Made by a program: the position numbers and the translations under genes | Part shown: in pieces, positions 1-64,000 of the stretch | Position numbering within the stretch: the first letter of the stretch is position 1 | Layout of the letters: the number at the start of each line of letters is the position of its first letter | Notes under the pieces: model-generated | Seen by the model: the letters and a program-made list of their open reading frames with translations, nothing else | The model's database searches: none | What the model was told of the DNA's origin: nothing | Origin: Shigella phage Sf16 | Strand: one strand, 5' to 3' | DNA: 64,000 bases | Sequence record: MF158043

Positions 1-63
1 AGAAGGGACTGCTAAAACTCCTTCAGCTAAAGACCCAAGTACAGCTAATAAGGCAAACAAATA

Positions 64-564
64 ATGGCAGAAGTTATCTCTATTTCCAATGCTACGCGAG
101 TGCATTCTTATAGAGGTGTCTTAATTATCACTGATGAATTAACTGTAGAGGCTGGCTCAAGGGTCAGCCTTTCAGGGTATGTTAGTGATGGTGGAACCTC
201 TGACGTTTTCACTATTTGCAGGTTACTTGATGCTCCAATGAGCGGAAAACAGTTTATTTCAAACAATTGTAACGAAATTGTTAAAATTCCATTTGACAGT
301 TCATGCCTTTTGGGTGTAAAGTTATATAACTGTGAGAATAAACGTGTTAACGTTAATAGTGTTGAAGCTGCATTCATTACCATTGATACAGCATTTCAAT
401 CTCCAATGACAGTAAATAAAGAGTCTAACAGACTTGAGTACATTTTTTCACAAAATGATTACAAAGTACTTGTCAAAGGTAAAGTTTATGATATGATTGT
501 AAATGTGGTAGATGAATCTGGTAACCATTCAACAATCCTTAAACAAAAAGTAAGGTTTAATTAA
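64..564 (+). CDS. hypothetical head-module protein
   Basis: 166-aa ORF with ATG start, directly upstream of prohead protease; no recognisable motif. Confidence 0.4.
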   Translation: MAEVISISNATRVHSYRGVLIITDELTVEAGSRVSLSGYVSDGGTSDVFTICRLLDAPMSGKQFISNNCNEIVKIPFDSSCLLGVKLYNCENKRVNVNSVEAAFITIDTAFQSPMTVNKESNRLEYIFSQNDYKVLVKGKVYDMIVNVVDESGNHSTILKQKVRFN

Positions 565-896
565 TGGGAACATTAACGATTGATGGTAAGAATAAAATCC
601 TAGCCACACTAACCCCGACAACTATTGTATTACACAATGTAGACCCAACGGCAGACCCTACAGCAAACAAGGTTACTCAGCCAGTGGCTATCTTCTTCTC
701 AGAACCTAATAATGGATTAATTGCCTCAGAAGACACAGTTAATATTACTGTTCCGGCTTCTGCTACAGTTTCTCATTTTAGCTTATGGGATGACAACTCT
801 AAGTGCGTGGCAACAGGTGCTCTAAGTAGCTCTCAGTTCTTTGCTGAAGAAGGAATTTATGTTATCTCTTCAGTATCCATTGACTTAAATAAATAG
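564..896 (+). CDS. hypothetical head-module protein
   Basis: 110-aa ORF, start overlaps upstream stop (ATGA coupling). Confidence 0.4.
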   Translation: MGTLTIDGKNKILATLTPTTIVLHNVDPTADPTANKVTQPVAIFFSEPNNGLIASEDTVNITVPASATVSHFSLWDDNSKCVATGALSSSQFFAEEGIYVISSVSIDLNK

Positions 897-907
897 GGTG
901 AGTAAAA

Positions 908-2257
908 ATGAGTTCGAATATCTTCAGACTTGCTGACAGATTATTCAACCAACCTTTACTAGCTACAGAATCATTAGCCCACTCAGCAGCGACTTATGTT
1001 AATAACCGCTTGTTAGGTGAGGTACAAGCAGCAGTAAACTTCGATAAGCCAAAAGGTGAAGCAAGAAGTCTTTTAAAAGTTAAAGAAGACATTGCTATCA
1101 TCCCTATTATGGGTGGCCTAACACATCGTATGACCTTCATGGATGCAATGTGTACTGGTGGACTAAGTTCTTATGAAGGTTTACGCAGAGGCTTTGACGA
1201 AGCCCTAGCAGATGAGTCTATTAAGACTATCGTGCTGCACGTTGATTCAGGTGGTGGTGAAGCGTCAGGTTGTTTTGAGTTGGCACGTCACATCATGGCT
1301 TCAAGAGGCCAAAAGAAAATTATTGCTTATGTAGATGAGTTTGCTTGCTCTGCTGCATACGCTCTTGCATCTTCCGCTGAAGAAATTATTGCATCACCAG
1401 ATGCAGATGTTGGTTCAATTGGTGTGATTATGGTTCACCAAGAATTAACTAAAGCATTTGAAAAGAATGGCGTAACTATTAACGTTATTAAAGCTGGTGA
1501 ATTTAAAGGTATGGGTTCCCCATTCCAAGCATTATCAGAAGAAAGCAAGAATAGACTTCAAAAGAGAATTGATGACACCTACAAGACTTTTACTAGTTTT
1601 GTTGCAGACTCACGTAATATCTCTGAAGAAGCTGTAAAGAATACTGAGGCGAATGTTTATTCTGCTCAGGAAGCTCTTGAACTTGGTTTAATTAACTCTA
1701 TCATGTCTCAAGATGATTTCTTAAATTACTTACAAGGTTCTGAAGAAGCTCCTGTAAGTTTAAACACAAACAATTCAGGTGAAGAAATGACTGAACAAGA
1801 AAAGCAAGAACTAGAAGCTCTGCGTCTTCAGGTTGCTCAAATGAAAGCTAAGGAACAGGAAGCAGTTCTTACAGATTTAACTGGTAAGATTTCTGCATCT
1901 GCTGAAGCTTTTGGGTTTGATGCAAAAGAAGCTGCAACAACTATTTTAGGTGCTGGTCTTGACAACCCTCTGAGTGTTCTGTTTATGAATGCTATGGAAG
2001 GTGCTAACCAGAAACTTAATGAAACTATCGCGTCCCATGCTTCTGCCATGTCTGAGAAGGATTCTGAAATCACTAAGCTGAAAGAAGCTGCTGGTGCTGT
2101 TCTGGAACACTCAAACGCTATGGAAGAACTTGGCAATGACGGCGAAGCAGAAGTGGATGATGGTAAAGATACCACTCCAGAAGCAAATGTTAATGCTAAC
2201 GCTGACCAACGCAAACTGGCTCTCCAGAATGCTTTGAATACTCTTATCAAGAAATAA
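908..2257 (+). CDS. prohead protease, S49/SppA (ClpP-fold) family, with C-terminal coiled-coil scaffold-like region
   Basis: motifs IPIMGG...VLHVDSGGGEASG...IAYVDEFACSAAYALAS typical of S49 peptidases (lambda gpC-like); Glu/Ala/Lys-rich C-terminus; position before capsid gene. Confidence 0.7.
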   Translation: MSSNIFRLADRLFNQPLLATESLAHSAATYVNNRLLGEVQAAVNFDKPKGEARSLLKVKEDIAIIPIMGGLTHRMTFMDAMCTGGLSSYEGLRRGFDEALADESIKTIVLHVDSGGGEASGCFELARHIMASRGQKKIIAYVDEFACSAAYALASSAEEIIASPDADVGSIGVIMVHQELTKAFEKNGVTINVIKAGEFKGMGSPFQALSEESKNRLQKRIDDTYKTFTSFVADSRNISEEAVKNTEANVYSAQEALELGLINSIMSQDDFLNYLQGSEEAPVSLNTNNSGEEMTEQEKQELEALRLQVAQMKAKEQEAVLTDLTGKISASAEAFGFDAKEAATTILGAGLDNPLSVLFMNAMEGANQKLNETIASHASAMSEKDSEITKLKEAAGAVLEHSNAMEELGNDGEAEVDDGKDTTPEANVNANADQRKLALQNALNTLIKK

Positions 2258-2269
2258 GGAACACAAATA

Positions 2270-2647
2270 ATGGCATATCAAGGTTTTACTAAATTAGGTG
2301 AAAGAGAACCTCTTAACGATATTATCCTTTGGGAAGAAATTACCCCAACTGGTCACTCTCGTAAAGAGTACGCTCCAGTAGCAAGCACAGAATACCGTGT
2401 TGGTGAAGTTCTGAAGGCTGACGGCTCTAAAGTAGCTGCTGGTCAAGAAGCTCAGGCAGATTCTGTATGTATCGTTAACTTCTATGCAGACCTGCAACTG
2501 TCTTATCATGGTCAGTTAAAAGTCGTTGGTATCTACCGTGACGCTGAACTGAAAGACTTGCTGAAGCTAGAGAGTGGCGTTGATGCTGCTGCTGTCAAGT
2601 CTGCTCTTAAGGCGAAAGGTATTGATTTCGTCCCAACTGGCCTGTAA
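2270..2647 (+). CDS. putative head decoration protein
   Basis: 125-aa ORF between protease and major capsid gene, as in lambda D position; assignment by position only. Confidence 0.35.
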   Translation: MAYQGFTKLGEREPLNDIILWEEITPTGHSRKEYAPVASTEYRVGEVLKADGSKVAAGQEAQADSVCIVNFYADLQLSYHGQLKVVGIYRDAELKDLLKLESGVDAAAVKSALKAKGIDFVPTGL

Positions 2648-2678
2648 TTAATAATAAGACATTCTGGAGAATTTTACA

Positions 2679-3782
2679 ATGTTGACTAATTCTGAAAAAA
2701 GCAGATTTTTCCTTGCTGACTTAACTGGTGAAGTCCAGTCTATTCCAAATACTTACGGATATATCTCTGGTCTGGGACTGTTCCGTTCTGCTCCACAAAC
2801 ACAGACTACTTTCCTGATGGACTTGACTGATTGGGATATCAGCTTACTGGATGCGGTAGACCGTACCAGCCGTAAAGCTGAGACTAGCGCTCCTGAGCGT
2901 GTTCGTCAGATTAGCTTCCCGATGATGTACTTCAAGGAAGTTGAAAGCATCACTCCTGATGAGATTCAGGGTGTTCGTCAGCCAGGCACTGCAAATGAAC
3001 TGACTACTGAAGCAGTTGTACGTGCTAAGAAGCTGATGAAGATTCGTACCAAGTTTGACATTACTCGTGAGTTCTTGTTTATGCAAGCTCTGAAGGGTAA
3101 AGTTATCGACGCTAACGGTGTTCTGTACGCAGACCTGTACAAGCAGTTCGATGTAACTAAGAAGACTATCTACTTCGACTTGGACAACCCGAACTCTGAT
3201 ATCGATGCGCACATTGAAGACCTGCGTATGCACATGGAAGATGAAGCTAAGACAGGTACTGTAATCAACGGTGAAGAAATTCACATCGTTGTTGACAGAA
3301 CTTTCTTCAGCAAGCTTATCAAGCATCCTAAGATTCGTGACGCATACCTTGCACAGCAGACTCCGCTGGCTTGGCAACAGATTACTGGTTCTCTGAGAAC
3401 TGGTGGTACTGACGGTGTTCAGGCTCACATGAACCGTTTCTACTACGGTGGTGTTGTATTCGTACAGTACAACGGTAAGTTCAAAGACAAGCGTGGTAAG
3501 ACTCATACTCTGGTTAGCATTGACGGTGTATCTGATACTAATGTTGGTGTAGGTCACGCATTCCCTAACGTAGCAATGTTAGGTGAAGCTAACAACATCT
3601 TCGAAGTTGCTTACGCTCCATGTCCTAAGATGGGTTATGCAAACACTCTGGGTCAGGAACTGTATGTGTTCGAATATGAGAAAGACCGTGACGAAGGTAT
3701 TGACTTCGAAGCCCACTCTTACATGCTGCCATACTGCACACGTCCTCAACTGCTTGTTGACGTTCGTTCAGACGCTGAGTAA
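2679..3782 (+). CDS. major capsid protein (lambda gpE-like)
   Basis: 367-aa ORF following protease and decoration-like gene, strong RBS, size and order match E-type capsid genes. Confidence 0.65.
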   Translation: MLTNSEKSRFFLADLTGEVQSIPNTYGYISGLGLFRSAPQTQTTFLMDLTDWDISLLDAVDRTSRKAETSAPERVRQISFPMMYFKEVESITPDEIQGVRQPGTANELTTEAVVRAKKLMKIRTKFDITREFLFMQALKGKVIDANGVLYADLYKQFDVTKKTIYFDLDNPNSDIDAHIEDLRMHMEDEAKTGTVINGEEIHIVVDRTFFSKLIKHPKIRDAYLAQQTPLAWQQITGSLRTGGTDGVQAHMNRFYYGGVVFVQYNGKFKDKRGKTHTLVSIDGVSDTNVGVGHAFPNVAMLGEANNIFEVAYAPCPKMGYANTLGQELYVFEYEKDRDEGIDFEAHSYMLPYCTRPQLLVDVRSDAE

Positions 3783-3804
3783 TAACTTGAAAGGAGGGTT
3801 ATAA

Positions 3805-4254
3805 ATGTGTTATACAGGCGACCCCGCTAATAACCCTCTTGATAGAGTTCGAATCCTCTGCACCGACACTGACAACAATGAAATCCTCATTGACCAATCG
3901 GTGCTAGAGTGGTTCTACCAAGAATCTGGAAAGGATGAAAAGAAAGCAGCCATCAAAGCTCTTAAATATTTACTCTTTCAAGTAGCCAAGATGGGAGATG
4001 AGAAAGTTGGTGGTGTTTATTTACGAAACTCTTCCAGATTCAAATCTCTGAAAGCTGTCTATGACGACCTAGTTAAAAGCTCTGTTAGTGGCCTCCCTTA
4101 TGCGGGGGGTATTAACCAGTGTGATATTGATATGCGTCGTCAAAATCCTTGCTCTGTCAAGAAATATACTGAATATGGCGATGCTGTTAGATACTACGGT
4201 AGAGATTACTGTGAACGTGTCAATGGTGTATTTATTATCGAGCGAGATGAATAA
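3805..4254 (+). CDS. hypothetical head-tail joining protein
   Basis: 149-aa ORF, RBS aaggagg upstream, between capsid and sheath genes. Confidence 0.35.
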   Translation: MCYTGDPANNPLDRVRILCTDTDNNEILIDQSVLEWFYQESGKDEKKAAIKALKYLLFQVAKMGDEKVGGVYLRNSSRFKSLKAVYDDLVKSSVSGLPYAGGINQCDIDMRRQNPCSVKKYTEYGDAVRYYGRDYCERVNGVFIIERDE

Positions 4255-4736
4255 TGGTTAAAAGGGTTATTCACCCCGCTAGAGCTAAATTAGTCGGGGC
4301 TATGAAGAACTTGCATACGGCTAATGCTCAAGTTGGGTATTTTCAGGAACAAGGTCAACATAGCTCTGGTTTTTCTTACTCTGCTTTAATGTACTTGCAT
4401 GAAGTTATTGGTGTACCAGCAGCTTCAGGTAAAGTATATCGTAGGTTGTTTGAAATTACTATGATGTTACACAGACAGACCTTGTTAGAGCAGACTAAGA
4501 AGAATCTCTATAAGCAATTAAACAGTCTTAATACTGACCCCTCAGATACTTTAGAAGCATTTGCAAAGAGTGCTCAGAAAGCAATTAAAAGAGGTTTTGG
4601 TAATACGGCTATATTGCCTCCTAACGCTCCATCTACAGTTAAAAAGAAAGGCTTCAATGCCCCTCTTGTGGAAACTGGAGATTTACGAGATAGCCTTGCT
4701 TATAAAATCTCTACTAAGAAAGGTATTAAAAAATGA
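4254..4736 (+). CDS. hypothetical head-tail joining protein
   Basis: 160-aa ORF with overlapping start/stop. Confidence 0.35.
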   Translation: MVKRVIHPARAKLVGAMKNLHTANAQVGYFQEQGQHSSGFSYSALMYLHEVIGVPAASGKVYRRLFEITMMLHRQTLLEQTKKNLYKQLNSLNTDPSDTLEAFAKSAQKAIKRGFGNTAILPPNAPSTVKKKGFNAPLVETGDLRDSLAYKISTKKGIKK

Positions 4737-5134
4737 GACTCTTAAATAGACACAGCTTTGTAGTTAAAAGAAAGGTATCTGAAGATGGTCATTACAATGA
4801 AGATGGTGATTGGGTAGCTTCACAGGATGTTGTATCAATTAACTGCAAAGGTAATATTCAACCTTATATTAAGGGTTCTGTAAAGAATGGTACACAGATT
4901 GTTTTACCTGAAGGTATCAGACTAACAGATACAAGAATCCTTTTCACTGTAGCTGAGTTAAGAACGTCTGATGATGTTGATTGGACTGAAGCTGATATTG
5001 TCATGATTAAGGGACACGAATACGAAGTCTTTATGACAATGGATTGGTCTGAACAATTAGCTCACACATCCCATTATGAGTATATCATTATTAGAAGGGA
5101 TAAGATGAATGCAGTTAGAAACAGCAGAACTTGA
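4733..5134 (+). CDS. hypothetical head-tail joining protein
   Basis: 133-aa ORF with overlapping start/stop. Confidence 0.35.
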   Translation: MRLLNRHSFVVKRKVSEDGHYNEDGDWVASQDVVSINCKGNIQPYIKGSVKNGTQIVLPEGIRLTDTRILFTVAELRTSDDVDWTEADIVMIKGHEYEVFMTMDWSEQLAHTSHYEYIIIRRDKMNAVRNSRT

Positions 5135-5708
5135 GAAAGGTATTGTCCGAGTTTTGGTTGATGTTATTGGTCACCGTCTAGCGAGAGACAAGAATAACAG
5201 ACCAAATGTTATCAGGGCTTACCCTTCAGATAATTCCAATGATAAAGGTCTGAAACCAGACCAACCTTTTATTACAGTATACTGTCAAGATGCTACCACA
5301 CCTTATGGTTGGGTTCTTGATAAGTTCGTGGAAGATGATGCAGTTTGTTACAGAATTGCTTTCCAGATTCCTGTACTGATTACTGTAAATGGTAAAGGTG
5401 CTCACAGTATTATGCTTGAGCTAAAACAAAGATTAGAGATGAGTACTACAAGAGATTATCTAGCTGACATGACAGGTGCTTCAGTACTTGATACAGGGGC
5501 TATCCCGAATGATTATACTTATCTCAACACAGATTTTGAAAATTCTGCACCTCTTGTTGTAACCCTTGTAAAAAATTCAGTATTAAAAGATGAACGTGGA
5601 AGTATTATTGAACGTGTCATTGTGGATGGTGAATTGGTTTACGAGGAAGGACAGGAGCCACCAGAATATACTATCCATCTAGATGTAGACTCCAAAGGGG
5701 TAAAATAA
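5109..5708 (+). CDS. hypothetical neck/tail completion protein
   Basis: 199-aa ORF immediately upstream of sheath gene. Confidence 0.35.
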   Translation: MQLETAELEKGIVRVLVDVIGHRLARDKNNRPNVIRAYPSDNSNDKGLKPDQPFITVYCQDATTPYGWVLDKFVEDDAVCYRIAFQIPVLITVNGKGAHSIMLELKQRLEMSTTRDYLADMTGASVLDTGAIPNDYTYLNTDFENSAPLVVTLVKNSVLKDERGSIIERVIVDGELVYEEGQEPPEYTIHLDVDSKGVK

Positions 5709-7061
5709 ATGTGGAATCCAATTGTTAATGTAGATATTACATTGAACACAGCAGGAACTACAAGAGAAGGTTTTGGTTTACCATTATTCCTTGCTTCAAC
5801 AGATAACTTTGAAGAAAGAATCCGTGGTTACACTTCATTAACAGAAGTAGCCGAAGACTTTGATGAAAGTACTGCTGCGTATAAAGCTGCAAAACAGCTA
5901 TGGAGCCAAACTCCAAAAGTAACTCAACTGTATATTGGTAGAAGAACTATGCAATATACTGTTTCTATTCCTGATACAGTGGCTGAAGGAAGTGAATATT
6001 CATTGACAGTTGCTATCGGTGGTGGTGTTTCTCAGCCATTCCAATACACTGCAAAAGAAAATGACACAGCACTTATTGTCTTGAATGAGTTTAAATCACA
6101 GATTGAAGCAAGCCCAACAATTAAAGATGGTGTTAATGCTAGTGTAACAGGTACTGGTGCTTCTGCGACGATGATTATTACTAAAGCTGGTGATAATGAC
6201 TTCGTAAAAGTAACGTCCATTACACCTACAACGTCTATTGCAGCAACAACTGCTGACACGGCTTCCGCTGCTCTGGCATCCATTGAAACATATTCAACAG
6301 ATTGGTACTTCATCTCAGCAGAAGACAGAACTCAACAGTTTGTCTTGGCAATGGCTTCAGAGATTCAGGCGCGTAAGAAGATTTTCTTCACAGCTAATGC
6401 TGACGTTAAGGCTCTGCAAGGCACTGATTTGACCTCTGCAACAGATGTTCCGGCACAGTTAGCTAAGAGCAAGTACACTCGTACAGTTTGCTTGTGGCAT
6501 CACACAGCCGAGTTTGACTACCCAGAAATGGCTTACATCGCATATGGTGCCCCATATGATGCAGGCTCAATTGCTTGGGGTAACGCCCAATTAACTGGTG
6601 TTGCAGCATCTCTACAACCTGCTAACCAGAGACCACTGATAAGCATTCAGAAGTCAGCTTTAGACACTCGTAGCTGTAACTTCATTGACCTCGATGGTGG
6701 GGTTCCTGTAGTGCGCAGAGGTATCACTTCTGGTGGTGAATGGATTGATATTGTACGTGGTGTTGATTGGCTTGAATCTGATTTGAAAACATCTCTGAGA
6801 GACTTGCTAATTAATCAGAAGGGTGGTAAGATTACTTATGATGATACTGGTATTACCCGTATTCGTCAGGTCATTGAAACATCTCTTCAGCGAGCAGTTA
6901 ACAGAAAATTTTTGTCAACTTACACCGTTACTGTTCCTAAAGCCTCACAAGTTGCATTGGCAGATAAGAAAGCACGTATCCTGAAAGACATTACCTTCCA
7001 CGGTATTCTTGCAGGGGCTATCTTGGATGTTGACTTGAAAGGCACAGTGGCTTACGAATAA
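5709..7061 (+). CDS. tail sheath protein
   Basis: 450-aa ORF directly followed by a small tube-size ORF and a strong terminator; size and order typical of contractile tails. Confidence 0.5.
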   Translation: MWNPIVNVDITLNTAGTTREGFGLPLFLASTDNFEERIRGYTSLTEVAEDFDESTAAYKAAKQLWSQTPKVTQLYIGRRTMQYTVSIPDTVAEGSEYSLTVAIGGGVSQPFQYTAKENDTALIVLNEFKSQIEASPTIKDGVNASVTGTGASATMIITKAGDNDFVKVTSITPTTSIAATTADTASAALASIETYSTDWYFISAEDRTQQFVLAMASEIQARKKIFFTANADVKALQGTDLTSATDVPAQLAKSKYTRTVCLWHHTAEFDYPEMAYIAYGAPYDAGSIAWGNAQLTGVAASLQPANQRPLISIQKSALDTRSCNFIDLDGGVPVVRRGITSGGEWIDIVRGVDWLESDLKTSLRDLLINQKGGKITYDDTGITRIRQVIETSLQRAVNRKFLSTYTVTVPKASQVALADKKARILKDITFHGILAGAILDVDLKGTVAYE

Positions 7062-7075
7062 AGGAGTAATTAGGA

Positions 7076-7522
7076 ATGGCTATGTATCAGCAATATTCCC
7101 CTAAAGATGTAGTTTGTAGCTGGAATGGCATTGCCATTGAAGGTTTTGCACCAGACTCATTCTTGCGTCTTCAGAGAACTTCTCCACTTGTTACGCCAGT
7201 TGTAGGTGCAGGTGGTCAAGTAGCTCTGACAAGAAATGCAGACAAGACAGGTACGATTGAGATTGAGCTAATGCAGACTTCTCTATCAAACCAGATGCTT
7301 TCTGCAATTCAAGCTAAACAAGATGACATGGAACTTGAAGAAGATATCTCATCTAACTTTGTAATTTACGACCCATCTGGTTCAGTTCTGGCAACAGGTA
7401 TTAATGCTTGGTTGCAAGAGCTTCCACAGATTGAATTAGGTCGTGACCAGAACTCGAAAACTTGGATTTTCGGTTGTGAGAAGTTAGACTACACTTCAAC
7501 AATCCCTGCGTCAAGCGTTTAA
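7076..7522 (+). CDS. tail tube protein
   Basis: 148-aa ORF after sheath gene, followed by a terminator. Confidence 0.5.
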   Translation: MAMYQQYSPKDVVCSWNGIAIEGFAPDSFLRLQRTSPLVTPVVGAGGQVALTRNADKTGTIEIELMQTSLSNQMLSAIQAKQDDMELEEDISSNFVIYDPSGSVLATGINAWLQELPQIELGRDQNSKTWIFGCEKLDYTSTIPASSV

Positions 7523-7535
7523 CAAATCCTAATAA

Positions 7536-7570
7536 GGGGGAGACTGTAAAAGGTCTTCCCCTTTTGTGTT
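7536..7570 (+). terminator. rho-independent terminator after tail tube gene
   Basis: GGGGGAGACU-guaaaa-GGUCUUCCCC hairpin followed by UUUUGUGUUUUU. Confidence 0.6.
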
Positions 7571-7598
7571 TTTATAGCATAACTTTTAAGGAATCACA

Positions 7599-8000
7599 AT
7601 GAAGACTGAAACTAAAATGATTAACGGCAAGAAGGTAACTATTATTCTTCTTGGAGCAAGAGATGGTATCCGTATCTCTATGAAACTTGGTAAAGCAGTT
7701 GTACCAGCATTTGCACAGATGTTCTCTGGTTTAACCTCTAAAGATGGGGAAGCTAAAATCCCATTTAAAGAACTCGTTGAAGCTTGCTTTGAAAAGGTTG
7801 ACGAACTAGATATTGATGCAATGGCAGAGACACTATTTCAGGGGGCAACAGTTAACGACTTCCCACTGAAAATTGATAGTTACTTCCAAGCGAACTACGG
7901 TGAATTTATTGACTTCTTAGCTTTTGCTTTGGAGGCAAACTTCGGAAGTTTTTTCGAGGCAAGCATTTTCAAAAGCCTAACTTCTCAGCAGGAAGCTTAA
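7599..8000 (+). CDS. tail assembly chaperone (G-like)
   Basis: 133-aa ORF immediately upstream of tape measure gene. Confidence 0.5.
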   Translation: MKTETKMINGKKVTIILLGARDGIRISMKLGKAVVPAFAQMFSGLTSKDGEAKIPFKELVEACFEKVDELDIDAMAETLFQGATVNDFPLKIDSYFQANYGEFIDFLAFALEANFGSFFEASIFKSLTSQQEA

Positions 8001-8236
8001 GTTATTCTATGCAGACCCCGCTGACTGACGGGGCTGTAAAGGCAACTTATGATGAAGCAGATGAGATGAAATTTGTGCTTGCTATTTATGGTATGGATGG
8101 GTGTAAAGAAACACTCAACCAACTTTTTGATATGACCTTCGTTGATTTATTATCTCTACGTCAGTATTTAGAAATCCAGAAGTCATATAAAGAAGAAATG
8201 GCTTACAACGAACTCAGAAAAGCAGGTAAAATTTAA
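7599..8236 (+). CDS. tail assembly chaperone GT-like fusion via programmed -1 frameshift
   Basis: the -1 frame is open from 7880 to 8236, overlapping the 3-prime end of the G ORF; slippery heptamer T_TTT_TTC at 7949-7955 is in the zero frame. Confidence 0.45.
7949..7955 (+). promoter_or_regulatory. -1 ribosomal frameshift slippery site (UUUUUUC)
   Basis: X_XXY_YYZ heptamer in frame of the 7599 ORF, inside the two-frame overlap. Confidence 0.5.
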
Positions 8237-10472
8237 TGGCACAATATACAGTTGATAGTTTTATTGTTGAACTTGGATTCAGTGAAAAGGTTATTAAGGG
8301 TTTGCAAAGAGTTGAGAAAATGGCTATGCAGTCTGCTCAACGTATCGAACGCAATATCAATAAAGCCTTTGATGTGAAGCCTAATAGAAGTTCACAAGAC
8401 GCTCTAAACAGACTTGTAAAAAACGCTCAGACTGCTTCAGGCAGAATCAATAAATCCCTAAACAATGCTATGAATTTAGATTCACAAGGTGTAAAATCAC
8501 TTCGTAGATTAGAAACACAGGGTAAGAAAACAGCCAAAGAAATTAATAAGGCTCTAAGACAAGCTATGAATGTTGAAGGTAAAGTCAATGTTCGTGGTGG
8601 AGTTGGTAGAGGCCGTGGTAATACTATCCCTCCGGTTGGAGGTGGTGGTTCACCTAGAGTCAGACCTGATATTGCTCAAAGACAGATGGAAAGAATGTTT
8701 AACAACAACTTCTATTCTGGTTTGACTCGTCGTCTTGAAACAATTGGTGGACAAGGCAACCAAATGGCTACTTCCTTCAGAGGAAGCTTACAAGGAATCT
8801 ATAATAAGTACAAAGGTAGTGGTAAAGTTGGTGAGTATGAGATGGAAGTTAAGAAACTCATTGACACTACCAAACGTTGGGTTATTGCAGAAAATGCTAG
8901 ACTTAAGGCAGTCAGAGAGTCAGCTTGGTTACAAGACAGAGCAAACTCTTCACTAAGACAGCTTGTAGGTGGTTTTGTTTCAGCGTATGCTATGCTGGAA
9001 TTAGCTCAGAAGACTATTGATGCAGGTGTAAAGAGACAGTCTGCACAGTTAGCCTCAACAGCTATCTTTGGAGGGGATACACAGCAAGCGAGAATGTTCG
9101 CTGCTACGTTCTCTCACCAGATTGGTCAGAACTACACAGACACTATGAAGCAGTACTCAAACTTCGCTGCTGGTGCTCAACCAGAGTTAGGTTTCCAAGG
9201 GACTCAAGAGTTCTATAAGAATGCTGCTATGTTCTCACGTATTCGTGGTGCTTCTGATGAAGACTTGAAAGGTATCATGGTTGCTTTCCAGCAAATGGCA
9301 TCTAAAGGTAAGATTCAGGCTGAAGAACTTCGTGGACAGTTAGGTGACCGTTTGGCAGGTGCTGTTCAGTTATTCTCTGATGCTATTGGTAAAACTCCAC
9401 AAGAACTTGACAAGATGATGAAAGATGGTCAGCTTCTTGCAAAAGACGTTCTACCAAAAGTCTCAGAAAAAATGAGAGAGCTTGTTGAAGCAGCAGGTGG
9501 TATGAATGCAGTTTCTAAGCAGACAGCTACCTCTATGGGTCAAGCAAAGGCAATGTGGGATAACACCCTTGTAGCTTTGTTTAACAACTCTAGCGAAGGT
9601 ATCTCACAACTCTCTAACTCAGTTGCAATGTTCTTGCAAGGTTCCCTTGGTACATCTGAAGCACTTGGTACAGGTATTGGTTACCTTTTAAAAGGTGCTA
9701 GTAACCTTCTAGACTTCGTGACAGATATCATGTACCGCATTTCTTCATTATACTATACCTCAATGGGCTATTTCAAGGAATTAGATGCTAGTCAACAGAA
9801 ACTAATCAAGGATTCTGCTGAGTTAGTTGCTACGTTCACCGCTATTGGTGTCTCAATTGCAGCTATTACAAAAGTCGCTAAAATCTTTGGTGGTACTGTA
9901 GCATTTGTCAAGAGTATCTTTGAAGAAGGTATCTTAGCTAAGATTGCACAGAAGTTTGGATTAACTACAGCAGCAGAAACAGCAGCTACAACGGCTGGTG
10001 TATCAGCAACCAGAATGGCTCTTGGTGTAGGTGGTTCTGCATTAATGTTATCTGGTTCAGTTGACAAGAATGCTGGAAAGAGATTTAACGAGGTTAACAC
10101 ACCTAATCCTTTCAATGAAGCTATCTCAGGAATCACTAATCCAAAACGTCCAATGTTCTTTGACCAGAATGGACAACTTCAGTTTGCACAATATACCACA
10201 GACACTTCTGGAAATATTCAGAGAGTTGATAATGGTTTGTCAAATTGGGATATTATCATGAACAACCTGTCTGAGTCTCTAAATAACTTTGCAAACAAGT
10301 TTAACCAGACACCTATGATGATGACTCCTTCTGGACTACCATTGCAAACTAAGCAGACGCTTAACGTTTCCTTTAATCTGGATGGTAAGCAGATTGCTAC
10401 TAAGATGGTGGATATCACTGATAAGAGTCAGGAAGATATTCTGTTAAACTCTAGCTACCCAGAGGATGAATA

Positions 10473-10473
<1 letters not shown>
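8236..10473 (+). CDS. tail tape measure protein
   Basis: 745-aa ORF, coiled-coil-rich N-terminus, Gly-rich segments, hydrophobic central stretch; follows chaperone pair. Confidence 0.7.
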
Positions 10474-13234
<2,761 letters not shown>

Positions 13235-13235
<1 letters not shown>

Positions 13236-13651
13236 TGAAAACAGATTTTGCAATCAATCTTGGTGGTGACTACGTAGCTAAATTAGGAAATGATTCTGTA
13301 TACGTTGCTCACGGAGATTTAAAAATTACGGGTAATCAGATTAGAATTATCCCAGAAGACGATAAAGCTACTCAGGTAGCTCAAAGATTACATATTAGGT
13401 GTCTTCTAAGGGCTGGAGAAGTATTCTTTAATACATCTGCTGGATTCCCTTATTTACAGCTTGCTAAGTTCAAGCAGAAGACCTCTATTTTTGATAATTA
13501 TATGAAAGGTTACCTTGTTGAAACGAGAGATGTAACAAACATCTACAACTACTCTTCAACAATGGATAATGCAATGAGAAAAGTGTCAGTCAGATTTAAT
13601 GCAACGACAACTGCTGACGATGTTGAAATTAATACAGAGGTAAACATTTAA
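13235..13651 (+). CDS. putative baseplate wedge small subunit (gpW/gp25-like)
   Basis: 138-aa ORF, gene order. Confidence 0.35.
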
Positions 13652-15120
13652 TGGCTGGATTAACAACTACAGGTTTACAAACAAAAAGATATCAAGAAAT
13701 CTTGGATGATGTTAAAGCAAGTCTGTATAGAGATATCTCACCAAACCTTGATGTTTCTGAAGATAGCGAACTTGGGTTATTCTTAGCTTCTGTTTGCCGA
13801 GGTCTTGCAGACGTTCATGAAATCTTGTCAGAAATCTATGATGGTGGTACTATTGACAAAGCTGAAGGATTCAGTTTAGATGATGTAACAGCTTTGAATG
13901 CTGTATACAGATATGTGGCACAAGCTACAAGAGGTCAAGCTGAGTTCACTGGTAACTCTGGTGCTCCTGTACCAGCAACTACAAGATTAAGAAGCACAGC
14001 AGGTAACATCTTTTACCCTGTGTCAACTTTCACGCTGACTCCATCTTACTGTGTAGAGGCAAACTTAGAAGTTAACTCTTTACGAACAGATGCAAACTAT
14101 GTTATTATCATTGATAACATTGAGTATTCATATCAGCCGACTAGCTCTGATACCATTACAACATTGCTACAGAAACTTGCAGATGCTATTAATGGTGGTA
14201 TTATTGCAAAGGCTGAAGTTACTAATGATGGCTCAGTTCTAAGAATCTATAAAGACACTGGAGATATCATTGCCAGAACTAACCCTATGGTTGTTACTGC
14301 AACGACATTCTTAACATTTACAAAGATTACTTCAATCAGTGACGTTGTAGCAGATGAAACTGGAGCTATCCAGACTCTGGCAGGAACCTTGATTGAGATT
14401 GAAACAACTGTAGATGGTCTTGATAGTGTCTTCAACAGATATGATTTGACAACAGGTCGTGATGAGGAAACTGACACAGAACTGAGACAACGTTACTTAG
14501 AATCTCTGGCTGTTACCGGTGTAGGTACTCTGGATGCTATTGTAGCTGCTGTAAAGAGAGTTCAAGGTGTGTCTGACGCTTCTGGTGTAGAAAATGATAC
14601 TGAGACAACAAACTCTGATGGTCTTCCTCCGAAGTCTTTTAAGATTGTTGTAGTTGGTGGTCAGAATGATAATATTGCACAGGCAATCTGGGACACGAAA
14701 CCTGCTGGTATTCGCCCATATGGTGCAATCTTTGGGACTGCATATGACTTAGGCTCTCTCCCTCACGATGTTTACTTTAGTAGACCAATGCCTAAATACG
14801 TTTTTGTCAAGGTCACTTACTCTCTTTACGATGAAGAAACTCTTAACATCCCTGAACAGGATATTCATGACAGAATTGTTCAAGGTATCAATACCTATGG
14901 TAGAACGTTGAAAGTTGGTAACGATGTAATCCCTAACAGAATTTATGGGCATATCTATGATGTGATTCAAGGTATTGAGATTAATGAGATTAAGGTTGCA
15001 CTTTCAAACAACCAAGCAATTCCACCTGCTGATGAGCAGTACACCACTTCAAGAATTACTATTGATGGTGACCAGTACACTGTTTGGGAAAGCTCACAGT
15101 ATACAATTACCAAGGAGTAA
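13651..15120 (+). CDS. putative baseplate J-like protein
   Basis: 489-aa ORF, gene order. Confidence 0.45.
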
Positions 15121-15122
15121 CA

Positions 15123-15980
15123 ATGTTTAAAAAGATTGAAAACTTTTATGAGAAAACATTGGACGAAAGAACTGTAACTCAATTCAAAGATAAGTTTATT
15201 TACACAAGTCTATTGAAATCTATCACAGATGAGTTACAATTATTAGAGGATATTAGTAATCAGTTATATACTGAAAGAAATATTCGTGTAGGTGTTGGCA
15301 CACAACTTGATAACATCGGGGCTTTGATTAAAGTCCCTAGACCTATTGGTGCTGATGATGACATTTACAGAGCTACCCTCTACATTCAAATTTTCTTAAG
15401 ACGTTCTGACACCACACCAAGCTTCTTACAAAAAGCTGTTATGACCCTTTACAACGCATCATTCAGTCAGATTTTTGAGCACATTACGCCAATGACTGGT
15501 GGAATTGTTATCCGTGTAAACACTCGTAATGACGTGTTAGATACAGCATACACACTTTCTAAGATTGCTGCAACAACTATTGGTTCAGCAGTTATCCTTA
15601 GAGATGTTACCTTAAATGGCACTGCTTGGACTCCTGTAGAGGTTGCTGATTCATCTCTGGCAATCACTGATGAGAACAATAACTGGTTTGTAACAAACAC
15701 TAACAAGGGTCTTATTACGAACAACACAGGTGGCTCTCTAGAAGCAAATAAATTAGGTAGTTTTGCAGATGCAGGTGTAAGAGATGGTTATGTAAGAGTG
15801 GATAAAACTGGTGGAAGTACCAGTAAAGATTATTTAAAAGTCAGCAAAACAAACAATAGCAACGACTATTTCATTGCTGGTAAAGAAACAGTAGCAGGTG
15901 GTGATTATGGGATTATGGCAGAAGTCGCCCAAATCGTCAAAGGCAGAAAAGATAAATCTCAACAAGAAGGAAGTTCATAA
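15123..15980 (+). CDS. putative baseplate/tail-fibre attachment protein
   Basis: ATG at 15123 with AGGAG RBS (track start 15084 is TTG inside upstream gene). Confidence 0.35.
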
Positions 15981-16279
15981 TGTCTCTTTCATGGTCTACA
16001 GACACAGTTGATGCTGACGGTAACCAGCTTAAAGTTTTACCACCTCCAGAAATTCAAGCCACTGGCCTATTAAGGGGTGAACCTATGGGTCGTCAGTGGT
16101 TTAACTATATTATCAACTATTTGCTTAACAAAGTAAATGGTACGGTTGGAGAGGTTCGTTCATTTGCTACGGAGCAACCTGATTTAGTTTCCAATGGTTG
16201 GGAATTAATTGACACAGTAACAGGAACTGCACCCACTAGCACGACTAACCTTTACACATACGAATATAAAGGGAGCTAA
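15980..16279 (+). CDS. hypothetical tail protein
   Basis: 99-aa ORF, ATGA overlap. Confidence 0.35.
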
Positions 16280-16281
16280 TA

Positions 16282-17457
16282 ATGCCAGTCGGTGAAATTC
16301 AAATTAGTGCATTGCCTCAAGCCTCATTGCCTATTGATTTAAGTGATATCTTTCACCTTAAGCAAGGTATCGAGGATAAACGATGCACACTTGAGCAATT
16401 ACTTGCTCCACACGCATCTTTAAGAAATAACCCACACGGTGTTACAAAGGTTCACGTAGAACTCGGTAATGTTGTTAACGCACTCCAATTAGTGGCTGCT
16501 AATAACTTGTCAGACGTGGTTAGTGTTGAAGAGGCTAGGCAGAACCTTAATATTCTATCAAGTGATGAAGTTAATGCCCTTATTCAGAATCACATTAATG
16601 ACAAGAATAACCCTCACAACACTAACAAGATTCAAGTAGGTTTGTCTAATATTCAAAACTGGACATATTCAAACTCTTACTCTGAGGATGCTGATAAGTA
16701 TGCTACTGCAAAAGCTGTGAATGCTTTATACAGGGCTATCCAGAATAGCTATCCAATCGGTACTATTCATTTGTCAGTTAACCCTGCAAACCCATCTACA
16801 TATTTACTTTGTGGTGGTACTTGGGAGTTAGTTTCTAAAGGAAGGTCTCTTGTCGGTTATGACACAGATACAAGACCTGTAGAATCAGTATTTGGTTCTG
16901 CTACTGTAACACTTACACAAAATAACATTCCAAGTCACACACACTCTGTGTTGTTAACTGGTGGTGGACACTCCCACAATGCAACAGTAGTAATTTCTAG
17001 CTTTGACTATGGGACTAAGAGCACATCAAGTTTTGATTATGGCTCTAAGGCCACAAACGACTCTGGAAGCCACGCTCATAATGTTAATGGTTCTGTGAGT
17101 AGTGCTGGTAGTCACAGCCACAGGATTCCATTGAGGGGTTCTGACAGGGGTGGTGTGAACGCTATTACGGCAACGGCTGATGCAGGTGTTGGTAATGCGT
17201 CATATACAGACTTTGATGGGGTTCACACACATACCTTCAACGTTAACTCTTCAGTTGGTGGTAACCACTCTCACAGTGTGTATATCGGAGCACATGGACA
17301 CAGTGTTGCAATTGGTTCACATGGACACTCAGGTACTGTGACAGTTCAATCTTCTGAGCACACTCACTCAGGTACAACTGGTGCATTTGGTGCTGGACAA
17401 GCATTTAATATTGAGCAACCTTCTTATGTTGTATATGTTTGGAAGAGAACTGCGTAA
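16282..17457 (+). CDS. tail fibre protein with His-x-His-rich C-terminal module
   Basis: about ten HxH motifs (HTH, HSH, HAH, HGH...), SFDYGTK repeats, C-terminus ...VWKRTA shared with next gene. Confidence 0.55.
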   Translation: MPVGEIQISALPQASLPIDLSDIFHLKQGIEDKRCTLEQLLAPHASLRNNPHGVTKVHVELGNVVNALQLVAANNLSDVVSVEEARQNLNILSSDEVNALIQNHINDKNNPHNTNKIQVGLSNIQNWTYSNSYSEDADKYATAKAVNALYRAIQNSYPIGTIHLSVNPANPSTYLLCGGTWELVSKGRSLVGYDTDTRPVESVFGSATVTLTQNNIPSHTHSVLLTGGGHSHNATVVISSFDYGTKSTSSFDYGSKATNDSGSHAHNVNGSVSSAGSHSHRIPLRGSDRGGVNAITATADAGVGNASYTDFDGVHTHTFNVNSSVGGNHSHSVYIGAHGHSVAIGSHGHSGTVTVQSSEHTHSGTTGAFGAGQAFNIEQPSYVVYVWKRTA

Positions 17458-17502
17458 TTATTTTATAAGGGGCTACACAGCCCCTAGAAAGAGGATTTAT
17501 AA

Positions 17503-19881
17503 ATGGCTGAATATAAGCTAAGTGAGCTAAACAGTATTGATACAGTTCGCTCAGAAGATTTACTTCACCTAAGAATTATCAAAAGGTCTGATATGCTAGG
17601 TGATGAAGACCGTAAAATGACCTATGCAAATTTCCTTGCCTCTTTCAAACTAGAAAGATTCTTACAACTAACTGGTGGGGATATGACAGGGAATCTTGGC
17701 ATCGTCAAATTAAGATACGGTGGAAAAGACTTATTAGACCCAACAGGTTCTTCTGAGGTTATTCTCGGTGACACTGCCAAGACCTTTAGAATTAATGCAA
17801 GTGCTTTAAGATTAACTGTAAATGATGCCACAAGGTCTGCAACAGTTTATCACACACTTAATAAACCATCTCCTAATGAATTAGGTATGAGAACTAATAC
17901 TGAAAATGATGCAAGATACGCTATGAAGGAAACTGAAAATACCTTCTTGGCAAGACAAATCATTAATATCAACGGTGTTGGTTTGACACTTAAAAGTATC
18001 TTACCAGATGGTGGAGCATATATTGAAGCAAGAGACTCAAATAATGCTTTGAGATTCACAGTTGGTAACTTGACTTCTGGGACTGATGTTACATTAGTTA
18101 ACAGCAAAGGTGCTACGTTGACTCTTGGTACAAACTCTGTTAGTGTTGACAAGAACTTTGAAATCAATGGTCAGGTTCAGCCTAATAACTGGAACAACCT
18201 TGATGCAAGATTCTTTACACAGACTGCTGCTGACCAGAGATTTGCAAGACTTAATGCAAGTAATAACTTTGTTGGGGTTAACAACTTCAACGGGAAGACT
18301 TATGTTATTGCAGATAGTAATGCACTTAACTTAAGAGCGGCTTCAGAGAATGCTGCATTATTTATGCGTGGTTACAACAGTGCTGGGACAGGTGCTTGGT
18401 ATGTGGGTCAACCAGATGGTACGCAGTCTGAGATTGTTTTAGCAAACCAGATGACAAATGTTAACTTGAAAATTGCTACAGAGTTTTCATTTAACAAAGC
18501 TATTAATGTAACTGGTCAGGTAAAACCAAGTGACTTCGCAAACTTTGATACAAGATATGTTCCAAGCTCTTTAACAAACGTGCTTGCAAGAACTAATGCT
18601 GCAAACGTTTTTACTAACCCACAAACTATTGTTACTACAGATGCGGCTTTCACATTGCAAAGTGGGACAGCTAATTCATCACTATATATTGTTGGTGCTA
18701 ATGCAGATGGAAACAGACGTTGGTATGTTGGTAACGGTGAAGGTAGTAGACCAAACTCTCTGTTCCTGTACAACTACTCAAGCGGTGGTGTACAGTTAGA
18801 AATTGCTGATACTTTCATGTTTAATAGAAGCGTATCAGTATCTGGTCAGGTTCAGCCTACAGATTGGACAAACTTTGACTCAAGATACTACACACAATCT
18901 GCTGCAAACTCAAGATATATGTTGTCTGGTGTATCTGGAACGGGAACCGAAGTCGGTGATGCAACAGGTATTGCTTGGAATGCAAAAACAGGTTTGTACA
19001 ATGTTACCAACTCAACTGGTGGTTCGACTCACTTAGTTTACCAAATGTACCTTGGAATTGGCGCATCCACACCTTCTGCACAGCTTAAATTTAACTATAA
19101 GAATGGTGGAATCCACTATAGAACAGCAAGGGATGCTTTTGGTTTTGAAGAGGCTTGGGCTAAAATCTACACAGACCAAGACAAACCTACACCTTCCGAG
19201 ATTGGTACTTACACCAAGGCTGAAGTAGACCAACGTATTGCTTCTGCTGTAACTGATTCTACAGACCTTAAAAAAGTGTATCCAGTTGGTATTGTGACGT
19301 TCTTTGCTTCTAATGTCAACCCAAATACAGCTTTCCCAGGCACTACTTGGACTTACTTGACAGAAGGTGCAAACAGAACTATTAGAATCGGCTCTGCGAA
19401 TGGCTCTGATGTGAAAGGTCTTGGGGGTGCTGATACGGTTGCATTAAGTGTTGGTCACATCCCTGCGCACACTCACGGATTCTCTGGAACGACTTCTTGG
19501 TTTGACTATGGTACTAAGTACACAGATGCTCAGGGTGCTCACGACCATGACAGAGGTAACATGGAAATCTCTGGGGTGTTCGGGTGGTTCAGAAGTGATA
19601 ATGCTGCATTCTATACTGCAAGTGGTGCTTTTGCAATGGGTGGTAGTCAGGCTTCTCATGGTTTCACTGGTTCTAACTTCACATATGGTGCTCCAGTTGA
19701 TTTCTATGCTTCCAGAACTTGGACGGGTAGAACAAGCTGGGTAGGTGCTCATGCTCACGGTGTAGGTATTGGTGGACACAACCACACATTTAGTGGTGAT
19801 ACTGGTGCAACTGGTTCTGGTGCAGCATTCAGTGTTCTTAACACTTACATTAAATTAATGGCTTGGGTAAGAACTGCATAA
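17503..19881 (+). CDS. tail fibre protein (long), with internal ~110-aa repeats and HxH C-terminal module
   Basis: three internal repeats (NGQVQP...NFD.RY), C-terminal HTH/HDH/HAH/HNH motifs and ...AWVRTA ending. Confidence 0.6.
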   Translation: MAEYKLSELNSIDTVRSEDLLHLRIIKRSDMLGDEDRKMTYANFLASFKLERFLQLTGGDMTGNLGIVKLRYGGKDLLDPTGSSEVILGDTAKTFRINASALRLTVNDATRSATVYHTLNKPSPNELGMRTNTENDARYAMKETENTFLARQIININGVGLTLKSILPDGGAYIEARDSNNALRFTVGNLTSGTDVTLVNSKGATLTLGTNSVSVDKNFEINGQVQPNNWNNLDARFFTQTAADQRFARLNASNNFVGVNNFNGKTYVIADSNALNLRAASENAALFMRGYNSAGTGAWYVGQPDGTQSEIVLANQMTNVNLKIATEFSFNKAINVTGQVKPSDFANFDTRYVPSSLTNVLARTNAANVFTNPQTIVTTDAAFTLQSGTANSSLYIVGANADGNRRWYVGNGEGSRPNSLFLYNYSSGGVQLEIADTFMFNRSVSVSGQVQPTDWTNFDSRYYTQSAANSRYMLSGVSGTGTEVGDATGIAWNAKTGLYNVTNSTGGSTHLVYQMYLGIGASTPSAQLKFNYKNGGIHYRTARDAFGFEEAWAKIYTDQDKPTPSEIGTYTKAEVDQRIASAVTDSTDLKKVYPVGIVTFFASNVNPNTAFPGTTWTYLTEGANRTIRIGSANGSDVKGLGGADTVALSVGHIPAHTHGFSGTTSWFDYGTKYTDAQGAHDHDRGNMEISGVFGWFRSDNAAFYTASGAFAMGGSQASHGFTGSNFTYGAPVDFYASRTWTGRTSWVGAHAHGVGIGGHNHTFSGDTGATGSGAAFSVLNTYIKLMAWVRTA

Positions 19882-19889
19882 TTACCTTG

Positions 19890-19918
19890 TTGACTAACTG
19901 TCAAGATGGTGTTAATAT
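19890..19918 (+). promoter_or_regulatory. sigma70-like promoter TTGACT-17-TAATAT overlapping a 10-bp inverted repeat
   Basis: hexamers read directly; inverted repeat caagatggtg/caccatcttg at about 19902-19945. Confidence 0.4.
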
Positions 19919-19967
19919 TTCTTAGTAGGTATTCTCACCATCTTGGCTCAAGAAGTAAGGTGATTAA

Positions 19968-20162
19968 ATGCCAACCATTCTAGCAATCCTCATGAAAAAC
20001 CTTGGGGCATTCTTTTGGAAGCTTCTTTTTTCTCTTCTCAGTGAATACATGATTGAAAAAGTGTTCTTTAAGCTTGCAAGATACCTTGCGAGTAAAACAG
20101 ATACACCTATTGATGATGAATTTGTAGATACCTTGGAAAAGGCTTTTAAAGGTGAGAAATAA
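19968..20162 (+). CDS. small membrane protein
   Basis: 64 aa with hydrophobic N-terminal segment ILAILMKNLGAFFWKLLFSLL. Confidence 0.4.
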   Translation: MPTILAILMKNLGAFFWKLLFSLLSEYMIEKVFFKLARYLASKTDTPIDDEFVDTLEKAFKGEK

Positions 20163-20536
20163 TGAAGTGGCTTGAAGATGCTTTTAAGAATAATATTGGT
20201 GCAATCGTTGTAGGTATTTTCAGTGTAATTGGTATGTACACTACAATGCAGGTCTCTGATGGTAAACAGGAAGTGTCTATCACAAATAAGTTACAGCAGT
20301 TGGATGGTTACTCAAAAGGTAACTATTCAGCTATTCGTGACTTACAATCTGATATGAAGCTCCTACAATTAGGGATGGAGAACCAGAAAGTTCAGCTAGA
20401 GAATGTTAAGGGAGAAAACGCTAAGTTGACTAAGACCCTTGATAAGTTCTCTGACAGTGTTAACAACTTAGCACAATCTGTATCAGCTTTGCAAGCAATT
20501 ACAGAACAAAATACCCAAAGCACTAAAAAGAAATAA
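20162..20536 (+). CDS. membrane-anchored coiled-coil protein
   Basis: N-terminal TM helix IGAIVVGIFSVIGMY, then heptad-like Q/L/K-rich region. Confidence 0.4.
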   Translation: MKWLEDAFKNNIGAIVVGIFSVIGMYTTMQVSDGKQEVSITNKLQQLDGYSKGNYSAIRDLQSDMKLLQLGMENQKVQLENVKGENAKLTKTLDKFSDSVNNLAQSVSALQAITEQNTQSTKKK

Positions 20537-20542
20537 TTCTAA

Positions 20543-20568
20543 GGCTCCTTTTTACGGGAGCCTTTTTG
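20543..20568. terminator. terminator between convergent + and - blocks
   Basis: GGCUCC-uuuuuacg-GGAGCC followed by UUUUUGUUU; sits between convergent stop codons. Confidence 0.55.
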
Positions 20569-20571
20569 TTT

Positions 20572-21471
20572 CTACTTACCTACTGATAAAGGTGCTTCAA
20601 TCTTACCAGCATGTTTATACCCTTTCAATCCACCTAGGAAGTCATCTGCTGTCATATGTCTCAAATCTTCAAGGGACTTCAAATCTTGATGAATTTCAAA
20701 CTTAGGTGCTGGAAACTCTTCATTGCCAAGAAGCTGAAAAACCTGCGACATATGGTTCTGATAGATTTGAGTATCACCATAAGTCCCTACCAGATATCGC
20801 GGTGTATATCCCGTCAGTTTACACAATACTTCCAAGATAAAGGCATAGGAAGCAATGTTAAACGGTAACCCTAAGAACGTATCACAAGAGCGCTGATACC
20901 ATTTCAAATCCACCTCATTAGTGTTCGAGATATAAATCTGAAAAAGTACATGGCAAGGTGCTAATGCCATAGAGTTACTTGAGATATCTGCTGCATTCCA
21001 TGCGTTAACGAGCATGTAACGGTCTGTAGGAGACTTTCTCATCTTCTCTACAAGATTACTCAACTGGTCTACAACAACGCCACCATGACCTTCGTAGGCT
21101 CTCCATTGGACCCCATAGATTCTTCCTCCAGCGTCCTCCAGCCAATCATTCTCTGTAGCATAGGTTGTTTTCAACCAACGTTTAAAATCATCTGTCCAGA
21201 TAGTCCAACGCTCTCCGTCGTTCTCTCCCCAAGTTCTGTAACGCAAATGACCTAGTTGGTTTTCACCGTTCATAAACCATAATGCTTCACCGAGGACTTG
21301 ACGCATAAATGTTTGTTTTGAGGTGATTAATGGAAATCCACTACGCATATCAAAACGGAACTCAGGTGGAGCAAAGGTCGAAATCACTGAGCCAGTTCGG
21401 GTTTTACGCAACTCACCAACTGATAAAACATGGTTTAAAATAGCTTTGTAGCTTACATCTGCTTGTGACAT
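20572..21471 (-). CDS. thyA: thymidylate synthase
   Basis: LAPCHVLFQIY...WYQRSCDTFLGLPFNIASYAFIL...GDTQIYQNH motifs; adjacent DHFR. Confidence 0.8.
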   Translation of the reverse strand: MSQADVSYKAILNHVLSVGELRKTRTGSVISTFAPPEFRFDMRSGFPLITSKQTFMRQVLGEALWFMNGENQLGHLRYRTWGENDGERWTIWTDDFKRWLKTTYATENDWLEDAGGRIYGVQWRAYEGHGGVVVDQLSNLVEKMRKSPTDRYMLVNAWNAADISSNSMALAPCHVLFQIYISNTNEVDLKWYQRSCDTFLGLPFNIASYAFILEVLCKLTGYTPRYLVGTYGDTQIYQNHMSQVFQLLGNEEFPAPKFEIHQDLKSLEDLRHMTADDFLGGLKGYKHAGKIEAPLSVGK

Positions 21472-21472
21472 A

Positions 21473-22018
21473 TTAGAAAAGTCCTCTTACTTGTGGAACA
21501 TAGGTATCAAACACTACAGACTTGTCTTCTGAAGGTTTGGACTGTACTTTAGCAAATAAATCTGTGTCATACAAGTACTGGAAGAAACCCTCATAAGGTA
21601 GCTTGACAGTAGCCTCTTCAGTAACTTCTTTAATAACACTGTGGAAAACTACGTCAGCATACGGCAAAGCTGAGATTAAGATATTGGCTCCACCAATTAC
21701 TAAAACATCTTCCTCAATAGAACTATCAATATACTTCAGGAAAGCCCCAAAAGCTTCAGGCTTAACTTTTGCTTTACAATGAGAGTCATCTTTAAAATCC
21801 AGACCATAAAAGTCAAGAGAGTTTGTCAAGACAAGGTTCTCACGGTTTGGCAAAGGTTTGCTACCAAGAGTCTTCCAAGTTTCGCTACCCATCAAGACTA
21901 ACTGGTTAACAGTCTGCTTCTTAAACTCTGCCATATCTTGTTTATTACGAGGCCAAGGCATTCCAGTAGCTGTGCCAAACTCCCCGTTAATACCACTTGC
22001 AAAAATTAACTTAATCAT
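21473..22018 (-). CDS. frd: dihydrofolate reductase
   Basis: MIKLIFASG...GMPWP...LVLMGSETWKTLG..PLPNRENLVLT pattern of DHFR. Confidence 0.8.
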   Translation of the reverse strand: MIKLIFASGINGEFGTATGMPWPRNKQDMAEFKKQTVNQLVLMGSETWKTLGSKPLPNRENLVLTNSLDFYGLDFKDDSHCKAKVKPEAFGAFLKYIDSSIEEDVLVIGGANILISALPYADVVFHSVIKEVTEEATVKLPYEGFFQYLYDTDLFAKVQSKPSEDKSVVFDTYVPQVRGLF

Positions 22019-22287
22019 TTTGTAAATCCTTTGATAATGAACCAGTTCAGAACACGCTTCACAATCCTGTTCGGATGGTAAACAAGGTGAGGTTGTGGTT
22101 CATAACTTCCATAAGCCCAAAAAGATAAAATCTTTCCACATCCACAGCAACGGGTGTACTCTTCAGCGATGTTACCAGAGACAATCTCTGAAACTTCACC
22201 TTGGAAGTTCTCACCTCCACAATGGCAGCATTTAACTGGCTCACCATTATTCATGTAACACTGTGATACTCCGCTTAAGATTTTCAT
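22015..22287 (-). CDS. small zinc-ribbon protein
   Basis: CCHCGG ... CCGCG cysteine pairs. Confidence 0.4.
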   Translation of the reverse strand: MKILSGVSQCYMNNGEPVKCCHCGGENFQGEVSEIVSGNIAEEYTRCCGCGKILSFWAYGSYEPQPHLVYHPNRIVKRVLNWFIIKGFTK

Positions 22288-22799
22288 TTTTTGTTTACCT
22301 TAAAAGTGCGTTCAAATTTTAGTATGAAATCAAGGTCATCAACTTCACTTGACAGGAAATCTTCAAAGTGTTTTGGAACAAAGTCTAAGAAACTCATAGA
22401 ACCAAAGTCACCTGTCAGTTTGATAGTGCCTTGTTCACACTCAGCAGTTACTACATGACCACCTTCAGTCTGCTTAACAATCTCTACAATATCAGCTATA
22501 AAGATGTTTAGCAATGCTTTAAAGCTTCTTGGATACTGTGTATCTGAGTAGAGTTCAATACTTGGCTCCAGATTAACTTCAATAGAACGACTGTCACGTA
22601 GCTCTGGAGTAAATAAGTGAGCAGGAAGAACACACAAGGAATCAGCAGTGTCTTCATCAATGAACTCAATAGTTCCTGCATCATAGTTAGTATCAATCAA
22701 GAATGTCTTCTCAGTATGATTTGTAGACTTCATATGCTCAGACAACATTGATTTCAAGAACTCTGCTTCAGGCTGGCAAAGGGTAATTCCAATTTTCAT
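22284..22799 (-). CDS. hypothetical protein
   Basis: 171-aa ORF, operon-like packing. Confidence 0.4.
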   Translation of the reverse strand: MKIGITLCQPEAEFLKSMLSEHMKSTNHTEKTFLIDTNYDAGTIEFIDEDTADSLCVLPAHLFTPELRDSRSIEVNLEPSIELYSDTQYPRSFKALLNIFIADIVEIVKQTEGGHVVTAECEQGTIKLTGDFGSMSFLDFVPKHFEDFLSSEVDDLDFILKFERTFKVNKK

Positions 22800-22800
22800 G

Positions 22801-23304
22801 TTAAACCTCTACAAAAGTATCTTTGTCATTATCATACTTGAAGAATTTTATACACTTTTGTGTATTCCAGTCAACCTTTTCATCATAAGCAATACCTTTT
22901 GCTACACGCTTTCCAATAGTCTGTGTAATGATTTCACGGAGCTTTACATACTCTTTCCAATCTCTTGAGCCAATAGTTATATTATATTTGTTATAACTAT
23001 CAATTGCTTGTTCGTTATAGCGTATCTCCATAGGACTTGCAGGTTTGTACAGATGGGGTAGTAAATTCCAACCCATATGCCCCTCTTCTTTGGCTAGTTC
23101 TAGTTGGTGAAGATATTCATTTAACCGTCCATCTTCCTCAAGCCACCTGTGAAGTGTCTGCAAGCCTAAGATGTTGTTGTTAAAGTGTGATGCACGTTTC
23201 ACAGAGCCTAAATCACAACGATAATCTGACTTTGGTAGTGACAGTATGCTGCCTTGCAATACACTGTACCCAAAGTATAAATCGAGTTTTAAGGGAAGAG
23301 ACAT
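22801..23304 (-). CDS. hypothetical protein
   Basis: 167-aa ORF. Confidence 0.4.
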   Translation of the reverse strand: MSLPLKLDLYFGYSVLQGSILSLPKSDYRCDLGSVKRASHFNNNILGLQTLHRWLEEDGRLNEYLHQLELAKEEGHMGWNLLPHLYKPASPMEIRYNEQAIDSYNKYNITIGSRDWKEYVKLREIITQTIGKRVAKGIAYDEKVDWNTQKCIKFFKYDNDKDTFVEV

Positions 23305-23648
23305 TTGATATCCTCATTTTTAAACACAAAAGTTGTGTAGTTGTGACCGTCAACATCTAACCAGACAGCCTTGACTTCAACACCATCTAGGTTCTCTGAC
23401 AACTCTTTGATGAAGTGGTCTCGTACCTTTTTGGCACTGGTGGTTTCAAGTTTGATGTTAGAGATTGCAGAGCCAATTGCCATATAACCTCTTACACGGT
23501 TTGCTTCAGTATGCTTCATACCACCAGTTGTGTAAACCTCTTTCAAGGTCTCCAGAATTGCATTACCATAAAGCTTCTCTGCTGGAGTTGGTTTACTATA
23601 GAAGCCAATTGCAAAGTTATCGTTAAAGATTGCATTTTCACGTTTCAT
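23289..23648 (-). CDS. hypothetical protein
   Basis: 119-aa ORF. Confidence 0.4.
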   Translation of the reverse strand: MKRENAIFNDNFAIGFYSKPTPAEKLYGNAILETLKEVYTTGGMKHTEANRVRGYMAIGSAISNIKLETTSAKKVRDHFIKELSENLDGVEVKAVWLDVDGHNYTTFVFKNEDIKCLFP

Positions 23649-23649
23649 A

Positions 23650-23949
23650 TTAATCTGCCAGCCTTAAGTTAAAATTTACACCAAGTTTTGTACAAGCATT
23701 AAGCATGTACTCTAAAGAAATCTTTTGAGGGTCGTTAATGATATTTGATACACGACTCTGTGAGATTTCACAAACAGTTGCTACTTGAGCCTGAGAAAGT
23801 TTTAGCTTCTCAATCTCTTTAGAGAATCTGAAAGATACAAAGTCTTTCATCTCTTCTATATCCATTGGACAGACATAACTCTCCATTTCAGCCTCTCTAT
23901 CAGCCTCCCAAGAATCTTGAGGTGCATATGGGTCAAAGACTTCATTCAT
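23650..23949 (-). CDS. helix-turn-helix (XRE/Cro-like) DNA-binding protein
   Basis: C-terminal segment LSQAQVATVCEISQSRVSNIIN resembles XRE-type HTH. Confidence 0.45.
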   Translation of the reverse strand: MNEVFDPYAPQDSWEADREAEMESYVCPMDIEEMKDFVSFRFSKEIEKLKLSQAQVATVCEISQSRVSNIINDPQKISLEYMLNACTKLGVNFNLRLAD

Positions 23950-24145
23950 CTTTCTTTCTCCGTTTTCGAGAAGTGTCTATTAACGAATCAAGATTAGTTG
24001 CTCTGACGTTTTCACGAGTCCCATTAATGTAGTTATCTAAAGACTCTACAACGGTTGCAAAATCATTAGCCCAAACTCTGTAAATAACTACTCCGTCATC
24101 ATCGACCACTTCACCATAGTCTGTTCTACAGATGTTCTTCCTCAT
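23942..24145 (-). CDS. hypothetical protein
   Basis: 67-aa ORF. Confidence 0.35.
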   Translation of the reverse strand: MRKNICRTDYGEVVDDDGVVIYRVWANDFATVVESLDNYINGTRENVRATNLDSLIDTSRKRRKKDE

Positions 24146-24147
24146 GA

Positions 24148-24528
24148 TTATAAACCCATGCAGTGACGATTTTCAATAAAGTATTGAACACCTTTGAAAG
24201 ACTCACGCATAAAGTTGTCTTTCACATCTTCTACAGTCTCAATACCTTTGCTATCAAGAAGGTCAACGTTCTGAGTGACCATCTCATCTGCTAATCTGTC
24301 ATAGTAATCTCCCATAAAATGGTAGTTGTAGTCAACCATCTTATCAGTCATTTCTTGAACAGTCTGAGCAGACAACGGTTTAGTCAACTCTCCAGCATTT
24401 GAAGCGATTTTCTGTACAATCTTACAAGATTCTAAAGCAACACCATTAAAGTTTGCTTCAGGCATCTTCATAGCTGCTGCACTAAAACTCATACCAAGAG
24501 CAACAATACCAACAAGTAACTTTTTCAT
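24148..24528 (-). CDS. secreted/periplasmic protein
   Basis: N-terminal signal peptide MKKLLVGIVALGMSFSAAA. Confidence 0.45.
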   Translation of the reverse strand: MKKLLVGIVALGMSFSAAAMKMPEANFNGVALESCKIVQKIASNAGELTKPLSAQTVQEMTDKMVDYNYHFMGDYYDRLADEMVTQNVDLLDSKGIETVEDVKDNFMRESFKGVQYFIENRHCMGL

Positions 24529-24545
24529 AACTACCTCCGAGGTTT

Positions 24546-24592
24546 CTGACGGGTTCCTATATAATTTTCTATATAGGTAGTATACCCGTCAG
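24546..24592. promoter_or_regulatory. nested perfect palindrome (possible operator/terminator)
   Basis: ctgacgggt ... acccgtcag outer arms with inner cctatata ... tatatagg. Confidence 0.4.
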
Positions 24593-24611
24593 GTTACTCA
24601 TGTCAACAACT

Positions 24612-24761
24612 TTATACTAAATACATTCTAACTGCTGCATTCACTGCAAATGATAACAGAGTAAGGGCTAAGGCTGCTTTGTATGTTATACTTAACAGTT
24701 TACTTATGAAGTAAGATAATGATAAAACAACAAAAACAAACAGGATAATTGTACTAAACAT
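24612..24761 (-). CDS. candidate 49-aa hydrophobic miniprotein (not in ORF track)
   Basis: hand translation MFSTIILFVFVVLSLSYFISKLLSITYKAALALTLLSFAVNAAVRMYLV; GAGG 5 nt upstream of ATG. Confidence 0.3.
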   Translation of the reverse strand: MFSTIILFVFVVLSLSYFISKLLSITYKAALALTLLSFAVNAAVRMYLV

Positions 24762-24769
24762 ACTAACCT

Positions 24770-25870
24770 CTATTCATAGTCTCGAATTACTAGCCCAACA
24801 GGGAACTGTAAAGAACCCTTACGAGTCATCTTCTGGAACTGAACCGTTAAAGGTTTCCCGATAAATTCTTCAGGATGTTCAGCAAGATACTGTTTCTTCT
24901 CGTGTGTAGTTTTCCATGAAACATCTACAAAGACGTTAGGAAGAGTCTCTACAACGAACTTACCATGACCACGTTTATCAGTCTTTACACCAGTTACTTT
25001 AAATTCCTGTGTGTGCATCTTCTTGTGCTTAATCAGGAAGTAAGAGCGATGACCACACTCATAGAACGAATCTGGTGAGATTGACCGATACATTGCCCCT
25101 TCAAACTTGAGTTTAACCCAATTGTCATGAGCATTATCAAATTCTTCCCAAGAGTTAACACGGATTGTCTGAACAGGTACAACCCTGCAAGCATCACCGA
25201 GTTCAACGATTGGTGAATTATCAATAACTTCACGACGCTCAGGCCAAGATTTAGTCTTGTCACAGATATCATACCAGTAGAATTTAAGAAGGTGACGGTC
25301 TGGATTGTCAGCATTCTTAATCATAGACACAATATCTTCCAAGTCCCAACCATGAGCATAAATCTCACCGTCGAAATCTTCAACATCTTTGTGCAGTTTC
25401 AGCATAAGAAGAACATCAGGAATCAACTCTACAGGAATGTTGTATACCGTGTTCTCACGAGAGTATGCTGTAAAACTTTCTGAGTCAGCATCTCTTGAAA
25501 TCCTGCAACGAACCCCGTCAAGTTTAGGTTGAGCATCGGCAGGGAATACCAGATACTTCTTGTGACTTATCTTGGAAGCATCCTGAGCAAGCTGTACACC
25601 AACCTTCTCAACATTCTCTGCTTCAGACTTTGTGTAAGCATACCCTTTACGGTCAACCTGCTTCTTGTACTTAGCAGCAACTTCAAAGAGAGCTTGCTGT
25701 TCAGCATTACGCTCATTCTTCTTACCGATGTTCTTAGGTTCTGCTGTGTACTCTTCAAACATCATCTTGCCATTTTCTTTACCATAAGTTGTGACGACTT
25801 TATCACCTACAGCAACACATGACCAGACGTTGAAAGAACCATCTTTATTTTGTTTGTACAGAATTGTCAT
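24770..25870 (-). CDS. ATP-dependent DNA ligase
   Basis: adenylation motif I KLDGVRC (KxDG) with surrounding ligase-like context. Confidence 0.7.
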   Translation of the reverse strand: MTILYKQNKDGSFNVWSCVAVGDKVVTTYGKENGKMMFEEYTAEPKNIGKKNERNAEQQALFEVAAKYKKQVDRKGYAYTKSEAENVEKVGVQLAQDASKISHKKYLVFPADAQPKLDGVRCRISRDADSESFTAYSRENTVYNIPVELIPDVLLMLKLHKDVEDFDGEIYAHGWDLEDIVSMIKNADNPDRHLLKFYWYDICDKTKSWPERREVIDNSPIVELGDACRVVPVQTIRVNSWEEFDNAHDNWVKLKFEGAMYRSISPDSFYECGHRSYFLIKHKKMHTQEFKVTGVKTDKRGHGKFVVETLPNVFVDVSWKTTHEKKQYLAEHPEEFIGKPLTVQFQKMTRKGSLQFPVGLVIRDYE

Positions 25871-25961
25871 TTATTACGTGCCTCACAAGCTAGACAACCT
25901 TTTGTGAAAAATGAGTGCCAAGAGCACCCTCCAAAATCTTCAGAGATGATACGTAAGACTC

Positions 25962-26219
25962 TCATTGCCACTTACCTTTTAAATACACATTTACAACTTG
26001 GTGGTCATAGCCATCTTTAAGTTTATGCTTGACCTCTTCAACTCTGTAGTTCCAATCATTAATCTCAACAGTCTCCCCTTCTCGTGGAATAACTGGATTG
26101 CGTTGAGCTACAGTCATAGTGCTGAAGATGTTTTCATACTTATAGATAAAGTTTACTAGAACCTGCATATCAATATCCTTCATCAAAAACTGTGGTGTGT
26201 GACTGACTATTCTTCCCAT
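25962..26219 (-). CDS. hypothetical protein
   Basis: 85-aa ORF; true start may be an internal Met. Confidence 0.35.
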   Translation of the reverse strand: MGRIVSHTPQFLMKDIDMQVLVNFIYKYENIFSTMTVAQRNPVIPREGETVEINDWNYRVEEVKHKLKDGYDHQVVNVYLKGKWQ

Positions 26220-26415
26220 ACTTGTAAGAAGTTGTCGTCTGAGAATTTGGGCAGCGAACTACAATAACATCTCTGCTAGTGGCATCACCATTAAGCTTGT
26301 AAATCTTACAGTCTTGCATTTCTGGAGGAAGTCTGTAAGAAGCATCCTTGTTCTCATAAGAAGGGTTGCACCCCACCAGTAGGACCGCTAAAGCTGGTAT
26401 CAATAATTTTAACAT
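26170..26415 (-). CDS. small lipoprotein
   Basis: signal peptide with lipobox MLKLLIPALAVLLVGC. Confidence 0.5.
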   Translation of the reverse strand: MLKLLIPALAVLLVGCNPSYENKDASYRLPPEMQDCKIYKLNGDATSRDVIVVRCPNSQTTTSYKYGKNSQSHTTVFDEGY

Positions 26416-26425
26416 TTTAAACCTC

Positions 26426-26692
26426 TCAATAAAATAAATCTGAAGCTTTTGAATTTACAGGATTCAAAGAACCTTCGTAATGTTCTTCATAACCCTCTTG
26501 GCAGATATTATACAGTTCTTTGAATCGGGTTTCATCAACTGGTTTAACATCTTTCTTAGCGCATAAGAAGAGATACCAATCATACCCCAAATCTCTGCAC
26601 CAAGCCTCTGAGACAAAAGCTATTGATTTGTCTTCGCTCTTGAAGATTACTAAAGCTTCTTGCTCTTTATTGCTCATTTTTGGTGTCTCCAA
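26426..26692 (-). CDS. hypothetical protein
   Basis: 88-aa ORF. Confidence 0.35.
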   Translation of the reverse strand: METPKMSNKEQEALVIFKSEDKSIAFVSEAWCRDLGYDWYLFLCAKKDVKPVDETRFKELYNICQEGYEEHYEGSLNPVNSKASDLFY

Positions 26693-26883
26693 AATTCAAT
26701 ATCAATAAGTTCCTGTGCAATACTCTTCAGATTCCCTTTCAAGAAAACCTTTTCAGAGTTAGGTAGGCTTGCATTATCAATGAGTCTATTCATTCTGTCA
26801 AAAAGAGTTTTCTTCCGATTCTTGATAGTCTCTTTTGAAGCCCCTTGCATCATGGCAAGATGAGTTCTTCCACGATGGCTCAT
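26674..26883 (-). CDS. hypothetical basic protein
   Basis: 69-aa ORF. Confidence 0.35.
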   Translation of the reverse strand: MSHRGRTHLAMMQGASKETIKNRKKTLFDRMNRLIDNASLPNSEKVFLKGNLKSIAQELIDIEFWRHQK

Positions 26884-27080
26884 AGACGTTCACCTTTAAG
26901 GTAGCCTGTCTTATCCTTGATAATCTTGCCCCCAGCGATAAAAATATCAACCTTGAAAAGATTTTCATTAGAAAGCTTGAGGTGCTTATGGCTACTGCAA
27001 ATGATGATGCACATAGATTCAATCTCACTTTGAGAGTATCCAGCACATTGCAGTTGAACTTCAATTTCTGAAATAGTCAT
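26880..27080 (-). CDS. hypothetical protein
   Basis: 66-aa ORF, ATGA overlap with downstream gene. Confidence 0.35.
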   Translation of the reverse strand: MTISEIEVQLQCAGYSQSEIESMCIIICSSHKHLKLSNENLFKVDIFIAGGKIIKDKTGYLKGERL

Positions 27081-27141
27081 ACAAGTCTCCTATACAATAT
27101 AGAGTATAAGGTACTCTTCCATGAGCACCTTGTCAACACTA

Positions 27142-29841
27142 TTAGTGGACTTCAAGCCACGATTTACCAACTTTCCCTGCACCTGTGACCAATGTCTCTT
27201 TTCTTAGCCCAAGGTTCTTAGATGCTTGACCATAATACCAGTCAGTTACTGCTTTCACATCTGCTGTCATGCTCTCTGGACATTCCCAGCTTGTTTCATC
27301 GTGGTAAGCACAGAGTAAGCGAGCACCAATAGCTGGTTTACGACCATTCAACTTCATCAAACCTTCGTCAATCATACGACGACATGCAAGGTTGATTGCT
27401 TCATTCTGAACTTGTGCTTCTGAACCCATCAGCAAATAGTTCAAGAGTTTGTGTGGAGACTTACACCACAGCCAAGCCCCAGCAACCTTCACAAAACCAC
27501 CTTTAGAGATTGCAGCAGTCTTACCAAACACCTCTTCAAGTGCTTTCTTAGTTGCTTTGAAATCAGCTTCCAAGTTGTCTAACAGTTTCTTAATCTTCGG
27601 TAAACGCACAAAGTAAGTCTGCTTAGTCAATGCACCTTCCTGAGTAGTTGCTGCTTTAATTGTTTTAGCAAACTTCTCATCACCTGCACCGAACAACAGG
27701 GCATAGATACCATTCTTAGCTTTCTTACGTCCCTTGCTAATCTCATGAAGAAGATTCTCATCCTGAGTAGCACGACAAGTCAAGATATCTTGCTCATCAT
27801 TAAGGCTGAAGTAGATACTGTTCAGAGTGTGAGCATCAGTCCCTGAGTAAACTACGTACAAATCGTTTTCAGAGTCATAACGCAGATACTTGTCAATCTC
27901 TGGATTCAGATACTGGTCAAAGTGTTTGCAGTAGTATCTTCCATCCTCTTGACGAACAAACTCAATCTCTTCTTTACCCTCTGTTACCGCTTTGGTGAAG
28001 TCTTTATCACCCATGAAGTTACAGAGTAGTACAAGCTGTGCAGAGTTCATATCAACAGATACTACGTTGGTTCCCTCTTCACAAATCCACACTGCCCTCA
28101 TTGGCTCACCGTAAACAGCAGCACCAGAAGGTACGTTTACAATACCATACTGAGTCATACGTCCAGTAGAAGTACCAAACACCATTGCACCTGCACTCAA
28201 ACGACCATCTGGACGAATCTGGTTCAGCCAACCTTTCTCATCATCCTTTGAGTTCTCAATAGTCCTGCGTCGGTGCATCAAAGTATAGTACTTCGCAATC
28301 TTCTGTCCAAGCTCACCTTCGATTGTATCATAAGAAGACTCTGTAAGCTTTGGTGAAGTCCTAATCAAGCAAGGTTCAAGCACATCTGTGTACTTCTTAA
28401 CAGACCAGTTATGCTCGATGTAATAGACACCTTCATGCTCAATATAGTTCAACCCACAACGCTCAACCATCTCATCCCACTTAGGATGTTTGTGAATCAT
28501 CTTTTTGTTGTCTTTGAATCTGCAAACCTTGATAGGACGACCATCAGAATCTTTTTTATAGTTCCAATCATCAGGAATCCAGCCAACGGATTTTAAGTAA
28601 TCCTTCACCACAGCTACCTGAGTCATTCGTGAAACTTCAAACTCAATTGGTGTGAATGGTGCATCAATCAAACCAGTGTAGCGACTAGACTCTAACTCAA
28701 AGTGATTAACAACGTGAACGTTGTAGTACTTCACAGTTTTCACAGTCTTAACTGGCTTCCAATCTTTACACTTCTTGCCAATCTTCTCATTCAGTTCATT
28801 ACAAACTGCACGAGCATCTTTCATTGCTACAAAACCTTCAGGGTACTCTTCTTTTGTGACCGTGTTAGTTGGAGTGTAGCAGTTGCGTTTCTCAACATTA
28901 AAAATCTTTGTAGTTGGCTTACCATATGGCTTAATAGGGTACTGCTTCAACTCACCTTCACGCATCTGTTCACGATACTTTGTCTTAGGGTACTTGGTAA
29001 TCCTTTTCAAACCATCGACGTGACCAAATGTATCTACATACTCGTTCCAAGACTTGGCAAATTCTTCACCTGTGACTTTACCTTTTGTCTTAATAGTTGG
29101 TGGAAGGTGTGGTTCAACCTCAGCAGCCAACTCATTAGTTAACTTGTCAAGCTCTTTAACGTGGAACTGCATAAGCTCTACATCAGCTTTCCAACCGTTG
29201 ATAGCTTGCTGACTCATCCAGAAAGATGTTTCTTTAGCTCGCATGTAGGTTTCATAAGTATCCACGCCACACTTCTTAAGCTTGAGATACTCATTGTCAA
29301 GAGCACGTTTAGTTTTGGCGTTAATCTTAATATCTTCTACAACACGAGTAAGAATCTCTGCATTCCAGACACCCCACTCTTCAATCTCTGGTTTACGGAC
29401 ACCTACACGAGCACCCCATGCAGCCAAACCATGAGCACCTTTGTAACCTTTTGGCGTAGGTCTATCCATCCACTGTACGCGAGATTGGATAAGTGAATCC
29501 TGAAAGAAGTCACTCCAAGGCTTACACTTAGGATTCTCAAAGTTCCACAGGTCAGGTGCAATGTGATTAAACACCCACCAGTCATAACCAAGACCATTGT
29601 GGATACAAAGACGTTTAGCTTTCAGTGCAAACTCAACACCTTCACGCAGACCACCTTTGATGTATTTTGTATACTTGTGACCAAGAATAGGCTCATCAGT
29701 GAAAACCCACACAGCAGGTTCATCACTGTCATCTTTATAGTCTGCGAAAGCCATTACGTGTGCTTTTGTAAACTCAAGGAGCAACCCATCAGTTTCTGTA
29801 TCACCAACCAAATGTAATTTTTCGAAATCTACATTGTCCAT
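27142..29841 (-). CDS. DNA polymerase, family A, with 3-prime to 5-prime exonuclease domain
   Basis: N-terminal exo motif VGDTETDG; polymerase motifs VDMNSAQLVLL (motif A-like), KGRKKAKNGIYALLFGAG (motif B-like), LLCAYHDE (motif C-like); strong RBS. Confidence 0.8.
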   Translation of the reverse strand: MDNVDFEKLHLVGDTETDGLLLEFTKAHVMAFADYKDDSDEPAVWVFTDEPILGHKYTKYIKGGLREGVEFALKAKRLCIHNGLGYDWWVFNHIAPDLWNFENPKCKPWSDFFQDSLIQSRVQWMDRPTPKGYKGAHGLAAWGARVGVRKPEIEEWGVWNAEILTRVVEDIKINAKTKRALDNEYLKLKKCGVDTYETYMRAKETSFWMSQQAINGWKADVELMQFHVKELDKLTNELAAEVEPHLPPTIKTKGKVTGEEFAKSWNEYVDTFGHVDGLKRITKYPKTKYREQMREGELKQYPIKPYGKPTTKIFNVEKRNCYTPTNTVTKEEYPEGFVAMKDARAVCNELNEKIGKKCKDWKPVKTVKTVKYYNVHVVNHFELESSRYTGLIDAPFTPIEFEVSRMTQVAVVKDYLKSVGWIPDDWNYKKDSDGRPIKVCRFKDNKKMIHKHPKWDEMVERCGLNYIEHEGVYYIEHNWSVKKYTDVLEPCLIRTSPKLTESSYDTIEGELGQKIAKYYTLMHRRRTIENSKDDEKGWLNQIRPDGRLSAGAMVFGTSTGRMTQYGIVNVPSGAAVYGEPMRAVWICEEGTNVVSVDMNSAQLVLLCNFMGDKDFTKAVTEGKEEIEFVRQEDGRYYCKHFDQYLNPEIDKYLRYDSENDLYVVYSGTDAHTLNSIYFSLNDEQDILTCRATQDENLLHEISKGRKKAKNGIYALLFGAGDEKFAKTIKAATTQEGALTKQTYFVRLPKIKKLLDNLEADFKATKKALEEVFGKTAAISKGGFVKVAGAWLWCKSPHKLLNYLLMGSEAQVQNEAINLACRRMIDEGLMKLNGRKPAIGARLLCAYHDETSWECPESMTADVKAVTDWYYGQASKNLGLRKETLVTGAGKVGKSWLEVH

Positions 29842-30100
29842 TTTTACTCCCTCTCAAATCATTCTGGATAATACCCTACAGCAATTTTCTGCAAAAAGCA
29901 AGTTGACAAACTGCTTGACAAGGTGTTAGTCTTTTCGAAGTGGGTTTTATCTTAATAGACTCCCTTTATAGATTAACTATACAGTTTCTTTAAAAGTCTT
30001 AAAAGATTTTTAATAGCTTTTAAAAAGCTTTAAAGTTATATGTATAACATACATAAAGATAAGAGATTAAAATCTTTATAGATACTTAACAGAGGCAATC
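29842..30100. promoter_or_regulatory. divergent AT-rich control region
   Basis: 259-bp non-coding gap between divergent genes; two TTGACA hexamers, TGCTTGA, AT-rich dyad repeats. Confidence 0.4.
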
Positions 30101-30541
30101 ATGCAGAGGATGTACGTTCACCCAGATATCAATAACCTTGTCCAAGCTTTAGAAAGAGTTGAAGCACTTTACATTGAGGCTCAGAAGGAGTATGCTTATC
30201 AACATCGTCGAATGGTTGATGTTCAGCATGAGATAGAACTATCAAGTGGATACGACGAAGGTTTAAAGTGTTCTGTATTTGAGCACATGAAAGAGATATC
30301 TTCAGAAAGACGTAAAGCGAAAGACACAATCTTTTTGATAGATACCTTAAAAAATAAGTTGCAAAATGGAACGGACTTAGATAGTCTATCCCAACTGCTT
30401 CAGGATGCAGAGAATACGTGGGACAGAAATTACTTCCCACGGTCTGAAAAAGGACTTGACTTCTCTTCACAAGAAAGCTTAAGATTATCACGACTTACTA
30501 TTAACAAAATGAGAGAGATTAAAGATGAAAACTGTAAATGA
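30101..30541 (+). CDS. hypothetical protein
   Basis: 146-aa ORF with AGAGG RBS. Confidence 0.4.
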   Translation: MQRMYVHPDINNLVQALERVEALYIEAQKEYAYQHRRMVDVQHEIELSSGYDEGLKCSVFEHMKEISSERRKAKDTIFLIDTLKNKLQNGTDLDSLSQLLQDAENTWDRNYFPRSEKGLDFSSQESLRLSRLTINKMREIKDENCK

Positions 30542-31319
30542 GATTCTGGAAGAAAAAGGTATTGACGAAGCATTCATGCTGAACACTGTTGAGACTCTTG
30601 CTATCATTATGCGTAGCAACTCACTGTCAGGAAAATTTATCCCTGAATCTCTGCGTGTTGTAAAAAACGCTGTAGAGAATGACGAAGATTTCCGTAAAGA
30701 GGTTGAATACCTGCTGGCTAATAAGACTGATGCTCTGAAAACCATCCTCATCGGTGTTGATGCTTTTGCAACATACATCTTTGATGAAATGTATTCAGGT
30801 GGATACATCCAGATTACTGAGCAGGGTATTAAAGAGCTCGATAACATGAGTGATGAAGACCTTCTGAAAGCTATTTGTACGCCAGTTGCTGCTGTAATGG
30901 CATCGCTAGAGAAGCGTATGAATGATAAGTCACCACGTTATGCAAAACTGGATTGGGGTTTTGATGAAGTCTCTGACAAGGCAATTCAGTATGCTGATGA
31001 GACAATGAATAAGCTGTCAGAGATTACTAATGGTCTCTCTCTAGACCCTATTCAGGTTAAAGTAACTTCAATGTTAAATGCCATCTTTAGTATCATGGGT
31101 ATCCATGCTTTACTTGAAGTGTCAAAAATGTTAGAGTCTGACCCAAGCTTTGTAGAGAGCATGTCACAAGGTGCTCATACAGCAGCACTCGGAGAAGTAT
31201 TTAGTCAAACTGGTGCAGCAGTTCTTAGCACCAAGATTGCAATCAACTTTGGTGAAGAGTTTGTTCAGCAGCTAGAAGCAATGTCTGAGCGTGAACTATC
31301 TGGTTCTAAACTACAATAA
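30525..31319 (+). CDS. hypothetical protein
   Basis: 264-aa ORF. Confidence 0.4.
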   Translation: MKTVNEILEEKGIDEAFMLNTVETLAIIMRSNSLSGKFIPESLRVVKNAVENDEDFRKEVEYLLANKTDALKTILIGVDAFATYIFDEMYSGGYIQITEQGIKELDNMSDEDLLKAICTPVAAVMASLEKRMNDKSPRYAKLDWGFDEVSDKAIQYADETMNKLSEITNGLSLDPIQVKVTSMLNAIFSIMGIHALLEVSKMLESDPSFVESMSQGAHTAALGEVFSQTGAAVLSTKIAINFGEEFVQQLEAMSERELSGSKLQ

Positions 31320-31335
31320 TTGTGGCATACCCTTA

Positions 31336-31359
31336 AGCCTCCTTAATTGGGGGCTTTTT
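31336..31359 (+). terminator. rho-independent terminator
   Basis: AGCCUCC-uuaauu-GGGGGCU followed by UUUUU. Confidence 0.5.
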
Positions 31360-31376
31360 ATTATGGAGTGACTGAT

Positions 31377-32117
31377 ATGAAAAGTGTTATTGCATTTACT
31401 GGAAAGGCTCGTTCTGGAAAGGATACATCTTGCAGCATTGTAAAAAATCTATTGAATGAGGCTGGATACACTGTTAAAGTGTTTGCGTTTGCCGATAACT
31501 TAAAAGCAACTGCTGGGTTTATCTTTGACTTGAACTGGCAAGACCTATATGGTGATACGAAAGAAACACCTAAAAAGTTTAGCTTAGATTTTGACAATCT
31601 TAACTCCCGTGTGGCATGGGCTTTCCAGTTAAACATGAAAAGTAAGGGCATCCATGAAGATGCAAAACTTTGTGGTGAAATCACAGACAGGCTTATCAAA
31701 GAGCTAAAGAAAGTTGGTAAACCTACATTGCTTACAAAGCTTGGTTTGAAAAATGAATATATGATTTCCTCAAGACAAATACAGCAAGTCTGGGGTAGTG
31801 AGGTTATCCGTAAAATTCTTGGAGAGCGTTTCTGGATTACAGATTTGGCAGAACGTATTGAAAAATTCTATGGTGATTGCGTTAAGAAAAGTCACATAGG
31901 TATTGCACTGGTATGTGATTTAAGGTTTGATATTGAAGCTGAGTTCCTTCAAAGCTATGATAGCCAGATAATTGAGATTACAAGAAAAGATGCTATTCAG
32001 GTGGCTTCCCATAGCTCTGAACGTGGTATTTCCACTAACTTCTCTCGTGATATTATCCAGAATAATGGAACGATGGAAGAATTAGAGAGTAAACTTAAAA
32101 CCATTATCAATCTGTAA
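31377..32117 (+). CDS. deoxynucleoside monophosphate kinase-like P-loop protein
   Basis: ATG 31377 with GGAG RBS; P-loop AFTGKARSGKDT resembling T4 gp1 dNMP kinase GxxRSGKDT. Confidence 0.5.
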   Translation: MKSVIAFTGKARSGKDTSCSIVKNLLNEAGYTVKVFAFADNLKATAGFIFDLNWQDLYGDTKETPKKFSLDFDNLNSRVAWAFQLNMKSKGIHEDAKLCGEITDRLIKELKKVGKPTLLTKLGLKNEYMISSRQIQQVWGSEVIRKILGERFWITDLAERIEKFYGDCVKKSHIGIALVCDLRFDIEAEFLQSYDSQIIEITRKDAIQVASHSSERGISTNFSRDIIQNNGTMEELESKLKTIINL

Positions 32118-32120
32118 AAG

Positions 32121-32321
32121 GTGTTGAAGATGAGAGAGAATAATTTTAAAGTAATTGACCACCGTACAGTGGAACTCTCATCTCTTTCCAAAGAAGTTAT
32201 GATGGAGCGACTTGAAAGGGTCGCTTCAAGAAGGAAAGAGATTGCAGAAGAAATCCATGAGCTTGATAAGATTGAAAACGGTCTTAAGGCAGAACTACAA
32301 CGAAGAGGTGTGAATGGCTAA
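32121..32321 (+). CDS. hypothetical coiled-coil protein
   Basis: 66-aa ORF. Confidence 0.35.
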   Translation: MLKMRENNFKVIDHRTVELSSLSKEVMMERLERVASRRKEIAEEIHELDKIENGLKAELQRRGVNG

Positions 32322-34305
32322 ACAGAGAAAACTGAAAGATGCTGGAACATTTGTAGGTCACTGTGCATGTCCACGCCCTCAATGTTTATCTTCAGATGCA
32401 GGTTCTATATATCGTCATGATGACGGTTCGTATTCAATGACATGTTTCAGTTGTGGAAAAGGTTTTCCAGAGTGGGATTTTGATAAAGGGCAGATTGTGA
32501 GCACTCATACTTCAGGTTCAGAGAATAAAAACCGTACATTTCGTGGTATGGATTTGGATGATGTGAAAGAAAACCTAGAAGCAATGGATTTAAAAGACAG
32601 GAAGATTCCTGCAAAAGTCCTTGAGCGTCTTGGTATTAAAGTTGATATTGATGACAATGGTGATATTGATGCACATTTCTATCCAACATACAAAAAGGAT
32701 GAAGATGGTAAGTTGCAACATGTAGGTTATCGTGTTCGTCACAAATATCCAGATGACTATCACAAAGAGCACTTACGTGGGAAGTTGAAAGACTTTTCTG
32801 GTGGTGTTGGAGATATTAAAGGTGAACTGGCTATGTTCGGTTCATGGATTGCTCCAGAAGGTGGTAACCGTCTTTTCATCTGGGAAGGTGAGATGGAATG
32901 TGCTACAGCAATCTACATGACTTCTTTAGCAATTAAAGATAAGTCTAGACGTAAGAATTACTGCCACGTTTCTGTACCATCTGGTGCTAATGTTAAGTCT
33001 ATCAAGGAGAACTATCAGTATATTACTTCCTTTGATGAGATTTACCTATGCTTTGATAATGATGAAGCAGGTGCTAAAGCAACTAAGGAAGCTGCTGGTA
33101 TCTTACCTATTGAGAAAGTAAGACTGTTCCAGTATCCTGAAGGTATTAAAGACCTTAGTGAGTGGTGGACTAAGTTCTTCAAAGATAAAGATACAGTCTT
33201 AGAAGGATTTAAACAACGAATCTACAATGCACCTCGTTACTGCCCTGCTGGTATCAAGAACTTTGCAGACGGTTTCGACGCTATGAAGAATCGTGGTCAG
33301 ATTCCTTTAATTCCTTTCCCAGATTCTTTCGGGGATTTGAATAAGCTGACTTATGGCGGGTATGGTTTAGGTGAGATTACAACCCTTGCTGCACCTTCAT
33401 CTGTAGGTAAATCTGCATATACTCGTGAAATGATTTACAAGGCATGGAAAGATACTGAGTACAACATCGGTGTAATTCCTGTAGAAGATACTTACGAAGA
33501 ACTTATGGAAATGCTCTGTGCAATCCATCTTAGTAAGCAGATTTCAGAGATTCCTTATGATGAACGTAATTGGGATGAGATTAAGGTTGCACATGCTGAG
33601 TTGTCAAAGGGTCGTCGTATTCACATCGTAGACCACCAAGGGGCAATTGACCAAGATAACCTGCTGGAGTTTGTTGACTATCTGGTTAACAGTCTCGATT
33701 GTAAGATTATCATCCTTGACCCTATTACATTGGCACTGTCACGCTCTGATACAGATGAAGAAGAAGTTCTGTCTGAGTTACTTCGTCGCTGTAAGCGTTA
33801 TCAGTATGCTCAGGTAAACGTATGTCACGTTCGTAAGAGTGCAGGTGGTCAAAAGGCCAACTCTGAAGGTGGTGATATTTCTGAAGAAGATATCAAGGGT
33901 TCTGGTGCATACTTCCAGATTTCCATGAACAACATTTTGCTTATGCGTAACAAGGTTGACCCAGACCCTGTTAAAAAGAACTTGACAAAAATCAAGCTAA
34001 CAAAATGTCGCCGTCATGGTAAGTCAACTGGTATTGCTGGTCACACTTGGTATAATCCAGATACAGGTCGTCTTGTAAAGGCTGCTGGATGTGGTGTTGA
34101 TATTGATGGTGCAGCAGAGAATATTCGTCAGCAGTTTGGTATTGGTGAGGCTGAAGACCATTATGATGACTCTATGCCACACTATGAAGATGTTGATTTT
34201 GACCGTGAATCTGGAGAGATTTACACACAAGAACAACGTGAAAGTTCCACCATTCCACCTGTGATTAACGAGGATAATGATGACTGTCCGTTCGAAACTG
34301 ATTGA
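32314..34305 (+). CDS. DNA primase-helicase (T7 gp4-like)
   Basis: N-terminal Cys4 zinc finger (CACPRPQC...CFSCGK), central primase-like region, C-terminal Walker A AAPSSVGKSAYT. Confidence 0.8.
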   Translation: MAKQRKLKDAGTFVGHCACPRPQCLSSDAGSIYRHDDGSYSMTCFSCGKGFPEWDFDKGQIVSTHTSGSENKNRTFRGMDLDDVKENLEAMDLKDRKIPAKVLERLGIKVDIDDNGDIDAHFYPTYKKDEDGKLQHVGYRVRHKYPDDYHKEHLRGKLKDFSGGVGDIKGELAMFGSWIAPEGGNRLFIWEGEMECATAIYMTSLAIKDKSRRKNYCHVSVPSGANVKSIKENYQYITSFDEIYLCFDNDEAGAKATKEAAGILPIEKVRLFQYPEGIKDLSEWWTKFFKDKDTVLEGFKQRIYNAPRYCPAGIKNFADGFDAMKNRGQIPLIPFPDSFGDLNKLTYGGYGLGEITTLAAPSSVGKSAYTREMIYKAWKDTEYNIGVIPVEDTYEELMEMLCAIHLSKQISEIPYDERNWDEIKVAHAELSKGRRIHIVDHQGAIDQDNLLEFVDYLVNSLDCKIIILDPITLALSRSDTDEEEVLSELLRRCKRYQYAQVNVCHVRKSAGGQKANSEGGDISEEDIKGSGAYFQISMNNILLMRNKVDPDPVKKNLTKIKLTKCRRHGKSTGIAGHTWYNPDTGRLVKAAGCGVDIDGAAENIRQQFGIGEAEDHYDDSMPHYEDVDFDRESGEIYTQEQRESSTIPPVINEDNDDCPFETD

Positions 34306-34558
34306 TAGTTATCTGAAGGAGGGTTTTGAACCCTTCTATTCAGAAAAAAGCAGAGAAAAATTTGTAAAAGAGTGCTTGACTAAGATAGAGCAGTTCGGTA
34401 AAGTACTCATCAACAAGGGACATGAAGTAAAGTTTGAACACTTATCAAAAGATAATGTTGAGCAATTTGCATTAGCGATTGATGGGTTATCTACAGTTTA
34501 CATCTTTACCTTGACTAATAAACATTTTGAATATGAAATATATCGGAGAGATTCATGA
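34277..34558 (+). CDS. hypothetical protein
   Basis: 93-aa ORF. Confidence 0.35.
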   Translation: MMTVRSKLIDSYLKEGFEPFYSEKSREKFVKECLTKIEQFGKVLINKGHEVKFEHLSKDNVEQFALAIDGLSTVYIFTLTNKHFEYEIYRRDS

Positions 34559-34692
34559 AACATTCTAAAGCATTCGAGAAAGTATTTGGCGATTCCATGA
34601 AAGCAACTGCTGGTAAATCTGCTGAACACTATGTACAGAAGCGAGTTCGTACAGGTAAGACGGCTCGTAAAGCAGCTAAGAAATCTGCTTAA
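34555..34692 (+). CDS. candidate 45-aa lysine-rich basic miniprotein (not in ORF track)
   Basis: hand translation MKHSKAFEKVFGDSMKATAGKSAEHYVQKRVRTGKTARKAAKKSA; ATGA overlap, GGAG RBS. Confidence 0.3.
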   Translation: MKHSKAFEKVFGDSMKATAGKSAEHYVQKRVRTGKTARKAAKKSA

Positions 34693-34777
34693 AGTATTTG
34701 ACAAGGGAGTACGAAGTCTGTAAGATTGTACTCCTTGATAGTTGAGTTGAAAGTTAATTTGAGAAAGAGGTATTAAA

Positions 34778-35638
34778 ATGTCTAAAGTTGTTAAAATGAA
34801 AGCTCCGGTAGAGAAGTACAATGGTCAAGAACGTGAGACTCTTCGTTACCTGCTGAAAGATGTTTGGTTCTATTACCTGAACACTATTCCACGTCCTCAA
34901 AAGGGTAAATCTGTGGATAAGCATTTTCCGGGCAAAGATTGTAACTACAGCGTTTCAATTCTGGCAAAAGATGGTAACAAGCTCTTTAAAGAGTTCACCA
35001 AATCCAAGCGCAACACTGAAGGTTGGGATAAAGTTACTACAGAGGCTGTTGATGCAGATGACTTCGAAGAGAAGTTTGGTTGTGAGCCTCCGTTTGAAGC
35101 TGAAACTTATCACATCCTGAAGGTTAGCCGTTCAGCAGCATATAAAGACGGTGCTGTGTGGTCAGCAAAACAGAGTTTCCCTGTAATGCTGGTTGAAGAA
35201 ATCAATGGTAAGCGTGTTGCAGTTAAGCAGCCTATGAAGAAAATCAAGGCAGCAAAATCTGATAAGCACGATGATGATAAGACTTACGATGTAATTCATC
35301 CAGATATTGCAGTTGGTAACGGTTCATTTGGTAGTGTGATTCTGGCGACTCACTTCTACACATTTGAAGGTAACGTTCTGACTAAGCCAATTCAGGAACA
35401 ATTTATCATTGATACTCTGGTTCCTTACACTGGTGGTACTGGTGGTGCTACTGAGACTGAACTGGATGAAGATGAACTGGCAATGCTTGGCCTTGCAGGT
35501 GTTGAAGACAACGGTGAAATCACTGAAGAAGATGCAAAAGATTCTGGTGATGAAGGTAAAGGTGGTGATGACGATGACGACGACCTGCCAAACCCAGATG
35601 ATGACGACGAAGATGATTTCGAAACTGACGACGAGTAA
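34778..35638 (+). CDS. acidic-tailed protein, candidate ssDNA-binding protein
   Basis: C-terminus GDDDDDDLPNPDDDDEDDFETDDE; position among replication genes. Confidence 0.4.
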   Translation: MSKVVKMKAPVEKYNGQERETLRYLLKDVWFYYLNTIPRPQKGKSVDKHFPGKDCNYSVSILAKDGNKLFKEFTKSKRNTEGWDKVTTEAVDADDFEEKFGCEPPFEAETYHILKVSRSAAYKDGAVWSAKQSFPVMLVEEINGKRVAVKQPMKKIKAAKSDKHDDDKTYDVIHPDIAVGNGSFGSVILATHFYTFEGNVLTKPIQEQFIIDTLVPYTGGTGGATETELDEDELAMLGLAGVEDNGEITEEDAKDSGDEGKGGDDDDDDLPNPDDDDEDDFETDDE

Positions 35639-35657
35639 TAGTCAGTAACTACTACAA

Positions 35658-35686
35658 AGCCCTGTACAGACGTATGGGGCTTTTTC
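35658..35686 (+). terminator. weak terminator/hairpin
   Basis: AGCCCU ... GGGGCUUUUU with 12-nt loop. Confidence 0.4.
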
Positions 35687-35700
35687 GTATGGAGAGTACA

Positions 35701-36747
35701 ATGGAACAATACACCTTAACAAAGCTCCCAGAGAGCGTTACACACGTCTTTATTGACTCTGATAGCATTGCTTACAAAGGTGCTTGTGTAGTTGAAAAAG
35801 CAAAGTACAAGTATGTGAATAAAATCACTGCTGAAGAATCCGATGCTTTTGATAGTGCAAAACTGGCAGCACAATGGTTGTCTGACCAAAGAGTTTTAAC
35901 TGAAGAGTTAGGACTTGACTTTGATGAAGATGAATGGGAAAGACAGACTTGGAAGGAAGCTAAAAGTGAAGCTGAAGCAATTATGGCTACACAGCAAGTT
36001 CTTCAGGAGTGGTTGAAAGTCGTTGGTAAAGAACGCAAATGGATGGGTTACCTTACTGAGAAAGGTGTTCACAAACACAAGGATATCAAAGGTCTTGAAC
36101 ACCAATATCAAGGTAACAGAAAAGAAGCTGTCACACCTACACACCTAGTTGCTTGTCGTGAGTATCTTCTGTCACGACCAGAGTTTAAGCTCCTAAAAGG
36201 GGGCTTCGAAGCAGACTCTATCGTTATTGCAAAAGCTGAGAAGATGGGTAAAAAAGCTGCTCTGATGAGTATTGATAAAGACCTTCGTCAAGCTGAAGGA
36301 ACTTACTGTATTGATATGACTTATGAGAAAGCTCCATTAATTTTCATTGCAGATAATAACGTTGGTGAGATTTGGGATTGCCCTATCAAATCTAAACCGA
36401 AAGCTAAGAAGACAGTCGGAGTGGGTTTTAAATTCCTCTGCTATCAAGCTGTAGCAGGTGATAATGCAGACAACTACTTCGGTTTAAAAGGTGCTGGTAA
36501 GGTTGCGGTGATGAATGCACTGGAAGGTAAGACTACCTATAAAGAGTGCTTAGATGCAATCTATGAACTTTATGCTAAGAAAGACTCTTACACTTATGAA
36601 TCGTGGGATGGTCAGATTGTGACAAGAACTCCACTAGAACTAATGGAGCAGCACTTCTGGATTGCATACCAAGAAAGAAATCCTAAAGATGATTTCACTT
36701 TTGATAAGTACGGGTGGACACCAAATGCTAACTCAACAAACTCTTAA
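35701..36747 (+). CDS. 5-prime to 3-prime exonuclease / flap endonuclease-like
   Basis: ATG 35701 with GGAGAG RBS; acidic clusters FIDSDSIAYKG, FEADS, SIDKD, and GDNADNYFGLKGAGKVA resembling FEN-type motifs. Confidence 0.5.
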   Translation: MEQYTLTKLPESVTHVFIDSDSIAYKGACVVEKAKYKYVNKITAEESDAFDSAKLAAQWLSDQRVLTEELGLDFDEDEWERQTWKEAKSEAEAIMATQQVLQEWLKVVGKERKWMGYLTEKGVHKHKDIKGLEHQYQGNRKEAVTPTHLVACREYLLSRPEFKLLKGGFEADSIVIAKAEKMGKKAALMSIDKDLRQAEGTYCIDMTYEKAPLIFIADNNVGEIWDCPIKSKPKAKKTVGVGFKFLCYQAVAGDNADNYFGLKGAGKVAVMNALEGKTTYKECLDAIYELYAKKDSYTYESWDGQIVTRTPLELMEQHFWIAYQERNPKDDFTFDKYGWTPNANSTNS

Positions 36748-37216
36748 AGAATACCTACACTATGACCCCGAAACAGGGGTCTTTACTTGGCTTAAAAAGT
36801 CAGCTAAACGTACAAAGATTGGCTCTATAGCGGGTACGAATTTAAAAGGCTATATTAGAATCTACTTGTTTGGTAAAGGTTACTATGCACATTCACTAGC
36901 TGTACTTTATATGGAAGGTTATCTTCCTGAATGTGTTGACCACAAAAATCATGTAACATTGGATAACCGTTGGACTAACCTAAGAGCTTGTACTCTTTCT
37001 GAAAACCAATGTAATAGGTTACTTAACAAGAATAATAAATCTGGTGTCAAAGGGGTGTACTTCCATAAAAAGTATCAAAAATGGTCTACACAAATCACTT
37101 TCAAAAAGAAAGTTTATTTCTTTGGCAATTATGACACTATTGAGGAAGCAGCAGAAGTTGTAAACAGAGAAAGGTTACGTTTACATAAAGAGTTTGCTAA
37201 TAAAGGTGATAAATGA
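36725..37216 (+). CDS. HNH homing endonuclease with AP2-like DNA-binding domain
   Basis: HSLAVLYMEGYLPECVDHKNHVTLDNRWTNLRACTLSENQCN (HNH) followed by GVKGVYFHKKYQKWSTQITF...FGNYDTIEEAA (AP2-like). Confidence 0.6.
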   Translation: MLTQQTLKEYLHYDPETGVFTWLKKSAKRTKIGSIAGTNLKGYIRIYLFGKGYYAHSLAVLYMEGYLPECVDHKNHVTLDNRWTNLRACTLSENQCNRLLNKNNKSGVKGVYFHKKYQKWSTQITFKKKVYFFGNYDTIEEAAEVVNRERLRLHKEFANKGDK

Positions 37217-37716
37217 TAAAAATTAAAGGTTTTGGCAATTGCCCTACTTATGGTCACTGGATTTCACTGTGTGGTGAAGTTGACCCATCAAAATACTTTG
37301 GTTTTGTATATCTAGTCTACTGCAAAAAGACTGGTCAATACTATTTGGGAAAGAAACAATTTAATAACGTCACTAAGAAAAAGGTTGCTGGAAAGACCAG
37401 ACGTAAAGTCGTGACAAAAGAAAGTGATTGGATGACTTACCAAACATCTTCTGAGTACATTAAGAAGGATATTGAATCTTTTGGTGAAAAAGAGTTTGAC
37501 TTCTACATCATCCAGACTTACTATACGCGAGGTGGCTTAGTTTATGGCGAAGCTAACCTACAACATAAGTTTGACGTCATGACAAAAAGGATTGACTCTA
37601 AGCTTCGACTCTTCTACAATGCGAACATTGCAGCAATCAAGTTTCTTACAAAAGAGACCTATGATGAAGCTGAGAAGAGAATCACTAAAATCATGAAACT
37701 TAATGAGAGAGTTTAA
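37213..37716 (+). CDS. putative GIY-YIG-like endonuclease
   Basis: N-terminal FGFVYLVYCKKTGQYYLGKK resembles GIY-(x10)-YIG; downstream R/E-containing region. Confidence 0.4.
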   Translation: MIKIKGFGNCPTYGHWISLCGEVDPSKYFGFVYLVYCKKTGQYYLGKKQFNNVTKKKVAGKTRRKVVTKESDWMTYQTSSEYIKKDIESFGEKEFDFYIIQTYYTRGGLVYGEANLQHKFDVMTKRIDSKLRLFYNANIAAIKFLTKETYDEAEKRITKIMKLNERV

Positions 37717-37933
37717 AATGTTTAATAAAATCAAAAATGACCATGTTTCTAAAATCCAGAGTGGCGTAGCAGCACTGAAGGAAACTATCAGTAAAGCTAA
37801 GTCAGCTACAGAAGCCGAGATGGATGCTCTGGAATCACAAATTCAACATCTGTTAAGCAAACGTGTTGAACTCAAAGAACGAATGGACTATATTGAGTCT
37901 CAACAAAAGTTGTTTGAAGATAAGGAGGCTTAA
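37703..37933 (+). CDS. hypothetical coiled-coil protein
   Basis: 76-aa ORF. Confidence 0.35.
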   Translation: MREFKMFNKIKNDHVSKIQSGVAALKETISKAKSATEAEMDALESQIQHLLSKRVELKERMDYIESQQKLFEDKEA

Positions 37934-38697
37934 TGTTTAATTCCAGAGAATCCGTAAGAAATTGGAATCTACGTTGTGGCAATAATCCAAAAGAACCATA
38001 CAGCACAGAGTATTGGGAATCACTGAAAAGCCAATCTCTGTGTATGCTTGAAGAAGCTAGAGAGTTAGTCGCAGCAGTAGAAGCCAAAGACCCTGTTGAG
38101 ACCCTTGATGCTCAAGCTGATTTGCAGTATGTACTTGATGGTTTAATTTTCCTGACACAGCATGACCATGATGGTGCTATCAAGGCTGTTTGTGAAAACA
38201 ACAACCTCAAATACACAGATGACTATCAAGAAGCTGTACAGAGAATGTTTGATATTGAGAAACGTACTGGTGATGAATGTTACCTGCGCCAATCAATTAT
38301 TGAAGGCAAAGAGTGGTTTGCGATTATTCGCAAGTCTGATGGTAAGATTATGAAACAGTCTAATCTTCCAAAAGTTCAACTTGAAAGTTTTATTGCAGAA
38401 GTTGACGCAAAAGAATTATTTGTGGTAACATCTGACACATGCGTTATCTGCCAAGGACTGATTGGAAGTCTTGGAAGTCTTGGTAATCTTGGCATTAAAA
38501 ACTTTTCTAAAGTTGAACCAATCTCTTCAAAAGCAGATAAAGACTTCTGCCGTGAGAATGGATTATGGCTTGCGGATATTGTGTACTATGATGGTGAGAA
38601 GTTCCATGTAACCTCATATCCGAAATTGAATTATGATGCAATCAACCTCAAGCAGTGGTTGAAAGGAGTCGGTTATAATGGATTCACAGAACATTAA
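37933..38697 (+). CDS. MazG-like nucleotide pyrophosphohydrolase (putative)
   Basis: EEARELVAAVEAKDPVETLDAQADLQYVLDGL resembles MazG EExxE...D motif. Confidence 0.4.
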   Translation: MFNSRESVRNWNLRCGNNPKEPYSTEYWESLKSQSLCMLEEARELVAAVEAKDPVETLDAQADLQYVLDGLIFLTQHDHDGAIKAVCENNNLKYTDDYQEAVQRMFDIEKRTGDECYLRQSIIEGKEWFAIIRKSDGKIMKQSNLPKVQLESFIAEVDAKELFVVTSDTCVICQGLIGSLGSLGNLGIKNFSKVEPISSKADKDFCRENGLWLADIVYYDGEKFHVTSYPKLNYDAINLKQWLKGVGYNGFTEH

Positions 38698-39004
38698 TAA
38701 AGGTGAAGAAGTGGTGGCAAAAAGCCACTTCTCCAACTACAACCTCTCTATGACAGTGTTTATGAATGATTCACTGTTAGACAAGTACGGAGAGAAGCCA
38801 GAAACGATTCTGGATAATGAACAAGTATTAGCAGCAGTGTTGTATAAGTATGGCTTAAATATTGATAAACCGTACTCTTACGAGATTTGCCAGCACAGAA
38901 ATACTTTTGGTAAAGTTGTTGTAGCCCCCCTGTTCATGGGTGTAGAGCGCACAGATGACCAGTGGATTTACTTGAAACGAAACTTGGATAGATATCATGT
39001 CTAA
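38678..39004 (+). CDS. hypothetical protein
   Basis: 108-aa ORF. Confidence 0.35.
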   Translation: MDSQNINKGEEVVAKSHFSNYNLSMTVFMNDSLLDKYGEKPETILDNEQVLAAVLYKYGLNIDKPYSYEICQHRNTFGKVVVAPLFMGVERTDDQWIYLKRNLDRYHV

Positions 39005-39332
39005 AATTAAAAAGTTAACTAAAGAAGAAATCAAAGCTGGTGAAGAACTAGGTAATGATAAGTTTGGTGAGACATTACATCATGGTGACTTTGTAATGTA
39101 CACTGAAGATTGCAAAGGTCGCAGTGATATCAAATTTGGACGAGTTGTCTGCAAAGTACGTGGTAACTTTTCAATTGCACGACTTGAAGAAGATATTAGT
39201 GAGAAGCTTGACATGGCATTTGATGAAGGTAAACGTTACTGGTACATGAATACAATGTCTAAAGGTTCACTGACAAAAGTATCACAGAAGTTCGTTGAAC
39301 TCTGGGAAAGTAAAAAGATTTTCAGCATTTAA
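38997..39332 (+). CDS. hypothetical protein
   Basis: 111-aa ORF. Confidence 0.35.
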   Translation: MSKIKKLTKEEIKAGEELGNDKFGETLHHGDFVMYTEDCKGRSDIKFGRVVCKVRGNFSIARLEEDISEKLDMAFDEGKRYWYMNTMSKGSLTKVSQKFVELWESKKIFSI

Positions 39333-39341
39333 TCTCTAAGG

Positions 39342-39364
39342 GGTCTCTTCGGAGACCCTTTTTC
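39342..39364 (+). terminator. rho-independent terminator (UUCG tetraloop)
   Basis: GGGUCUC-uucg-GAGACCC followed by UUUU. Confidence 0.6.
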
Positions 39365-39383
39365 ACCTGTAGGATTTAATATA

Positions 39384-41618
39384 ATGATTACTACTATTCG
39401 CAAATCAGACGGTACAATCGTACCATTCGAACCAGAACGTTTAAATAAATGGGCTTCATGGGCTGACAAGAGAGGAATTATCTGGTCAGAGGTTGTAATG
39501 GAAGCTATGAAGCGTGTCTATGAAGGTTGCACAACAAAAGAAATGCACCAAGCTATGATTGACGTTTGTATTGATAAACAAACTCAAGAGTACTCTGATA
39601 TGGCTGGGAGACTACTTCTTGGTATTATCTACAAAGAAGCTTTTGGTGGATTTACAAAGGTTCCTCAGTTACTTCCATTTGTGATGAAGATGGAGCAGAT
39701 GGGGCTTTGGGAACATATGGATTACACACCTGAAGAGATTGACTACTTACAAGGTCACATCGTACATTCAAAAGATATCTCTTATGGGTATGCAGTGCTG
39801 AAGCAGTTCCGTGATAAGTATGGAATCCGTGACATTAAAAGTGGTAAGTTGTTTGAGTCTCCACAGTTTATGTTTATGGGTATGGCTATGAAAGCCTTTG
39901 AAAGACAGCCTAAACAGCGTCGTTTAGATGATGTTATTAAGCTCTACACATATCTATCTGACCTGAAGATTAATGCTCCTACACCGTACCTGAACGGTCT
40001 GAGAGCTACAAAATCTGGCTATGCTTCTTGCTGCCTAATTAAAGCAAACGATACTGCTGAATCTCTTGGCATTGCTACAAAAGTAGCTTATGACATGACC
40101 ACTAAGCAAGCAGGTATTGGTATGCTGATGGAGACCAGAACAATTGGTGATGGAATCCGACAAAACACTATTGAGCATATGGGAAAACTCCCTTATTATA
40201 AGCTTGTACGTGCTGCTGTAGAGGCTAATAAGCAGAAGAGTCGTGGTGGTTCAGCTAATAACTTCTTCACTGCATTAGACCCACAGATTGAGGATTTGCT
40301 ACGCTTGAAGCACCCTACAACGGTTCCTGCAAAGCGTATTAATGAAATGGATTACTCATTTGGTGCAAATGATTACTTCTGGCAATGTGTACAGTACGAT
40401 ACAGATTGGTTGCTATTCTCTTACAAAGATGCACCAAGACTGTATGACATGTTCTACACAGCAAGTGCTGATGAATTTGCTATGGCAGTAGGTCACGCAG
40501 TTCATACAGGTGTTAAACATAAACGTGTAAAGGCTCGTGAAGTTGCCAAGTTGTTTATTCAACAACGTTATGCTACAGGACGTGTTTACCCGTTCTTTAC
40601 TAACAACGCAAACTATCATACACCTTTCAAAGAGCCTTTGAAAATGTCAAACCTGTGTATGGAGATTGTCTTACCAGTTCATGGTTTTGAGGATGAAAGA
40701 GACCTGTATAGCTACACAGCCAAGAAAGAAGACGGTGAAGTTGCTCTTTGCTTCCTAGCTAGTTTGGTTGCAGGGAGAATCACAGAAGATGAATACGCTG
40801 ACGTTGCTTATTATGCTCTTGCAATGGTTGACTCCGTTATTGACCTTATGGATTATCCGTATCCGTCAATGCGTAACCATGTTCAGAAACGTCGTTCTGT
40901 TGGTATTGGTCTTACTAATGTGGCCCATCACCTTGCGAAGAACTATGTGAACTACTCATCAAGGGCTGGTAAAACTAAACTTCATGAGTTGGCTGAGATG
41001 CACTCTTACTTCTTGCATGAAGCATCTTTAAGACTCGCAAAAGAGCGTGGTGTACCAGAGTACATGCAGTTTACTAAGTACCCTGACGGTTGGGTTCCAC
41101 CAAAGACTGCTAACAAGAAAATTGATGAAAAGCACGATGCAAAACTTCGTTATGATTGGGATGACCTGTCACAGCGAATCAAGGAAAATGGAGGTATCCG
41201 TAACTCTGTGTTAGAGGCTTACATGCCTAATGAGAGTTCTTCTCTGGCAACTAACACGACAAACGGCCTATACCCTATTCGTGACTTCATCTTAACTAAG
41301 AAGTCTGCAACTGGTAACGTTCTGTTTATTGTACCTGATTATGAAGAGTTGAAGTATGTATATGAAATTGCTTGGGATATTGACACATTTGATATGATTG
41401 ATTGCTATGCAATTGTTCAAAAATTCACTGGTCAAGCTATCTCTTCAGATTTCTATGTTGACTACTCGAAGTCTAAGAAGGTATCATTAGAGCAAGCTTT
41501 GAAGTACATGATTTATGCAAACCTTGTTGGTTTGAAAACTATGTACTACCTGAACAGCCGTATCGGTGTTGGTAAATCAGCACTACAAGATGCCTACTGT
41601 GAGGGTTGCGGCGTTTAG
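39384..41618 (+). CDS. nrdA: ribonucleotide reductase class Ia large subunit
   Basis: 744 aa, N-terminal ATP-cone-like start, C-terminal Cys pair CEGCG, followed by nrdB. Confidence 0.85.
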   Translation: MITTIRKSDGTIVPFEPERLNKWASWADKRGIIWSEVVMEAMKRVYEGCTTKEMHQAMIDVCIDKQTQEYSDMAGRLLLGIIYKEAFGGFTKVPQLLPFVMKMEQMGLWEHMDYTPEEIDYLQGHIVHSKDISYGYAVLKQFRDKYGIRDIKSGKLFESPQFMFMGMAMKAFERQPKQRRLDDVIKLYTYLSDLKINAPTPYLNGLRATKSGYASCCLIKANDTAESLGIATKVAYDMTTKQAGIGMLMETRTIGDGIRQNTIEHMGKLPYYKLVRAAVEANKQKSRGGSANNFFTALDPQIEDLLRLKHPTTVPAKRINEMDYSFGANDYFWQCVQYDTDWLLFSYKDAPRLYDMFYTASADEFAMAVGHAVHTGVKHKRVKAREVAKLFIQQRYATGRVYPFFTNNANYHTPFKEPLKMSNLCMEIVLPVHGFEDERDLYSYTAKKEDGEVALCFLASLVAGRITEDEYADVAYYALAMVDSVIDLMDYPYPSMRNHVQKRRSVGIGLTNVAHHLAKNYVNYSSRAGKTKLHELAEMHSYFLHEASLRLAKERGVPEYMQFTKYPDGWVPPKTANKKIDEKHDAKLRYDWDDLSQRIKENGGIRNSVLEAYMPNESSSLATNTTNGLYPIRDFILTKKSATGNVLFIVPDYEELKYVYEIAWDIDTFDMIDCYAIVQKFTGQAISSDFYVDYSKSKKVSLEQALKYMIYANLVGLKTMYYLNSRIGVGKSALQDAYCEGCGV

Positions 41619-41673
41619 TTTGAATAACTATGAGGGTCGTAAAAGACCCTCTAAAATTAACTTGGAGAAAGGT

Positions 41674-41949
41674 ATGCTAGATTTAATTCGCAATGCGAGA
41701 ATACGTAGTAAAGATAACTCACTATATTTATTTTATATTCCAAGACGGTCTTTGTATTATATTGCAGACTTAGACTTAAAAGTTAAGATGCCAGATGGTT
41801 CTTGGAAAGAACATATACGATATGTTGATTGTTTTAATCCAAAGCAAACATATGCAAGGCCACTTGATATGTTCAACAAGGACAAATGGGTTGTTATGAC
41901 AACAACTGAAGCCAGAAACTTTCTAGATACAGGAATCTTACCAGAATGA
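41674..41949 (+). CDS. hypothetical protein between nrdA and nrdB
   Basis: ATG 41674 with GGAG RBS; ORF ends overlapping nrdB start. Confidence 0.35.
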   Translation: MLDLIRNARIRSKDNSLYLFYIPRRSLYYIADLDLKVKMPDGSWKEHIRYVDCFNPKQTYARPLDMFNKDKWVVMTTTEARNFLDTGILPE

Positions 41950-43019
41950 TTAATCCACATCCAATTTTCTTAGGCGGTGAACGAAAAACTTTCGATTCAC
42001 TGAATAAACACTATCCAAAAATCTTTGAACTGTATAAGCAGCAGAAAGCACAAGACTGGTCTGAAGATGAGTTCCCATTTGAACAGTCACGTTTAGACTT
42101 TGAGAGTGTCCCTCAGTCAATGTCTGGTGTAATGCTTGAGATTCTGAAATGGCAATGGGAAGCAGATACACAGGTTGCTAAGAGTTTAGCTTTTGCATTT
42201 GCACCATTCATCTCTGATGATATCTATGCAACTGCTATCATGAAGCAATCAGAAATTGAGAACCTTCATGCACTAACTTATTCAGAGATTGTTCGTCAGT
42301 GTATCAAGAACCCTGAAACAATCCTTGATGAGATTAACCAGAACGCTGCTGTACAGGACAGATTGAAGACTGTGAACAGAGCACTGGCAGAATTACTTGA
42401 CGAAGGTATTAACTATCGTTTAAGCTATGTTTGTCAAGAGCTAATGGAGAAAGACCCTTTACACTTCCACAAAGTAATCTTAAAAGGTCTCTTTGCAGTA
42501 ACAGCACTTGAGGGTATTTCCTTCATGGCATCCTTTGCATGTACCTTTGCACTTGATGCACAAGATAAATTCCAAGGGATTGCACAAGCAGTACAGAAAA
42601 TTATGCTTGACGAAATCATTCACACAAAGATTGATATCGAAGCATTAAAAGAAACTTTGAAAGATGAAGAGTGGCAAGAAGCTTTCCGTCAAGTACTCCC
42701 AGAAATTAAAGTAATTCTGGATGAGGTAGTTGAAAGTGAAGAGAAATGGTCTTATTATATTTTCTCTGAAGGACGTGCTGTTGTAGGTTTAAATACAAAA
42801 CTTCTTCACGAATGGGTTTACTACAACGCTGCTCCATTGTATGATATGTTTGGTATTCCAAGAGACTTCGTAGCTCCTAAAGAACCACCTTTGAAATATA
42901 TGATTAAGAAGATGGAAATTGATAAAGAGCAAAACGCTAACCAAGAACAACAAAATGGTGCGTACCTTTTGAATACCGTTGTTGATGATTTAAATTCAGG
43001 ATTTTTAGAGGTTCCTTAA
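41946..43019 (+). CDS. nrdB: ribonucleotide reductase class Ia small subunit
   Basis: 357 aa, ferritin-like diiron protein size and position after nrdA. Confidence 0.85.
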   Translation: MINPHPIFLGGERKTFDSLNKHYPKIFELYKQQKAQDWSEDEFPFEQSRLDFESVPQSMSGVMLEILKWQWEADTQVAKSLAFAFAPFISDDIYATAIMKQSEIENLHALTYSEIVRQCIKNPETILDEINQNAAVQDRLKTVNRALAELLDEGINYRLSYVCQELMEKDPLHFHKVILKGLFAVTALEGISFMASFACTFALDAQDKFQGIAQAVQKIMLDEIIHTKIDIEALKETLKDEEWQEAFRQVLPEIKVILDEVVESEEKWSYYIFSEGRAVVGLNTKLLHEWVYYNAAPLYDMFGIPRDFVAPKEPPLKYMIKKMEIDKEQNANQEQQNGAYLLNTVVDDLNSGFLEVP

Positions 43020-43261
43020 TGACTTATGTAATTTACTCAAAAGATGGATGCCCACAGTGTGTGACTGCTAAGAACTTTGCTCAGGCTCGTGGCTTAGACC
43101 ATGTTGTTAGAATGCTTGGGAAAGATTATGAGCTAAGTGACCTGATGGATATTGCAAAGATACCTGTTCGTCAGATGCCTTTCATTATGAAGGTTGAAGA
43201 CAATGAAATGAAACCTGTTGGAACACTACAGAACTTTATGGCAGAGGTGAATAATGCTTAA
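43019..43261 (+). CDS. glutaredoxin-like protein (NrdH/NrdC-type)
   Basis: 80 aa with CPQC active-site motif. Confidence 0.55.
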   Translation: MTYVIYSKDGCPQCVTAKNFAQARGLDHVVRMLGKDYELSDLMDIAKIPVRQMPFIMKVEDNEMKPVGTLQNFMAEVNNA

Positions 43262-43454
43262 ACGTTTATGGGATGGTTTTGTTGAAGATGCTCCGATGAT
43301 TGCTCTGGCATTCATGGTTACTAGCCTGTTTACTGATTTAAAACAAGGTGCTCTATTTGGAGCTATGCTAGTATGGGTTATCTTTGAGATATTAGATATC
43401 AAACATGATTTGAGTGGAAAGCTTAAAAAGCTTATTGAAAAGTTTTCTAAGTAG
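43254..43454 (+). CDS. small membrane protein
   Basis: 66 aa with two hydrophobic segments. Confidence 0.35.
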   Translation: MLKRLWDGFVEDAPMIALAFMVTSLFTDLKQGALFGAMLVWVIFEILDIKHDLSGKLKKLIEKFSK

Positions 43455-43465
43455 AATTAATATAA

Positions 43466-43490
43466 GGGTCTCTTCGGAGACCTTTTTTGC
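43466..43490 (+). terminator. rho-independent terminator (UUCG tetraloop)
   Basis: GGUCUC-uucg-GAGACC followed by UUUUUU; near-identical to the terminator at 39342. Confidence 0.6.
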
Positions 43491-43503
43491 ATTAGGAGTC
43501 AGA

Positions 43504-45648
43504 ATGGTTAAAGTACAAATTATTAAGAAAGACGGTTCACTGGAAAAACCAAATGTAAATAAAATCGTCGAAGCAGTTACCAAGTCAGCTAATAGAGTTG
43601 GCTACAAAGAGTTACCACTAGAAGTTATCCATGCTCTTGAATCAGCCTTTATGAGACTGCTTGTCAGAGCAACTAATCAGAATGCTATGCTCATCTCTGT
43701 AGATGATGTTCACAGTATTGTGGAAGGAACTCTGGCAGAGATAAACCATGAAATCTACGAGTCATATTCAACCTACAGAAACTATCGTAAAGAGGTTGCA
43801 CAGAATTGGGATGAACTTTACCAGAAAACTAAAGACACACTCTTCTTAGGTGACCGTGAGAATGCTAACTTTGACAGTAGCTTAATCTCTACAAAAGGTT
43901 CAATCATCCGTGGGTATCTGACAAAAGAAATATTTAAGCAGTATCACTTGACACCAGAAGAAGCAAGTGCTATTGAAGATGGATTCATTTATATCCATGA
44001 CTTAAGAGATTTAATCTTCGGTGGTATTAACTGTTGCTTGTTTGACATTGGAAGTGTCTTGAAAGGTGGTTTTGAAATGTCCGGCATCGAATACTGTGAA
44101 CCAAAGTCTGTACTTTCAGCTTTACAGGTTATTGGTGACGTTGTACTCTCAGCAACTGCACAGCAGTTTGGTGGGTTCACTATCCCAGAGATTGACAAGG
44201 TTCTTGTGCCATATGCTAAGAAGTCTTTTGAGTATCATCTGGAAAAAGCAAAGCAGTATAATATCACAGGGAGAGGTGGTGCATACCACTATGCTAAAGA
44301 ACAACTTCAGATTGAGCTAACCCAAGGCTTCCAATCTCTGGAAATGAAACTGAATACAGTTCCTTGCAGCCGTGGTGACTTTGCATTCACAACCTTAACA
44401 TTTGGTTTACTCGAACCAGATATGGCTAGTGAAGATAACCGCTTGCAATTTATGATTGCGAAGACTATTCTTGATGTGAGAATGAATGGTCAAGGTAAAT
44501 CTAAGAAGCCTGTTGTATTCCCTAAACTGGTTTACATCTATGATGAAACAAGACACATGTTAGACCCTTGGCAGGGAACTCTTTATGACAAAGCTATTGA
44601 GTGCTGTTCTAAAGCTATGTACCCAGACTTCTTAAGTGTTTCTGGTCATGGTTCTGTTGCAGAAGCTTTTGAGCGTTCAGGTGCAGTCATCTCTCCAATG
44701 GGTTGCAGAGCTTTCTTATCTCCATATCATGATGAAGATGGTAAAGAGTTCTACACAGGGCGAGCAAATATCGGTGCAGTATCTCTTAATCTGCCAATGA
44801 TTTACAAGTATTCTGAAGAGAATGGTTTAGACTTCTGGACAGAACTTGACAAGTATCTTGAGATGATTAGAAGCTTCCATAAAAAGCGTTATGAGATGAT
44901 TGCTAATATGCCAGCAAGTTCTAACCCTCTGGCATTCACACAAGGTGGTTTGTATAAAGGTCATAAGAAGCCAACTGACAAGATTGGTTGGGATACTGTG
45001 AAGTCTTTTACAGCCTCTTTCGGTGTCACTGCATTGGATGAGTTGACAGTCCTTGCACAAGGTAAGAGATTACATGAGTCAGACGGTGATATTGCAAGTA
45101 AGGTTTTAAACTACCTGAATGGCAAACTGGAGCAGTTTAAACAGGAAGATGGTTTCTTGTATGCCCTCTATGGTACACCTGCTGAGAGCCTTTGTGGTAC
45201 GCAATTGAAGCAGTTTAGAAACATGTTTGGAGTTGTTAAAGGTGTATCTGATAAAGAATACTTTACAAACAGCTTCCACATGAATGTTGGTGCAGATATT
45301 ACACCATTTGAAAAGCAAGACTTAGAAGAACCTTTCTTCCATGCTTGTAATGGTGGTCATATCCAGTACGTTCGTATTGCTAATCCAGAGAATCATAAAG
45401 CTATTAGGGCTTGTGTGACAAGAGGTATGGGTAAAGGTTTCTATCAAGGTGTTAACTTTGACTTGGCAATCTGTGAGAATTGTGGTCACCGTCCAAGTGC
45501 AGATGTTGAGTTGTGTCCTAAGTGTAACTCACATGATATCTCTGTGATTAACCGTGTTTGTGGATACCTTGGCTGGACTAAGATTAAAGGTACTTCCAGA
45601 ATGAACGATGCAAAAATTGCTGAGATTCAGGATAGAAAATCTATGTAA
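43504..45648 (+). CDS. nrdD: anaerobic ribonucleotide reductase (class III)
   Basis: ATG 43504 with AGGAG RBS; C-terminal glycyl-radical motif RVCGYLGW preceded by CxxC...CxxC zinc ribbon. Confidence 0.85.
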   Translation: MVKVQIIKKDGSLEKPNVNKIVEAVTKSANRVGYKELPLEVIHALESAFMRLLVRATNQNAMLISVDDVHSIVEGTLAEINHEIYESYSTYRNYRKEVAQNWDELYQKTKDTLFLGDRENANFDSSLISTKGSIIRGYLTKEIFKQYHLTPEEASAIEDGFIYIHDLRDLIFGGINCCLFDIGSVLKGGFEMSGIEYCEPKSVLSALQVIGDVVLSATAQQFGGFTIPEIDKVLVPYAKKSFEYHLEKAKQYNITGRGGAYHYAKEQLQIELTQGFQSLEMKLNTVPCSRGDFAFTTLTFGLLEPDMASEDNRLQFMIAKTILDVRMNGQGKSKKPVVFPKLVYIYDETRHMLDPWQGTLYDKAIECCSKAMYPDFLSVSGHGSVAEAFERSGAVISPMGCRAFLSPYHDEDGKEFYTGRANIGAVSLNLPMIYKYSEENGLDFWTELDKYLEMIRSFHKKRYEMIANMPASSNPLAFTQGGLYKGHKKPTDKIGWDTVKSFTASFGVTALDELTVLAQGKRLHESDGDIASKVLNYLNGKLEQFKQEDGFLYALYGTPAESLCGTQLKQFRNMFGVVKGVSDKEYFTNSFHMNVGADITPFEKQDLEEPFFHACNGGHIQYVRIANPENHKAIRACVTRGMGKGFYQGVNFDLAICENCGHRPSADVELCPKCNSHDISVINRVCGYLGWTKIKGTSRMNDAKIAEIQDRKSM

Positions 45649-45716
45649 GTAGTTGACAAGGTGGTGTAGGTCTTGATAGGCTTACATCACCTTTTTATTG
45701 AGTATGGAATTAACGT

Positions 45717-45974
45717 ATGAGCTATGATTTTTGGCCTAAATTTTGGTTATGGTTTCTTGGGATTGCATTAGTAATTCTGGTAGGTTTTGCTGTGTATGAC
45801 AGTTACCACACTAAGCTTTGGATGACTGCAAACCATTGTCAGCAAACGTCACAGAGTAGAAATTACCTATACTATATGACAGTCATATCAGGCAACGCTA
45901 CAATCATCGTCCCACAAATCGGGACAGAGTACCTGTATGTTTGTGATAACAATCAAACAATATGGTGGTATTGA
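45717..45974 (+). CDS. small membrane protein
   Basis: 85 aa, TM helix FWLWFLGIALVILVGFAVY. Confidence 0.35.
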   Translation: MSYDFWPKFWLWFLGIALVILVGFAVYDSYHTKLWMTANHCQQTSQSRNYLYYMTVISGNATIIVPQIGTEYLYVCDNNQTIWWY

Positions 45975-46070
45975 TGATGATTAAAACATTCTTGTTAGTC
46001 ACCTTAGTAGGCTCTGTCTTACTAGGTTTCTTGTTAGGGCTTTTATACAACACATTGAAAGGAAAGAGAA

Positions 46071-46463
46071 ATGACTAAATTAAATAAAAATCAAATGAAC
46101 TGGCTTAAAGACTATGCTTTAGAGTGTGGCTCTTGTGAGAAAACTCACAGAAAATACTCAGAGTTTTACATAGCATGTACCCTTTTAATAACTGATTCTG
46201 TTATTGATGATGCAACGGATGATGACATTGAACTCCCTACGGAGTTGAGTGATAAAGTCTTAGTAGTAACTGGAACATGGTCAGATTCATATGGTACAGA
46301 AATTGGTGACATGTCTTTCTACAGTATTCAGCAAACAATGAACCCTAAGTACGTTGCTTTGATGACTCGTGCTCAGGAAGATGAACTGCTTCAGGAATTT
46401 ATTAAAGAGCACTGTGAAGAGTACGTCACAAAACATGTAAGTTTTGAAGTTGAGGTGTGCTAA
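46071..46463 (+). CDS. hypothetical protein
   Basis: 130-aa ORF. Confidence 0.35.
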   Translation: MTKLNKNQMNWLKDYALECGSCEKTHRKYSEFYIACTLLITDSVIDDATDDDIELPTELSDKVLVVTGTWSDSYGTEIGDMSFYSIQQTMNPKYVALMTRAQEDELLQEFIKEHCEEYVTKHVSFEVEVC

Positions 46464-46948
46464 TGAACTACATGGAAATACGAAAATTTGATACAGCGAA
46501 CGGTGAAGGTGCTCGTGTCAGTCTTTTTGTAGCTGGCTGCAAGCATCACTGTGAAGGTTGCTTTAACAAAGAGTCTTGGAAGTTTAATGCTGGTAAAGAG
46601 TTTACTTATGCAAACCTTTATGGCATTATGCAGATAATGAATGATGATGGAATTAGTGGTCTATCTATCCTTGGTGGAGAACCACTTGATGATAGAAATG
46701 TTCAGACAGTAACAAATATCTGTAAGCGGATTAAAACCGTATACCCAGACAAGTCTATCTGGTTATGGACAGGTTACCAGCTACATGAAAAAATTAACTT
46801 AGAAGTGATGAAATATGTTGACGTGGTAATAGATGGTAAGTATGATGCTTCTAAACCGACACACAAACCATATCGTGGGTCTGACAATCAAATACTTTGG
46901 AGAAAAGAATATGGCTGGCAAGGTGACTGTCAATGGAGAGCAGAATAG
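46457..46948 (+). CDS. nrdG: anaerobic RNR activating enzyme (radical SAM)
   Basis: CKHHCEGC (CxxxCxxC) cluster motif; follows nrdD. Confidence 0.7.
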   Translation: MLMNYMEIRKFDTANGEGARVSLFVAGCKHHCEGCFNKESWKFNAGKEFTYANLYGIMQIMNDDGISGLSILGGEPLDDRNVQTVTNICKRIKTVYPDKSIWLWTGYQLHEKINLEVMKYVDVVIDGKYDASKPTHKPYRGSDNQILWRKEYGWQGDCQWRAE

Positions 46949-46973
46949 AGCGGGTTTTCGAAGAGGTGAGATT

Positions 46974-47231
46974 ATGACCATCTCTTGTAATAGCTCACTG
47001 TTTGGAGAGTATAAGGTTAACCCTAACACTCTTGAAGATTGGCAGAAGTATACAAAGAGCCTTTTTGATACAACTGGATTAGACGCTTTAAAAAAGCTTG
47101 CAGAAGTTGAAGTTTTCAGAGTAAAATATAAGTCACACATGTCAAACTTCTACGCAACAAATATTGTTGAAGATGACAAAGTAATTTCCGTAACAGAAGA
47201 AGAACTGAAACAGTTCTGTATTAAACTTTAA
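46974..47231 (+). CDS. hypothetical protein
   Basis: ATG 46974 with GAGGTG RBS downstream of nrdG stop. Confidence 0.3.
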   Translation: MTISCNSSLFGEYKVNPNTLEDWQKYTKSLFDTTGLDALKKLAEVEVFRVKYKSHMSNFYATNIVEDDKVISVTEEELKQFCIKL

Positions 47232-47246
47232 TAGAGAGATATTAAA

Positions 47247-47504
47247 ATGGGAATTTTTTCAAACATGAAAGCAGGTTTCTTAGCAGCTCTGGCAAAAGCA
47301 GCAGCTATCGTTTCAATGACTGGTAAGCAGGTTGGAGTGGACGCTTCAGCAGTTGCACAGGTTCTTGCAAGCCATATTGAACAGCAACCTTACATCCATG
47401 TTGGACGTGGTAAAGGTGGCAAGAAGCAAGCTCATCGCCAAACTGGTGCAGCAGCAATTAAACGTGCAGCTAAAAAAGCTCGCAACCGTAAACGTAGCAA
47501 GTAA
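47247..47504 (+). CDS. hypothetical basic protein
   Basis: 85 aa, Lys/Arg-rich C-terminus. Confidence 0.35.
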   Translation: MGIFSNMKAGFLAALAKAAAIVSMTGKQVGVDASAVAQVLASHIEQQPYIHVGRGKGGKKQAHRQTGAAAIKRAAKKARNRKRSK

Positions 47505-47515
47505 GGATTACTAAA

Positions 47516-47827
47516 ATGGAAAAGATTTATAACACTCGTAAAATTCAGATTGCAATCCTGTGCCAGTTTATGGCTGATAAACACAATTCACACTATTGTG
47601 GTACAGGTTTCCTTATGCAAGGTAGTGGCTACATTAGTTTCAAAGAAGCTGTGAAGATGTATAATGAGCACCCTGAAGATGACAAAGAGTTGAAACAACT
47701 GAAGCTTACTTATGACAAGAAGCGTAAGAAAATTGTATGCTTGAACAACCTTATCAAGCCAACTGAAAACGTTTATGATTCAATTGGTGAAGAAGGTTTC
47801 TTAAAAGTCTTGAAAATAGCTCAGTAA
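47516..47827 (+). CDS. hypothetical protein
   Basis: 103-aa ORF. Confidence 0.35.
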   Translation: MEKIYNTRKIQIAILCQFMADKHNSHYCGTGFLMQGSGYISFKEAVKMYNEHPEDDKELKQLKLTYDKKRKKIVCLNNLIKPTENVYDSIGEEGFLKVLKIAQ

Positions 47828-47840
47828 ACGTATATGATTA

Positions 47841-47868
47841 GGGAACTGTAAAAGGTTCCCTTTTTATT
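47841..47868 (+). terminator. rho-independent terminator
   Basis: GGGAAC-uguaaaag-GUUCCC followed by UUUUUAUUUU. Confidence 0.6.
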
Positions 47869-47879
47869 TTGGAGAAATC

Positions 47880-48395
47880 ATGTACCATTCAAATCTGAAA
47901 CGTGCTGCTGCAATGTCTGTTCTTCGTCTTGATTTTGATGAGCGTCAAGAGTTCATCGAGTCACATCAGTATGACCCTTCAAATTCTAATCACATGGTGC
48001 TTTGGAATCGTGGTAAGTTCCGTGATAGTGCCTTGTTCCAGTACTACCCTCATTACACTATTGACAACCTCTATGAATACTGCGTTGTCAAGAACACTAT
48101 TGCAACCCTTAATAAGCTTTGTAGATATTCTGGAAAGAAAGCTTTCACATTAGGCCACCATAAGCCCGTGACAAAAGGTGGAGAGCACCATTGCTCGAAC
48201 TGGTTTATCCAGACTCAAGAAGATAACCAGAAGCAGGGAGAGAAGCTTCCAGAAGCCCCTAAGATGACTTGGGAGGAACAGAAAGCATATCTCAAAAATA
48301 ATATGCCACCAATGCTTGACAGGGAATATGCAGTTCTGGCAATATCACTCTTGTTGAAGCTTGAGACAGTTTATGAGGCAACTTATCATGGCTAG
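47880..48395 (+). CDS. HNH-like nuclease domain protein (putative)
   Basis: LGHHKPVTKGGEHHCSNWFIQTQEDNQKQG resembles the HNH core. Confidence 0.35.
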   Translation: MYHSNLKRAAAMSVLRLDFDERQEFIESHQYDPSNSNHMVLWNRGKFRDSALFQYYPHYTIDNLYEYCVVKNTIATLNKLCRYSGKKAFTLGHHKPVTKGGEHHCSNWFIQTQEDNQKQGEKLPEAPKMTWEEQKAYLKNNMPPMLDREYAVLAISLLLKLETVYEATYHG

Positions 48396-48666
48396 AGAAC
48401 AATGGGATATCAAAGAGCTTATTAGCGAAGCTGGAAATGGTAGTGAGATGTATATGATACGTGGTCACGTCCCAGATGCACTTGCTATTGAGATGATAGA
48501 CCACTACTCCAACGGATTCTATAAAGAGTTTGGAGAGCCAAATATTGAACGTACTTGGACAAAACCAGTACCAGACGGAACAGGAAACTGTTCAGTTATC
48601 TACCACATTGTAGACCCAAAGAAATGTAAATCAGCTATGGCTGTAACATTTGTAACTTTTGACTGA
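48388..48666 (+). CDS. hypothetical protein
   Basis: internal ATG 48388 of track ORF 48361-48666. Confidence 0.3.
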   Translation: MAREQWDIKELISEAGNGSEMYMIRGHVPDALAIEMIDHYSNGFYKEFGEPNIERTWTKPVPDGTGNCSVIYHIVDPKKCKSAMAVTFVTFD

Positions 48667-48676
48667 GAGATATATT

Positions 48677-49558
48677 ATGAAAACTACTATTCGAGTTCTA
48701 CTTAATTCAAATTCCAAAGGTTCTCATCAAGAGACCTTCAACATTATCCAGTTCCCTTCTGGGGAGATTGGTGGTAACTTCTCAGAAGACTTAGTAGGCT
48801 TTGTTGAACATGCTGCTGGTAAGATTGAAAATGTTATCTTCACTGTACAAGGTTATGACAAAGACACACTCTTTGCATTGGCTATGGCTAAAGAGGCTAT
48901 TGACCGCTTGATTCCTCAGAAAGCAACCATGAAAACTGTTCTTTTTGGATTCTTACCAAATGCTCGCTATGACCGTCACATGTTTAAAGGTGATGCAGCA
49001 GCACTTAAAGTCTTTGCAAATCTTGTAAATGCTATGGAGTTCGATGCAGTATGTGCTCTGGATACTCACAGTAATGTTGCAGAGAATTTGTTTAAGAGCT
49101 TCTACAACCTCCCTCAAAAAGAGGCAGCAGTCCACTTTGCAAGTGACCCACGCATTGATTACTTAGTGGCTCCAGATGCAGGTGCAGCTAAGAAGACTGA
49201 AGAGGCTGCTAAAGAGGTTGAGAAACCTTACATTACAATGGCTAAGGTACGAAACCTGAAAACTGGTGAAATCACTGGTATGCGAATCCTTGATGATGTA
49301 GACTTGACAGGTAAGACTGTCATGATTCTGGATGATATCTGTGACGGTGGTCGAACCTTTATCGAGGCTGCAAAGTATCTTCGTGAAGCTGGAGCAGAAC
49401 GTGTAGAGCTTTATGTGACTCATGGGATTTTCTCTAAAGGTGTTGAAAATCTTCTTGACAATGGTATCGACCATATCTACACTACAAACTCACTCGGGGA
49501 TGAAAAAGACCGTGGTCTTTCCCACTTCTCACAAGTGACCGTAGCAAATATTGAATAA
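48677..49558 (+). CDS. ribose-phosphate pyrophosphokinase (PRS)-like protein; candidate ADP-ribose pyrophosphate synthetase
   Basis: PRS N-domain FPSGEIGG and PRT-type motif VMILDDICDGGRTFIEAAKYLREAGA; adjacent to NAMPT-like gene. Confidence 0.75.
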   Translation: MKTTIRVLLNSNSKGSHQETFNIIQFPSGEIGGNFSEDLVGFVEHAAGKIENVIFTVQGYDKDTLFALAMAKEAIDRLIPQKATMKTVLFGFLPNARYDRHMFKGDAAALKVFANLVNAMEFDAVCALDTHSNVAENLFKSFYNLPQKEAAVHFASDPRIDYLVAPDAGAAKKTEEAAKEVEKPYITMAKVRNLKTGEITGMRILDDVDLTGKTVMILDDICDGGRTFIEAAKYLREAGAERVELYVTHGIFSKGVENLLDNGIDHIYTTNSLGDEKDRGLSHFSQVTVANIE

Positions 49559-49566
49559 CAACTTTA

Positions 49567-49582
49567 GGGGCTGAAAAGCCCC
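49567..49582 (+). promoter_or_regulatory. GNRA-tetraloop hairpin between PRS-like and NAMPT-like genes
   Basis: GGGGCU-gaaa-AGCCCC; identical 16-mer recurs at 54419-54434. Confidence 0.35.
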
Positions 49583-49602
49583 ACTTTGAGAGAGATAAAA
49601 AG

Positions 49603-51420
49603 ATGACTAAATCACTTTATGCAGTACCAGCAGCACTTAATGCAGATGCCTACAAATCTGGCCATTTCTACCAGTATCCAGATGCTACACAGTATCTTAT
49701 GCTGAACTTAACACCTCGTGGAGACAAATGGTTTAACTCTCCGTTAGAGATTGATGGTGTTGTAGCCTTTGGTATTCAGCGTTTTGTAAAAGACTATCTG
49801 GTAGACCACTGGAATGCAACGTTCTTTGAACGTGATAAGAAAGAAGCCATTGACGAAATCTTGGAAATCATGAATGGTGTTCTCGGTGCAGATGCTATTG
49901 GTCGTCAACATTGGGAAGAACTTCATGACTTGGGCTACCTACCTGTTGAAGTCTACTCTGTAGAGGAAGGTACAATTGTCCCTATGCGTGTCCCGATGAT
50001 TGTATTCAAAAACACTGTAGAGGGATTCCATTGGGTAGCTGGTTACCTTGAAGATGCTTTCTCTGCTGAAATCTGGAAAGCTTGTACGATTGCAACAATT
50101 GCACTGCACTACAAACGTATTTGTAAGCAATGGGCTGACAAGACCTGTGACAACGACTTCCATTTACCTTGGCAGTGTCATGACTTTGCAATGCGTGGTA
50201 TGTCTGGCTTCACAGATGATGCGTTTAACGCAGTAGGTCACCTGACAAGTTTTAAAGGTACTGACAGCTTCCCTGCTGTATATACAGCTAAACGTGCATA
50301 TGGTCAGTTTATGAATGTAGGTGAGATTGGTAACTCTGTCCCAGCGACTGAGCACTCTGTGATGTGTGCAAACATCTCATGGAACAGCCTTAACAAAGAG
50401 GTAAGTGATTGGCATCTATCGCATTCTGACAACTTACTTGATGCAATGCGTTGGCGTGGTGAGGTAGAAACTTTCCATCGCCTTCTGACAGAAGTTTACC
50501 CAACTGGTATTGCAAGTGCCGTATCAGATACTTACAACTTCTGGCGTACTGTTACACAGATTCTGCCAGAGCTACGTAATGTAATCCTGAATCGTGATGG
50601 TAAGTTGGTAATCCGTCCAGACTCTGGAGACCCTGTTCACATTGTCACAGGTTACAAAGCTGTTGAATGGGAAACTGCTAAGTCAATGTTCTATAAGCAC
50701 ATGAAAGAGCTTGCACCGAACAATACACATCTGCATGACACAATCTTGAATTGTGAAATGTCTGATATTGGCTTTGGGTTCTCTGCTTGGCTAATCTCTG
50801 AAGGTTATGAGATGGTTGTTGATAAAGAAGATTTTGAATCTGCTGATACAATCAACTTGATTACTGCTCAGAAGACTGGACAGTTTACTGTGAAGCGTAT
50901 GTTAACAGCAGAAATTGATGGAGCTATCCACACGCTGTATAACATCTTTGGTGGCACTGTTAACTCCAAAGGGTACAAAGTACTGGATGAGCACATTGGA
51001 CTAATCTACGGTGATTCAATCACTCTGGAAAGGGCTAATGAGATTCTGTCACGTCTTGCTGATAAAGGTTTTGCAAGTTCTAACGTAGTGTTTGGTGTAG
51101 GCTCATATACCTATCAGTACCTGACTCGTGACACCTTTGCATTTGCTGTTAAAGCAACTCTTGCACAGATGGATGGTCAAGAAATTATGCTGGCTAAAGA
51201 CCCTAAAACTGACAGTGGTCTTAAGAAGTCTGCTTTTGGTGGAGTTGTCCCTATGTGGGATGGTGACAAGCTAGTAGCTGTAGATGGTTTTGGCTTTGCA
51301 GAGTTTGAAGGTGCAATTGACAATTGTCATAGTGCTTTGAAGCTGGTATTTAGTAACTCGCAACCTTATGGTTACGTTAACCTGCGTGATGTTCGAAATA
51401 CTATTGACAAGCAACTTTAA
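49603..51420 (+). CDS. nicotinamide phosphoribosyltransferase (NAMPT/NadV)-like protein
   Basis: 605 aa, N-terminal NADAYKSGHFYQYP signature of NAMPT family. Confidence 0.8.
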   Translation: MTKSLYAVPAALNADAYKSGHFYQYPDATQYLMLNLTPRGDKWFNSPLEIDGVVAFGIQRFVKDYLVDHWNATFFERDKKEAIDEILEIMNGVLGADAIGRQHWEELHDLGYLPVEVYSVEEGTIVPMRVPMIVFKNTVEGFHWVAGYLEDAFSAEIWKACTIATIALHYKRICKQWADKTCDNDFHLPWQCHDFAMRGMSGFTDDAFNAVGHLTSFKGTDSFPAVYTAKRAYGQFMNVGEIGNSVPATEHSVMCANISWNSLNKEVSDWHLSHSDNLLDAMRWRGEVETFHRLLTEVYPTGIASAVSDTYNFWRTVTQILPELRNVILNRDGKLVIRPDSGDPVHIVTGYKAVEWETAKSMFYKHMKELAPNNTHLHDTILNCEMSDIGFGFSAWLISEGYEMVVDKEDFESADTINLITAQKTGQFTVKRMLTAEIDGAIHTLYNIFGGTVNSKGYKVLDEHIGLIYGDSITLERANEILSRLADKGFASSNVVFGVGSYTYQYLTRDTFAFAVKATLAQMDGQEIMLAKDPKTDSGLKKSAFGGVVPMWDGDKLVAVDGFGFAEFEGAIDNCHSALKLVFSNSQPYGYVNLRDVRNTIDKQL

Positions 51421-51435
51421 AACAGTATGATAAGA

Positions 51436-51459
51436 GGCTCCCGTAGGAGCCTTTTTAAT
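51436..51459 (+). terminator. rho-independent terminator
   Basis: GGCUCC-cgua-GGAGCC followed by UUUUU. Confidence 0.6.
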
Positions 51460-51473
51460 TTGTGGAGATTACT

Positions 51474-51809
51474 ATGAAAATTAAACAGATGAATGTTAAT
51501 TTAATCATTGAAGAACGTTGGGAAAACATCAAGCGCCATGAAGATGGTCATAAGTTTATCAATGAACTGTTTCAAGCAGCACAATCAGAGTTAGCTTCTG
51601 AGATTTATACAACGGTTACTTTGAAGGTTTATATCAAAGGTCTTCCACAGAACCATCAAGAAGCTCTTGATTTGTTTCAAGAAGAATTTTACAATCCAAA
51701 CAAAAAGATACTTGAGAATAGTTTTGCAGTATCTTCGAGTATTGTCCATGACAGGAGTTTTGTCCTATTCAGAACTATAGGAGACAAGGTATGCAAGGTT
51801 ATTGGTTAG
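51474..51809 (+). CDS. hypothetical protein
   Basis: ATG 51474 with GGAG RBS (track start 51462 is GTG). Confidence 0.35.
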   Translation: MKIKQMNVNLIIEERWENIKRHEDGHKFINELFQAAQSELASEIYTTVTLKVYIKGLPQNHQEALDLFQEEFYNPNKKILENSFAVSSSIVHDRSFVLFRTIGDKVCKVIG

Positions 51810-51970
51810 AAATTGTTCTTTCACTCGGTTGTATAGTTGCTATTGCAGTGTTACTATGCAAGTACTTCTCAGAGACTGAACCTTGTGATGAATGTGAAGG
51901 TTCTGGGGTAGTTGGTATAGGGCATTGTTGCCCTTACTGTAATGGAACTGGAAAGAAATTTAAAAAGTAA
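51791..51970 (+). CDS. candidate 59-aa membrane-anchored miniprotein with two CxxCxGxG zinc-finger motifs (not in ORF track)
   Basis: hand translation MQGYWLEIVLSLGCIVAIAVLLCKYFSETEPCDECEGSGVVGIGHCCPYCNGTGKKFKK. Confidence 0.35.
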   Translation: MQGYWLEIVLSLGCIVAIAVLLCKYFSETEPCDECEGSGVVGIGHCCPYCNGTGKKFKK

Positions 51971-51971
51971 C

Positions 51972-52001
51972 TTGACAGTGGCATCTATAAAATTATATAG
52001 T
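51972..52001 (+). promoter_or_regulatory. promoter TTGACA-16-TATATA overlapping dyad GTGGCA...TGCCAC, upstream of rIIA
   Basis: hexamers and dyad read directly. Confidence 0.45.
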
Positions 52002-52032
52002 TTGCCACATCGACAACTAAGGAGATATTCTT

Positions 52033-54405
52033 ATGCGCATGGTAAATGACCACGCAACGGTAATTAAAAGCTCAAGTACACTGGAAACCTCTCAGGCTCA
52101 GATTAAGATGACACCTGAAATGTTCAGTCTTCTAAGCTCAGGTGTTTACACATATAAAGAACGTGCTGTAATTCGTGAATTGTCATGTAACGCAGTAGAT
52201 GCTCACATTGATTCTGGTAACGTTGATAAACCTTTCTTGGTTCACTTACCAACTCGTTTCGAGCCATTCTTTGAAGTTCGTGACTTTGGTACAGGGCTGA
52301 CTCATGATAAAGTTATGAAACTTTACATGACCTATGGAGAATCTACAAAGAACGATTCAAACGACTACATTGGTGCTATGGGTATCGGTTCAAAGTCACC
52401 TTTTGCGATTGCTCAGTCATTCACTGTATCAAGCTATGTTGATGGTGTAGTTAACAAATACTCAGTTTACCTTGAGAATGGTATCCCTCAAGTAACTAAG
52501 TTGACTACTAACCCAACTACAGAGCCAAATGGTTTAGCTGTTCGAGTAGCGGTATCCGATAACCGTATCAACAAGTTTCATGAAGAAGCGAGCAATGTAT
52601 ACTCGTACTTTAAAGTTAAGCCAGAGTGTAATGTTGAGTACTATGACATTCTTGAAGCAATGACTTCCATTTCTCGTGAAGATGGTGTCTATGATGCAAT
52701 GAAGTACAAAGAGAACTGGCGCTCAAATAGTAACAGCGTCCATTTCAATGTAATCATGGGTAACATTGCTTATCCGGTTGAAATGGGTGAGTTGCTTGGC
52801 TCAGAGTTTACAAGCATTCTGCCTCAGTTCTTCCGTAGTGCTGTAGACCTTGTTAACATCTACATGCCAATTGGTTCAGTGGCTATTGCTGCATCTCGTG
52901 AAGCATTGCAGATGAATGAAACTACTAAGACCAAGATTGTTGAAGCTGTGAAGAAAATCACTAAGACAATCGTAGAAGATGTGGTAAAAGAGGTTGCTAA
53001 TAAGCCAACTCTGATTGATGCTGCTCAAGCCTATGATACCATGAGGAAGGAGGCTCGTGAAATCTTTATTCACGTCCAAGATTCTCTGGAATGGCAAGGC
53101 CAGAACTTGAAAAAGCTTGAACAAAAGCTGCTAGGTATTCGCCGTGGTCAGTTAACTGAAGCAGATGGTTCTCCGTCATTCTTGAAAGATGATGCAGGTA
53201 ACTTGAGGCTTGACAAAGATGGTAATCCAGTTCCTAATATTGGTAATCTGTATGAACCTGTAGCATACTACAAGTACAGCAGTCTGGAGAACCGTATTCG
53301 AGCAACTTCAGCAACTTATTCACAAGATGCAGCAATGTTTAGTATCTTTGGTGCAATGAGTAAAGATAAGTTGAGCAACTATTTGTTCCTTATCAATGAC
53401 CGTCGAAACAAGAACGGGTCTGAGAAGACAACCGGTAAAAACCAGATTATCCGTGGAGCTTGCCGTGACCGTGAACAGGAAGACTCTAACTTCCGTCGCT
53501 ACAACGGTATTGCTTTCTTGTTCAGCAGTCAGCAGCAATTCGATGAGTTTGTAGATTTGCATATGCTTGACAAGAGTCTGTTAAGTGTGCATACAATGTC
53601 ATCTAAAGAGCACCACTATGAGAAACGTACTATTGTACGTGGTGTTATAAAACTGTATAAAGCATTTATATGTCCAAATACCGACATGATTCGCTATACA
53701 GAGGTTAAAGAGAACTTTGATGAGATTGAAGAACCACAACTGTATATCAAAGCACAGAGTGATGAAGTGATTGGTGGAATCTTCTCATGTTCACCAGAAC
53801 GTGCTGCAACGTTGATGACAGAGTTAACTGGACAGTCAGTTTATGTCTTCCGTAAAGCCAACTGGAAAAAGATTCCTGAAGATTGGACAGAAGTCAATGA
53901 ACAAGTATTGAAAGATTTTATTGATGCCACACATTGGATTGAGTATCATCGTTTCTTGACTCACCAGTATATGACAAATAATCACGATATCACTGATTGT
54001 AATGTTATTTCTCGAAACTTTACGTTTGCTGATAAGCGTAAGTCCAGAGGCCACATTTACAGTAAAGATTTTAAGAAGACTATTTTCTTAGAAGGGAATG
54101 AAGAGGCTATAGAAGCAATGTTTGGACGCTTGGCATACACTGCTGCACCAGTTGCTTACAAAGATATTACCAGCACTCTTGATACCATTCGTAGGAATAT
54201 GAGAGGTTCTTGTAAGCCAAGAAAGGTTCTGGATAATGCTAAGAAGCGTCTTGAAAGCAAGTTCAAAGATTACTTTGAGAAACGCCGTAAAGAAAACTTC
54301 TTGCTTTCTAATCTGGATTGGAATAAAGTATCACCAGTCGAAGTTGGTAAGTTTTTAGGTTTTGACACTAAGAGCATTCCAGAAGATACTGTATGCTGGG
54401 ATTAA
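52033..54405 (+). CDS. rIIA: rIIA-like protein (GHKL ATPase-like N-domain)
   Basis: RELSCNAVDAH, RDFGTGL, SNDYIGAMGIGSKSPF motifs as in T4 rIIA; 790 aa; followed by rIIB-like gene. Confidence 0.7.
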   Translation: MRMVNDHATVIKSSSTLETSQAQIKMTPEMFSLLSSGVYTYKERAVIRELSCNAVDAHIDSGNVDKPFLVHLPTRFEPFFEVRDFGTGLTHDKVMKLYMTYGESTKNDSNDYIGAMGIGSKSPFAIAQSFTVSSYVDGVVNKYSVYLENGIPQVTKLTTNPTTEPNGLAVRVAVSDNRINKFHEEASNVYSYFKVKPECNVEYYDILEAMTSISREDGVYDAMKYKENWRSNSNSVHFNVIMGNIAYPVEMGELLGSEFTSILPQFFRSAVDLVNIYMPIGSVAIAASREALQMNETTKTKIVEAVKKITKTIVEDVVKEVANKPTLIDAAQAYDTMRKEAREIFIHVQDSLEWQGQNLKKLEQKLLGIRRGQLTEADGSPSFLKDDAGNLRLDKDGNPVPNIGNLYEPVAYYKYSSLENRIRATSATYSQDAAMFSIFGAMSKDKLSNYLFLINDRRNKNGSEKTTGKNQIIRGACRDREQEDSNFRRYNGIAFLFSSQQQFDEFVDLHMLDKSLLSVHTMSSKEHHYEKRTIVRGVIKLYKAFICPNTDMIRYTEVKENFDEIEEPQLYIKAQSDEVIGGIFSCSPERAATLMTELTGQSVYVFRKANWKKIPEDWTEVNEQVLKDFIDATHWIEYHRFLTHQYMTNNHDITDCNVISRNFTFADKRKSRGHIYSKDFKKTIFLEGNEEAIEAMFGRLAYTAAPVAYKDITSTLDTIRRNMRGSCKPRKVLDNAKKRLESKFKDYFEKRRKENFLLSNLDWNKVSPVEVGKFLGFDTKSIPEDTVCWD

Positions 54406-54412
54406 AAATAGT

Positions 54413-54441
54413 TTGACAGGGGCTGAAAAGCCCCTTAGAAT
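54413..54441 (+). promoter_or_regulatory. promoter TTGACA-17-TAGAAT with hairpin in spacer
   Basis: spacer is the GGGGCUGAAAAGCCCC hairpin. Confidence 0.45.
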
Positions 54442-54484
54442 ACGAACCACTAAGTAATTTTAAACAACAAAGAGAGATATTGAA

Positions 54485-55606
54485 ATGACTACTAAGACTA
54501 AAGCACAAATCGACGCAGAAATCTATGCACTGGTTAAAGAAGGTAAACTGACCAAAACTGCAATCGCTCTGAAGTATAACACTTCAACCCGTTCGGTAGG
54601 TCGTGCTGTAGAGCGTCATGAAGCAACGCTGCTGTCAGGGAAAACCAAAGCAAAACCTGCAAAGACTCTGAAAGATATTGCAAAGAGTGCTAAGAAAGCT
54701 AAAGCGACCAAGAAGGTATCTAAGCAGAAACCTGTTGCAAAAGCTGTTAAAGAAGCAGTTAAAGCAGAACCTGTAAATGCTCTGCATGAAGCAATGCAGA
54801 ATAACAGCCAGATTGAGTACATGATTACTGGCGATTCTGTTATCATGACTTTCGGTGCAGAGTCTGAGATTGTTGAGTCAACTCATCCTAACTACACTGA
54901 TATTGTAATGGCTGTTGTTTCAGGTGAGTACAAGAAAGCTTTTGAACTGATGAACATTCGCAAGTCTATTGAGAACTTCACTCAGGGTGCTGTAACCATC
55001 AAAGGCGACAACCTGTATTACGGTGCTGTTCAGATGCGCTCAACTCTGGTAGACCGTATTCTGGATATGATGAAGAAAGGTGATAGTGGTTTTGTTCGAC
55101 TGATTGCATTCTTCGAAAAACTGATGGAAAACCCATCAAAAGATTCTGTAGAACAACTTTGGGGCTTCGTATCACACCTTGATGTTGAAATTGATGAAGA
55201 AGGTTATATCATCGGCTGGAAGAAAGTCACAACTCGTGGTGGTAAACTGTTTGACTCTCGCACCTGCAAAGTTCCAAATGATTTGGGTAACATTGTAGAG
55301 ATGCCACGTTGGATGGTTGATAATAACCGTCATGTAACCTGCTCTCAGGGTCTGCACGTTGGTGCTTGGGATTATGTAACTAGCTTCTCTGGTGACACTA
55401 TCCTGAAAGTTCGTGTTCATCCTCGTGATGTTGTTTCAGTACCAACTGACTACAACGACATGAAAATGCGAGCTTCCCGCTATGAAGTTGCAGCGATTGT
55501 AAATAGTCGCCGTGAAGTCATCAAAGAGTGGGATGGTTCAGAAGCACTCCACGTAGTTGTAGGTACTGCTGGTGAACTGATTTCTCAGCGTAAACGTGAA
55601 GTTTAA
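54485..55606 (+). CDS. rIIB: rIIB-like protein
   Basis: C-terminal KVRVHPRDVVSVPTDYNDMKMR and LVDRILDMMKKGD resemble T4 rIIB; Lys/Ala-rich insert near N-terminus. Confidence 0.65.
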   Translation: MTTKTKAQIDAEIYALVKEGKLTKTAIALKYNTSTRSVGRAVERHEATLLSGKTKAKPAKTLKDIAKSAKKAKATKKVSKQKPVAKAVKEAVKAEPVNALHEAMQNNSQIEYMITGDSVIMTFGAESEIVESTHPNYTDIVMAVVSGEYKKAFELMNIRKSIENFTQGAVTIKGDNLYYGAVQMRSTLVDRILDMMKKGDSGFVRLIAFFEKLMENPSKDSVEQLWGFVSHLDVEIDEEGYIIGWKKVTTRGGKLFDSRTCKVPNDLGNIVEMPRWMVDNNRHVTCSQGLHVGAWDYVTSFSGDTILKVRVHPRDVVSVPTDYNDMKMRASRYEVAAIVNSRREVIKEWDGSEALHVVVGTAGELISQRKREV

Positions 55607-55623
55607 TAAGTAAATTCCTAAAG

Positions 55624-55648
55624 GGGCTGCTTCGGCAGCCTTTTTTAT
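55624..55648 (+). terminator. rho-independent terminator (UUCG tetraloop)
   Basis: GGCUGC-uucg-GCAGCC followed by UUUUUU. Confidence 0.6.
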
Positions 55649-55676
55649 TTGAAAAATGTGCAGGTTAGTGTATAAT
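55649..55676 (+). promoter_or_regulatory. promoter TTGAAA-16-TATAAT
   Basis: near-consensus hexamers immediately after terminator. Confidence 0.5.
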
Positions 55677-55707
55677 TGTCTGCATGTTTAACAAAATAGG
55701 AGTGCAA

Positions 55708-56256
55708 ATGAAGAAATTTGTTTTAGGTTTGTGCTTATTCTTTACAGCACATTTAGCTACAGCATCTGACTGTCCAGAGCTTACAATCAGCCAGAAAGTT
55801 AATATGTTAAAAGCATATAACTATGGCGAAGGACAGATGGGAAAAGGTTGGGGAATCCCTTTAGCAGCTATAGCCTTACAAGAGTCACAATTAGGTGTCA
55901 TGTTAGAAAATAAAAAGACTCATGATTATGGTGTTTTCCAGAATCACTTGAAGACTGTTGTAAAGCGTAACAAGGTATCTCCAAAGGTTGCTAAGAAGAA
56001 GCTAGTAAGTGACTTCCATTACTCAGCGAAAGAGGCTCATAAGGAGCTATTATTCTGGACTAAGGTTCATGGTAACCCAGATGGAAAGTACTCTATGAAG
56101 CGTGTCCTAGCTTCTTATAATGCTGGTTACAAATACAAGATTCCAAAGGCTAGACAATACTCTCAAGATGTGTACAATAACATGAAACTGCTGGCTCAAT
56201 GTGAGTTTGCAACAAACATTAAAAAGGTAAAATATGAGCGAATCAAAACAATTTGA
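55708..56256 (+). CDS. secreted lytic transglycosylase (SLT)-like protein, candidate endolysin
   Basis: ATG 55708 with AGGAG RBS; Sec signal MKKFVLGLCLFFTAHLATA; AIALQESQLG resembles SLT catalytic E-S motif. Confidence 0.5.
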   Translation: MKKFVLGLCLFFTAHLATASDCPELTISQKVNMLKAYNYGEGQMGKGWGIPLAAIALQESQLGVMLENKKTHDYGVFQNHLKTVVKRNKVSPKVAKKKLVSDFHYSAKEAHKELLFWTKVHGNPDGKYSMKRVLASYNAGYKYKIPKARQYSQDVYNNMKLLAQCEFATNIKKVKYERIKTI

Positions 56257-56929
56257 TATGGTTCTGTGTCATGCTTATGATATTAAGCCACTTGATTTAG
56301 ATATCAGTTCTGCAAGTTGGTCAGATATTGCTAGAGCTGACTTTGCAGATACAGCAAGAAATGTTATATGTAGTTTTGAAGACTTTCATTCAACAAAGAC
56401 ACAGATTCCTTGTCAGGATTTGCTAACAGGTAAAACTGTATATGTTGGTCGTAACAGCCTTATCTTGGTTGCAAAGAACTTGGAAGAAAAACGTAAAATG
56501 GTCTTAGCAGACATTGACGGTGTTCTTACAAGCTTTAATAAGGAGCTTAATGCAACTCTGCTAACTGATGGTACTTACTCACAGTACACTGATTTGGTAG
56601 AATCTTGCAGAGCTAAACCAACATATGTTTTTAACATTCTGTGTGGTATATCAAGAAATGCTGATATAGGATTCTTAACTGCTCGTGGTGAATCACAAAG
56701 AGTTGTCACACATCTTTTCCTGAATGAGAATGTAGACAGTGATTTCCTACTGTTTATGCGTGGATTTGGTGACAATGAGATTAGTGCAGAAAGTTTGAAA
56801 GTTCGTATGCTTCAGTCTTGCATTCTACCTTACTATGATGTAGTATGCTTTATAGAAGATACAGTGAAGAACGTGGAGAAGGTTGAAAGAATCTTACCAC
56901 ACATCAAAACAATGCTTGTTAAAAACTGA
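56234..56929 (+). CDS. putative HAD-like phosphatase
   Basis: LADIDGVL (DxDG[TV]), FLTAR and downstream Asp motifs; weak. Confidence 0.3.
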   Translation: MSESKQFDMVLCHAYDIKPLDLDISSASWSDIARADFADTARNVICSFEDFHSTKTQIPCQDLLTGKTVYVGRNSLILVAKNLEEKRKMVLADIDGVLTSFNKELNATLLTDGTYSQYTDLVESCRAKPTYVFNILCGISRNADIGFLTARGESQRVVTHLFLNENVDSDFLLFMRGFGDNEISAESLKVRMLQSCILPYYDVVCFIEDTVKNVEKVERILPHIKTMLVKN

Positions 56930-56940
56930 GAGAGTAAACC

Positions 56941-57405
56941 ATGCAAAACATTATTACAGTAGCTATCGATGCTTCCGGTAACAAATCACAGGTAGTTCGT
57001 GAGATTATCAAAAGTAATTTCGATGGTAAAATCTTTCGTGCAGTAAACGTGAAAGCTGATGGTAACATTCGTGAGTATCGTGCAATGTTGAATGTTACAA
57101 AACACGTTAAGGGTGTTGGTTCAACTACTGCTCATAAAGAAAATCTGATGACTATCTATGATATGGGTATGGCTTCAGAGTTAGGTGCAAAAGGGATTGT
57201 ACAATCCGGTGCTCCTTACCGTTCTTTCAATCTGGAAACTGCTCTTATGCTTTCCTTTACAAGTGGTTCTCAAACTACCACTTACCTCTTCACAGATACT
57301 GCAACGGTTTCTGCGATTAAGGACAATACCATTAAGGCTGGCGTAGCTGCTGCTTCAAAAGCCTCAACAATGGCAGCAAATGTCCTTGCGAAAGTTCTTG
57401 GTTAA
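56941..57405 (+). CDS. hypothetical protein
   Basis: 154-aa ORF. Confidence 0.35.
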   Translation: MQNIITVAIDASGNKSQVVREIIKSNFDGKIFRAVNVKADGNIREYRAMLNVTKHVKGVGSTTAHKENLMTIYDMGMASELGAKGIVQSGAPYRSFNLETALMLSFTSGSQTTTYLFTDTATVSAIKDNTIKAGVAAASKASTMAANVLAKVLG

Positions 57406-57416
57406 AGTTATTATAG

Positions 57417-57441
57417 AGGCTCCTTCGGGAGCCTTTTTCAT
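57417..57441 (+). terminator. rho-independent terminator (UUCG tetraloop)
   Basis: AGGCUCC-uucg-GGAGCCU followed by UUUUU. Confidence 0.6.
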
Positions 57442-57457
57442 TTCTAGGAGAAGTTAA

Positions 57458-57805
57458 ATGACGTTTAAAGAATTTTGTCAAGCAGCTTTTGTAATCATTT
57501 TCTTAACAGGTGTTGGTGCTTGGGGAGGCTACACTTACAAGACCAGCCAAGTTAATGAAAAGGAGCTAACTAACCAGAAACTGGTAAGTGTTGCTAAAGA
57601 TGCTTATCAAGAAGGTTTATCAAATCTTAGCTCCAATTACAAAAATGATTTGAAAGATGTGCTTGCTAAAAACAAACACACCAAAGAGGTATTGAACTAT
57701 GAAAAAACTAAGACAGTCTTTATTAATGATTGTGCTACTGAGCCTTATGTCAGGGTGTTCAACGAGCAAAGTGAGCAGTACCTTCAAAAACTCCCAAGTA
57801 AGTGA
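57458..57805 (+). CDS. i-spanin-like protein
   Basis: N-terminal TM helix FVIIFLTGVGAWGGY, then periplasmic domain; overlapped by lipoprotein ORF. Confidence 0.45.
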   Translation: MTFKEFCQAAFVIIFLTGVGAWGGYTYKTSQVNEKELTNQKLVSVAKDAYQEGLSNLSSNYKNDLKDVLAKNKHTKEVLNYEKTKTVFINDCATEPYVRVFNEQSEQYLQKLPSK

Positions 57806-57965
57806 GAGTGACAAGTATACTCAAGAAGAAGCACGTTATGAGGTTAAAGGCACTAAAGGTGAAGACCTTGCAAGTGCTCTTGAGTTTTATCGTGATGGTT
57901 ACTATGAATGTACTATTAAGGCAAACAATTTAATTGATATGATTTTGTTAGGGAATAAGCAGTAA
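57699..57965 (+). CDS. o-spanin-like lipoprotein
   Basis: lipoprotein signal MKKLRQSLLMIVLLSLMSGC; starts inside the previous ORF in another frame. Confidence 0.45.
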   Translation: MKKLRQSLLMIVLLSLMSGCSTSKVSSTFKNSQVSESDKYTQEEARYEVKGTKGEDLASALEFYRDGYYECTIKANNLIDMILLGNKQ

Positions 57966-58234
57966 TGACAGAGAAGAATGAAACATTTTTTGTGGAAGGT
58001 TATCTTCTGTTACCAAGACCAAGTAACACTTACATGAGATTTGACATTATGCCAACGGTTATGGATGATGTAACTTGTCACATCTTTATGCAGGGTGTTT
58101 CTACACAACTTAAACATGTTGGAAGAGATTGCAAAATACGTGTTGACAACCATCCTGAAATCAACGAGAATCACTACACATGGTTCGGGGAAGATTCTAA
58201 AGAAATCTATGCAGTCCTTAAAACGAGGAAATAA
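57965..58234 (+). CDS. hypothetical protein
   Basis: 89-aa ORF. Confidence 0.35.
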   Translation: MTEKNETFFVEGYLLLPRPSNTYMRFDIMPTVMDDVTCHIFMQGVSTQLKHVGRDCKIRVDNHPEINENHYTWFGEDSKEIYAVLKTRK

Positions 58235-58237
58235 AGT

Positions 58238-58690
58238 ATGAAAGTTCAACCATATTATACTGAGTTTAAAGATTCTAACGGTGAAATCTGCACATTACAA
58301 AGAAGCTCATCATTTGAGCCTCGTATTTGGCTTGGTGCAAAAGAAGTCTCAGTAAAGTATCTGAGCAATGGTTGGAAAGAACTGGATATACCCGCATTGA
58401 CAGGTAAGGATTTTGTAGGTAATCAACGTATGAACCTGAACCAAGCTCAGGTAAAAGAGCTACTACCTTACCTTCAATACTTCGCAGAACATGGTGAGTT
58501 ACCTAACTGTGAAATTTCACCAGAAACACATACTGATAAAAAGCAAGAATTGCTTAAACTGATTGAAGAGTATGGTGATTCTCGTTACAATGAAGCTGGA
58601 GAAAGTTGTGTAGGTTCTGTAGAGGGTTTAACACTCTGGGAAGAAGCCTCAATAGCCTTACTCCAACAAATCAAAGAAGTTATCCAGTGA
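58238..58690 (+). CDS. hypothetical protein
   Basis: 150-aa ORF. Confidence 0.35.
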   Translation: MKVQPYYTEFKDSNGEICTLQRSSSFEPRIWLGAKEVSVKYLSNGWKELDIPALTGKDFVGNQRMNLNQAQVKELLPYLQYFAEHGELPNCEISPETHTDKKQELLKLIEEYGDSRYNEAGESCVGSVEGLTLWEEASIALLQQIKEVIQ

Positions 58691-58696
58691 GGTTTA

Positions 58697-59026
58697 GTGA
58701 TGCAACTAGATGGTAAGAATTATGTAGCCGTCTTTTCAGACGGTGAGAAAGAAATTGGTACAGCACAAGTCTGTCACAGTGGTAAAGAGTTTCTCTATGG
58801 GGTTGTTGCATTCATTGGTACTCGTGGTGATATGAAATCTTTTAAAGATTGTGTTGACAAGCTTGAAGAATCCATAGAGAATCATTGGTGTCTGATATGG
58901 CTTAATGCAGAGAATGTTAAAGAACGCTATGCAAAAGTTGGTATCCATATTGAAAGCATCGAACATGTTGACCTGTTTGAACTAACTGAAAAGGTGATGT
59001 ATGAAAGCAATTCTGGTAAGAAGTAA
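58697..59026 (+). CDS. hypothetical protein
   Basis: 109-aa ORF. Confidence 0.35.
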   Translation: MMQLDGKNYVAVFSDGEKEIGTAQVCHSGKEFLYGVVAFIGTRGDMKSFKDCVDKLEESIENHWCLIWLNAENVKERYAKVGIHIESIEHVDLFELTEKVMYESNSGKK

Positions 59027-59225
59027 AGTTACACGTCAAGTGTTAGCAGGGGCTATATTTGTTGGACGGGATGAGGTGATGCCATTTGGTTCACGAATCT
59101 ATAAAGGTTCTGTACTATCACATAGCCACTTTAAGGCTGGTGATTTTTGTCACTATATTAACAGGGGCTATCTAAGAGAGGAACTCGGATATTGGAAGAC
59201 CCGCATTAAGGGAAAGATACGGTGA
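59001..59225 (+). CDS. hypothetical protein
   Basis: 74-aa ORF overlapping previous gene end. Confidence 0.3.
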   Translation: MKAILVRSKVTRQVLAGAIFVGRDEVMPFGSRIYKGSVLSHSHFKAGDFCHYINRGYLREELGYWKTRIKGKIR

Positions 59226-59254
59226 CAGAGTATTCTTACAAGAGGTAATCTCAA

Positions 59255-59455
59255 ATGGCTGATTTCTGCACTAAGTGTTCTGTTGAGATGTTTGGAAAAG
59301 ACACAGGGGACTTAAAAGGCCTCTTTACAAAAGCAGAGTTTGAAGCTGGTTCAGCAATGCCAGTAATCTGTGAAGGTTGTGGTGCTTTATGGGTAGACCA
59401 TGAAGGTAACCGAGTTAAACCATCTGAAGATAACGAACGTTGGGAGCATTACTAA
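59255..59455 (+). CDS. small zinc-ribbon protein
   Basis: CTKC ... CEGCG cysteine pairs. Confidence 0.4.
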   Translation: MADFCTKCSVEMFGKDTGDLKGLFTKAEFEAGSAMPVICEGCGALWVDHEGNRVKPSEDNERWEHY

Positions 59456-59456
59456 T

Positions 59457-60251
59457 ATGGGTATCGTAAAAATTATTAAAGGTGATATCTTTAAAGACTT
59501 TGATGGTAAGAAATTTGATATCATTGGTCACGGTTGTAACTGCATGAACTTGATGGGTGCAGGTATCGCAGCAACAATTGCCAAACGTTACCCAAAAGCT
59601 TATGAAACTGACGCTGAAGTTTATGCTACAGTAGGTGGTGAAAATCATAACCCTAAGCATCTAATGCTTGGTAACATCTCTGTAGCACGTTTTAAGCAGG
59701 GTCGAATTGCTAACCTTTACACTCAGGTTATCACTGGCAAAGATGCACGATACAACGCCTTAGAAGCAGCTTTACAGCGTCTTAACAACTACTGTAAAGT
59801 TAATCAACTTAAGAAAGTTGGGCTTCCGATGATTGGTGCAGGGATTGGTGGTCTTGATAGCATGGCTGTGCTGTCCATTATCAACCAGACTATGAAGGAT
59901 GTTGACGTTTATATGTATGTCTATGAAGATAAGATGTACAGTCAGTTGACTAGTCCTGTTACTGGTTGGGAGAACTTCAGTGAGCCTCAATACTTTGATG
60001 GTGTTGCTGTGGTAGGCAAGGATAAAGTTACCCTCAAGGTGAAGCGTAATGGCAAGGTACACACCAGTTACCCTCCGGTTGAGAAGTACAATCGAAGTAA
60101 CGCTCAAGTTACCCACCCGTTACAAGGCCACCACCACAGAGCGGTAACGTTTGGCGATGATGCAAGTGTATATATCAATGCGACTACAGAAGAGTTTGCA
60201 GAAGATTATATCACACATGAAAACGTAAACTATGTTGAAGCACGTAACTAA
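59457..60251 (+). CDS. macro-domain protein, TARG1/DarG-like ADP-ribosyl hydrolase (putative)
   Basis: IKGDIF...DIIGHGCNCMNLMGAGIAATIAKRYP and LPMIGAGIGGLD...VYMYVY match the TARG1/DarG macro pattern; extra C-terminal ~110 aa. Confidence 0.65.
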   Translation: MGIVKIIKGDIFKDFDGKKFDIIGHGCNCMNLMGAGIAATIAKRYPKAYETDAEVYATVGGENHNPKHLMLGNISVARFKQGRIANLYTQVITGKDARYNALEAALQRLNNYCKVNQLKKVGLPMIGAGIGGLDSMAVLSIINQTMKDVDVYMYVYEDKMYSQLTSPVTGWENFSEPQYFDGVAVVGKDKVTLKVKRNGKVHTSYPPVEKYNRSNAQVTHPLQGHHHRAVTFGDDASVYINATTEEFAEDYITHENVNYVEARN

Positions 60252-60277
60252 TAAGTCACCTAGATAGACATAGACAA

Positions 60278-60325
60278 GCCCTCCAAAGTTTGAGTTTTAA
60301 ATCTCAGGTAAGGAGGGCTTTTTCA
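60278..60325 (+). terminator. putative terminator
   Basis: GCCCUCC ... GGAGGGC stem with long loop, then UUUUU. Confidence 0.4.
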
Positions 60326-60515
60326 TTTCAAATCTGTGCAGGTATAGTTGAGTAGAACTCTGGACAGATTTCTTTAACTGAACTCCAAAGGGAAATTTCA
60401 TTTTCAAAACGTACAGGTCTAGACTCCAAAGAGCTTTTTCATTTTCAATCTGTGCAGATGCAGTTGGACTCCAAAGGGAAAATTCATTTTCAAATTGTGC
60501 AGGTAGGTAGCTGTA
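60281..60515. repeat. four degenerate ~45-bp direct repeats
   Basis: unit ACTCCAAAG(G/A)G...TTTCATTTTCAA(A/T)(T/C)TGTGCAG(G/A)T seen four times. Confidence 0.55.
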
Positions 60516-60522
60516 GGAAACC

Positions 60523-60556
60523 AGCCCCACCACCCCCTCTTACTCCCCTTCCTCCC
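60523..60556. other. C-rich polypyrimidine tract
   Basis: cccaccaccccctcttactccccttcctccc. Confidence 0.4.
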
Positions 60557-60676
60557 AAAAGTCAAGCTAAAAATTTGTAGAGAACTGAAAAATAATTCTT
60601 GACGAGATTTCTGTTTTAGTGTATTCGCATACGTGCGTTCTATTCACGAAACATAAAATATTTTTAAAAAATTTTG

Positions 60677-60703
60677 TTGACTTCATAAATCCAGTCTTAT
60701 AGT
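60677..60703 (+). promoter_or_regulatory. promoter TTGACT-15-TATAGT with AT-rich upstream element
   Basis: hexamers read directly; first promoter of the small-ORF array. Confidence 0.5.
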
Positions 60704-60755
60704 ATTTGCATCAACGGGAAACATCCCAACAATCCTAAACTGGAGAATCTAAAAA

Positions 60756-60962
60756 ATGTTATATCAACGTGAGTTAATGATTGTTGACAACAACAAAACA
60801 AATAAACGTCGTTTCTATATGCTAATTTGTGATGTTTGGCAACGCATTTCAGAAAAGGATTTTGATAAATATGTTGATACGTCAATCAGGTCAGATTGTT
60901 ACTTGACAACTCATACAAGACAGTTTACAAGGCATACAGCAATTTATTATTACAACGTTTAA
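60756..60962 (+). CDS. hypothetical small protein
   Basis: 68-aa ORF preceded by conserved leader CCTAAACTGGAGAATCTAAAA. Confidence 0.35.
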   Translation: MLYQRELMIVDNNKTNKRRFYMLICDVWQRISEKDFDKYVDTSIRSDCYLTTHTRQFTRHTAIYYYNV

Positions 60963-60973
60963 AAGGCTTGACA

Positions 60974-61135
60974 ATGATTAAAGAAAACGATGTAATACAA
61001 TACAAAGATTTGGACGGATACCCAAAAATTGGTAAAGTTTTCTATCTCTATAAGTCTGCTATGGGTAATGATTGTATAGCCCTTATAAATGGCGACAAAA
61101 TAACCATGAAAGATTTTATAAAAATTATTGCATAA
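60974..61135 (+). CDS. hypothetical small protein
   Basis: internal ATG 60974 of track ORF 60896-61135. Confidence 0.3.
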   Translation: MIKENDVIQYKDLDGYPKIGKVFYLYKSAMGNDCIALINGDKITMKDFIKIIA

Positions 61136-61218
61136 AGTGCTTTACATGGGGTTTAAAAGCTAGTATCTTAAGCCCAGATAAAGAGCTTTACAAACAATCC
61201 TAAACTGGAGAATCTAAA
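61136..61218 (+). promoter_or_regulatory. repeated promoter/stem-loop/leader element (PeSL-like), copy 1
   Basis: TTTACA-17-TATCTT, hairpin CTTTACATGGGG...CCCCAGATAAAG, conserved leader and GGAG RBS. Confidence 0.5.
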
Positions 61219-61599
61219 ATGAAATATCGTGCGCCTAAATTTATCAACAAAGAAAACTTTCGTAGTATCTTAGAGGAAACTATGAAAGAAAACTTCAAAG
61301 AAAAAATAATTGTTGTTCACGCTTACAATTTTAAGTATGATGTTAATGGTAACCGTATTAACCACTACAAAGCTACTATGCTTGACGGCACATTATCCGG
61401 TGAAAAAGCTATCATAAATGCTATTGCAGGACGTGGTAAAACTGTGATACGATGCGAAAAAAGACGCTATCAAGGCGGAAAATATGGATATGAAGATGCA
61501 ATGTACCATCTTGATAAAATGGGGTATGATGTAGAGAAAGCTGGAGTATCTCAAACGATTGGTAGTGACGGCTACGTTACAGTTTTCAAAATTAACTAA
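61219..61599 (+). CDS. hypothetical small protein
   Basis: 126-aa ORF after element copy 1. Confidence 0.4.
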   Translation: MKYRAPKFINKENFRSILEETMKENFKEKIIVVHAYNFKYDVNGNRINHYKATMLDGTLSGEKAIINAIAGRGKTVIRCEKRRYQGGKYGYEDAMYHLDKMGYDVEKAGVSQTIGSDGYVTVFKIN

Positions 61600-61691
61600 A
61601 TAAAGTCCTTTACATGGGGTTTATAGTTAGATAAGATAAGCCCCAGATAAAGAGCTTTACCAAACAATAACCTAAACTGGAGAATCAAAAA
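61600..61691 (+). promoter_or_regulatory. PeSL-like element, copy 2
   Basis: TTTACA-17-TAAGAT, same hairpin arms and leader. Confidence 0.5.
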
Positions 61692-61949
61692 ATGGCTACT
61701 ATCAAAAACATCATTGTATCTGCAAAATCTCGTGATGACGCTCGCGCAACTGCTAAAAAACTAAATGGCAAAGTTGTTGACAACGGAAAAGAAGCTGCTG
61801 TAAGATGGGGCGTGAAATGTGATAAGGAAATTACTTTAAAACGTAGTTCCTATGACCTTTTCAAAGGTGTAAAAGCAATCGGTAGAACTAATGTCTACAC
61901 AAAGAAAGGTTACAAAATGCACTTATCATTAACTAGCAATTTAATCTGA
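61692..61949 (+). CDS. hypothetical small protein
   Basis: 85-aa ORF. Confidence 0.4.
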   Translation: MATIKNIIVSAKSRDDARATAKKLNGKVVDNGKEAAVRWGVKCDKEITLKRSSYDLFKGVKAIGRTNVYTKKGYKMHLSLTSNLI

Positions 61950-62040
61950 TAAAGTGCTTTACATGGGGTTTATAAGTTGCTAGTATAAGCCCCAGATAAA
62001 GAGCTTTACTAACCAATAGTCCTAAACTGGAGAATCTAAA
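61950..62040 (+). promoter_or_regulatory. PeSL-like element, copy 3
   Basis: TTTACA-17-TAGTAT, same hairpin arms and leader. Confidence 0.5.
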
Positions 62041-62553
62041 ATGAATTTTGTTGAAAGCACCTTTGAAGTTCAAAAAGAAAAATTCACTATCATCTATGAA
62101 GCTGTTAATATTTGTGAAGCATCCCATTGTGTGGAGAATTGGAAGTTTACCGATGAGCACAAAGGCGGGGTTACAATCAAACTTAAAAATCCAGAGCGTA
62201 ACGGGTACAAATATGCAATTCCACAGCATTACAGCCTTGCACAATTGATGAGTGATTATGCTAAGCAAGGCCGCGAAAATCCATCTATAGAGGCTTACAA
62301 GAGCTTACAAGATGAATTACAAAGAGATTTAGAAGCTAACAGCTATGTGCTATTTGCAAAGGTAGAAGATAAAGAAGGTAATACGGTATTAAATAGCTTT
62401 TCACTTGCTTATGGTTTCGATTGGTGTTATCTTGACGGGGAAGATTTAGATTCACGCTTAGAAGAGGAAGTGTCGAACTCCGATGGAGAATCTGAAGTAA
62501 TGGAACGTTTAGAAGCCTTGAAAGATTCTGTTATGAATATCTTTAATATCTAA
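62041..62553 (+). CDS. hypothetical protein
   Basis: 170-aa ORF, acidic C-terminus. Confidence 0.4.
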   Translation: MNFVESTFEVQKEKFTIIYEAVNICEASHCVENWKFTDEHKGGVTIKLKNPERNGYKYAIPQHYSLAQLMSDYAKQGRENPSIEAYKSLQDELQRDLEANSYVLFAKVEDKEGNTVLNSFSLAYGFDWCYLDGEDLDSRLEEEVSNSDGESEVMERLEALKDSVMNIFNI

Positions 62554-62636
62554 AGTGCTTTACATGGGGTTATCAAGTTGATAAGATAGCCCCAGATAAA
62601 GAGCTTTACAAACAATCCTAAACTGGAGAATCTAAA
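62554..62636 (+). promoter_or_regulatory. PeSL-like element, copy 4
   Basis: TTTACA-17-TAAGAT, same hairpin arms and leader. Confidence 0.5.
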
Positions 62637-62933
62637 ATGTTTATTGCCGCAAACGTTAGAACTAAATTAAGCCAGCTATTAAGTAATATCCAATTCATTG
62701 AATCCATGCGCCGTACATCTGAAGCCGTAGAGTGGTATCATGGAAAGATTAACAAAAAGGAAGTAATAATTTGTGTATGGAACTTTTGTAAAGAATACAA
62801 AAAACCATTGCTTCAGGTTGATATCTATGATAACACTAATAAGTCATCGATTAAGACTACTAGAGATATGGTTGATTCATATGAAATTAGTCACACTGGT
62901 AAACTATTTCACAAAGGCGTGAACAAATGTTAA
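62637..62933 (+). CDS. hypothetical small protein
   Basis: 98-aa ORF. Confidence 0.4.
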   Translation: MFIAANVRTKLSQLLSNIQFIESMRRTSEAVEWYHGKINKKEVIICVWNFCKEYKKPLLQVDIYDNTNKSSIKTTRDMVDSYEISHTGKLFHKGVNKC

Positions 62934-63274
62934 TCACATACACTGCAATTTTTATCTCTATTGTGGCGCTCTATAAAGCTCTGCAAGCGCACAGTATAGC
63001 TAATAAGGCACTTACAAGGGATTTAAAAATAAATCTTGTACGGGGATTTTTAGAGCGTTTGAGCTTAGAACAATTGAAACGCTTAGAGATGAGCTTTCGA
63101 TTCAAAGCAGAAACATACCGGATTGATAACATCCTAGACGGTGATTTTAAATTAATCAGTGATTATGACATACTTCTTGAGTCAATTCAAGATATAAACC
63201 TGAAAGATTATTATATCGTGATAGCACAAGAAATTAATAAAAAAGAGCTTGCAATGCAGAATCAAAACAAGTAA
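62927..63274 (+). CDS. hypothetical protein with N-terminal hydrophobic segment
   Basis: 115-aa ORF, no element upstream (translationally coupled). Confidence 0.35.
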   Translation: MLITYTAIFISIVALYKALQAHSIANKALTRDLKINLVRGFLERLSLEQLKRLEMSFRFKAETYRIDNILDGDFKLISDYDILLESIQDINLKDYYIVIAQEINKKELAMQNQNK

Positions 63275-63332
63275 AGTATTCATCAACGGGGCAAGATAGA
63301 AGCCCCAACAATCCTAAACTGGAGAATCTAAA
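63275..63332 (+). promoter_or_regulatory. variant leader element (type B) with GGGGC...GCCCC hairpin
   Basis: shares CATCAACGGG...CCCAACAATCCTAAACTGGAGAATCTAAAATG with the leader at 60704-60755. Confidence 0.4.
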
Positions 63333-63605
63333 ATGTATACTACTAATGACGGTCGCACTTTGAACGTAACTTTAAAACACTATGTAGACGGTGTATTAAA
63401 CTTTGAAGAGTTAAGAGCAGAACAGCACCTATTAGATTGGCAAGTAGCAGGTTTACAAAAAACCGCCACAGGATATGGAAAGAAAATTCCTACATCTTGG
63501 AAAGTTCGATACCTTGGAAAGTTACGCAGAATTTATCAAGATGTTTATAGTAATAGCGGTGTAAGTTATATTATTGTTAGCGGTAAAAAATTGTATTTAG
63601 TCTAA
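63333..63605 (+). CDS. hypothetical small protein
   Basis: 90-aa ORF; its 3-prime 185 bp is duplicated at 63816-64000. Confidence 0.4.
   Translation: MYTTNDGRTLNVTLKHYVDGVLNFEELRAEQHLLDWQVAGLQKTATGYGKKIPTSWKVRYLGKLRRIYQDVYSNSGVSYIIVSGKKLYLV
63421..63605 (+). repeat. 185-bp exact direct repeat, copy A
   Basis: identical base-for-base to 63816-64000. Confidence 0.8.
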
Positions 63606-63695
63606 TAAATTGCTTTACATGGGGTTTAAAAGTTAGTATCTTAAGCCCCAGATAAAGAGATTTACCAACAATCAACCTAAACTGGAGACTAGAAA
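63606..63695 (+). promoter_or_regulatory. PeSL-like element, copy 5
   Basis: TTTACA-17-TATCTT, same hairpin arms, variant leader. Confidence 0.5.
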
Positions 63696-63830
63696 ATGAC
63701 TACAATTAATCACAAAGAAGTTGCAATTTTGAAAGCACGTTTGACCATTAACCGCATCAACATTGTAACATCAGCAGCGCCAGACGAAACACTGCATAAT
63801 ATCATCGGTAAAATTAACAGCACCTATTAG
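63696..63830 (+). CDS. short 44-aa ORF running into the duplicated segment
   Basis: hand translation; terminates at TAG 5 codons into the repeat copy, in a different frame from the original gene. Confidence 0.25.
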   Translation: MTTINHKEVAILKARLTINRINIVTSAAPDETLHNIIGKINSTY

Positions 63831-64000
63831 ATTGGCAAGTAGCAGGTTTACAAAAAACCGCCACAGGATATGGAAAGAAAATTCCTACATCTTGGAAAGT
63901 TCGATACCTTGGAAAGTTACGCAGAATTTATCAAGATGTTTATAGTAATAGCGGTGTAAGTTATATTATTGTTAGCGGTAAAAAATTGTATTTAGTCTAA
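63816..64000 (+). repeat. 185-bp exact direct repeat, copy B (start-less 3-prime gene fragment, truncated by window end)
   Basis: identical to 63421-63605; in the gene frame a stop lies immediately upstream and no start codon is present. Confidence 0.8.

Follow-up and report, generated by a model that had tools for sequence, protein, structure and literature searches.

The stretch of DNA analysed here (the window) comprises 64,000 nucleotides from Shigella phage Sf16 (record MF158043) and contains a gene for a two-domain protein with an N-terminal macro domain – referred to below as the macro gene and the macro protein – as well as two upstream genes that bear on its possible function. The features relevant to our discussion are the following:

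48677..49558, + strand: Adps (ADP-ribose pyrophosphokinase; annotated 'ribose-phosphate pyrophosphokinase'), 81% identical to Bas63_0079, putative first enzyme of NARP1
49603..51420, + strand: Namat (nicotinamide ADP-ribose transferase; annotated 'NAMPT'), 76% identical to Bas63_0080, putative second enzyme of NARP1
59442..59446, + strand: Shine–Dalgarno-like GGGAG, read from the sequence, 10 nt before the ATG
59457..60251, + strand: coding sequence of the two-domain macro protein (open reading frame and translation; PHROG 335; orthologues in Sf14 and Bas63)
59457..59924, + strand: macro domain, residues 1–156 (Pfam Macro; AlphaFold2 and Foldseek; invariant columns in a 30-sequence alignment; cross-family alignments)
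59529–59531, + strand: codon of His25, a key residue of the macro domain
59538–59540, + strand: codon of Asn28, a key residue of the macro domain
59724–59726, + strand: codon of Gln90, within the invariant N86-L-Y-T-Q90 motif
59925..60248, + strand: C-terminal β-rich domain, residues 157–264, with no assignable fold
60276..60327, + strand: terminator-like hairpin with a U-tract, directly 3' of the macro gene (RNA folding)

According to its open reading frame and translation, the macro gene has an ATG start and 264 codons plus a stop. An alternative ATG at 59400, present in the mechanical list of open reading frames, would overlap the upstream gene, whose TAA stop codon (59453–59455) lies 1 nt ahead of the start codon preferred here; all 29 aligned homologues begin with M-[GAS]-I-V-K, at 59457, and the Sf14 annotation has the same start. 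This upstream gene (59255..59455), which is translationally coupled to the macro gene and encodes a 66-aa CxxC...CxxC protein, was considered as a conserved partner and rejected, as it is found only in Felixounavirus and Mooglevirus and is absent from more distant relatives. On the other side, the hairpin at 60276..60327 (−22.8 kcal/mol, z = −3.8, with none of 200 shuffled sequences folding as well) closes a long + strand gene block; a simple hairpin scan overlooked it because its loop is long.

The source phage is a Felix-O1-like Mooglevirus (Ounavirinae) whose identity to Shigella phage Sf14 is about 99%. The Sf14 orthologue of the macro protein, gp040, is 100% identical over the aligned residues, and that of Bas63, Bas63_0095 ('phosphatase'), is 64% identical over its full length. 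The gene is thus already known – the Sf14 record annotates it as "phosphatase / macro domain protein" – while the protein itself is uncharacterised. In full-length, two-domain form it is present in 255 phage records (at a coverage of at least 80%) and in 243 records at an identity of at least 60%.

Residues 1–156 of the 264-aa protein are a genuine macro domain, as the initial annotation had read from the translation of the N-terminal part, proposing profile and structure searches as a check. The two kinds of search agree. Pfam Macro (PF01661) matches residues 25–141 with 32.9 bits against a cut-off of 22 (E = 7e-8), and the AlphaFold2 model (pLDDT 91.6, pTM 0.89) has the three-layer α/β/α macro fold, which Foldseek relates with a probability of 1.00 to Poa1p, TARG1, DarG and viral macro domains (target-normalised TM-score 0.66–0.87 among the 50 matches listed); for the macro domains of Poa1p, TARG1 and DarG, the E-values range from 1e-9 to 1e-11 and the target-normalised TM-scores from 0.76 to 0.87. 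The four motifs on which the first reading was based are all found in the translation: IKGDIF at residues 7–12, HGCNCMNLMGAGIA at residues 25–38, LPMIGAGIGGLD at residues 123–134 and VYMYVY at residues 151–156. The ADP-ribose-binding loop 1, G34-A-G36-I-A38, matches G-x-G-[IV]-A, and in the diphosphate loop 2, P124-x-I-G-A-G-I-G-G132, the segment G127-A-G129-I-G-G132 fits G-x-G-x-x-G; G36, A38, G127 and G129 do not vary among 30 homologues, and they fall in the equivalent loops when TARG1 and DarG are aligned. The triad His25/Asn28/Gln90 is likewise invariant in the 30-sequence alignment. PHROG 335 matches the full length of the protein (E = 7e-107); this family pools Adpp, AdfM and the Sf16 macro protein, so its 'phosphatase' label does not discriminate between them and was set aside as evidence.

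By profile and alignment, the macro domain is assigned to the TARG1/DarG/Poa1p (ALC1-like) class and, within it, to a phage Tk.4/Adpp clade; TARG1, DarG, Poa1p, BT1257 and SCO6735 all lie equally far from the family profile (50–67 bits). The identity originally suggested, TARG1/DarG, therefore stands at the level of the class and fails at that of the DarG-like family: on these comparisons, the domain is neither DarG nor TARG1. The NCBIfam DarG model (NF048014) gives it 54.7 bits against a cut-off of 250, compared with 56.9 for TARG1, 34.9 and 48.9 for two Adpps and 137.8 for the macro domain of AdfM alone, all run as controls, and the PADLOC DarG profile gives 53.5 bits, for the macro part only. 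In DarG, K80 is catalytic and the nearby Trp83 is proposed to stack on thymine (PMC5179494); both are replaced in the Sf16 protein, where 'TKKHW' becomes 'TQVIT' ('FPTKKHW' versus 'LYTQVIT'). Nor do the DarG profiles reach the C-terminal domain, matching only positions 2–153 of 338 (NCBIfam) and 5–147 of 329 (PADLOC), and that domain is unrelated to the DarT-binding domain of DarG. On these grounds, filing the protein as DarG-like was rejected. The catalytic site, which had been sought in the K/D of the GDIF and MGAGIA region, has to be moved as well: the positions of TARG1 K84/D125 and DarG K80 lie elsewhere and correspond to Gln90 and Gly131 here.

The C-terminal extension, left without assignment at the outset, keeps that status. 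The rate of evolution in this domain, which is about 100 aa long, is much higher than in the macro domain, and a search of a viral structure library returned its own family only and no structural relative. A phmmer search over 1.84 billion representatives returned, besides the family itself, weak matches to Bact_surface_Ig-like repeat arrays, at about 27 bits per repeat and with E-values that are inflated because the arrays hold 4–13 near-identical repeats – a resemblance that is a hint at most. Whichever of the readings discussed below is true, this orphan domain is a candidate new protein-binding module.

Further upstream lies what had been noted as a PRS/NAMPT pair. Orthology to genes 79–80 of Bas63, which have been experimentally validated as the NAD+-rebuilding pathway NARP1 (bioRxiv 10.1101/2024.02.11.579819), identifies this predicted pair as NARP1. 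The macro gene begins 8,037 bp after the end of Namat, with 14 genes in between (0081–0094 in Bas63), including rIIA/rIIB, Pnk and spanins, and with at least one terminator-like hairpin (57415–57436); it thus lies outside the NARP1 operon as defined in a preprint on NARP1 and Adpp (no more than two genes from Adps/Namat; bioRxiv 10.64898/2026.01.28.702374). The macro gene and NARP1 are nevertheless co-conserved throughout Ounavirinae, with the same synteny in Bas63, in Kolesnikvirus and in four metagenomic relatives whose overall identity is only 33–43%; Namat reaches an identity of at least 60% in 256 phage records, close to the 255 that carry the two-domain macro gene.

Cooperation between the macro protein and this pair, one of the ideas put forward in the initial annotation, has turned out to be the best supported, as the pair corresponds to NARP1 (Adps plus Namat) and the macro-domain phosphatase Adpp has been shown to extend NARP1 against aRES (bioRxiv 10.64898/2026.01.28.702374); an anti-defence role, also suggested there, is plausible. 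Our preferred reading, held tentatively and at somewhat less than even confidence, is that the macro protein may be an unlinked two-domain Adpp, converting ADP-ribose-1''-phosphate (ADPR-1''-P) from RES-type defences into ADP-ribose (ADPR) for NARP1. The predicted macro-domain hydrolase would bind ADP-ribose carrying a substituent at C1'' and free ADP-ribose, with ADPR-1''-P as the most likely physiological substrate. This compound, which NARP1 cannot use, is made by RES-domain NAD+ phosphorylases such as enterobacterial aRES. Its dephosphorylation would yield ADPR, which Adps would then pyrophosphorylate, and Namat would couple the product to nicotinamide and so restore NAD+. The NAD+-rebuilding counter-defence would thereby be widened to RES-type NAD+ depletion, as an unlinked version of the published NARP1-AP pathway. 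The C-terminal domain, which packs against the macro domain, is taken to have an accessory part, whether in stabilising the protein or in binding a partner or a target.

Several lines of evidence argue for this reading. The nearest characterised homologues, as far as similarity searches can tell, are Adpp and Poa1p, both of them ADPR-1''-P phosphatases. Poa1p is the top match in the PDB by sequence (3e-5) as well as by structure (6lfr, E = 7e-11). With phmmer, the macro domain scores 23–62 bits against 10 NARP1-adjacent Adpps (Table S1 of the preprint), or 31–62 bits if that of phage RYC is excepted; the Gary and JG004 Adpps reach 47 and 62 bits, respectively, versus 25 for TARG1, 19–23 for DarG and 15 for AdfM. 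His25, invariant in 30 homologues, aligns with a His of all Adpps and corresponds to H24 of Adpp and H23 of Poa1p; Gary Adpp was inactivated through H24A, the primers for which appear in Table S4 (bioRxiv 10.64898/2026.01.28.702374). The Adpps and the macro protein have the clade motif N-x-[YH]-[GTAS]-Q in common; in a crude neighbour-joining tree, the macro protein is placed within a clade that NARP1-adjacent Adpps enclose, at a clear distance from DarG/AdfM and TARG1. The biological setting is consistent with such a function, too. aRES is not overcome by NARP1 alone, and the addition of Adpp restores counter-defence; homologues of aRES are reported from Escherichia, Shigella, Salmonella and Citrobacter (both bioRxiv 10.64898/2026.01.28.702374), the very hosts of Sf16's phage group. 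The preprint's survey covered genes no more than two positions from NARP1, and none of the phages in its table has a name or host that starts with any of these four genus names (bioRxiv 10.64898/2026.01.28.702374); a macro gene of the Sf16 type would have been missed by this published NARP1-AP survey.

Other observations count against an Adpp. The gene lies outside the NARP1 operon (14 genes, 8.0 kb), and its co-conservation with NARP1 reflects the lineage-wide synteny of a single phage group rather than independent evidence. The clade is found mostly in phages without NARP1: among Escherichia phage records, the macro gene is present in 994 and a Namat/Nampt-like gene in only 192, and no NAMPT-like gene was found within 10 kb on either side (less where the contig ends) of the three nearest single-domain relatives. 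Every Adpp in the preprint's list consists of one domain only (146–169 aa), and a small-molecule phosphatase has no obvious need for an extra 100-aa domain. The His/Asn/Gln triad occurs also in SCO6735 and is hence non-discriminating, and the family profile stands equally far from all five reference families.

The main rival, possible but on balance unlikely, is that the macro domain strips ADP-ribose from thymidine in DarT2-modified single-stranded phage DNA, with the C-terminal domain perhaps aiding the binding of DNA or toxin. Every member of the ALC1-like class that has been tried on thymidine-ADPr – DarG, TARG1 and SCO6735 – reverses this modification (PMC9411070), and macro-domain factors acting against DarT are known in phages (the chimallivirus protein AdfM, PhiKZ gp104; PMC13309987). 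The missing catalytic Lys, initially counted against DarT reversal, was dropped as an argument, as SCO6735, the fastest thymidine-ADPr hydrolase tested, has Gln at this position: it uses Gln85 positioned by Asn27, plus His24 (PMC9411070), which correspond to Gln90, Asn28 and His25 here. Since SCO6735 shares this triad with the macro protein, removal of ADP-ribose from DNA is still to be counted among its possible activities. Moreover, T4, which carries the closely related Tk.4, stays resistant to DarTG2 after deletion of adfA and adfN, suggesting an unidentified factor (PMC11825919), and the two-domain layout of the Sf16 protein is reminiscent of DarG. Against these points stand the weak similarity to DarG and AdfM (15–23 bits by phmmer), the low scores with both DarG profiles, the replacement of K80 and W83, and the C-terminal domain left unmatched by either profile. 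SCO6735's longer, Lys-bearing mobile DNA loop is absent as well, there being no insertion after Gln90 relative to TARG1/DarG. The macro domain is basic (pI 9.2, net charge +6), which would suit a DNA-directed enzyme, but net charge does not follow DNA activity – AdfM has a net charge of −6 – and charge and pI were discarded as an uninformative proxy for DNA binding. A search of the accessible literature returned no work on Tk.4 and none in which Ounavirinae were tested against DarTG or aRES. The ICP1 factor AdfB, proposed to neutralise DarT by direct interaction, is not described there as a macro-domain enzyme.

Less probable again is that the protein erases some other ADP-ribose conjugate or signal, such as a MARylated protein (Asp/Glu-linked, as for TARG1), ADP-ribosylated RNA, O-acetyl-ADPR or 1''-linked ADPR-derived immune signals, in which case its ADPR product could still be recycled by NARP1. 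The class is promiscuous at C1'', with TARG1 and SCO6735 acting on both protein and DNA (PMC9411070); macro domains occur in 41% of myoviruses, in varied contexts (PMC9503650); and the wide distribution of the clade in phages lacking NARP1 argues for a function independent of it. Furthermore, a second preprint reports that NAD+ synthesis of the NARP type is fuelled by further phage enzymes, which break down ADPR-based signals (bioRxiv 10.64898/2026.05.28.727677). However, CmdTAC, a defence that ADP-ribosylates mRNA, protects strongly against T-even phages despite their Tk.4 (PMC11618068), and no context link to any particular conjugate was found. Neither Bas63 nor the examined Sf14 stretch has an annotated ADP-ribosyltransferase that would need an in-house eraser, and the same holds for Tpt1/KptA, 2H cyclic phosphodiesterase and RNA ligase; a phage-encoded ADP-ribosyltransferase, Tpt1/KptA or RNA ligase was accordingly rejected as a partner, although the absence of an annotated partner is weak evidence because many genes are annotated as hypothetical.

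We give only a slim chance to a bifunctional factor that would combine ADPR-1''-P dephosphorylation for NARP1 with thymidine-ADPr removal against DarT2. In such a protein, the C-terminal domain would be a new fold that blocks a defence protein (e.g. DarT2 or aRES) or docks to Adps/Namat, analogous but unrelated to the toxin-binding domain of DarG, and, by extension, the very common Tk.4-type macro proteins, present in T-even and other myoviruses, would be the missing anti-DarTG2 factor. Least probable is a housekeeping role in RNA repair, in which a Poa1p-like activity would clear ADPR-1''-P left by a Tpt1/KptA-type 2'-phosphotransferase after RNA ligation, beside the phage polynucleotide kinase Pnk encoded 2.5 kb upstream: Poa1p is the top PDB match, Pnk lies in the same gene block in all Ounavirinae examined, and for P0022, the single-domain relative nearest to the Sf16 protein, there is an overlap with a Thg1-like gene and an Rnl2-like RNA ligase close by, but Tpt1/KptA, 2H cyclic phosphodiesterase and RNA ligase lack annotated genes as just described, and T4-type healing and sealing by Pnk/Rnl leaves no 2'-phosphate, so that no ADPR-1''-P arises.

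If the macro protein is a working Adpp, as in our preferred reading, NARP1-AP would belong to the core equipment of every Felix-O1-like phage – a group that includes Bas63, the NARP1 discovery phage, and many Salmonella, E. coli and Shigella phages of the therapy-candidate kind – and would not be confined to the 15% of NARP1 operons with a Macro gene next to them; surveys limited to a window around the operon would in that case give too low an estimate of how often phages are pre-armed against RES-type NAD+ depletion. If DarT2 is reversed instead, the protein would be the first Gln-type (SCO6735-like) anti-DarT factor in phages and would point to Tk.4 as T4's missing DarTG2 resistance factor. 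Otherwise the result is incremental, since annotations of the gene as encoding a macro-domain protein or phosphatase exist already and about 41% of myoviruses have macro domains. Cas13a-based editing of Bas63 has been published and served to delete genes 79–80, and strains expressing aRES and DarTG2 have likewise been described.

Among known systems, human TARG1/OARD1 (PDB 4J5S) is the best profile-to-PDB match (67 bits, E = 2e-17; target-normalised TM-score 0.87), and its His32 corresponds to His25; it differs in having Ser in place of Asn28 and in its Lys84/Asp125 dyad, replaced by Gln90/Gly131 in the Sf16 protein according to a profile alignment to 4J5R and the multiple alignment. DarG2 of T. 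aquaticus and M. tuberculosis (PDB 5M31, 5M3I) and AdfM (PhiKZ gp104) share class and fold (Foldseek E about 1e-9), with DarG N22 corresponding to Asn28 and DarG being two-domain as well, whereas their catalytic Lys (K80 in T. aquaticus, K78 in PhiKZ) has become Gln90, Trp83 is absent, neither 'NTVNxVGVMG' nor 'FPTK' is present, and the second domain is not that of DarG. SCO6735 and BT1257 (PDB 5E3B, 2FG1), representing the Gln-type thymidine-ADPr DNA hydrolase, give profile matches of 53–56 bits. H24/N27/Q85 of SCO6735 correspond to H25/N28/Q90, a match read via Adpp ('AHVCN...NMIGQ' aligned to Adpp 'VHGCN...NAYTQ', and Adpp then to the Sf16 protein). They depart from the latter in the mobile loop after Gln of SCO6735 (five residues longer, with Lys89/Lys94) and in 'GLAGGxW' versus 'GIGGLD', and, compared as single sequences, SCO6735 and the Sf16 protein match with only 16 bits.

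Closer relatives are found in the phage clade and in yeast. T-even Tk.4 (e.g. T2 KMC23_gp117, 'phosphatase'; also in T4) belongs to PHROG 335, is identical in HGCNC, NLYTQ and IGAGIG, and forms a sister group in the crude tree; unlike the Sf16 protein, it has a single domain (155 aa) and resides in phages without NARP1, and, being uncharacterised, it allows no functional transfer. S. cerevisiae Poa1p (PDB 6LFQ/6LFR), the ADPR-1''-P phosphatase, resembles the Sf16 protein in its N-terminal strand–loop, 'IHSCNCNGSWGGGIA' versus 'IGHGCNCMNLMGAGIA', including His23/His25; it has 'LFTS' instead of 'LYTQ', consists of one domain only, functions in tRNA splicing in a eukaryote, and aligns weakly beyond the N-terminal motif. 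Finally, Adpp of NARP1-AP (Vibrio phage Gary KNV71_gp137; bioRxiv 10.64898/2026.01.28.702374) is only about 30% identical, and the Sf16 gene differs in lying 14 genes and 8 kb downstream of NARP1 and in encoding an extra C-terminal domain of about 100 aa that is absent from every listed Adpp; yet the two belong to the same macro clade (the match scores 47 bits for Gary Adpp and as much as 62 for other listed Adpps), have in common the essential His and the N-x-Y-x-Q and P-x-I-G-x-G-x-x-G motifs, and occur alongside Adps and Namat in the Sf16 genome, too.

The gene that the initial annotation took for a TARG1/DarG-like macro-domain protein and candidate anti-defence enzyme encodes two domains and closes with a hairpin:

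59457..60251, + strand: macro gene, 264 codons, open reading frame read from the sequence
Residues 1-156 of the product: macro domain (Pfam Macro, E = 7e-8, above the curated threshold)
Residues 157-264: C-terminal domain, beta-rich and packed on the macro domain
60276-60327, after the macro gene stop: terminator-like hairpin with U-tract (-22.8 kcal/mol, z = -3.8)

A GGGAG ribosome-binding site lies 10 nt 5' of the start codon, itself 1 nt beyond the stop of a small upstream gene, and the hairpin after the stop indicates that the macro gene ends a long + strand block. A longer mechanical reading frame starting at 59400 was dropped, since all homologues begin M-[GAS]-I-V-K at the 59457 ATG, the start also annotated in Shigella phage Sf14 (Mooglevirus, Ounavirinae). 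With Sf14 the region shares 99.3% identity, and with other Moogle- and Susp-viruses 87-97%. The gene was already annotated in Sf14, as gp040, 'phosphatase; putative macro domain-containing protein'; no experimental work on it was found in the literature searched. The translationally coupled upstream gene (59255..59455, +) encodes a 66-aa protein with two CxxC pairs (zinc-ribbon-like), 73-74% identical to Felixounavirus counterparts (Bas63 and one close metagenomic relative); unrelated genes replace it in more distant two-domain macro loci.

Downstream, a 37-45 nt unit (AGGGCTTTTTCATTTCAAATCTGTGCAGGT...) stands four times in tandem (60314-60511). This array begins within the terminator hairpin and is covered by a minus-strand frame (60297..60533, Sf14 gp039) whose translation is also repetitive; possibly the annotation of the frame is spurious, or the repeats have a regulatory role. 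Between 60727 and 63713, an intergenic cassette of ~90 nt precedes at least five or six small genes (families D2, D3, D5; examples at 61133-61221, 61599-61691, 61948-62040, 62551-62639 and 63604-63696). In it, a promoter-like 'GCTTTACA' box is followed by a GGGGTT...AAGCCCC hairpin and by 'CCTAAACTGGAGAATCTAAAATG', whose ribosome-binding site and start codon do not vary; the arrangement resembles a promoter/leader module reused for a set of small early genes. Near the window end, 185 nt recur exactly in direct orientation (63421-63605 and 63816-64000, 395 nt apart; family D1), the second copy reaching the last base. The Sf14 annotation mentions a 'potential duplication' among the small genes nearby, close to the end of that genome.

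The macro fold itself stands: all four motifs quoted in the initial annotation are present, and the Pfam match is joined by a confident AlphaFold2 model of the protein (pLDDT 91.6, pTM 0.89) and by Foldseek matches of the domain to Poa1p (6LFR, 7e-11), TARG1 (4J5S) and DarG (5M31, 5M3I). The C-terminal domain evolves far faster (N-/C-terminal identities across homologues run from 90/67% to 52/13%), and 1.84 billion representatives yielded, outside its own family, only weak hits on Ig-like repeats of surface proteins, hits that the repetition inflates. Both domains stand together in 255 phage records, and also in metagenomic relatives as low as 33% identity.

The same genome carries two enzyme genes on the same strand:

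48677..49558: Adps (the 'PRS' of the initial annotation), 81% identical to Bas63 gene 79
49603..51420: Namat (its 'NAMPT'), 76% identical to Bas63 gene 80

The Bas63 pair is the original, experimentally validated NARP1, in which Adps converts ADPR to ADPR-pyrophosphate and Namat adds nicotinamide to give NAD+ (bioRxiv 10.1101/2024.02.11.579819). By homology, the Sf16 genes are the Adps and Namat of NARP1 rather than a PRPP/NMN salvage pair, and the public annotations are functionally outdated: the records for Sf16 (48677-51420) and Bas63 (12747-15455) say 'ribose-phosphate pyrophosphokinase' and 'nicotinamide phosphoribosyltransferase'. According to a January 2026 preprint (bioRxiv 10.64898/2026.01.28.702374), the RES-domain defence aRES turns NAD+ into nicotinamide and ADPR-1''-phosphate, which NARP1 cannot use; Adpp, a Poa1p-resembling Macro-domain phosphatase adjoining 15% of NARP1 operons, converts it to ADPR and restores counter-defence. 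That survey covered two genes each side of NARP1; none of the phages in its table has a name or host starting with Escherichia, Shigella, Salmonella or Citrobacter, and aRES homologues are listed in host genera of Ounavirinae macro-gene phages.

In phmmer comparisons, the macro protein scores 23-62 bits against NARP1-associated Adpps (31-62 without that of phage RYC), 57 against T2 Tk.4, a T-even single-domain macro protein, 25 against TARG1, 19-23 against DarG and 15 against PhiKZ AdfM (gp104), a true phage DarG2-like enzyme. The NCBIfam DarG model gives it 54.7 bits against a cut-off of 250, with AdfM at 137.8, TARG1 at 56.9 and two Adpps at 34.9 and 48.9; on these scores, the DarG match is one of class-level similarity only. 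The family profile comes equally close to TARG1, DarG, Poa1p, BT1257 and SCO6735 (all 50-67 bits). A crude neighbour-joining tree unites the protein, Tk.4 and the Adpps in one phage clade, with TARG1 outside it and DarG and AdfM still further out.

Given the nearest characterised homologues, and given NARP1 in the genome of the phage itself, we tentatively favour, at somewhat less than an even chance, an unlinked, two-domain Adpp-type ADPR-1''-P phosphatase supplying NARP1. In Ounavirinae, 14 genes (8 kb) separate the macro gene from NARP1 upstream of it. This synteny recurs in all relatives examined (Bas63, with orthologue 0095 at 64% identity, Kolesnikvirus and four divergent metagenomic relatives), and record counts are near-equal (256 for Namat, 243-255 for the two-domain gene); being the synteny of a single lineage, this co-conservation is not independent evidence. 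NARP1 and the macro gene probably do not share an unbroken transcript, because a strong terminator-like hairpin (57415-57436; AGAGGCTCC-TTCG-GGAGCCTTT, then a T-run) lies inside the intervening block, with the gene that follows Pnk on one side and the i-spanin gene on the other. Nor is the extra domain obviously needed by a small-molecule phosphatase.

The clade occurs mainly in phages without NARP1: among Escherichia phage records, 994 have the macro gene versus 192 with a Namat/Nampt-like gene, and no NAMPT-like gene lies near the three nearest single-domain relatives (up to 10 kb each side, less at contig ends). The closest of these to the macro domain, P0022 (metagenomic contig SRR30757701_189784, 4628-6027), overlaps the end of a Thg1-like gene (tRNA 5'-end repair family), with an Rnl2-like RNA ligase 2.3 kb away, an RNA-repair context not seen in Ounavirinae. 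Another, P0026, is on an 87-kb phage-like metagenomic contig (region 11252-14820); two genes downstream of it come a gene for a reverse transcriptase (RVT_1) and, next, one for an 875-aa HATPase_c-like protein, which may form a phage-borne retron or DRT-like module.

A Gln-type reversal of DarT2 DNA ADP-ribosylation is the main rival, only somewhat less probable. SCO6735 (triad His24/Asn27/Gln85; Q85A is dead) is a quicker hydrolase of thymidine-ADPr DNA than DarG, and it also rescues cells from DarT (PMC9411070); its residues are equivalent to those of the macro protein, as an Adpp-to-SCO6735 alignment confirmed, so the active site does not separate this reading from the phosphatase. T4 lacking AdfA and AdfN keeps its DarTG2 resistance (PMC11825919), so a further factor must exist; Tk.4, whose motifs are the same as the macro protein's, is a candidate. 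Removal of ADP-ribose from some other conjugate is improbable, and housekeeping in RNA repair barely credible. Interest in the protein is moderate, mainly through a cheap, decisive experiment in Bas63, possibly also T4.

Cross-family alignment and profile alignment to TARG1 place His25 in the column of Adpp His24, Poa1p His23 and TARG1 His32, a histidine that DarG and AdfM lack, and Asn28 in that of DarG Asn22. The invariant Gln90 stands where DarG (Lys80), AdfM (Lys78) and TARG1 (Lys84) have the catalytic lysine – DarG K80A is inactive (PMC5179494) – and Gly131 replaces TARG1 Asp125; the catalytic K/D residues initially proposed do not exist here. By scores and residues alike, the protein belongs to neither the DarG nor the TARG1 family; the class was correctly recognised in the initial annotation.

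Follow-up and report, generated by a model that had tools for sequence, protein, structure and literature searches.

Iteron arrays, such as those of the phage lambda ori and of the plasmids R6K, pSC101, F and P1, consist of asymmetric direct repeats of ~20 bp in one orientation, occupy a single locus per genome and have an AT-rich tract and promoters nearby. In phage T4, the MotA box of middle promoters is centred near –30 and stands in for the –35 element, and the early regions of T4-type phages carry promoter-stem-loop cassettes. Type III antitoxin arrays (ToxI, CptI, TenpI and the pseudo-ToxI of phiTE) are built of tandem 35–45-nt units between a promoter and a terminator, and phage mimics of such arrays are known (PMC3475682). 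In phage T5, the first-step-transfer segment comprises 7.9% of the genome, and a conserved non-coding region of repeats forms its border (bioRxiv 10.1101/866236).

Felix O1 has no RNA polymerase of its own and no known MotA or AsiA homologue, and its temporal regulation has been stated as not understood (PMC3185647). The literature searched yielded no description of a four-box element, transcript map, binding data or replication origin for Felix-O1-like phages. Here we compare a non-coding repeat block of such a phage with these systems.

Genomic Context and Layout of the Block

The window, that is, the whole stretch of 64,000 nucleotides of Shigella phage Sf16 (MF158043) that was analysed, is closely related to Shigella phage Sf14 (Mooglevirus, Felix-O1-like). 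A first-pass annotation had noted ~470 bp lacking a convincing gene, and this holds: the non-coding gap at 60252–60755 (~500 bp) contains an intrinsic terminator, four same-strand repeats, a C-rich tract and promoters, while its sole long ORF (60297–60533, minus strand) fails coding tests. The array lies where a long operon ends at the intrinsic terminator and a ~7-kb terminal block of early genes begins. The features are as follows:

59400–60251, plus strand: macro-domain (“phosphatase”) gene, the last of the upstream operon (ORF; annotated as macro-domain phosphatase in Sf14, Mordin and Felix O1)
60277–60324, plus strand: intrinsic terminator with arms AGCCCTCC (60277–60284) and GGAGGGCT (60312–60319), followed by TTTTTC (minimum-free-energy fold)
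60323–60340, plus strand: box 1, TCATTTCAAATCTGTGCA (PWM 25.0 bits; in all relatives)
60398–60415, plus strand: box 2, TCATTTTCAAAACGTACA (PWM 22.6 bits)
60439–60456, plus strand: box 3, TCATTTTCAATCTGTGCA (PWM 27.4 bits)
60484–60501, plus strand: box 4, TCATTTTCAAATTGTGCA (PWM 29.5 bits)
60521–60556, plus strand: C-rich, G-poor tract of 36 nt with 24 C, 7 T, 4 A and 1 G (composition count)
60537–60565, minus strand: candidate leftward promoter P_L, TTGACT (60565–60560), 17-bp spacer, TAAGAG (60542–60537), as read from the sequence
60599–60627, plus strand: candidate rightward promoter P1, TTGACG-17-TATTCG, with an A-rich tract ahead of it
60677–60705, plus strand: strong sigma-70-type early promoter P_E, TTGACT-17-TAGTAT (promoter scan)
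60727–60962, plus strand: shared translational leader CAATCCTAAACTGGAGAATCTAAAA (leader family D2) and first small early ORF (68 aa; PHROG 5293 match)

A macro-domain homologue also precedes the four-box block in Kolesnikvirus ST-3 and Yersinia phage P778. Downstream, ~90-nt promoter-stem-loop cassettes occur at 61133, 61599, 61948, 62551 and 63604; like those of T4-type phages, they are repeated non-coding modules among small, shuffled ORFs. They share the 10-mer AAAGAGCTTT with the flank of box 3; however, each cassette has a complete promoter and a stem-loop, serves one gene and stands apart from the others, whereas the boxes lack a –10 element, are clustered and have a fixed count. The early region is visibly mosaic.

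In the related phage vB_EcoM-Ro111lw, the boxes are located 7.0–7.2 kb (8.1–8.3% of the genome) from the right end, and from the boxes to that end there are only small ORFs reading toward it. The Ro111lw record has a 613-bp terminal repeat at both ends (termini: PMC6454146), in line with the ~610-bp terminal repeats of Felix-like phages (PMC4837284, PMC6454146). A terminal repeat of this type is absent from the 64-kb window. We rejected a genome end at the block, because the terminal repeats lie ~7 kb downstream; that of Ro111lw is a different, CTTGTTAAG-rich region.

The terminator-like hairpin reported in the first pass is part of the minimum-free-energy fold. Its right arm, GGTAAGGAGGGCTTTTT, is invariant in 8 phages, and the left arm varies by clade but stays complementary; the T-run that follows also forms the left half of box 1. 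What had been described as a 34-nt polypyrimidine run does exist as a C-rich tract, but over 36 nt and with four A and one G, so that it is not pure pyrimidine. On the minus strand it reads as a G-run sequence matching the G3+N1–7 quadruplex pattern. The Moogle, Susp and Felix O1 relatives have kept the tract, ST-3 has a shorter form, and in Alf5 and pEC-M719 it is swapped for an unrelated G-rich sequence of opposite strand bias.

The strong promoter placed at 60677 was recovered by the promoter scan: the TTGAC and TA.TAT of P_E are conserved in relatives, and it has an AT-rich tract upstream (60648–60676). The duplex at 60648–60690 ranks fourth to fifth least stable among the 40–60-bp windows of the 64 kb. 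At P1, AAAAATAATTCTTGA is invariant in 8 phages, and the –35 hexamer is back-to-back with that of P_L; the –10 of P1 ends in G in every phage, and its activity is therefore doubtful. The GTCAAG box of P_L and the “TA” of its –10 are likewise invariant in 8 phages, with counterparts TTGACT-17-TAGCCT in Alf5 and pEC-M719 and TTGACC-18-TATACT in ST-3. The –10 of P_L is weak in Sf16 (TAAGAG, 3/6 matches, last position not T) and was missed by a simple promoter scan; P778 has no usable P_L –10.

The Four-Box Array and Its Conservation

A direct-repeat search returned four 40-nt copies at 60304, 60379, 60420 and 60465, spaced 75/41/45 and 60–88% alike, of which copies 2–4 were scored by TRF as a 45-nt tandem array. 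The sequence common to the repeats, TTCATTTTCAANNTGTGCAGGT, has 5 matches in 64 kb at ≤3 mismatches against 0.04 expected. Inverted repeats in the block are short (10–20 nt). The four direct repeats of the first pass were thus borne out, with a correction: the conserved part is just an asymmetric 18-nt two-part core, T(C/T)ATTT-N7-GT(G/A)CA, with a fixed 7-nt spacer, so there is no uniform 45-bp unit. The U-tract of the terminator is continuous with copy 1, and box 2 has one G-to-A change particular to the Sf16 window, where Mordin and other relatives have GTGCA.

A PWM scan of the 64 kb scored the four boxes at 22.6–29.5 bits, the next match, a promoter box, at 19.6 and the rest at ≤12.5; the first 23 kb of Sf14, a part outside the window, contained no match of ≥10 bits. 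In IMG/VR, there is one array per genome, and a looser two-box pattern retrieved mostly an unrelated, apparently protein-coding repeat, TCATTTGCTAATGGTGC (translating as SFANGAF).

Far from being absent in all relatives, exactly four boxes, all on the plus strand and at one locus, were found in 10/10 phages compared, a set made up of three related genera, Kolesnikvirus (ST-3) and the unclassified Yersinia phage P778. Almost every Felix-like locus fetched carries the array. The four boxes are kept even though the macro-domain proteins of ST-3 and P778 are only ~40% identical over the aligned part. Half-sites and the 7-nt spacing are fixed, while spacer letters, linker sequence and linker length (37–75 bp) vary: the boxes are spaced 75/41/45 in Sf16, 73/39/45 in most relatives, 37/37/39 in ST-3 and 67/47/47 in P778, out of phase with the DNA helix. 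Such fixed half-sites with free linkers fit a protein site rather than a fold or a reading frame.

Compared with Felix O1, the block is 72–75% identical. Identity is 67% in the macro-domain gene and 65% in the first small ORF, and at third codon positions it drops to 55% and 44%, respectively. Judged by these sequence comparisons, the block is under selection and is better conserved than its flanking genes.

A Fifth Box in a Distant Promoter

The first-pass annotation had also placed the repeat core in a promoter spacer at 55655–55670 and proposed a search for the unit elsewhere in the genome. The core was confirmed there (TGTGCAGGT at 55657–55665), and the only other strong match in 64 kb is a box in this promoter:

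55645–55676, plus strand: fifth box TTATTTGAAAAATGTGCA (55645–55662; PWM 19.6 bits) and –10 element TATAAT (55671–55676)

The promoter directly follows the rIIB terminator, upstream of a lysin-like gene. Its –10 is perfect and its –35 poor and variable, and the box takes the place of the –35 element at about –38 to –21. Taken alone, the score of 19.6 bits is of marginal significance (maximum in 50 shuffles, 18.9). In Alf5, Silverhawkium and pEC-M719, TYATTT, GTGCA and TGTATAAT are retained at the fifth box and the spacers vary, and at least 18 related loci have a box 4.2–4.6 kb ahead of the array. It is limited to the Felix O1, Mooglevirus and Suspvirus clade, being absent in P778 and not found in Kolesnikvirus loci. 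Since this promoter opens the operon running from the lysin-like to the macro-domain gene, the operon is bracketed by boxes.

A centre near –30, a perfect –10 and a poor –35 are features that the fifth box shares with the MotA box; the sequences, however, are unrelated (TCATTT-N7-GTGCA versus TGCTT). The four array boxes have no –10 element and are therefore not promoters. The only –35/–10 pair among the repeat copies is in copy 1 of the Sf16 window (TTTTCA-17-TATAGT), and its –10 is not retained in relatives, so the suggestion of tandem weak sigma-70 promoters was rejected.

A Candidate Protein-Docking Site at a Transcription Boundary

Because exactly four copies are kept in related phages, the block is a likely protein-docking control site, and our preferred reading, held tentatively, is a conserved cis-acting DNA control region whose array docks one sequence-specific DNA-binding protein. 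We infer both the docking of a protein and its effect on transcription: the array probably acts on transcription, at the boundary between the middle operon and the terminal early block. The binding array for a phage regulator that the first pass had listed among its candidates remains viable on the strength of an asymmetric box on one strand, four copies in 10/10 phages, free linkers and one array per genome.

Such a protein, whether phage- or host-encoded, could bind as a monomer that reads DNA with two heads or as an asymmetric complex. It would set the activity of the fifth-box promoter, and at the four-box array it would mark a boundary, where it would be a roadblock, an insulator or the looping partner of the promoter box, and may thereby separate or coordinate early and middle transcription. 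The terminal early block, for its part, would start from the back-to-back P_L and P1 elements and the strong P_E. The surroundings are consistent with such a role, with an invariant terminator arm upstream and invariant back-to-back –35 elements and a strong promoter downstream. A motif at a fixed promoter position, as looked for in a transcription-factor site, is found at the fifth box, in the five-box clade only.

This clade specificity counts against the docking reading, as does the marginal score of the fifth box. The array boxes also lie 175–380 bp upstream of P_E, a long distance for a simple operator, and with their spacing unphased with the helix, tight cooperative binding along one face is less likely. 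The ten neighbouring ORFs contain no Pfam domain and have only PHROG matches of unknown function. The only HTH protein found, of type HTH_3 and annotated as an HTH regulator, is encoded at 23650–23949 (minus strand; Pfam E = 2.8e-8) and occurs in 258 records, from the clade that also has the fifth box; Kolesnikvirus and P778 yielded no copy of it, though both carry the array. By eye against consensus sequences, there was no convincing match to sites of the host factors DnaA, IHF, Fis, CRP and Ter, nor to RfaH ops, sigma-E or UP-element sequences. The MarA/SoxS/Rob box (GCAC and an A-tract), compared in the same way, comes close in its two-part arrangement, with the register off by one base.

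A Possible Iteron-Type Replication Origin

The main rival of the docking and transcription reading is an iteron-type replication origin, another candidate of the first pass that stays viable on the same box pattern, orientation, fixed count and single array per genome. Here, a phage initiator would recognise the four boxes as iterons, or the boxes would be a loading site, and nearby transcription (from P_L, P1 or P_E) and the AT-rich 60648–60690 would open the duplex; we regard this as possible. The P_L transcript could also prime the family-A DNA polymerase via a stable R-loop, which would be favoured because this transcript would begin in a G-run on a C-rich template.

Like the iteron arrays introduced above, the block has at least three direct repeats of one asymmetric site in the same orientation (four plus-strand boxes in 10/10 phages), a single array per genome, promoters on both sides and an adjoining AT-rich tract that is among the five least stable 40–60-bp windows in 64 kb. 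The G-run/C-rich tract directly downstream of the P_L core also speaks for it, as does the Sf14 replisome, which is annotated as T7-like (family-A polymerase, primase-helicase) with no dedicated initiator.

Unlike iterons, the boxes are irregularly spaced (37–75 bp) and unphased with the helix, and no initiator gene is adjacent, among the ten neighbouring ORFs, or annotated in Sf14. A fifth copy inside an unrelated promoter would not be expected of an origin element either, and in Alf5 and pEC-M719 a tract with the reverse strand bias stands in place of the C-rich one. The window has its least stable region elsewhere, at 29.96–30.11 kb between the divergent polymerase and primase operons; with its A/T tracts phased at 10–11 bp, it is at least as good a candidate origin.

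Leftward RNA, DNA Entry and Other Readings

An unlikely alternative is a leftward repeat RNA of ~250 nt, running from P_L (~60530) to the two-way terminator at 60277–60319, whose four modules would bind or titrate an RNA-binding protein, as a sponge or as a type III toxin-antitoxin-like decoy for a host toxin. The minus-strand order is indeed promoter, repeats, hairpin, so that the block resembles type III antitoxin arrays in having tandem units between a promoter-like element and a terminator. Units 2–4 stand head-to-tail at 41–45 nt, which falls in the size range of type III antitoxin repeats. The –35 (TTGACT) and a “TA” 17 bp away are invariant, and a better –10 is present in Alf5 and pEC-M719 (TAGCCT) and ST-3 (TATACT). 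Against this reading, the –10 in Sf16 is TAAGAG, with 3/6 matches and a last position that is not T, and P778 is without a usable one. Moreover, instead of the promoter, near-identical repeats, terminator and toxin gene of a type III locus, there is a weak promoter, units only 60–88% alike and no toxin gene after the array, and the linkers have drifted apart without constraint, unlike antitoxin repeats, which as a rule are near-identical (PMC12283969). The block also lacks a pseudoknot or fold signal, and no similar host array was found.

The structured non-coding RNA proposed in the first pass was rejected on a fold z of 0.0 for the plus strand and –1.7 for the minus strand. Compensatory change was seen in 1/34 predicted pairs, in one sequence (covariation term +1.19), and an Rfam search of the block returned nothing at E ≤5 except a chance snoRNA match. 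These results bear equally on the leftward RNA, which has neither fold signal nor covariation nor an Rfam match. A host-derived repeat or antitoxin mimic was likewise rejected: no similar repeat was found in 5,426 E. coli genomes, PLSDB plasmids gave chance matches only, and 185,579 species genomes gave three matches in unrelated lineages, of which the one inspected is a 30-nt periodic tandem repeat. A likeness of the block to ToxI (GTGCAG.TAG, AAATTCA) failed, since the motif spacing differs.

The block can also be viewed as a cis-acting checkpoint of the terminal 7-kb “first-in” segment, at which a bound host or early phage protein would hold the genome; this is a distinctly long shot. The effect would be staged DNA entry as proposed for T5, or a loop to the box of the lysin-operon promoter that times the early-to-middle switch. 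The narrower version, in which the block is the inner edge of a terminal early segment and pauses incoming DNA via a host or membrane-associated protein, is highly improbable and draws on analogy. Ro111lw recalls the T5 injection stop region in that a conserved, repeat-bearing non-coding block borders the inner end of a ~8% terminal segment (8.1–8.3% of the genome from the right end) with only outward-reading small ORFs in between; many small early genes, strong host-type promoters and a block that outconserves neighbouring genes are further likenesses. The T5 region, however, measures 1.2–1.7 kb, contains palindromes, inverted repeats and paired DnaA boxes and lies inside a 10-kb terminal repeat, whereas the present block measures 0.5 kb, has four direct boxes and lies outside a terminal repeat of 0.6 kb. 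DnaA boxes were not seen in it, the best candidate matching 8/9 positions in Kolesnikvirus only (compared by eye).

It is very unlikely that the block is a back-up transcription stop, at which the C-rich tract and G-poor repeats load Rho to catch terminator read-through ahead of the early genes and the boxes serve no purpose in themselves. The tract, with 24 C versus 1 G in 36 nt, does lie directly downstream of the terminator and repeats, and in P778 the surroundings of the boxes seem, by eye, rich in C and poor in G; but the Sf16 repeat region contains 41 G against 33 C, Alf5 and pEC-M719 have G-rich sequence in place of the tract, and the invariant GTGCA and TCATTT half-sites and the fixed count of four are left unexplained.

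We give similarly slight credence to a non-functional relic, in which the terminator or the promoter-stem-loop cassettes flanking small early ORFs were duplicated and the copies then decayed. The left flanks of boxes 2–4 (ACTCCAAAG) resemble the left arm of the hairpin in the Sf16 window, AAAGAGCTTT of box 3 recurs in early cassettes and the region is mosaic; against this, the block is more conserved than the flanking genes, and four boxes are kept across genera with ~40% protein identity in the neighbouring gene.

Finally, a real minus-strand gene (Sf14 gp039, Mordin gp126, PHROG 15689), or mini-ORFs starting at an ATG in each box, has next to no chance and was rejected on codon statistics: despite annotation in several records, a PHROG 15689 match (E = 2e-54) and one frame open through boxes 4 to 2 in six phages, variable sites number 7, 12 and 13 of 41 by codon position with no third-position excess, pairs differ by 0–4 synonymous versus 1–14 non-synonymous codons, the frame is broken by a 2-nt indel in the Sf16 window and Mordin, stop-to-stop length ranges from 64 to 117 codons with differing ends, spacing is not in multiples of three in ST-3 (37, 37, 39) or P778 (67, 47, 47), there is no Shine-Dalgarno sequence, and two box ATGs are lost in Silverhawkium.

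Implications for Felix-O1-Like Phages

The “hypothetical protein” called across the block in many records is very probably not a gene, and the annotation is corrected here. In its place stands a sharply defined four-box block that occurs once per genome, is under selection and sits exactly at the early/middle boundary, with a motif that lends itself to mutagenesis, to use as bait and to titration from a plasmid. Classic typing phages, Felix O1 and its relatives are also in wide use in biocontrol and therapy. If the block did act as a checkpoint of the terminal segment, it would represent a timing mechanism not yet described for Felix-O1-like phages.

Genomic Context of the Block

The 601 bases around the block share 99.7% identity with Shigella phage Sf14, a Mooglevirus of the subfamily Ounavirinae (Felix-O1-like phages), and this query matched 255 phage records in total. 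Downstream of 61.2 kb, the window carries three extra small ORFs of 126, 85 and 170 aa (61219–62553), which are absent at the matching position of Sf14 (comparison locus L002, 5936–6021), with flanks 99.7% identical; the window is therefore a cassette-level mosaic relative of Sf14 and not Sf14 itself. The position of the block corresponds to the ORF13–ORF15 gap of Felix O1. The Felix O1 genome paper describes temporal transcription control as unknown; the direct repeats it catalogues are others, and it does not mention the block (PMC3185647). Literature searches on Felix-O1-like phages turned up neither a transcript map nor an origin, nor any account of the element.

Features of the block and its surroundings
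55645–55662, fifth box, in a promoter with −10 TATAAT at 55671–55676
59400–60251, macro-domain "phosphatase" gene, left border of the gap
60252–60755, non-coding block
60277–60284 and 60312–60319, arms of the terminator-like hairpin
60323–60340, 60398–60415, 60439–60456 and 60484–60501 (+), boxes 1 to 4
60537–60565 (−), candidate leftward promoter
60599–60627 (+), candidate rightward promoter
60677–60705 (+), strong promoter, TTGACT-17-TAGTAT
60756 onward, first small ORF of a series, right border of the gap

Re-analysis of the sequence recovered every element named in the first-pass annotation, with small corrections. The four direct repeats start at 60304, 60379, 60420 and 60465; Tandem Repeats Finder reports the last three as an array, and the common string has five occurrences in 64 kb when up to three mismatches are allowed (0.04 expected). 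The hairpin is followed by a T-run and is part of the minimum-free-energy fold, and the strong promoter is present. What had been called a polypyrimidine run does exist as a C-rich tract, but it measures 36 nt and includes purines (24 C, 7 T, 4 A, 1 G). The core TGTGCAGGT recurs, as claimed, at 55657–55665, between a terminator hairpin and TATAAT.

Conservation and Specificity of the Box Motif

Alignment of the gap across eight phages from three genera reduced the repeats to an 18-nt two-part box, T(C/T)ATTT-N7-GT(G/A)CA, in which both half-sites and the distance between them are fixed, while the seven spacer letters and the inter-box linkers vary. Each box is preceded upstream by a run of five T or of four to five A. 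Two distant relatives, found via the neighbouring macro-domain protein (~40% identical over the aligned part only), show the same layout at the same locus: Kolesnikvirus ST-3 has the terminator, four boxes spaced 37/37/39 bp, the C-rich tract, a GTCAAG box and the strong promoter, and Yersinia phage P778 has four boxes spaced 67/47/47 bp and a GTCAAG box. A regular expression found exactly 40 boxes in 10 phages, four in each, and the four-box array was present in nearly all Felix-like loci fetched.

A weight matrix built on the eight-phage boxes scored the four boxes at 22.6–29.5 bits and the site at 55645–55662 at 19.6 bits, where the highest score among 50 shuffles was 18.9; no other site within the window exceeded 12.5 bits. 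A broader 40-box matrix gave no match of 10 bits or more in the initial 23 kb of Sf14, which lies beyond the window. A two-box pattern matched 26 IMG/VR contigs, all Felix-like and 52–90 kb long, once per contig. Nucleotide identity between the window and Felix O1 provides evidence for selection on the block, as judged from this comparison.

Nucleotide identity to Felix O1 (third codon positions in brackets)
Non-coding block, 72% (not applicable)
Repeat array, 75% (not applicable)
Macro-domain gene, 67% (55%)
First small ORF, 65% (44%)

Around the boxes, the terminator keeps an invariant right arm in the eight phages, and its left arm varies by clade yet remains complementary. The C-rich tract lies downstream of box 4 and is replaced by unrelated sequence in Alf5 and pEC-M719; the stretch beyond it, AAAAGTCAAG ... 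AAAAATAATTCTTGA, is invariant even there and, read on both strands, contains two back-to-back −35 hexamers. For the leftward TTGACT, a −10 "TA" 17 bp away is invariant (TAAGAG in the window, TAGCCT in Alf5 and pEC-M719, TATACT at 18 bp in ST-3); the rightward hexamer is TTGAC(G/T), with a −10 ending in G in every case. Judged by these hexamers, both elements are weak candidates as sigma-70 promoters. An AT-rich tract and then the strong promoter follow.

A Fifth Box at the Lysin-Operon Promoter

The fifth box spans about −38 to −21 in a promoter whose −10, TATAAT, is perfect and whose −35 is poor and variable; this promoter follows directly on the rIIB terminator and lies upstream of a lysin-like gene. 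TYATTT, GTGCA and TGTATAAT are retained in Alf5, Silverhawkium and pEC-M719, with different intervening letters, and in at least 18 related loci a box precedes the array by 4.2–4.6 kb. It is absent from P778, and none was seen in the Kolesnikvirus loci examined. With one box at the promoter and four after the terminator, the lysin-like-to-macro-domain operon is bracketed by boxes in the Felix O1, Mooglevirus and Suspvirus clade.

Silverhawkium, pEC-M719 and one IMG/VR contig (comparison loci L011, 1304–1321; L012, 6677–6694; L041, 1404–1421) each have a further box-like match 73 nt beyond the promoter box, on its downstream side; in the first two it overlaps the opening codons of the lysin-like gene (MKKFILGLCL). 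Its offset equals the box 1–box 2 spacing of the array; as it was not found in the window, it may be due to chance.

Proposed Role and Alternative Readings

Asymmetric fixed half-sites about one helical turn apart, in a single orientation, with a constant number of copies, freely varying linkers and one such locus in each genome, point to a putative protein site on DNA, and not to a fold, a reading frame or a promoter. Since the promoter box links the putative factor to transcription, we tentatively rank first a regulatory boundary or operator array. The sole annotated DNA-binding or transcription regulator of the phage, a 99-aa Cro/C1-type HTH protein (23650–23949, minus strand; Pfam HTH_3, E = 2.8e-8) encoded in the polymerase-side operon, is a candidate for binding the boxes. 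The protein is found in 258 records, which form the clade that also has the fifth box, and was not detected in the two distant array-bearing lineages (Kolesnikvirus, P778).

The main rival, an iteron-type or transcription-primed replication origin, is possible but rather unlikely. The architecture of the boxes fits, an AT-rich tract and promoters adjoin them, and an R-loop would be favoured by the G-run on a C-rich template that lies immediately downstream of the core of the leftward promoter; however, the box spacing is out of phase with the helix, no initiator gene lies nearby, and the easiest-melting region is elsewhere. This region, 29960–30110, is the least stable duplex in the 64 kb and separates the DNA polymerase operon (−) from the primase-helicase operon (+). 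Its A/T tracts are phased at 10–11 bp (CTTTAAAAG, CTTAAAAG, CTTTTAAAAAG), two TTGACA hexamers stand at 29903–29920 in the same intergenic region, and it is plausibly an alternative origin or a divergent early promoter region.

The candidate leftward promoter would transcribe the four boxes as far as the hairpin; a leftward-transcribed repeat RNA is improbable. The structured RNA suggested by the first-pass annotation was rejected: fold z-scores were 0.0 (plus strand) and −1.7 (minus strand), Rfam gave no match for the block, and a compensatory change affected 1 of 34 predicted pairs, in one sequence only. Tandem weak promoters fared no better, as a −35 and −10 pair up in copy 1 of the window alone and relatives do not retain that −10. 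A Rho loading site is very improbable, and a T5-like DNA-entry checkpoint and a decayed relic are both slightly more remote still.

The block is not a genome end: the terminal repeat of Ro111lw is a different, CTTGTTAAG-rich region, and that repeat type does not occur in the window. The terminal repeats of Felix-like phages measure ~610 bp (PMC4837284, PMC6454146); the Ro111lw record contains a 613-bp repeat at both ends, and its boxes lie 7.0–7.2 kb (8.1–8.3% of the genome) from the right end, followed only by small ORFs reading toward that end. Outside the window, a non-coding terminal region of 1.1–1.6 kb (Sf14 NC_042075, 1572–3170, L013; Ro111lw, 1–1214 and 85874–86950, L047 and L048) is dense in CTTGTTA(A/G) and CTGTTAAG repeats, harbours the 613-bp direct terminal repeat and probably serves as the packaging and concatemer-junction region. 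Nor is the block copied from a host: 5,426 E. coli genomes, PLSDB plasmids and 185,579 species genomes held no true match, the few matches being chance or unrelated repeats.

The Small-ORF Early Region

Five ~90-nt cassettes precede small ORFs (61133–61221, 61599–61691, 61948–62040, 62551–62639 and 63604–63696). All five contain TTTACA-17-TA..(A/T)T, and a GGGG...CCCC stem-loop encloses the spacer and −10; AGATAAAGAGCTTTAC and a common leader CAATCCTAAACTGGAGAATCTAAAATG follow. They resemble the promoter–stem-loop cassettes found in the early regions of T4-type phages, and are probably what drives the shuffling of cassettes. An exact 185-nt duplication (63421–63605 and 63816–64000, 395 nt apart), reaching the window edge, covers the 3′ portion of a 90-aa ORF together with sequence downstream; the Sf14 annotation marks one gene of this region as a possible duplication. 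Outside the window, Sf14 (NC_042075, 12570–13985, L013) encodes an annotated RNA-binding protein (DUF2828) directly upstream of a 26-tRNA cluster. Given the relationship of this family to Ro60, a partner small RNA could be encoded close by.

A Probable Non-Coding Control Element with an Annotated ORF

A minus-strand "hypothetical protein" across the block (60297–60533) is annotated in many GenBank/RefSeq records (Sf14 gp039, Mordin gp126, PHROG 15689). Variable sites by codon position number 7, 12 and 13 of 41, with no third-position excess; codon differences per pair are 0–4 synonymous versus 1–14 non-synonymous; the frame is broken in the window and Mordin, and the box spacing in ST-3 and P778 is not a multiple of three. 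The first-pass description of a gap without a convincing gene thus holds, a real gene being the least probable reading of all, and codon statistics indicate an annotation artefact due to in-phase repeats. The block is genuine, non-coding and strongly conserved, very likely a control element of a known general kind, a repeat array that would dock a protein, and the ORF annotated over it should be removed.

Follow-up and report, generated by a model that had tools for sequence, protein, structure and literature searches.

The question raised by this locus is what the repeated units of about 90 bases between the small genes of Shigella phage Sf16 are for. Each unit combines a host-type promoter within a conserved RNA hairpin with a ribosome-binding leader. 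They lie at 60677-64000 of the stretch of DNA that was analysed (64,000 nucleotides, the window). According to the best matches of the window sequence, the source phage is a Mooglevirus (Ounavirinae), similar to Felix O1, which rules out a T4-like identity. The region is the left portion of an array of small genes of about 7 kb, all directed rightward, which extends beyond the window end and comprises about 20 genes in relatives. We consider it likely, with a probability of roughly 0.7, that the array of this Felix O1-like phage is built from modular expression units of PeSL (promoter-early stem-loop) type. The reading draws on sequence comparison: the repeats, a promoter signature, covariation of the stem, chimeric junctions and hyperplasticity of the region.

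Two kinds of cassette in one array

The window contains five cassettes of type A and two of type B (Table 1). Type A fills the whole gap between two genes, beginning at or just after the stop codon of the first and ending at the start codon of the second. Its three-part hairpin of 21 bp encloses TTTACA, a 17-nt spacer and TAnnnT, and is followed by the leader CCTAAACTGGAG-8 nt-ATG. Type B has a conventional promoter upstream, a small hairpin in the 5' UTR and the same leader.

The first-pass annotation had described five repeated promoter, hairpin and leader elements, and exact motif counts, a covariance model, a promoter scan and folding all bear this out. The leader core CCTAAACTGGAGA occurs exactly seven times in the 64-kb window, between 60734 and 63688 and always on the + strand. 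Allowing up to two mismatches returns only the same seven, compared to 1.76 expected, and none of 100 shuffles reaches this count; in the window, the motif is confined to the array. There are five exact occurrences of CTTTACATGGGG, at 61140, 61608, 61957, 62558 and 63613. A covariance model of type A, built from 44 copies including the five in the window, recovers just those five from the 64 kb (72-86 bits, E <= 7e-18), and the next-best match scores 17.5 bits. The promoter scan reports TTTACA-17-TATCTT/TAAGAT/TAGTAT/TAAGAT/TATCTT at the five type A sites in order, and also TTGACT-17-TAGTAT at 60677. The hairpins fold with -16 to -26 kcal/mol (z -2.0 to -6.5).

In some details the earlier description has to be amended. 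The stem is longer than stated, with 21 bp in three segments; it begins at or just after the upstream stop codon and ends in GAGCTTTA; in the first type A copy, the CCCC run is short by one C and reads GCCCAGATAAAG. The upstream stop codon TAA is part of the hairpin in cassette 1 (61133-61135) and of the stem in cassette 4 (62551-62553). The common leader is present in all seven copies, exact over its full length in four and with 1-4 base differences in the other three. The copies at 60704 and 63275 do share this leader, but not the leader only: each has a sigma70-type promoter just upstream (60677-60705 and 63249-63277), and their hairpin therefore lies in the 5' UTR. The second of these promoters is under the promoter-scan threshold (8/12 matches), and its -10 overlaps the stop codon of the 115-aa ORF.

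Searches with the small array proteins gave no Pfam, NCBIfam or PDB matches, and their PHROGs families, including phrog_5293 and phrog_14219 for the 68-aa and 53-aa ORFs, are all of unknown function. The anti-defence or host-takeover roles that the first-pass annotation had suggested for them are therefore conjectural. The 53-aa ORF is without a cassette of its own, and is missing from Mordin, Sf17 and the Felixounavirus relatives. The 115-aa ORF has a hydrophobic N-terminus. The F20 gene is interrupted at 63815/63816 by a duplication of 395 bp, the junction of which does not fall at a cassette element.

Table 1. Features of the array in the window.
Feature	Position	Strand	Details
Type B cassette 1, array head	60677-60755	+	A/T-rich upstream stretch; promoter scan, fold
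Type B cassette 1 promoter	-35 TTGACT 60677-60682; -10 TAGTAT 60700-60705	+	17-nt spacer; -10 followed by ATCAAC; promoter scan
Type B cassette 1 5'-UTR hairpin	60716-60727	+	GGGA/UCCC; fold
Type B cassette 1 leader	precedes ATG at 60756	+	CAACAATCCTAAACTGGAGAATCTAAAAA
Two small ORFs	60756-61135	+	68 aa (60756-60962), 53 aa (60974-61135)
Type A cassette 1	61133-61218	+	hairpin 61133-61190, leader 61191-61218; -16.1 kcal/mol, 72 bits
Type A cassette 1 promoter	-35 TTTACA 61141-61146; -10 TATCTT 61164-61169	+	
126-aa ORF, family F14	61219-61599	+	missing from some relatives (L019, L056)
Type A cassette 2	61601-61691	+	hairpin 61601-61659, leader 61660-61691; -22.8 kcal/mol, z -6.5, 83 bits
Type A cassette 2 promoter	-35 61609-61614; -10 TAAGAT 61632-61637	+	
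85-aa ORF, family F15	61692-61949	+	deleted in L016, L038; duplicated in L013
Type A cassette 3	61950-62040	+	hairpin 61950-62008, leader 62009-62040; -24.3 kcal/mol, 85.7 bits
Type A cassette 3 promoter	-35 61958-61963; -10 TAGTAT 61981-61986	+	TG-extended -10
170-aa ORF, family F16	62041-62553	+	acidic C-terminus; missing in L054
Type A cassette 4	62551-62636	+	hairpin 62551-62608, leader 62609-62636; -25.7 kcal/mol, z -5.6, 75 bits
Type A cassette 4 promoter	-35 62559-62564; -10 TAAGAT 62582-62587	+	TG-extended -10
Overlapping ORF pair	62637-63274	+	98 aa (62637-62933), 115 aa (62927-63274); no cassette separating them
Type B cassette 2	63249-63332	+	5'-UTR hairpin GGGGC/GCCCC 63288-63306, leader 63307-63332; fold
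Type B cassette 2 promoter	-35 TTGCAA 63249-63254; -10 TAAAGT 63272-63277	+	17-nt spacer; -10 followed by ATTCATCAAC; read from sequence
90-aa ORF, family F19	63333-63605	+	present in 11/11 complete arrays
Type A cassette 5	63606-63695	+	hairpin 63606-63664, leader 63665-63695; -20.6 kcal/mol, z -4.6, 83.7 bits
Type A cassette 5 promoter	-35 63614-63619; -10 TATCTT 63637-63642	+	
44-aa ORF, shortened F20 gene	63696-63830	+	Michonne gp107-like; 135 aa in relatives; phrog_4327 residues 1-41 of 134
Exact second copy of 63421-63605	63816-64000	+	most simply the start of the second unit of the 395-bp tandem duplication
Type A starts, A of AGATAAAG	61176, 61645, 61994, 62594, 63650	+	prediction
Type B starts	near 60713, 63285	+	prediction

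Predicted promoter and hairpin in the same stretch of DNA

Among 142 distinct type A copies from related phages, 141 have TAnnnT downstream of TTTACA, with a spacing of 17 nt in 131 and of 18 nt in 10. Positions 1, 2 and 6 of the -10 hexamer are invariant, while positions 3-5 take all four bases, in 17 different hexamers, and 72 copies have TG at -15/-14. The elements thus appear to carry host sigma70-type promoters. The type A hexamers are weak (4/6 matches to TATAAT) and the discriminator is G+C-rich. Type B promoters are nearer consensus, and their layout is conserved in 78 distinct homologous copies. The A+T content is 73% in the 14-nt stretch of type A, which doubles as the end of the upstream ORF, and 79% in the 10-nt stretch of type B, against 61% in the window, in keeping with a PeSL. 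No transcript mapping for Ounavirinae phages was found in the literature that could be searched, and promoter use and start sites are therefore predictions. In Felix O1, genes 16, 20 and 21, directly downstream of repeats, peak at 5 min in RT-PCR (PMC3185647). The Sf16 array may likewise be expressed early.

The suggestion that selection acts on structure, which the first-pass annotation had proposed to check by covariation, agrees with compensatory stem changes in the 142 copies. The inner nine pairs are paired in 95-100% of them, with swaps between G-C and U-A and between U-A and A-U, and four pair types at pair 9. One outer-stem pair is G-C in 114 copies and U-A in 15. In the set of 44 copies, 92.8% of cells are paired, compared to 31-57% with the partner slid. 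The covariation score is 0.130 against 0.067 in shuffles, none of 500 equalling it, where the counts are uncorrected for phylogeny and, all copies sharing one ancestor, some of the conservation is shared history.

An inverted repeat that overlaps a promoter, with nearly invariant outer halves (CTTTACA..GGGG / CCCC..AGATAAAG), could also be a DNA operator or cruciform, at which a phage or host protein shuts the early promoters off and selection acts on the symmetry of the double-stranded DNA. The ESAS inverted repeats of cluster K mycobacteriophages have been read in this way (PMC3203893). For type A this is very unlikely, because the variable positions change in a compensatory manner and do not keep their sequence. 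Moreover, T·G pairs are frequent (68/142 copies at the fifth inner-stem pair, 128/142 at the outer-stem U·G pair); they would read as A·C mismatches on the other strand, and the reverse case is essentially absent. In addition, the centres of the half-sites are separated by about 33 bp. Folding favours the + over the - strand by 1.35 kcal/mol, a small asymmetry.

Since the G·U pairs are found only in the + sense, the hairpin might instead be a pure RNA element, an RNase III-type processing site or 3' stabiliser in one polycistronic early transcript from the type B promoters, with TTTACA and TAnnnT not in use. With three segments and with internal loops (2x2 and 1x1) that are invariant, the stem of about 21 bp resembles in general shape the RNase III sites between genes of the T7 early region. 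These are likewise long irregular hairpins with internal loops, but they contain no promoter. It also fits this alternative that the upstream type B promoters match the consensus better, and that a cut on the 3' side would free the same leader. Nevertheless, we consider it unlikely. The unpaired T and A of the hexamer are invariant in 141/142 copies while their neighbours vary, and the hexamer is fixed at 17-18 nt from TTTACA and not with respect to the 3' arm, from which its distance shifts between 6 and 7 nt. The AC of TTTACA is unpaired and yet invariant. Such a pattern is a sigma70 signature, which a processing site does not need, and the 5 min peak in Felix O1 concerns genes 3' of type A repeats.

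An intrinsic (rho-independent) terminator does not fit either. No U tract follows the type A hairpin, with AGAUAAAG after the inner stem and UUUACCAAC after the full stem, and the terminator scan gave no + strand site. Canonical termination by this hairpin is therefore unlikely, and the units may lack the terminator function that belongs to a PeSL by definition.

If the units are expression cassettes of the PeSL kind, type A would provide a host sigma70 promoter with the -35 within the 5' arm, and the -10 within the loop and 3' arm of the 21-bp hairpin. Transcription, predicted to start at about the A of AGATAAAG, would produce a 45-nt leader that is essentially without structure and has a standardised strong ribosome-binding site, CCTAAACTGGAG-8 nt-AUG, at its end. 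As the promoter's own transcript would exclude the hairpin, the latter would act on + sense RNA that reaches it from the gene upstream. Its most likely role would be to insulate neighbouring cassettes, be it as a 3' barrier, an attenuator or a processing structure, and not to work as a classical intrinsic terminator. In type B, a stronger conventional promoter (TTGACA/TTGCAA-17-TAAAGT), with A-rich DNA upstream of it, would precede a small hairpin and the same leader. The hairpin would be 2-4 nt from the predicted 5' end, which is the geometry of a 5' stabiliser. A stabilising hairpin at the 5' terminus is known from ompA.

The shared leader

Folding indicates no structure in the predicted 5' UTRs (z -0.1 to +1.6), and the leader is nearly invariant over about 26 nt. 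In the loci examined, the 12-mer CCTAAACTGGAG followed by a start codon occurs 293 times. The gap from GGAG to the start is 8-9 nt in 257/293 leaders, and 7-10 nt followed by ATG in 291/293.

The eight bases 5' of GGAG have no potential to pair with 16S rRNA, and are conserved in 7/7 window copies. Together with the many occurrences of the 12-mer and its confinement to the array, this could mean that a regulator acting in trans after transcription recognises the 12-mer, much as T4 RegB cuts GGAG or RegA represses early mRNAs. SAS elements raise the same puzzle (PMC3203893). Such a regulator, which would supplement the cassette reading, would place the cassette genes in one regulon with a common shut-off. 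We regard it as possible but doubtful. A search for T4 RegB gave only E = 53 in BLASTP and nothing in tblastn on the window, about 24 kb of the genome lying outside it, and Pfam and PDB searches were negative. On this evidence from the window, the cassettes do not belong to the T4 RegB target set. Felixounavirus leaders have the variants CCTAAATTGGAG and CCTTAAACTAGGAG, sometimes within one genome, and homogenisation by gene conversion could explain the leader identity. The part of the leader that the regulator would concern is CCTAAACT, upstream of GGAG. The gene of relatives that is annotated as 'RegB-like' is a homologue of T4 vs.1, not of RegB.

Gene turnover and known repeats

The hyperplasticity claimed for the region holds across the subfamily, with 10 gene orders among 11 complete arrays in Ounavirinae and 16 of 21 families variable; the element-free block upstream has 6 gene orders among 24 loci. 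It does not hold for the closest relatives, in which the window's part of the array is nearly fixed and only the 53-aa gene varies. A fixed gene set in relatives had been named as an argument against PeSL-like units, but the set is not fixed, and deletion junctions are single chimeric elements. Nearly every intergenic gap is an element, so that whole-gene indels are inevitably element-bounded and only chimeric junctions discriminate. Three independent deletion alleles have their breakpoint in the 5' arm (L019), the 3' arm (L016) and the leader (L038), and L054 has a fourth chimeric junction. Mordin contains a tandem A-A scar, joined at CTTTAC. The F25 and F35 genes occupy different positions in different phages, and the array order is shuffled in Erwinia phage M7. 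Within genomes, cassette copies evolve in concert. As about 60-90 bp are nearly identical between units, the units serve as substrates for homologous recombination, by which genes have been lost, duplicated and relocated across Ounavirinae. In Sf17, deletions in three elements are tolerated, and individual units are thus dispensable.

All copies are clearly homologous and the window holds a fresh 395-bp duplication containing an element, so that the repeats might have no present function and be the residue of serial tandem duplication of an ancestral gene with its intergenic region. This is hardly credible, because the flanking genes are mutually unrelated (separate PHROGs), the elements retain 75-100% identity between genera in which the genes themselves are down to about 50-80%, and both the compensatory changes and the pattern of invariant and variable hexamer positions indicate selection.

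PeSL cassettes have been described for the T4-like phages RB49/phi1 (Arbiol et al. 2010, PMC2839356), where promoter and terminator activity was tested experimentally, and for PST/T4 and nt-1/KVP40 (Comeau et al. 2014, PMC4122927). Here as in those phages, composite units of about 100 bp occur among small orphan early genes and cluster in a hyperplastic region. They have a sigma70-type promoter, end in SD and ATG, and carry a stem-loop of a G run and a C run that, as in RB49/phi1, is placed between -35 and -10 or over the -10; indel junctions are chimeric elements. The TTTACW-N17-TAYWAT promoter type of T4/PST PeSLs is also found here. In silico, the PeSL-like reading of the first-pass annotation is supported on all these points, the promoter by sequence evidence. 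The likeness is one of layout. The lineage here is Ounavirinae and not a T4-like myovirus, the stem is much longer (reaching up to the upstream stop codon) and lacks a U tract, the leader is almost invariant, and a second cassette type shares the leader only. PeSL is a functional class and not a homology family, and the non-T4 phage limits the term 'member', not 'works like'. A further trait of PeSLs is the excision of mini-circles when adjacent units recombine.

In promoter-coupled terminators of bacteria (Fletcher et al., bioRxiv 2026, 10.64898/2026.08.19.745784), one DNA stretch likewise serves two transcription units in tandem, coding for the 3' stem-loop of the first and forming the core promoter of the second, and the stem-loop DNA provides the -35. 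There, a T tract in the spacer precedes the -10, whereas the elements described here lack a T tract and have the -10 within the loop.

The SAS and extended SAS of cluster K mycobacteriophages (Pope et al. 2011, PMC3203893) are also asymmetric SD-containing repeats a few bases 5' of ATG. They share one orientation and precede non-structural genes from different families, and about half have an inverted repeat, its spacer variable, in front of them. The resemblance is an analogy only. The 13-bp GGGATAGGAGCCC is unrelated to CCTAAACTGGAG, and SAS lie 3-7 bp from the start codon, compared to 8-9 nt after GGAG here. No promoter has been described in ESAS, the arms of which show no covariation and have been taken for protein-binding DNA sites, whereas here the compensatory changes support RNA pairing. 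The Sf16 units are thus not SAS or ESAS.

The repeats themselves are already in print, unexplained, as a 26-mer likened to SAS in the Mordin genome announcement (2015, PMC4611695), and as 'direct repeats' of 57 bp and 39 bp in Felix O1 (Whichard et al. 2010, PMC3185647). In the Felix O1 paper they went unrecognised as promoters, and secondary promoters were described as unknown. The Felix O1 57-mer corresponds to the type A hairpin with its promoter, and the 39-mer to the type B promoter.

Anatomy and distribution of the cassettes

The array of small rightward genes from 60677 on carries two kinds of cassette. Type A (five in the window) is a stop-to-start unit, in which a TTTACA-17 nt-TAnnnT promoter lies inside a 21-bp hairpin that is followed by a leader. 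Type B (two in the window) has its promoter upstream of a small 5'-UTR hairpin, followed by the same leader. The repetition, originally described from the sequence alone in the first-pass annotation, is confirmed by exact motif counts and a covariance model. CCTAAACTGGAGA occurs exactly seven times, on the + strand only and only within 60734-63688, and CTTTACATGGGG five times. With the covariance model, five full copies and no more are detected in the 64 kb (72-86 bits; next match 17.5 bits); the sub-motif matches at 58147/58160 and elsewhere are chance occurrences inside coding sequence. Of the region's nine ORFs, seven have the leader ahead of their start; the leaderless ones (60974, 62927) begin at most 11 nt after a neighbour or overlap it.

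Sequence features of the two cassette types and of the terminator upstream of the array
Feature	Position	Sequence
Type A start	at or just after upstream stop codon	TAAAGTGC
Type A -35	5 nt further on	TTTACA
Type A -10	17 nt after -35	TATCTT, TAAGAT or TAGTAT
Type A 3' end		CCCCAGATAAAGAGCTTTAC, then leader CAACAATCCTAAACTGGAGAATCTAAA-ATG
Leader portion apart from GGAG and its spacing		CCTAAACT
Type B promoter 1	60677-60705	TTGACT-17-TAGTAT
Type B promoter 2	63249-63277	TTGCAA-17-TAAAGT
Type B, after promoter		AyTyATCAAC, short GGG(G)...CCC(C) hairpin, same leader
Rho-independent terminator	60279-60329	GCCCTCC...GGAGGGC with long structured loop, then TTTTTCATTTC

The type A RNA fold comprises an outer segment of 6 bp, a 1x1 loop, a middle segment of 5 bp, a 2x2 loop, and an inner segment of 8-11 bp closed by a 9-11-nt loop. 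Folding energies range from -20.6 to -25.7 kcal/mol (z -4 to -6.5), except for copy 1, which has an inner segment of 8 bp and reaches only -16.1 kcal/mol. Its hairpin is weaker (about -16 kcal/mol) because one C is lost at 61172-61176 (GCCCAG, GCCCCAG in all relatives), either by a private mutation or by a homopolymer sequencing error. The two type B copies (60704, 63275) had been described as having only the leader and a different hairpin. They also have promoters of their own upstream, which had been missed. Across relatives, 78 distinct type B copies have in common an A-rich upstream stretch, TTGACA or TTGCAA, a 17-nt spacer, a TAAAGT, TAAATT or TAGTAT -10 hexamer, and a hairpin that starts 2-4 nt past the predicted transcription start. 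Such a placement is typical of a 5' stabiliser.

The stretch 60200-64000 is about 96% identical to Shigella phages Sf15, Sf13 and Sf19 and E. coli phage 3HA14, and 78-88% identical to Citrobacter phage Mordin and the SUSP phages. These phages all belong to the Ounavirinae, the Felix O1-like myoviruses, in the genera Mooglevirus and Suspvirus, and their genomes measure about 88 kb. In relatives the array spans about 7 kb with about 20 small rightward genes; the window covers its left part and ends inside it. A single 89-bp copy used as query has 1450 matches, spread over 287 phage records that nearly all belong to the Ounavirinae (Felixounavirus, Mooglevirus, Suspvirus, Erwinia phages). In IMG/VR, a pattern scan returns 46 stretches, and the contigs that carry them are almost all 81-94 kb long.

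Upstream of the array lie rIIA, rIIB, polynucleotide kinase, spanins and a macro-domain gene (59400-60251). The rho-independent terminator that closes this block was missed by the tool's scan because its loop is long; its counterpart is t13 of the Felix O1 paper (PMC3185647). The 500-bp gap from this terminator to the first cassette promoter contains four direct repeats of 41-45 bp (ACTCCAAAGGGAAAtTTCATTTTCAAAnnGTGCAGGT) and then a 34-nt polypyrimidine tract (60314-60558). The minus-strand 'hypothetical protein' (Michonne gp98-like) annotated over these repeats in relatives looks spurious.

The nine ORFs have no sequence match in Pfam, NCBIfam or PDB, and their PHROGs families are all of 'unknown function'. 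The anti-defence role suggested in the first-pass annotation thus gains no support from these searches and meets no contradiction. The 190-aa protein encoded at 55684-56256 is called 'T4 RegB-like' in records of relatives (Mordin_137, Mushroom gp088). It is a homologue of T4 vs.1 (31% identity, BLASTP E = 2e-14), which adjoins regB in T4. RegB-type cleavage of the GGAG leader was considered and rejected: BLASTP against T4 RegB gives only E = 53, there is no Pfam REGB or PDB RegB match, and a tblastn search of the window with RegB was negative. T4 keeps tk.4 (a macro-domain phosphatase), vs, vs.1 and regB together (T4 positions 60922-62740), and the window has the vs.1 homologue and the macro-domain gene in the same early block (55684-60251). 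This gene content hints at an accessory module inherited from a common ancestor.

Promoter signature and relation to promoter-early stem-loops

The promoter assignment draws on 220 type A instances, 142 of them distinct, from the window and 57 further loci. In 141 of the 142, TAnnnT follows TTTACA at a distance of 17 nt (131 copies) or 18 nt (10 copies). Hexamer positions 1, 2 and 6 are invariant and positions 3-5 take all four bases, giving 17 different hexamers; 72 copies also have TG at -15/-14. The spacing between hexamer and 3' arm varies between 6 and 7 nt, while that between hexamer and -35 is kept. The pattern of fixed and free positions, together with the constant -35 distance, is the sigma70 -10 signature. 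Pairing does not account for the invariance of positions 1-2, since these are unpaired loop bases, and the AC of TTTACA is invariant though it lies opposite GA in an internal loop. Transcription is predicted to start at the A of AGATAAAG, which gives 5' UTRs that lack structure (z -0.1 to +1.6). GGAG stands 8-9 nt upstream of the start codon in 257 of 293 leaders.

Indirect experimental support for the promoter comes from Felix O1, in which genes 16, 20 and 21, directly 3' of the corresponding repeats, are among the ORFs that peak 5 min post infection in RT-PCR (PMC3185647). According to the same genome paper of 2010, neither the secondary promoters nor the temporal control of these phages were known, and our literature search found no published Felixounavirus transcriptome and no start-site mapping. 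Each genome of a Felix O1-like phage is now assigned about 15-20 predicted early promoters, and with them a standard leader for translation.

The first-pass annotation had likened the array to the promoter-early stem-loops (PeSLs) of T4-like phages. In RB49 and phi1, a PeSL is defined by an AT-rich stretch, a sigma70 promoter, a Gn-loop-Cn stem-loop located between -35 and -10 or over the -10, and a Shine-Dalgarno sequence with ATG; PeSLs cluster in hyperplastic regions, have tested promoter and terminator activity, and are associated with mini-circles (PMC2839356). All sequence-level features are common to PeSLs and the Ounavirinae cassettes, and the phage lineage is a different one. The cassette is a real, strongly non-random, subfamily-wide regulatory unit that appears to work like a PeSL, with promoter use predicted. 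The interpretation is new for Felix O1-like phages. The repeats themselves had already been noticed: the Mordin announcement reports a 26-mer upstream of eight genes and likens it to SAS (PMC4611695), and the Felix O1 paper lists 57-bp and 39-bp repeats without interpretation (PMC3185647), for which the present analysis offers an explanation. SAS/ESAS differ from the cassettes in sequence and spacing and lack covariation (PMC3203893). Promoter-coupled terminators are a related idea, but with a different geometry (10.64898/2026.08.19.745784).

Selection on the hairpin and its possible role

The selection on structure suspected earlier is borne out by compensatory pairs, found both among the 142 distinct copies and in the tool's count on 44 copies. 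When pairing is counted from anchors, without an alignment, the inner nine pairs are 95-100% paired, and sliding the partner by 1-2 bases destroys pairing. Inner-stem swaps include G-C to U-A (137 vs 4 copies) and U-A to A-U (115 vs 25 and 111 vs 21), and the ninth inner pair occurs as four pair types. The middle five pairs are invariant, and one outer pair is G-C in 114 copies and U-A in 15. In the tool's count, 92.8% of the cells are paired, vs 31-57% when slid. This count is too low because the MAFFT alignment A2 places one hairpin class (GGGGTTATC/GATAGCCCC) out of register, which does not affect the anchor-based count. The covariation score of the 44 copies is 0.130 vs 0.067 in shuffles, with 0 of 500 shuffles as high, although the changes are not independent events because the copies are related.

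T·G pairs are common: of the 142 copies, 68 have one at the fifth inner pair and 128 at an outer pair, whereas there is practically no A·C. Folding also favours the + strand, by 1.35 kcal/mol. Selection on the structure thus operates on single strands of + sense. Since the transcript of the embedded promoter is predicted to start 3' of the loop, the hairpin would act in RNA from the upstream gene. We infer that it is an attenuator, a 3' barrier or a processing site. A canonical intrinsic terminator is unlikely, as no U tract follows the hairpin. MITE-like, attC-like and minus-strand readings were rejected in view of the constant orientation and stop-to-start position, the absence of terminal duplications and of an integrase in the window, and minus-strand scores of 23-35 bits vs 72-86 bits. 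An Rfam search (E <= 1) returned only a chance miRNA match.

A more ambitious and rather unlikely combination is a dual-entry module. The + sense hairpin in read-through RNA would be cut at the invariant internal loops by RNase III or a similar enzyme, so that processed and promoter-initiated mRNAs would end up with the identical unstructured leader. A putative dedicated phage factor would read the invariant CCTAAACTGGAG and switch off the whole regulon of about 20 genes together, and the units would also excise as mini-circles carrying genes. If true, phages of a second lineage, unrelated to the first, would possess a portable gene-cassette system.

Gene-order variation and recombination between units

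The region had also been proposed to be hyperplastic, and comparison of relatives upholds this: the gene set is variable, and the junctions are chimeric elements. According to gene-order maps (greedy ORF calls and BLASTP families), close relatives have the window's gene set save for a 53-aa gene, absent in Mordin and Sf17. Across the subfamily there are 10 gene orders among 11 complete arrays, with 5 of 21 families universal; the element-free block from rIIB to the macro-domain gene has 6 orders in 24 loci, with 6 of 10 families universal. Each of the window's 126-, 85- and 170-aa genes (families F14, F15 and F16) is missing in some relatives, F15 is duplicated in one phage (L013), families F25 and F35 occupy different slots in different phages, and the order in Erwinia phage M7 is scrambled.

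The discriminating evidence for recombination between elements is the chimeric sequence of the junctions. In one locus that has lost F14-F15 (L019), the 5' flank of the F13/F14 element is joined to the loop of the F15/F16 element, which places the crossover in the 5' arm. In another that has lost F15 (L016), the loop of the F14/F15 element is combined with the leader variant of the F15/F16 element, which places it in the 3' arm. The crossover in L038 is within the leader, and the junction in L054, which has lost F16, is also chimeric. Mordin has a tandem pair of hairpin-promoters whose joint is CTTTAC, a short repeat that occurs at each end of every unit. Mooglevirus and Suspvirus have T,T at two diagnostic sites in all copies per genome, whereas Felixounavirus mostly has A/G,C, and the copies thus evolve in concert. 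Together, the sequence comparisons show that the accessory early region evolves through recombination between units. Recombination of this kind has been proposed for T4-like PeSLs. Here it is seen in a myovirus lineage unrelated to theirs, and promoter-hairpin cassettes may therefore be a general route for the shuffling of phage accessory genes. For Salmonella, E. coli, Shigella, Citrobacter and Erwinia, Felix O1-like phages are in wide use both in diagnostics and in therapy. For phage engineering, the units would be ready-made insulated expression parts and predictable recombination sites.

Three cassettes of Sf17 have internal deletions (9880-9930, 12225-12260 and 13195-13240 of its locus, L008). 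One removes the -10 and the stop codon and extends a 115-aa gene to 124 aa, one fuses CTTTACATGGG straight to GTAAACTGGAG, and one removes a type B promoter. Individual units are thus evidently dispensable.

The window itself contains an exact 185-bp direct repeat (63421-63605 and 63816-64000), 395 bp apart, the second copy reaching the window end. It fits a 395-bp tandem duplication (63421-64000) whose unit runs from the 3' part of the 90-aa gene through a type A element into the next gene, of which it includes the first 40 codons. At the junction (ggtaaaatt|aacagcacc), which falls within coding sequence, a 135-aa gene is cut down to 44 aa. The duplication, absent from 31 of 31 matching GenBank records, is either real or an assembly artefact.

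Several records begin or end inside the array, namely MF158041 (Sf15), ON528729 (ESh19), PP047753 (KEP3) and OQ834936 (Henu12), and position 1 of Sf15 falls within a leader. This suggests that short-read assemblies break at the ~90-bp repeats, which leaves the records with arbitrary ends, and the units are probably responsible for the assembly breaks of Felix O1-like genomes at the array.
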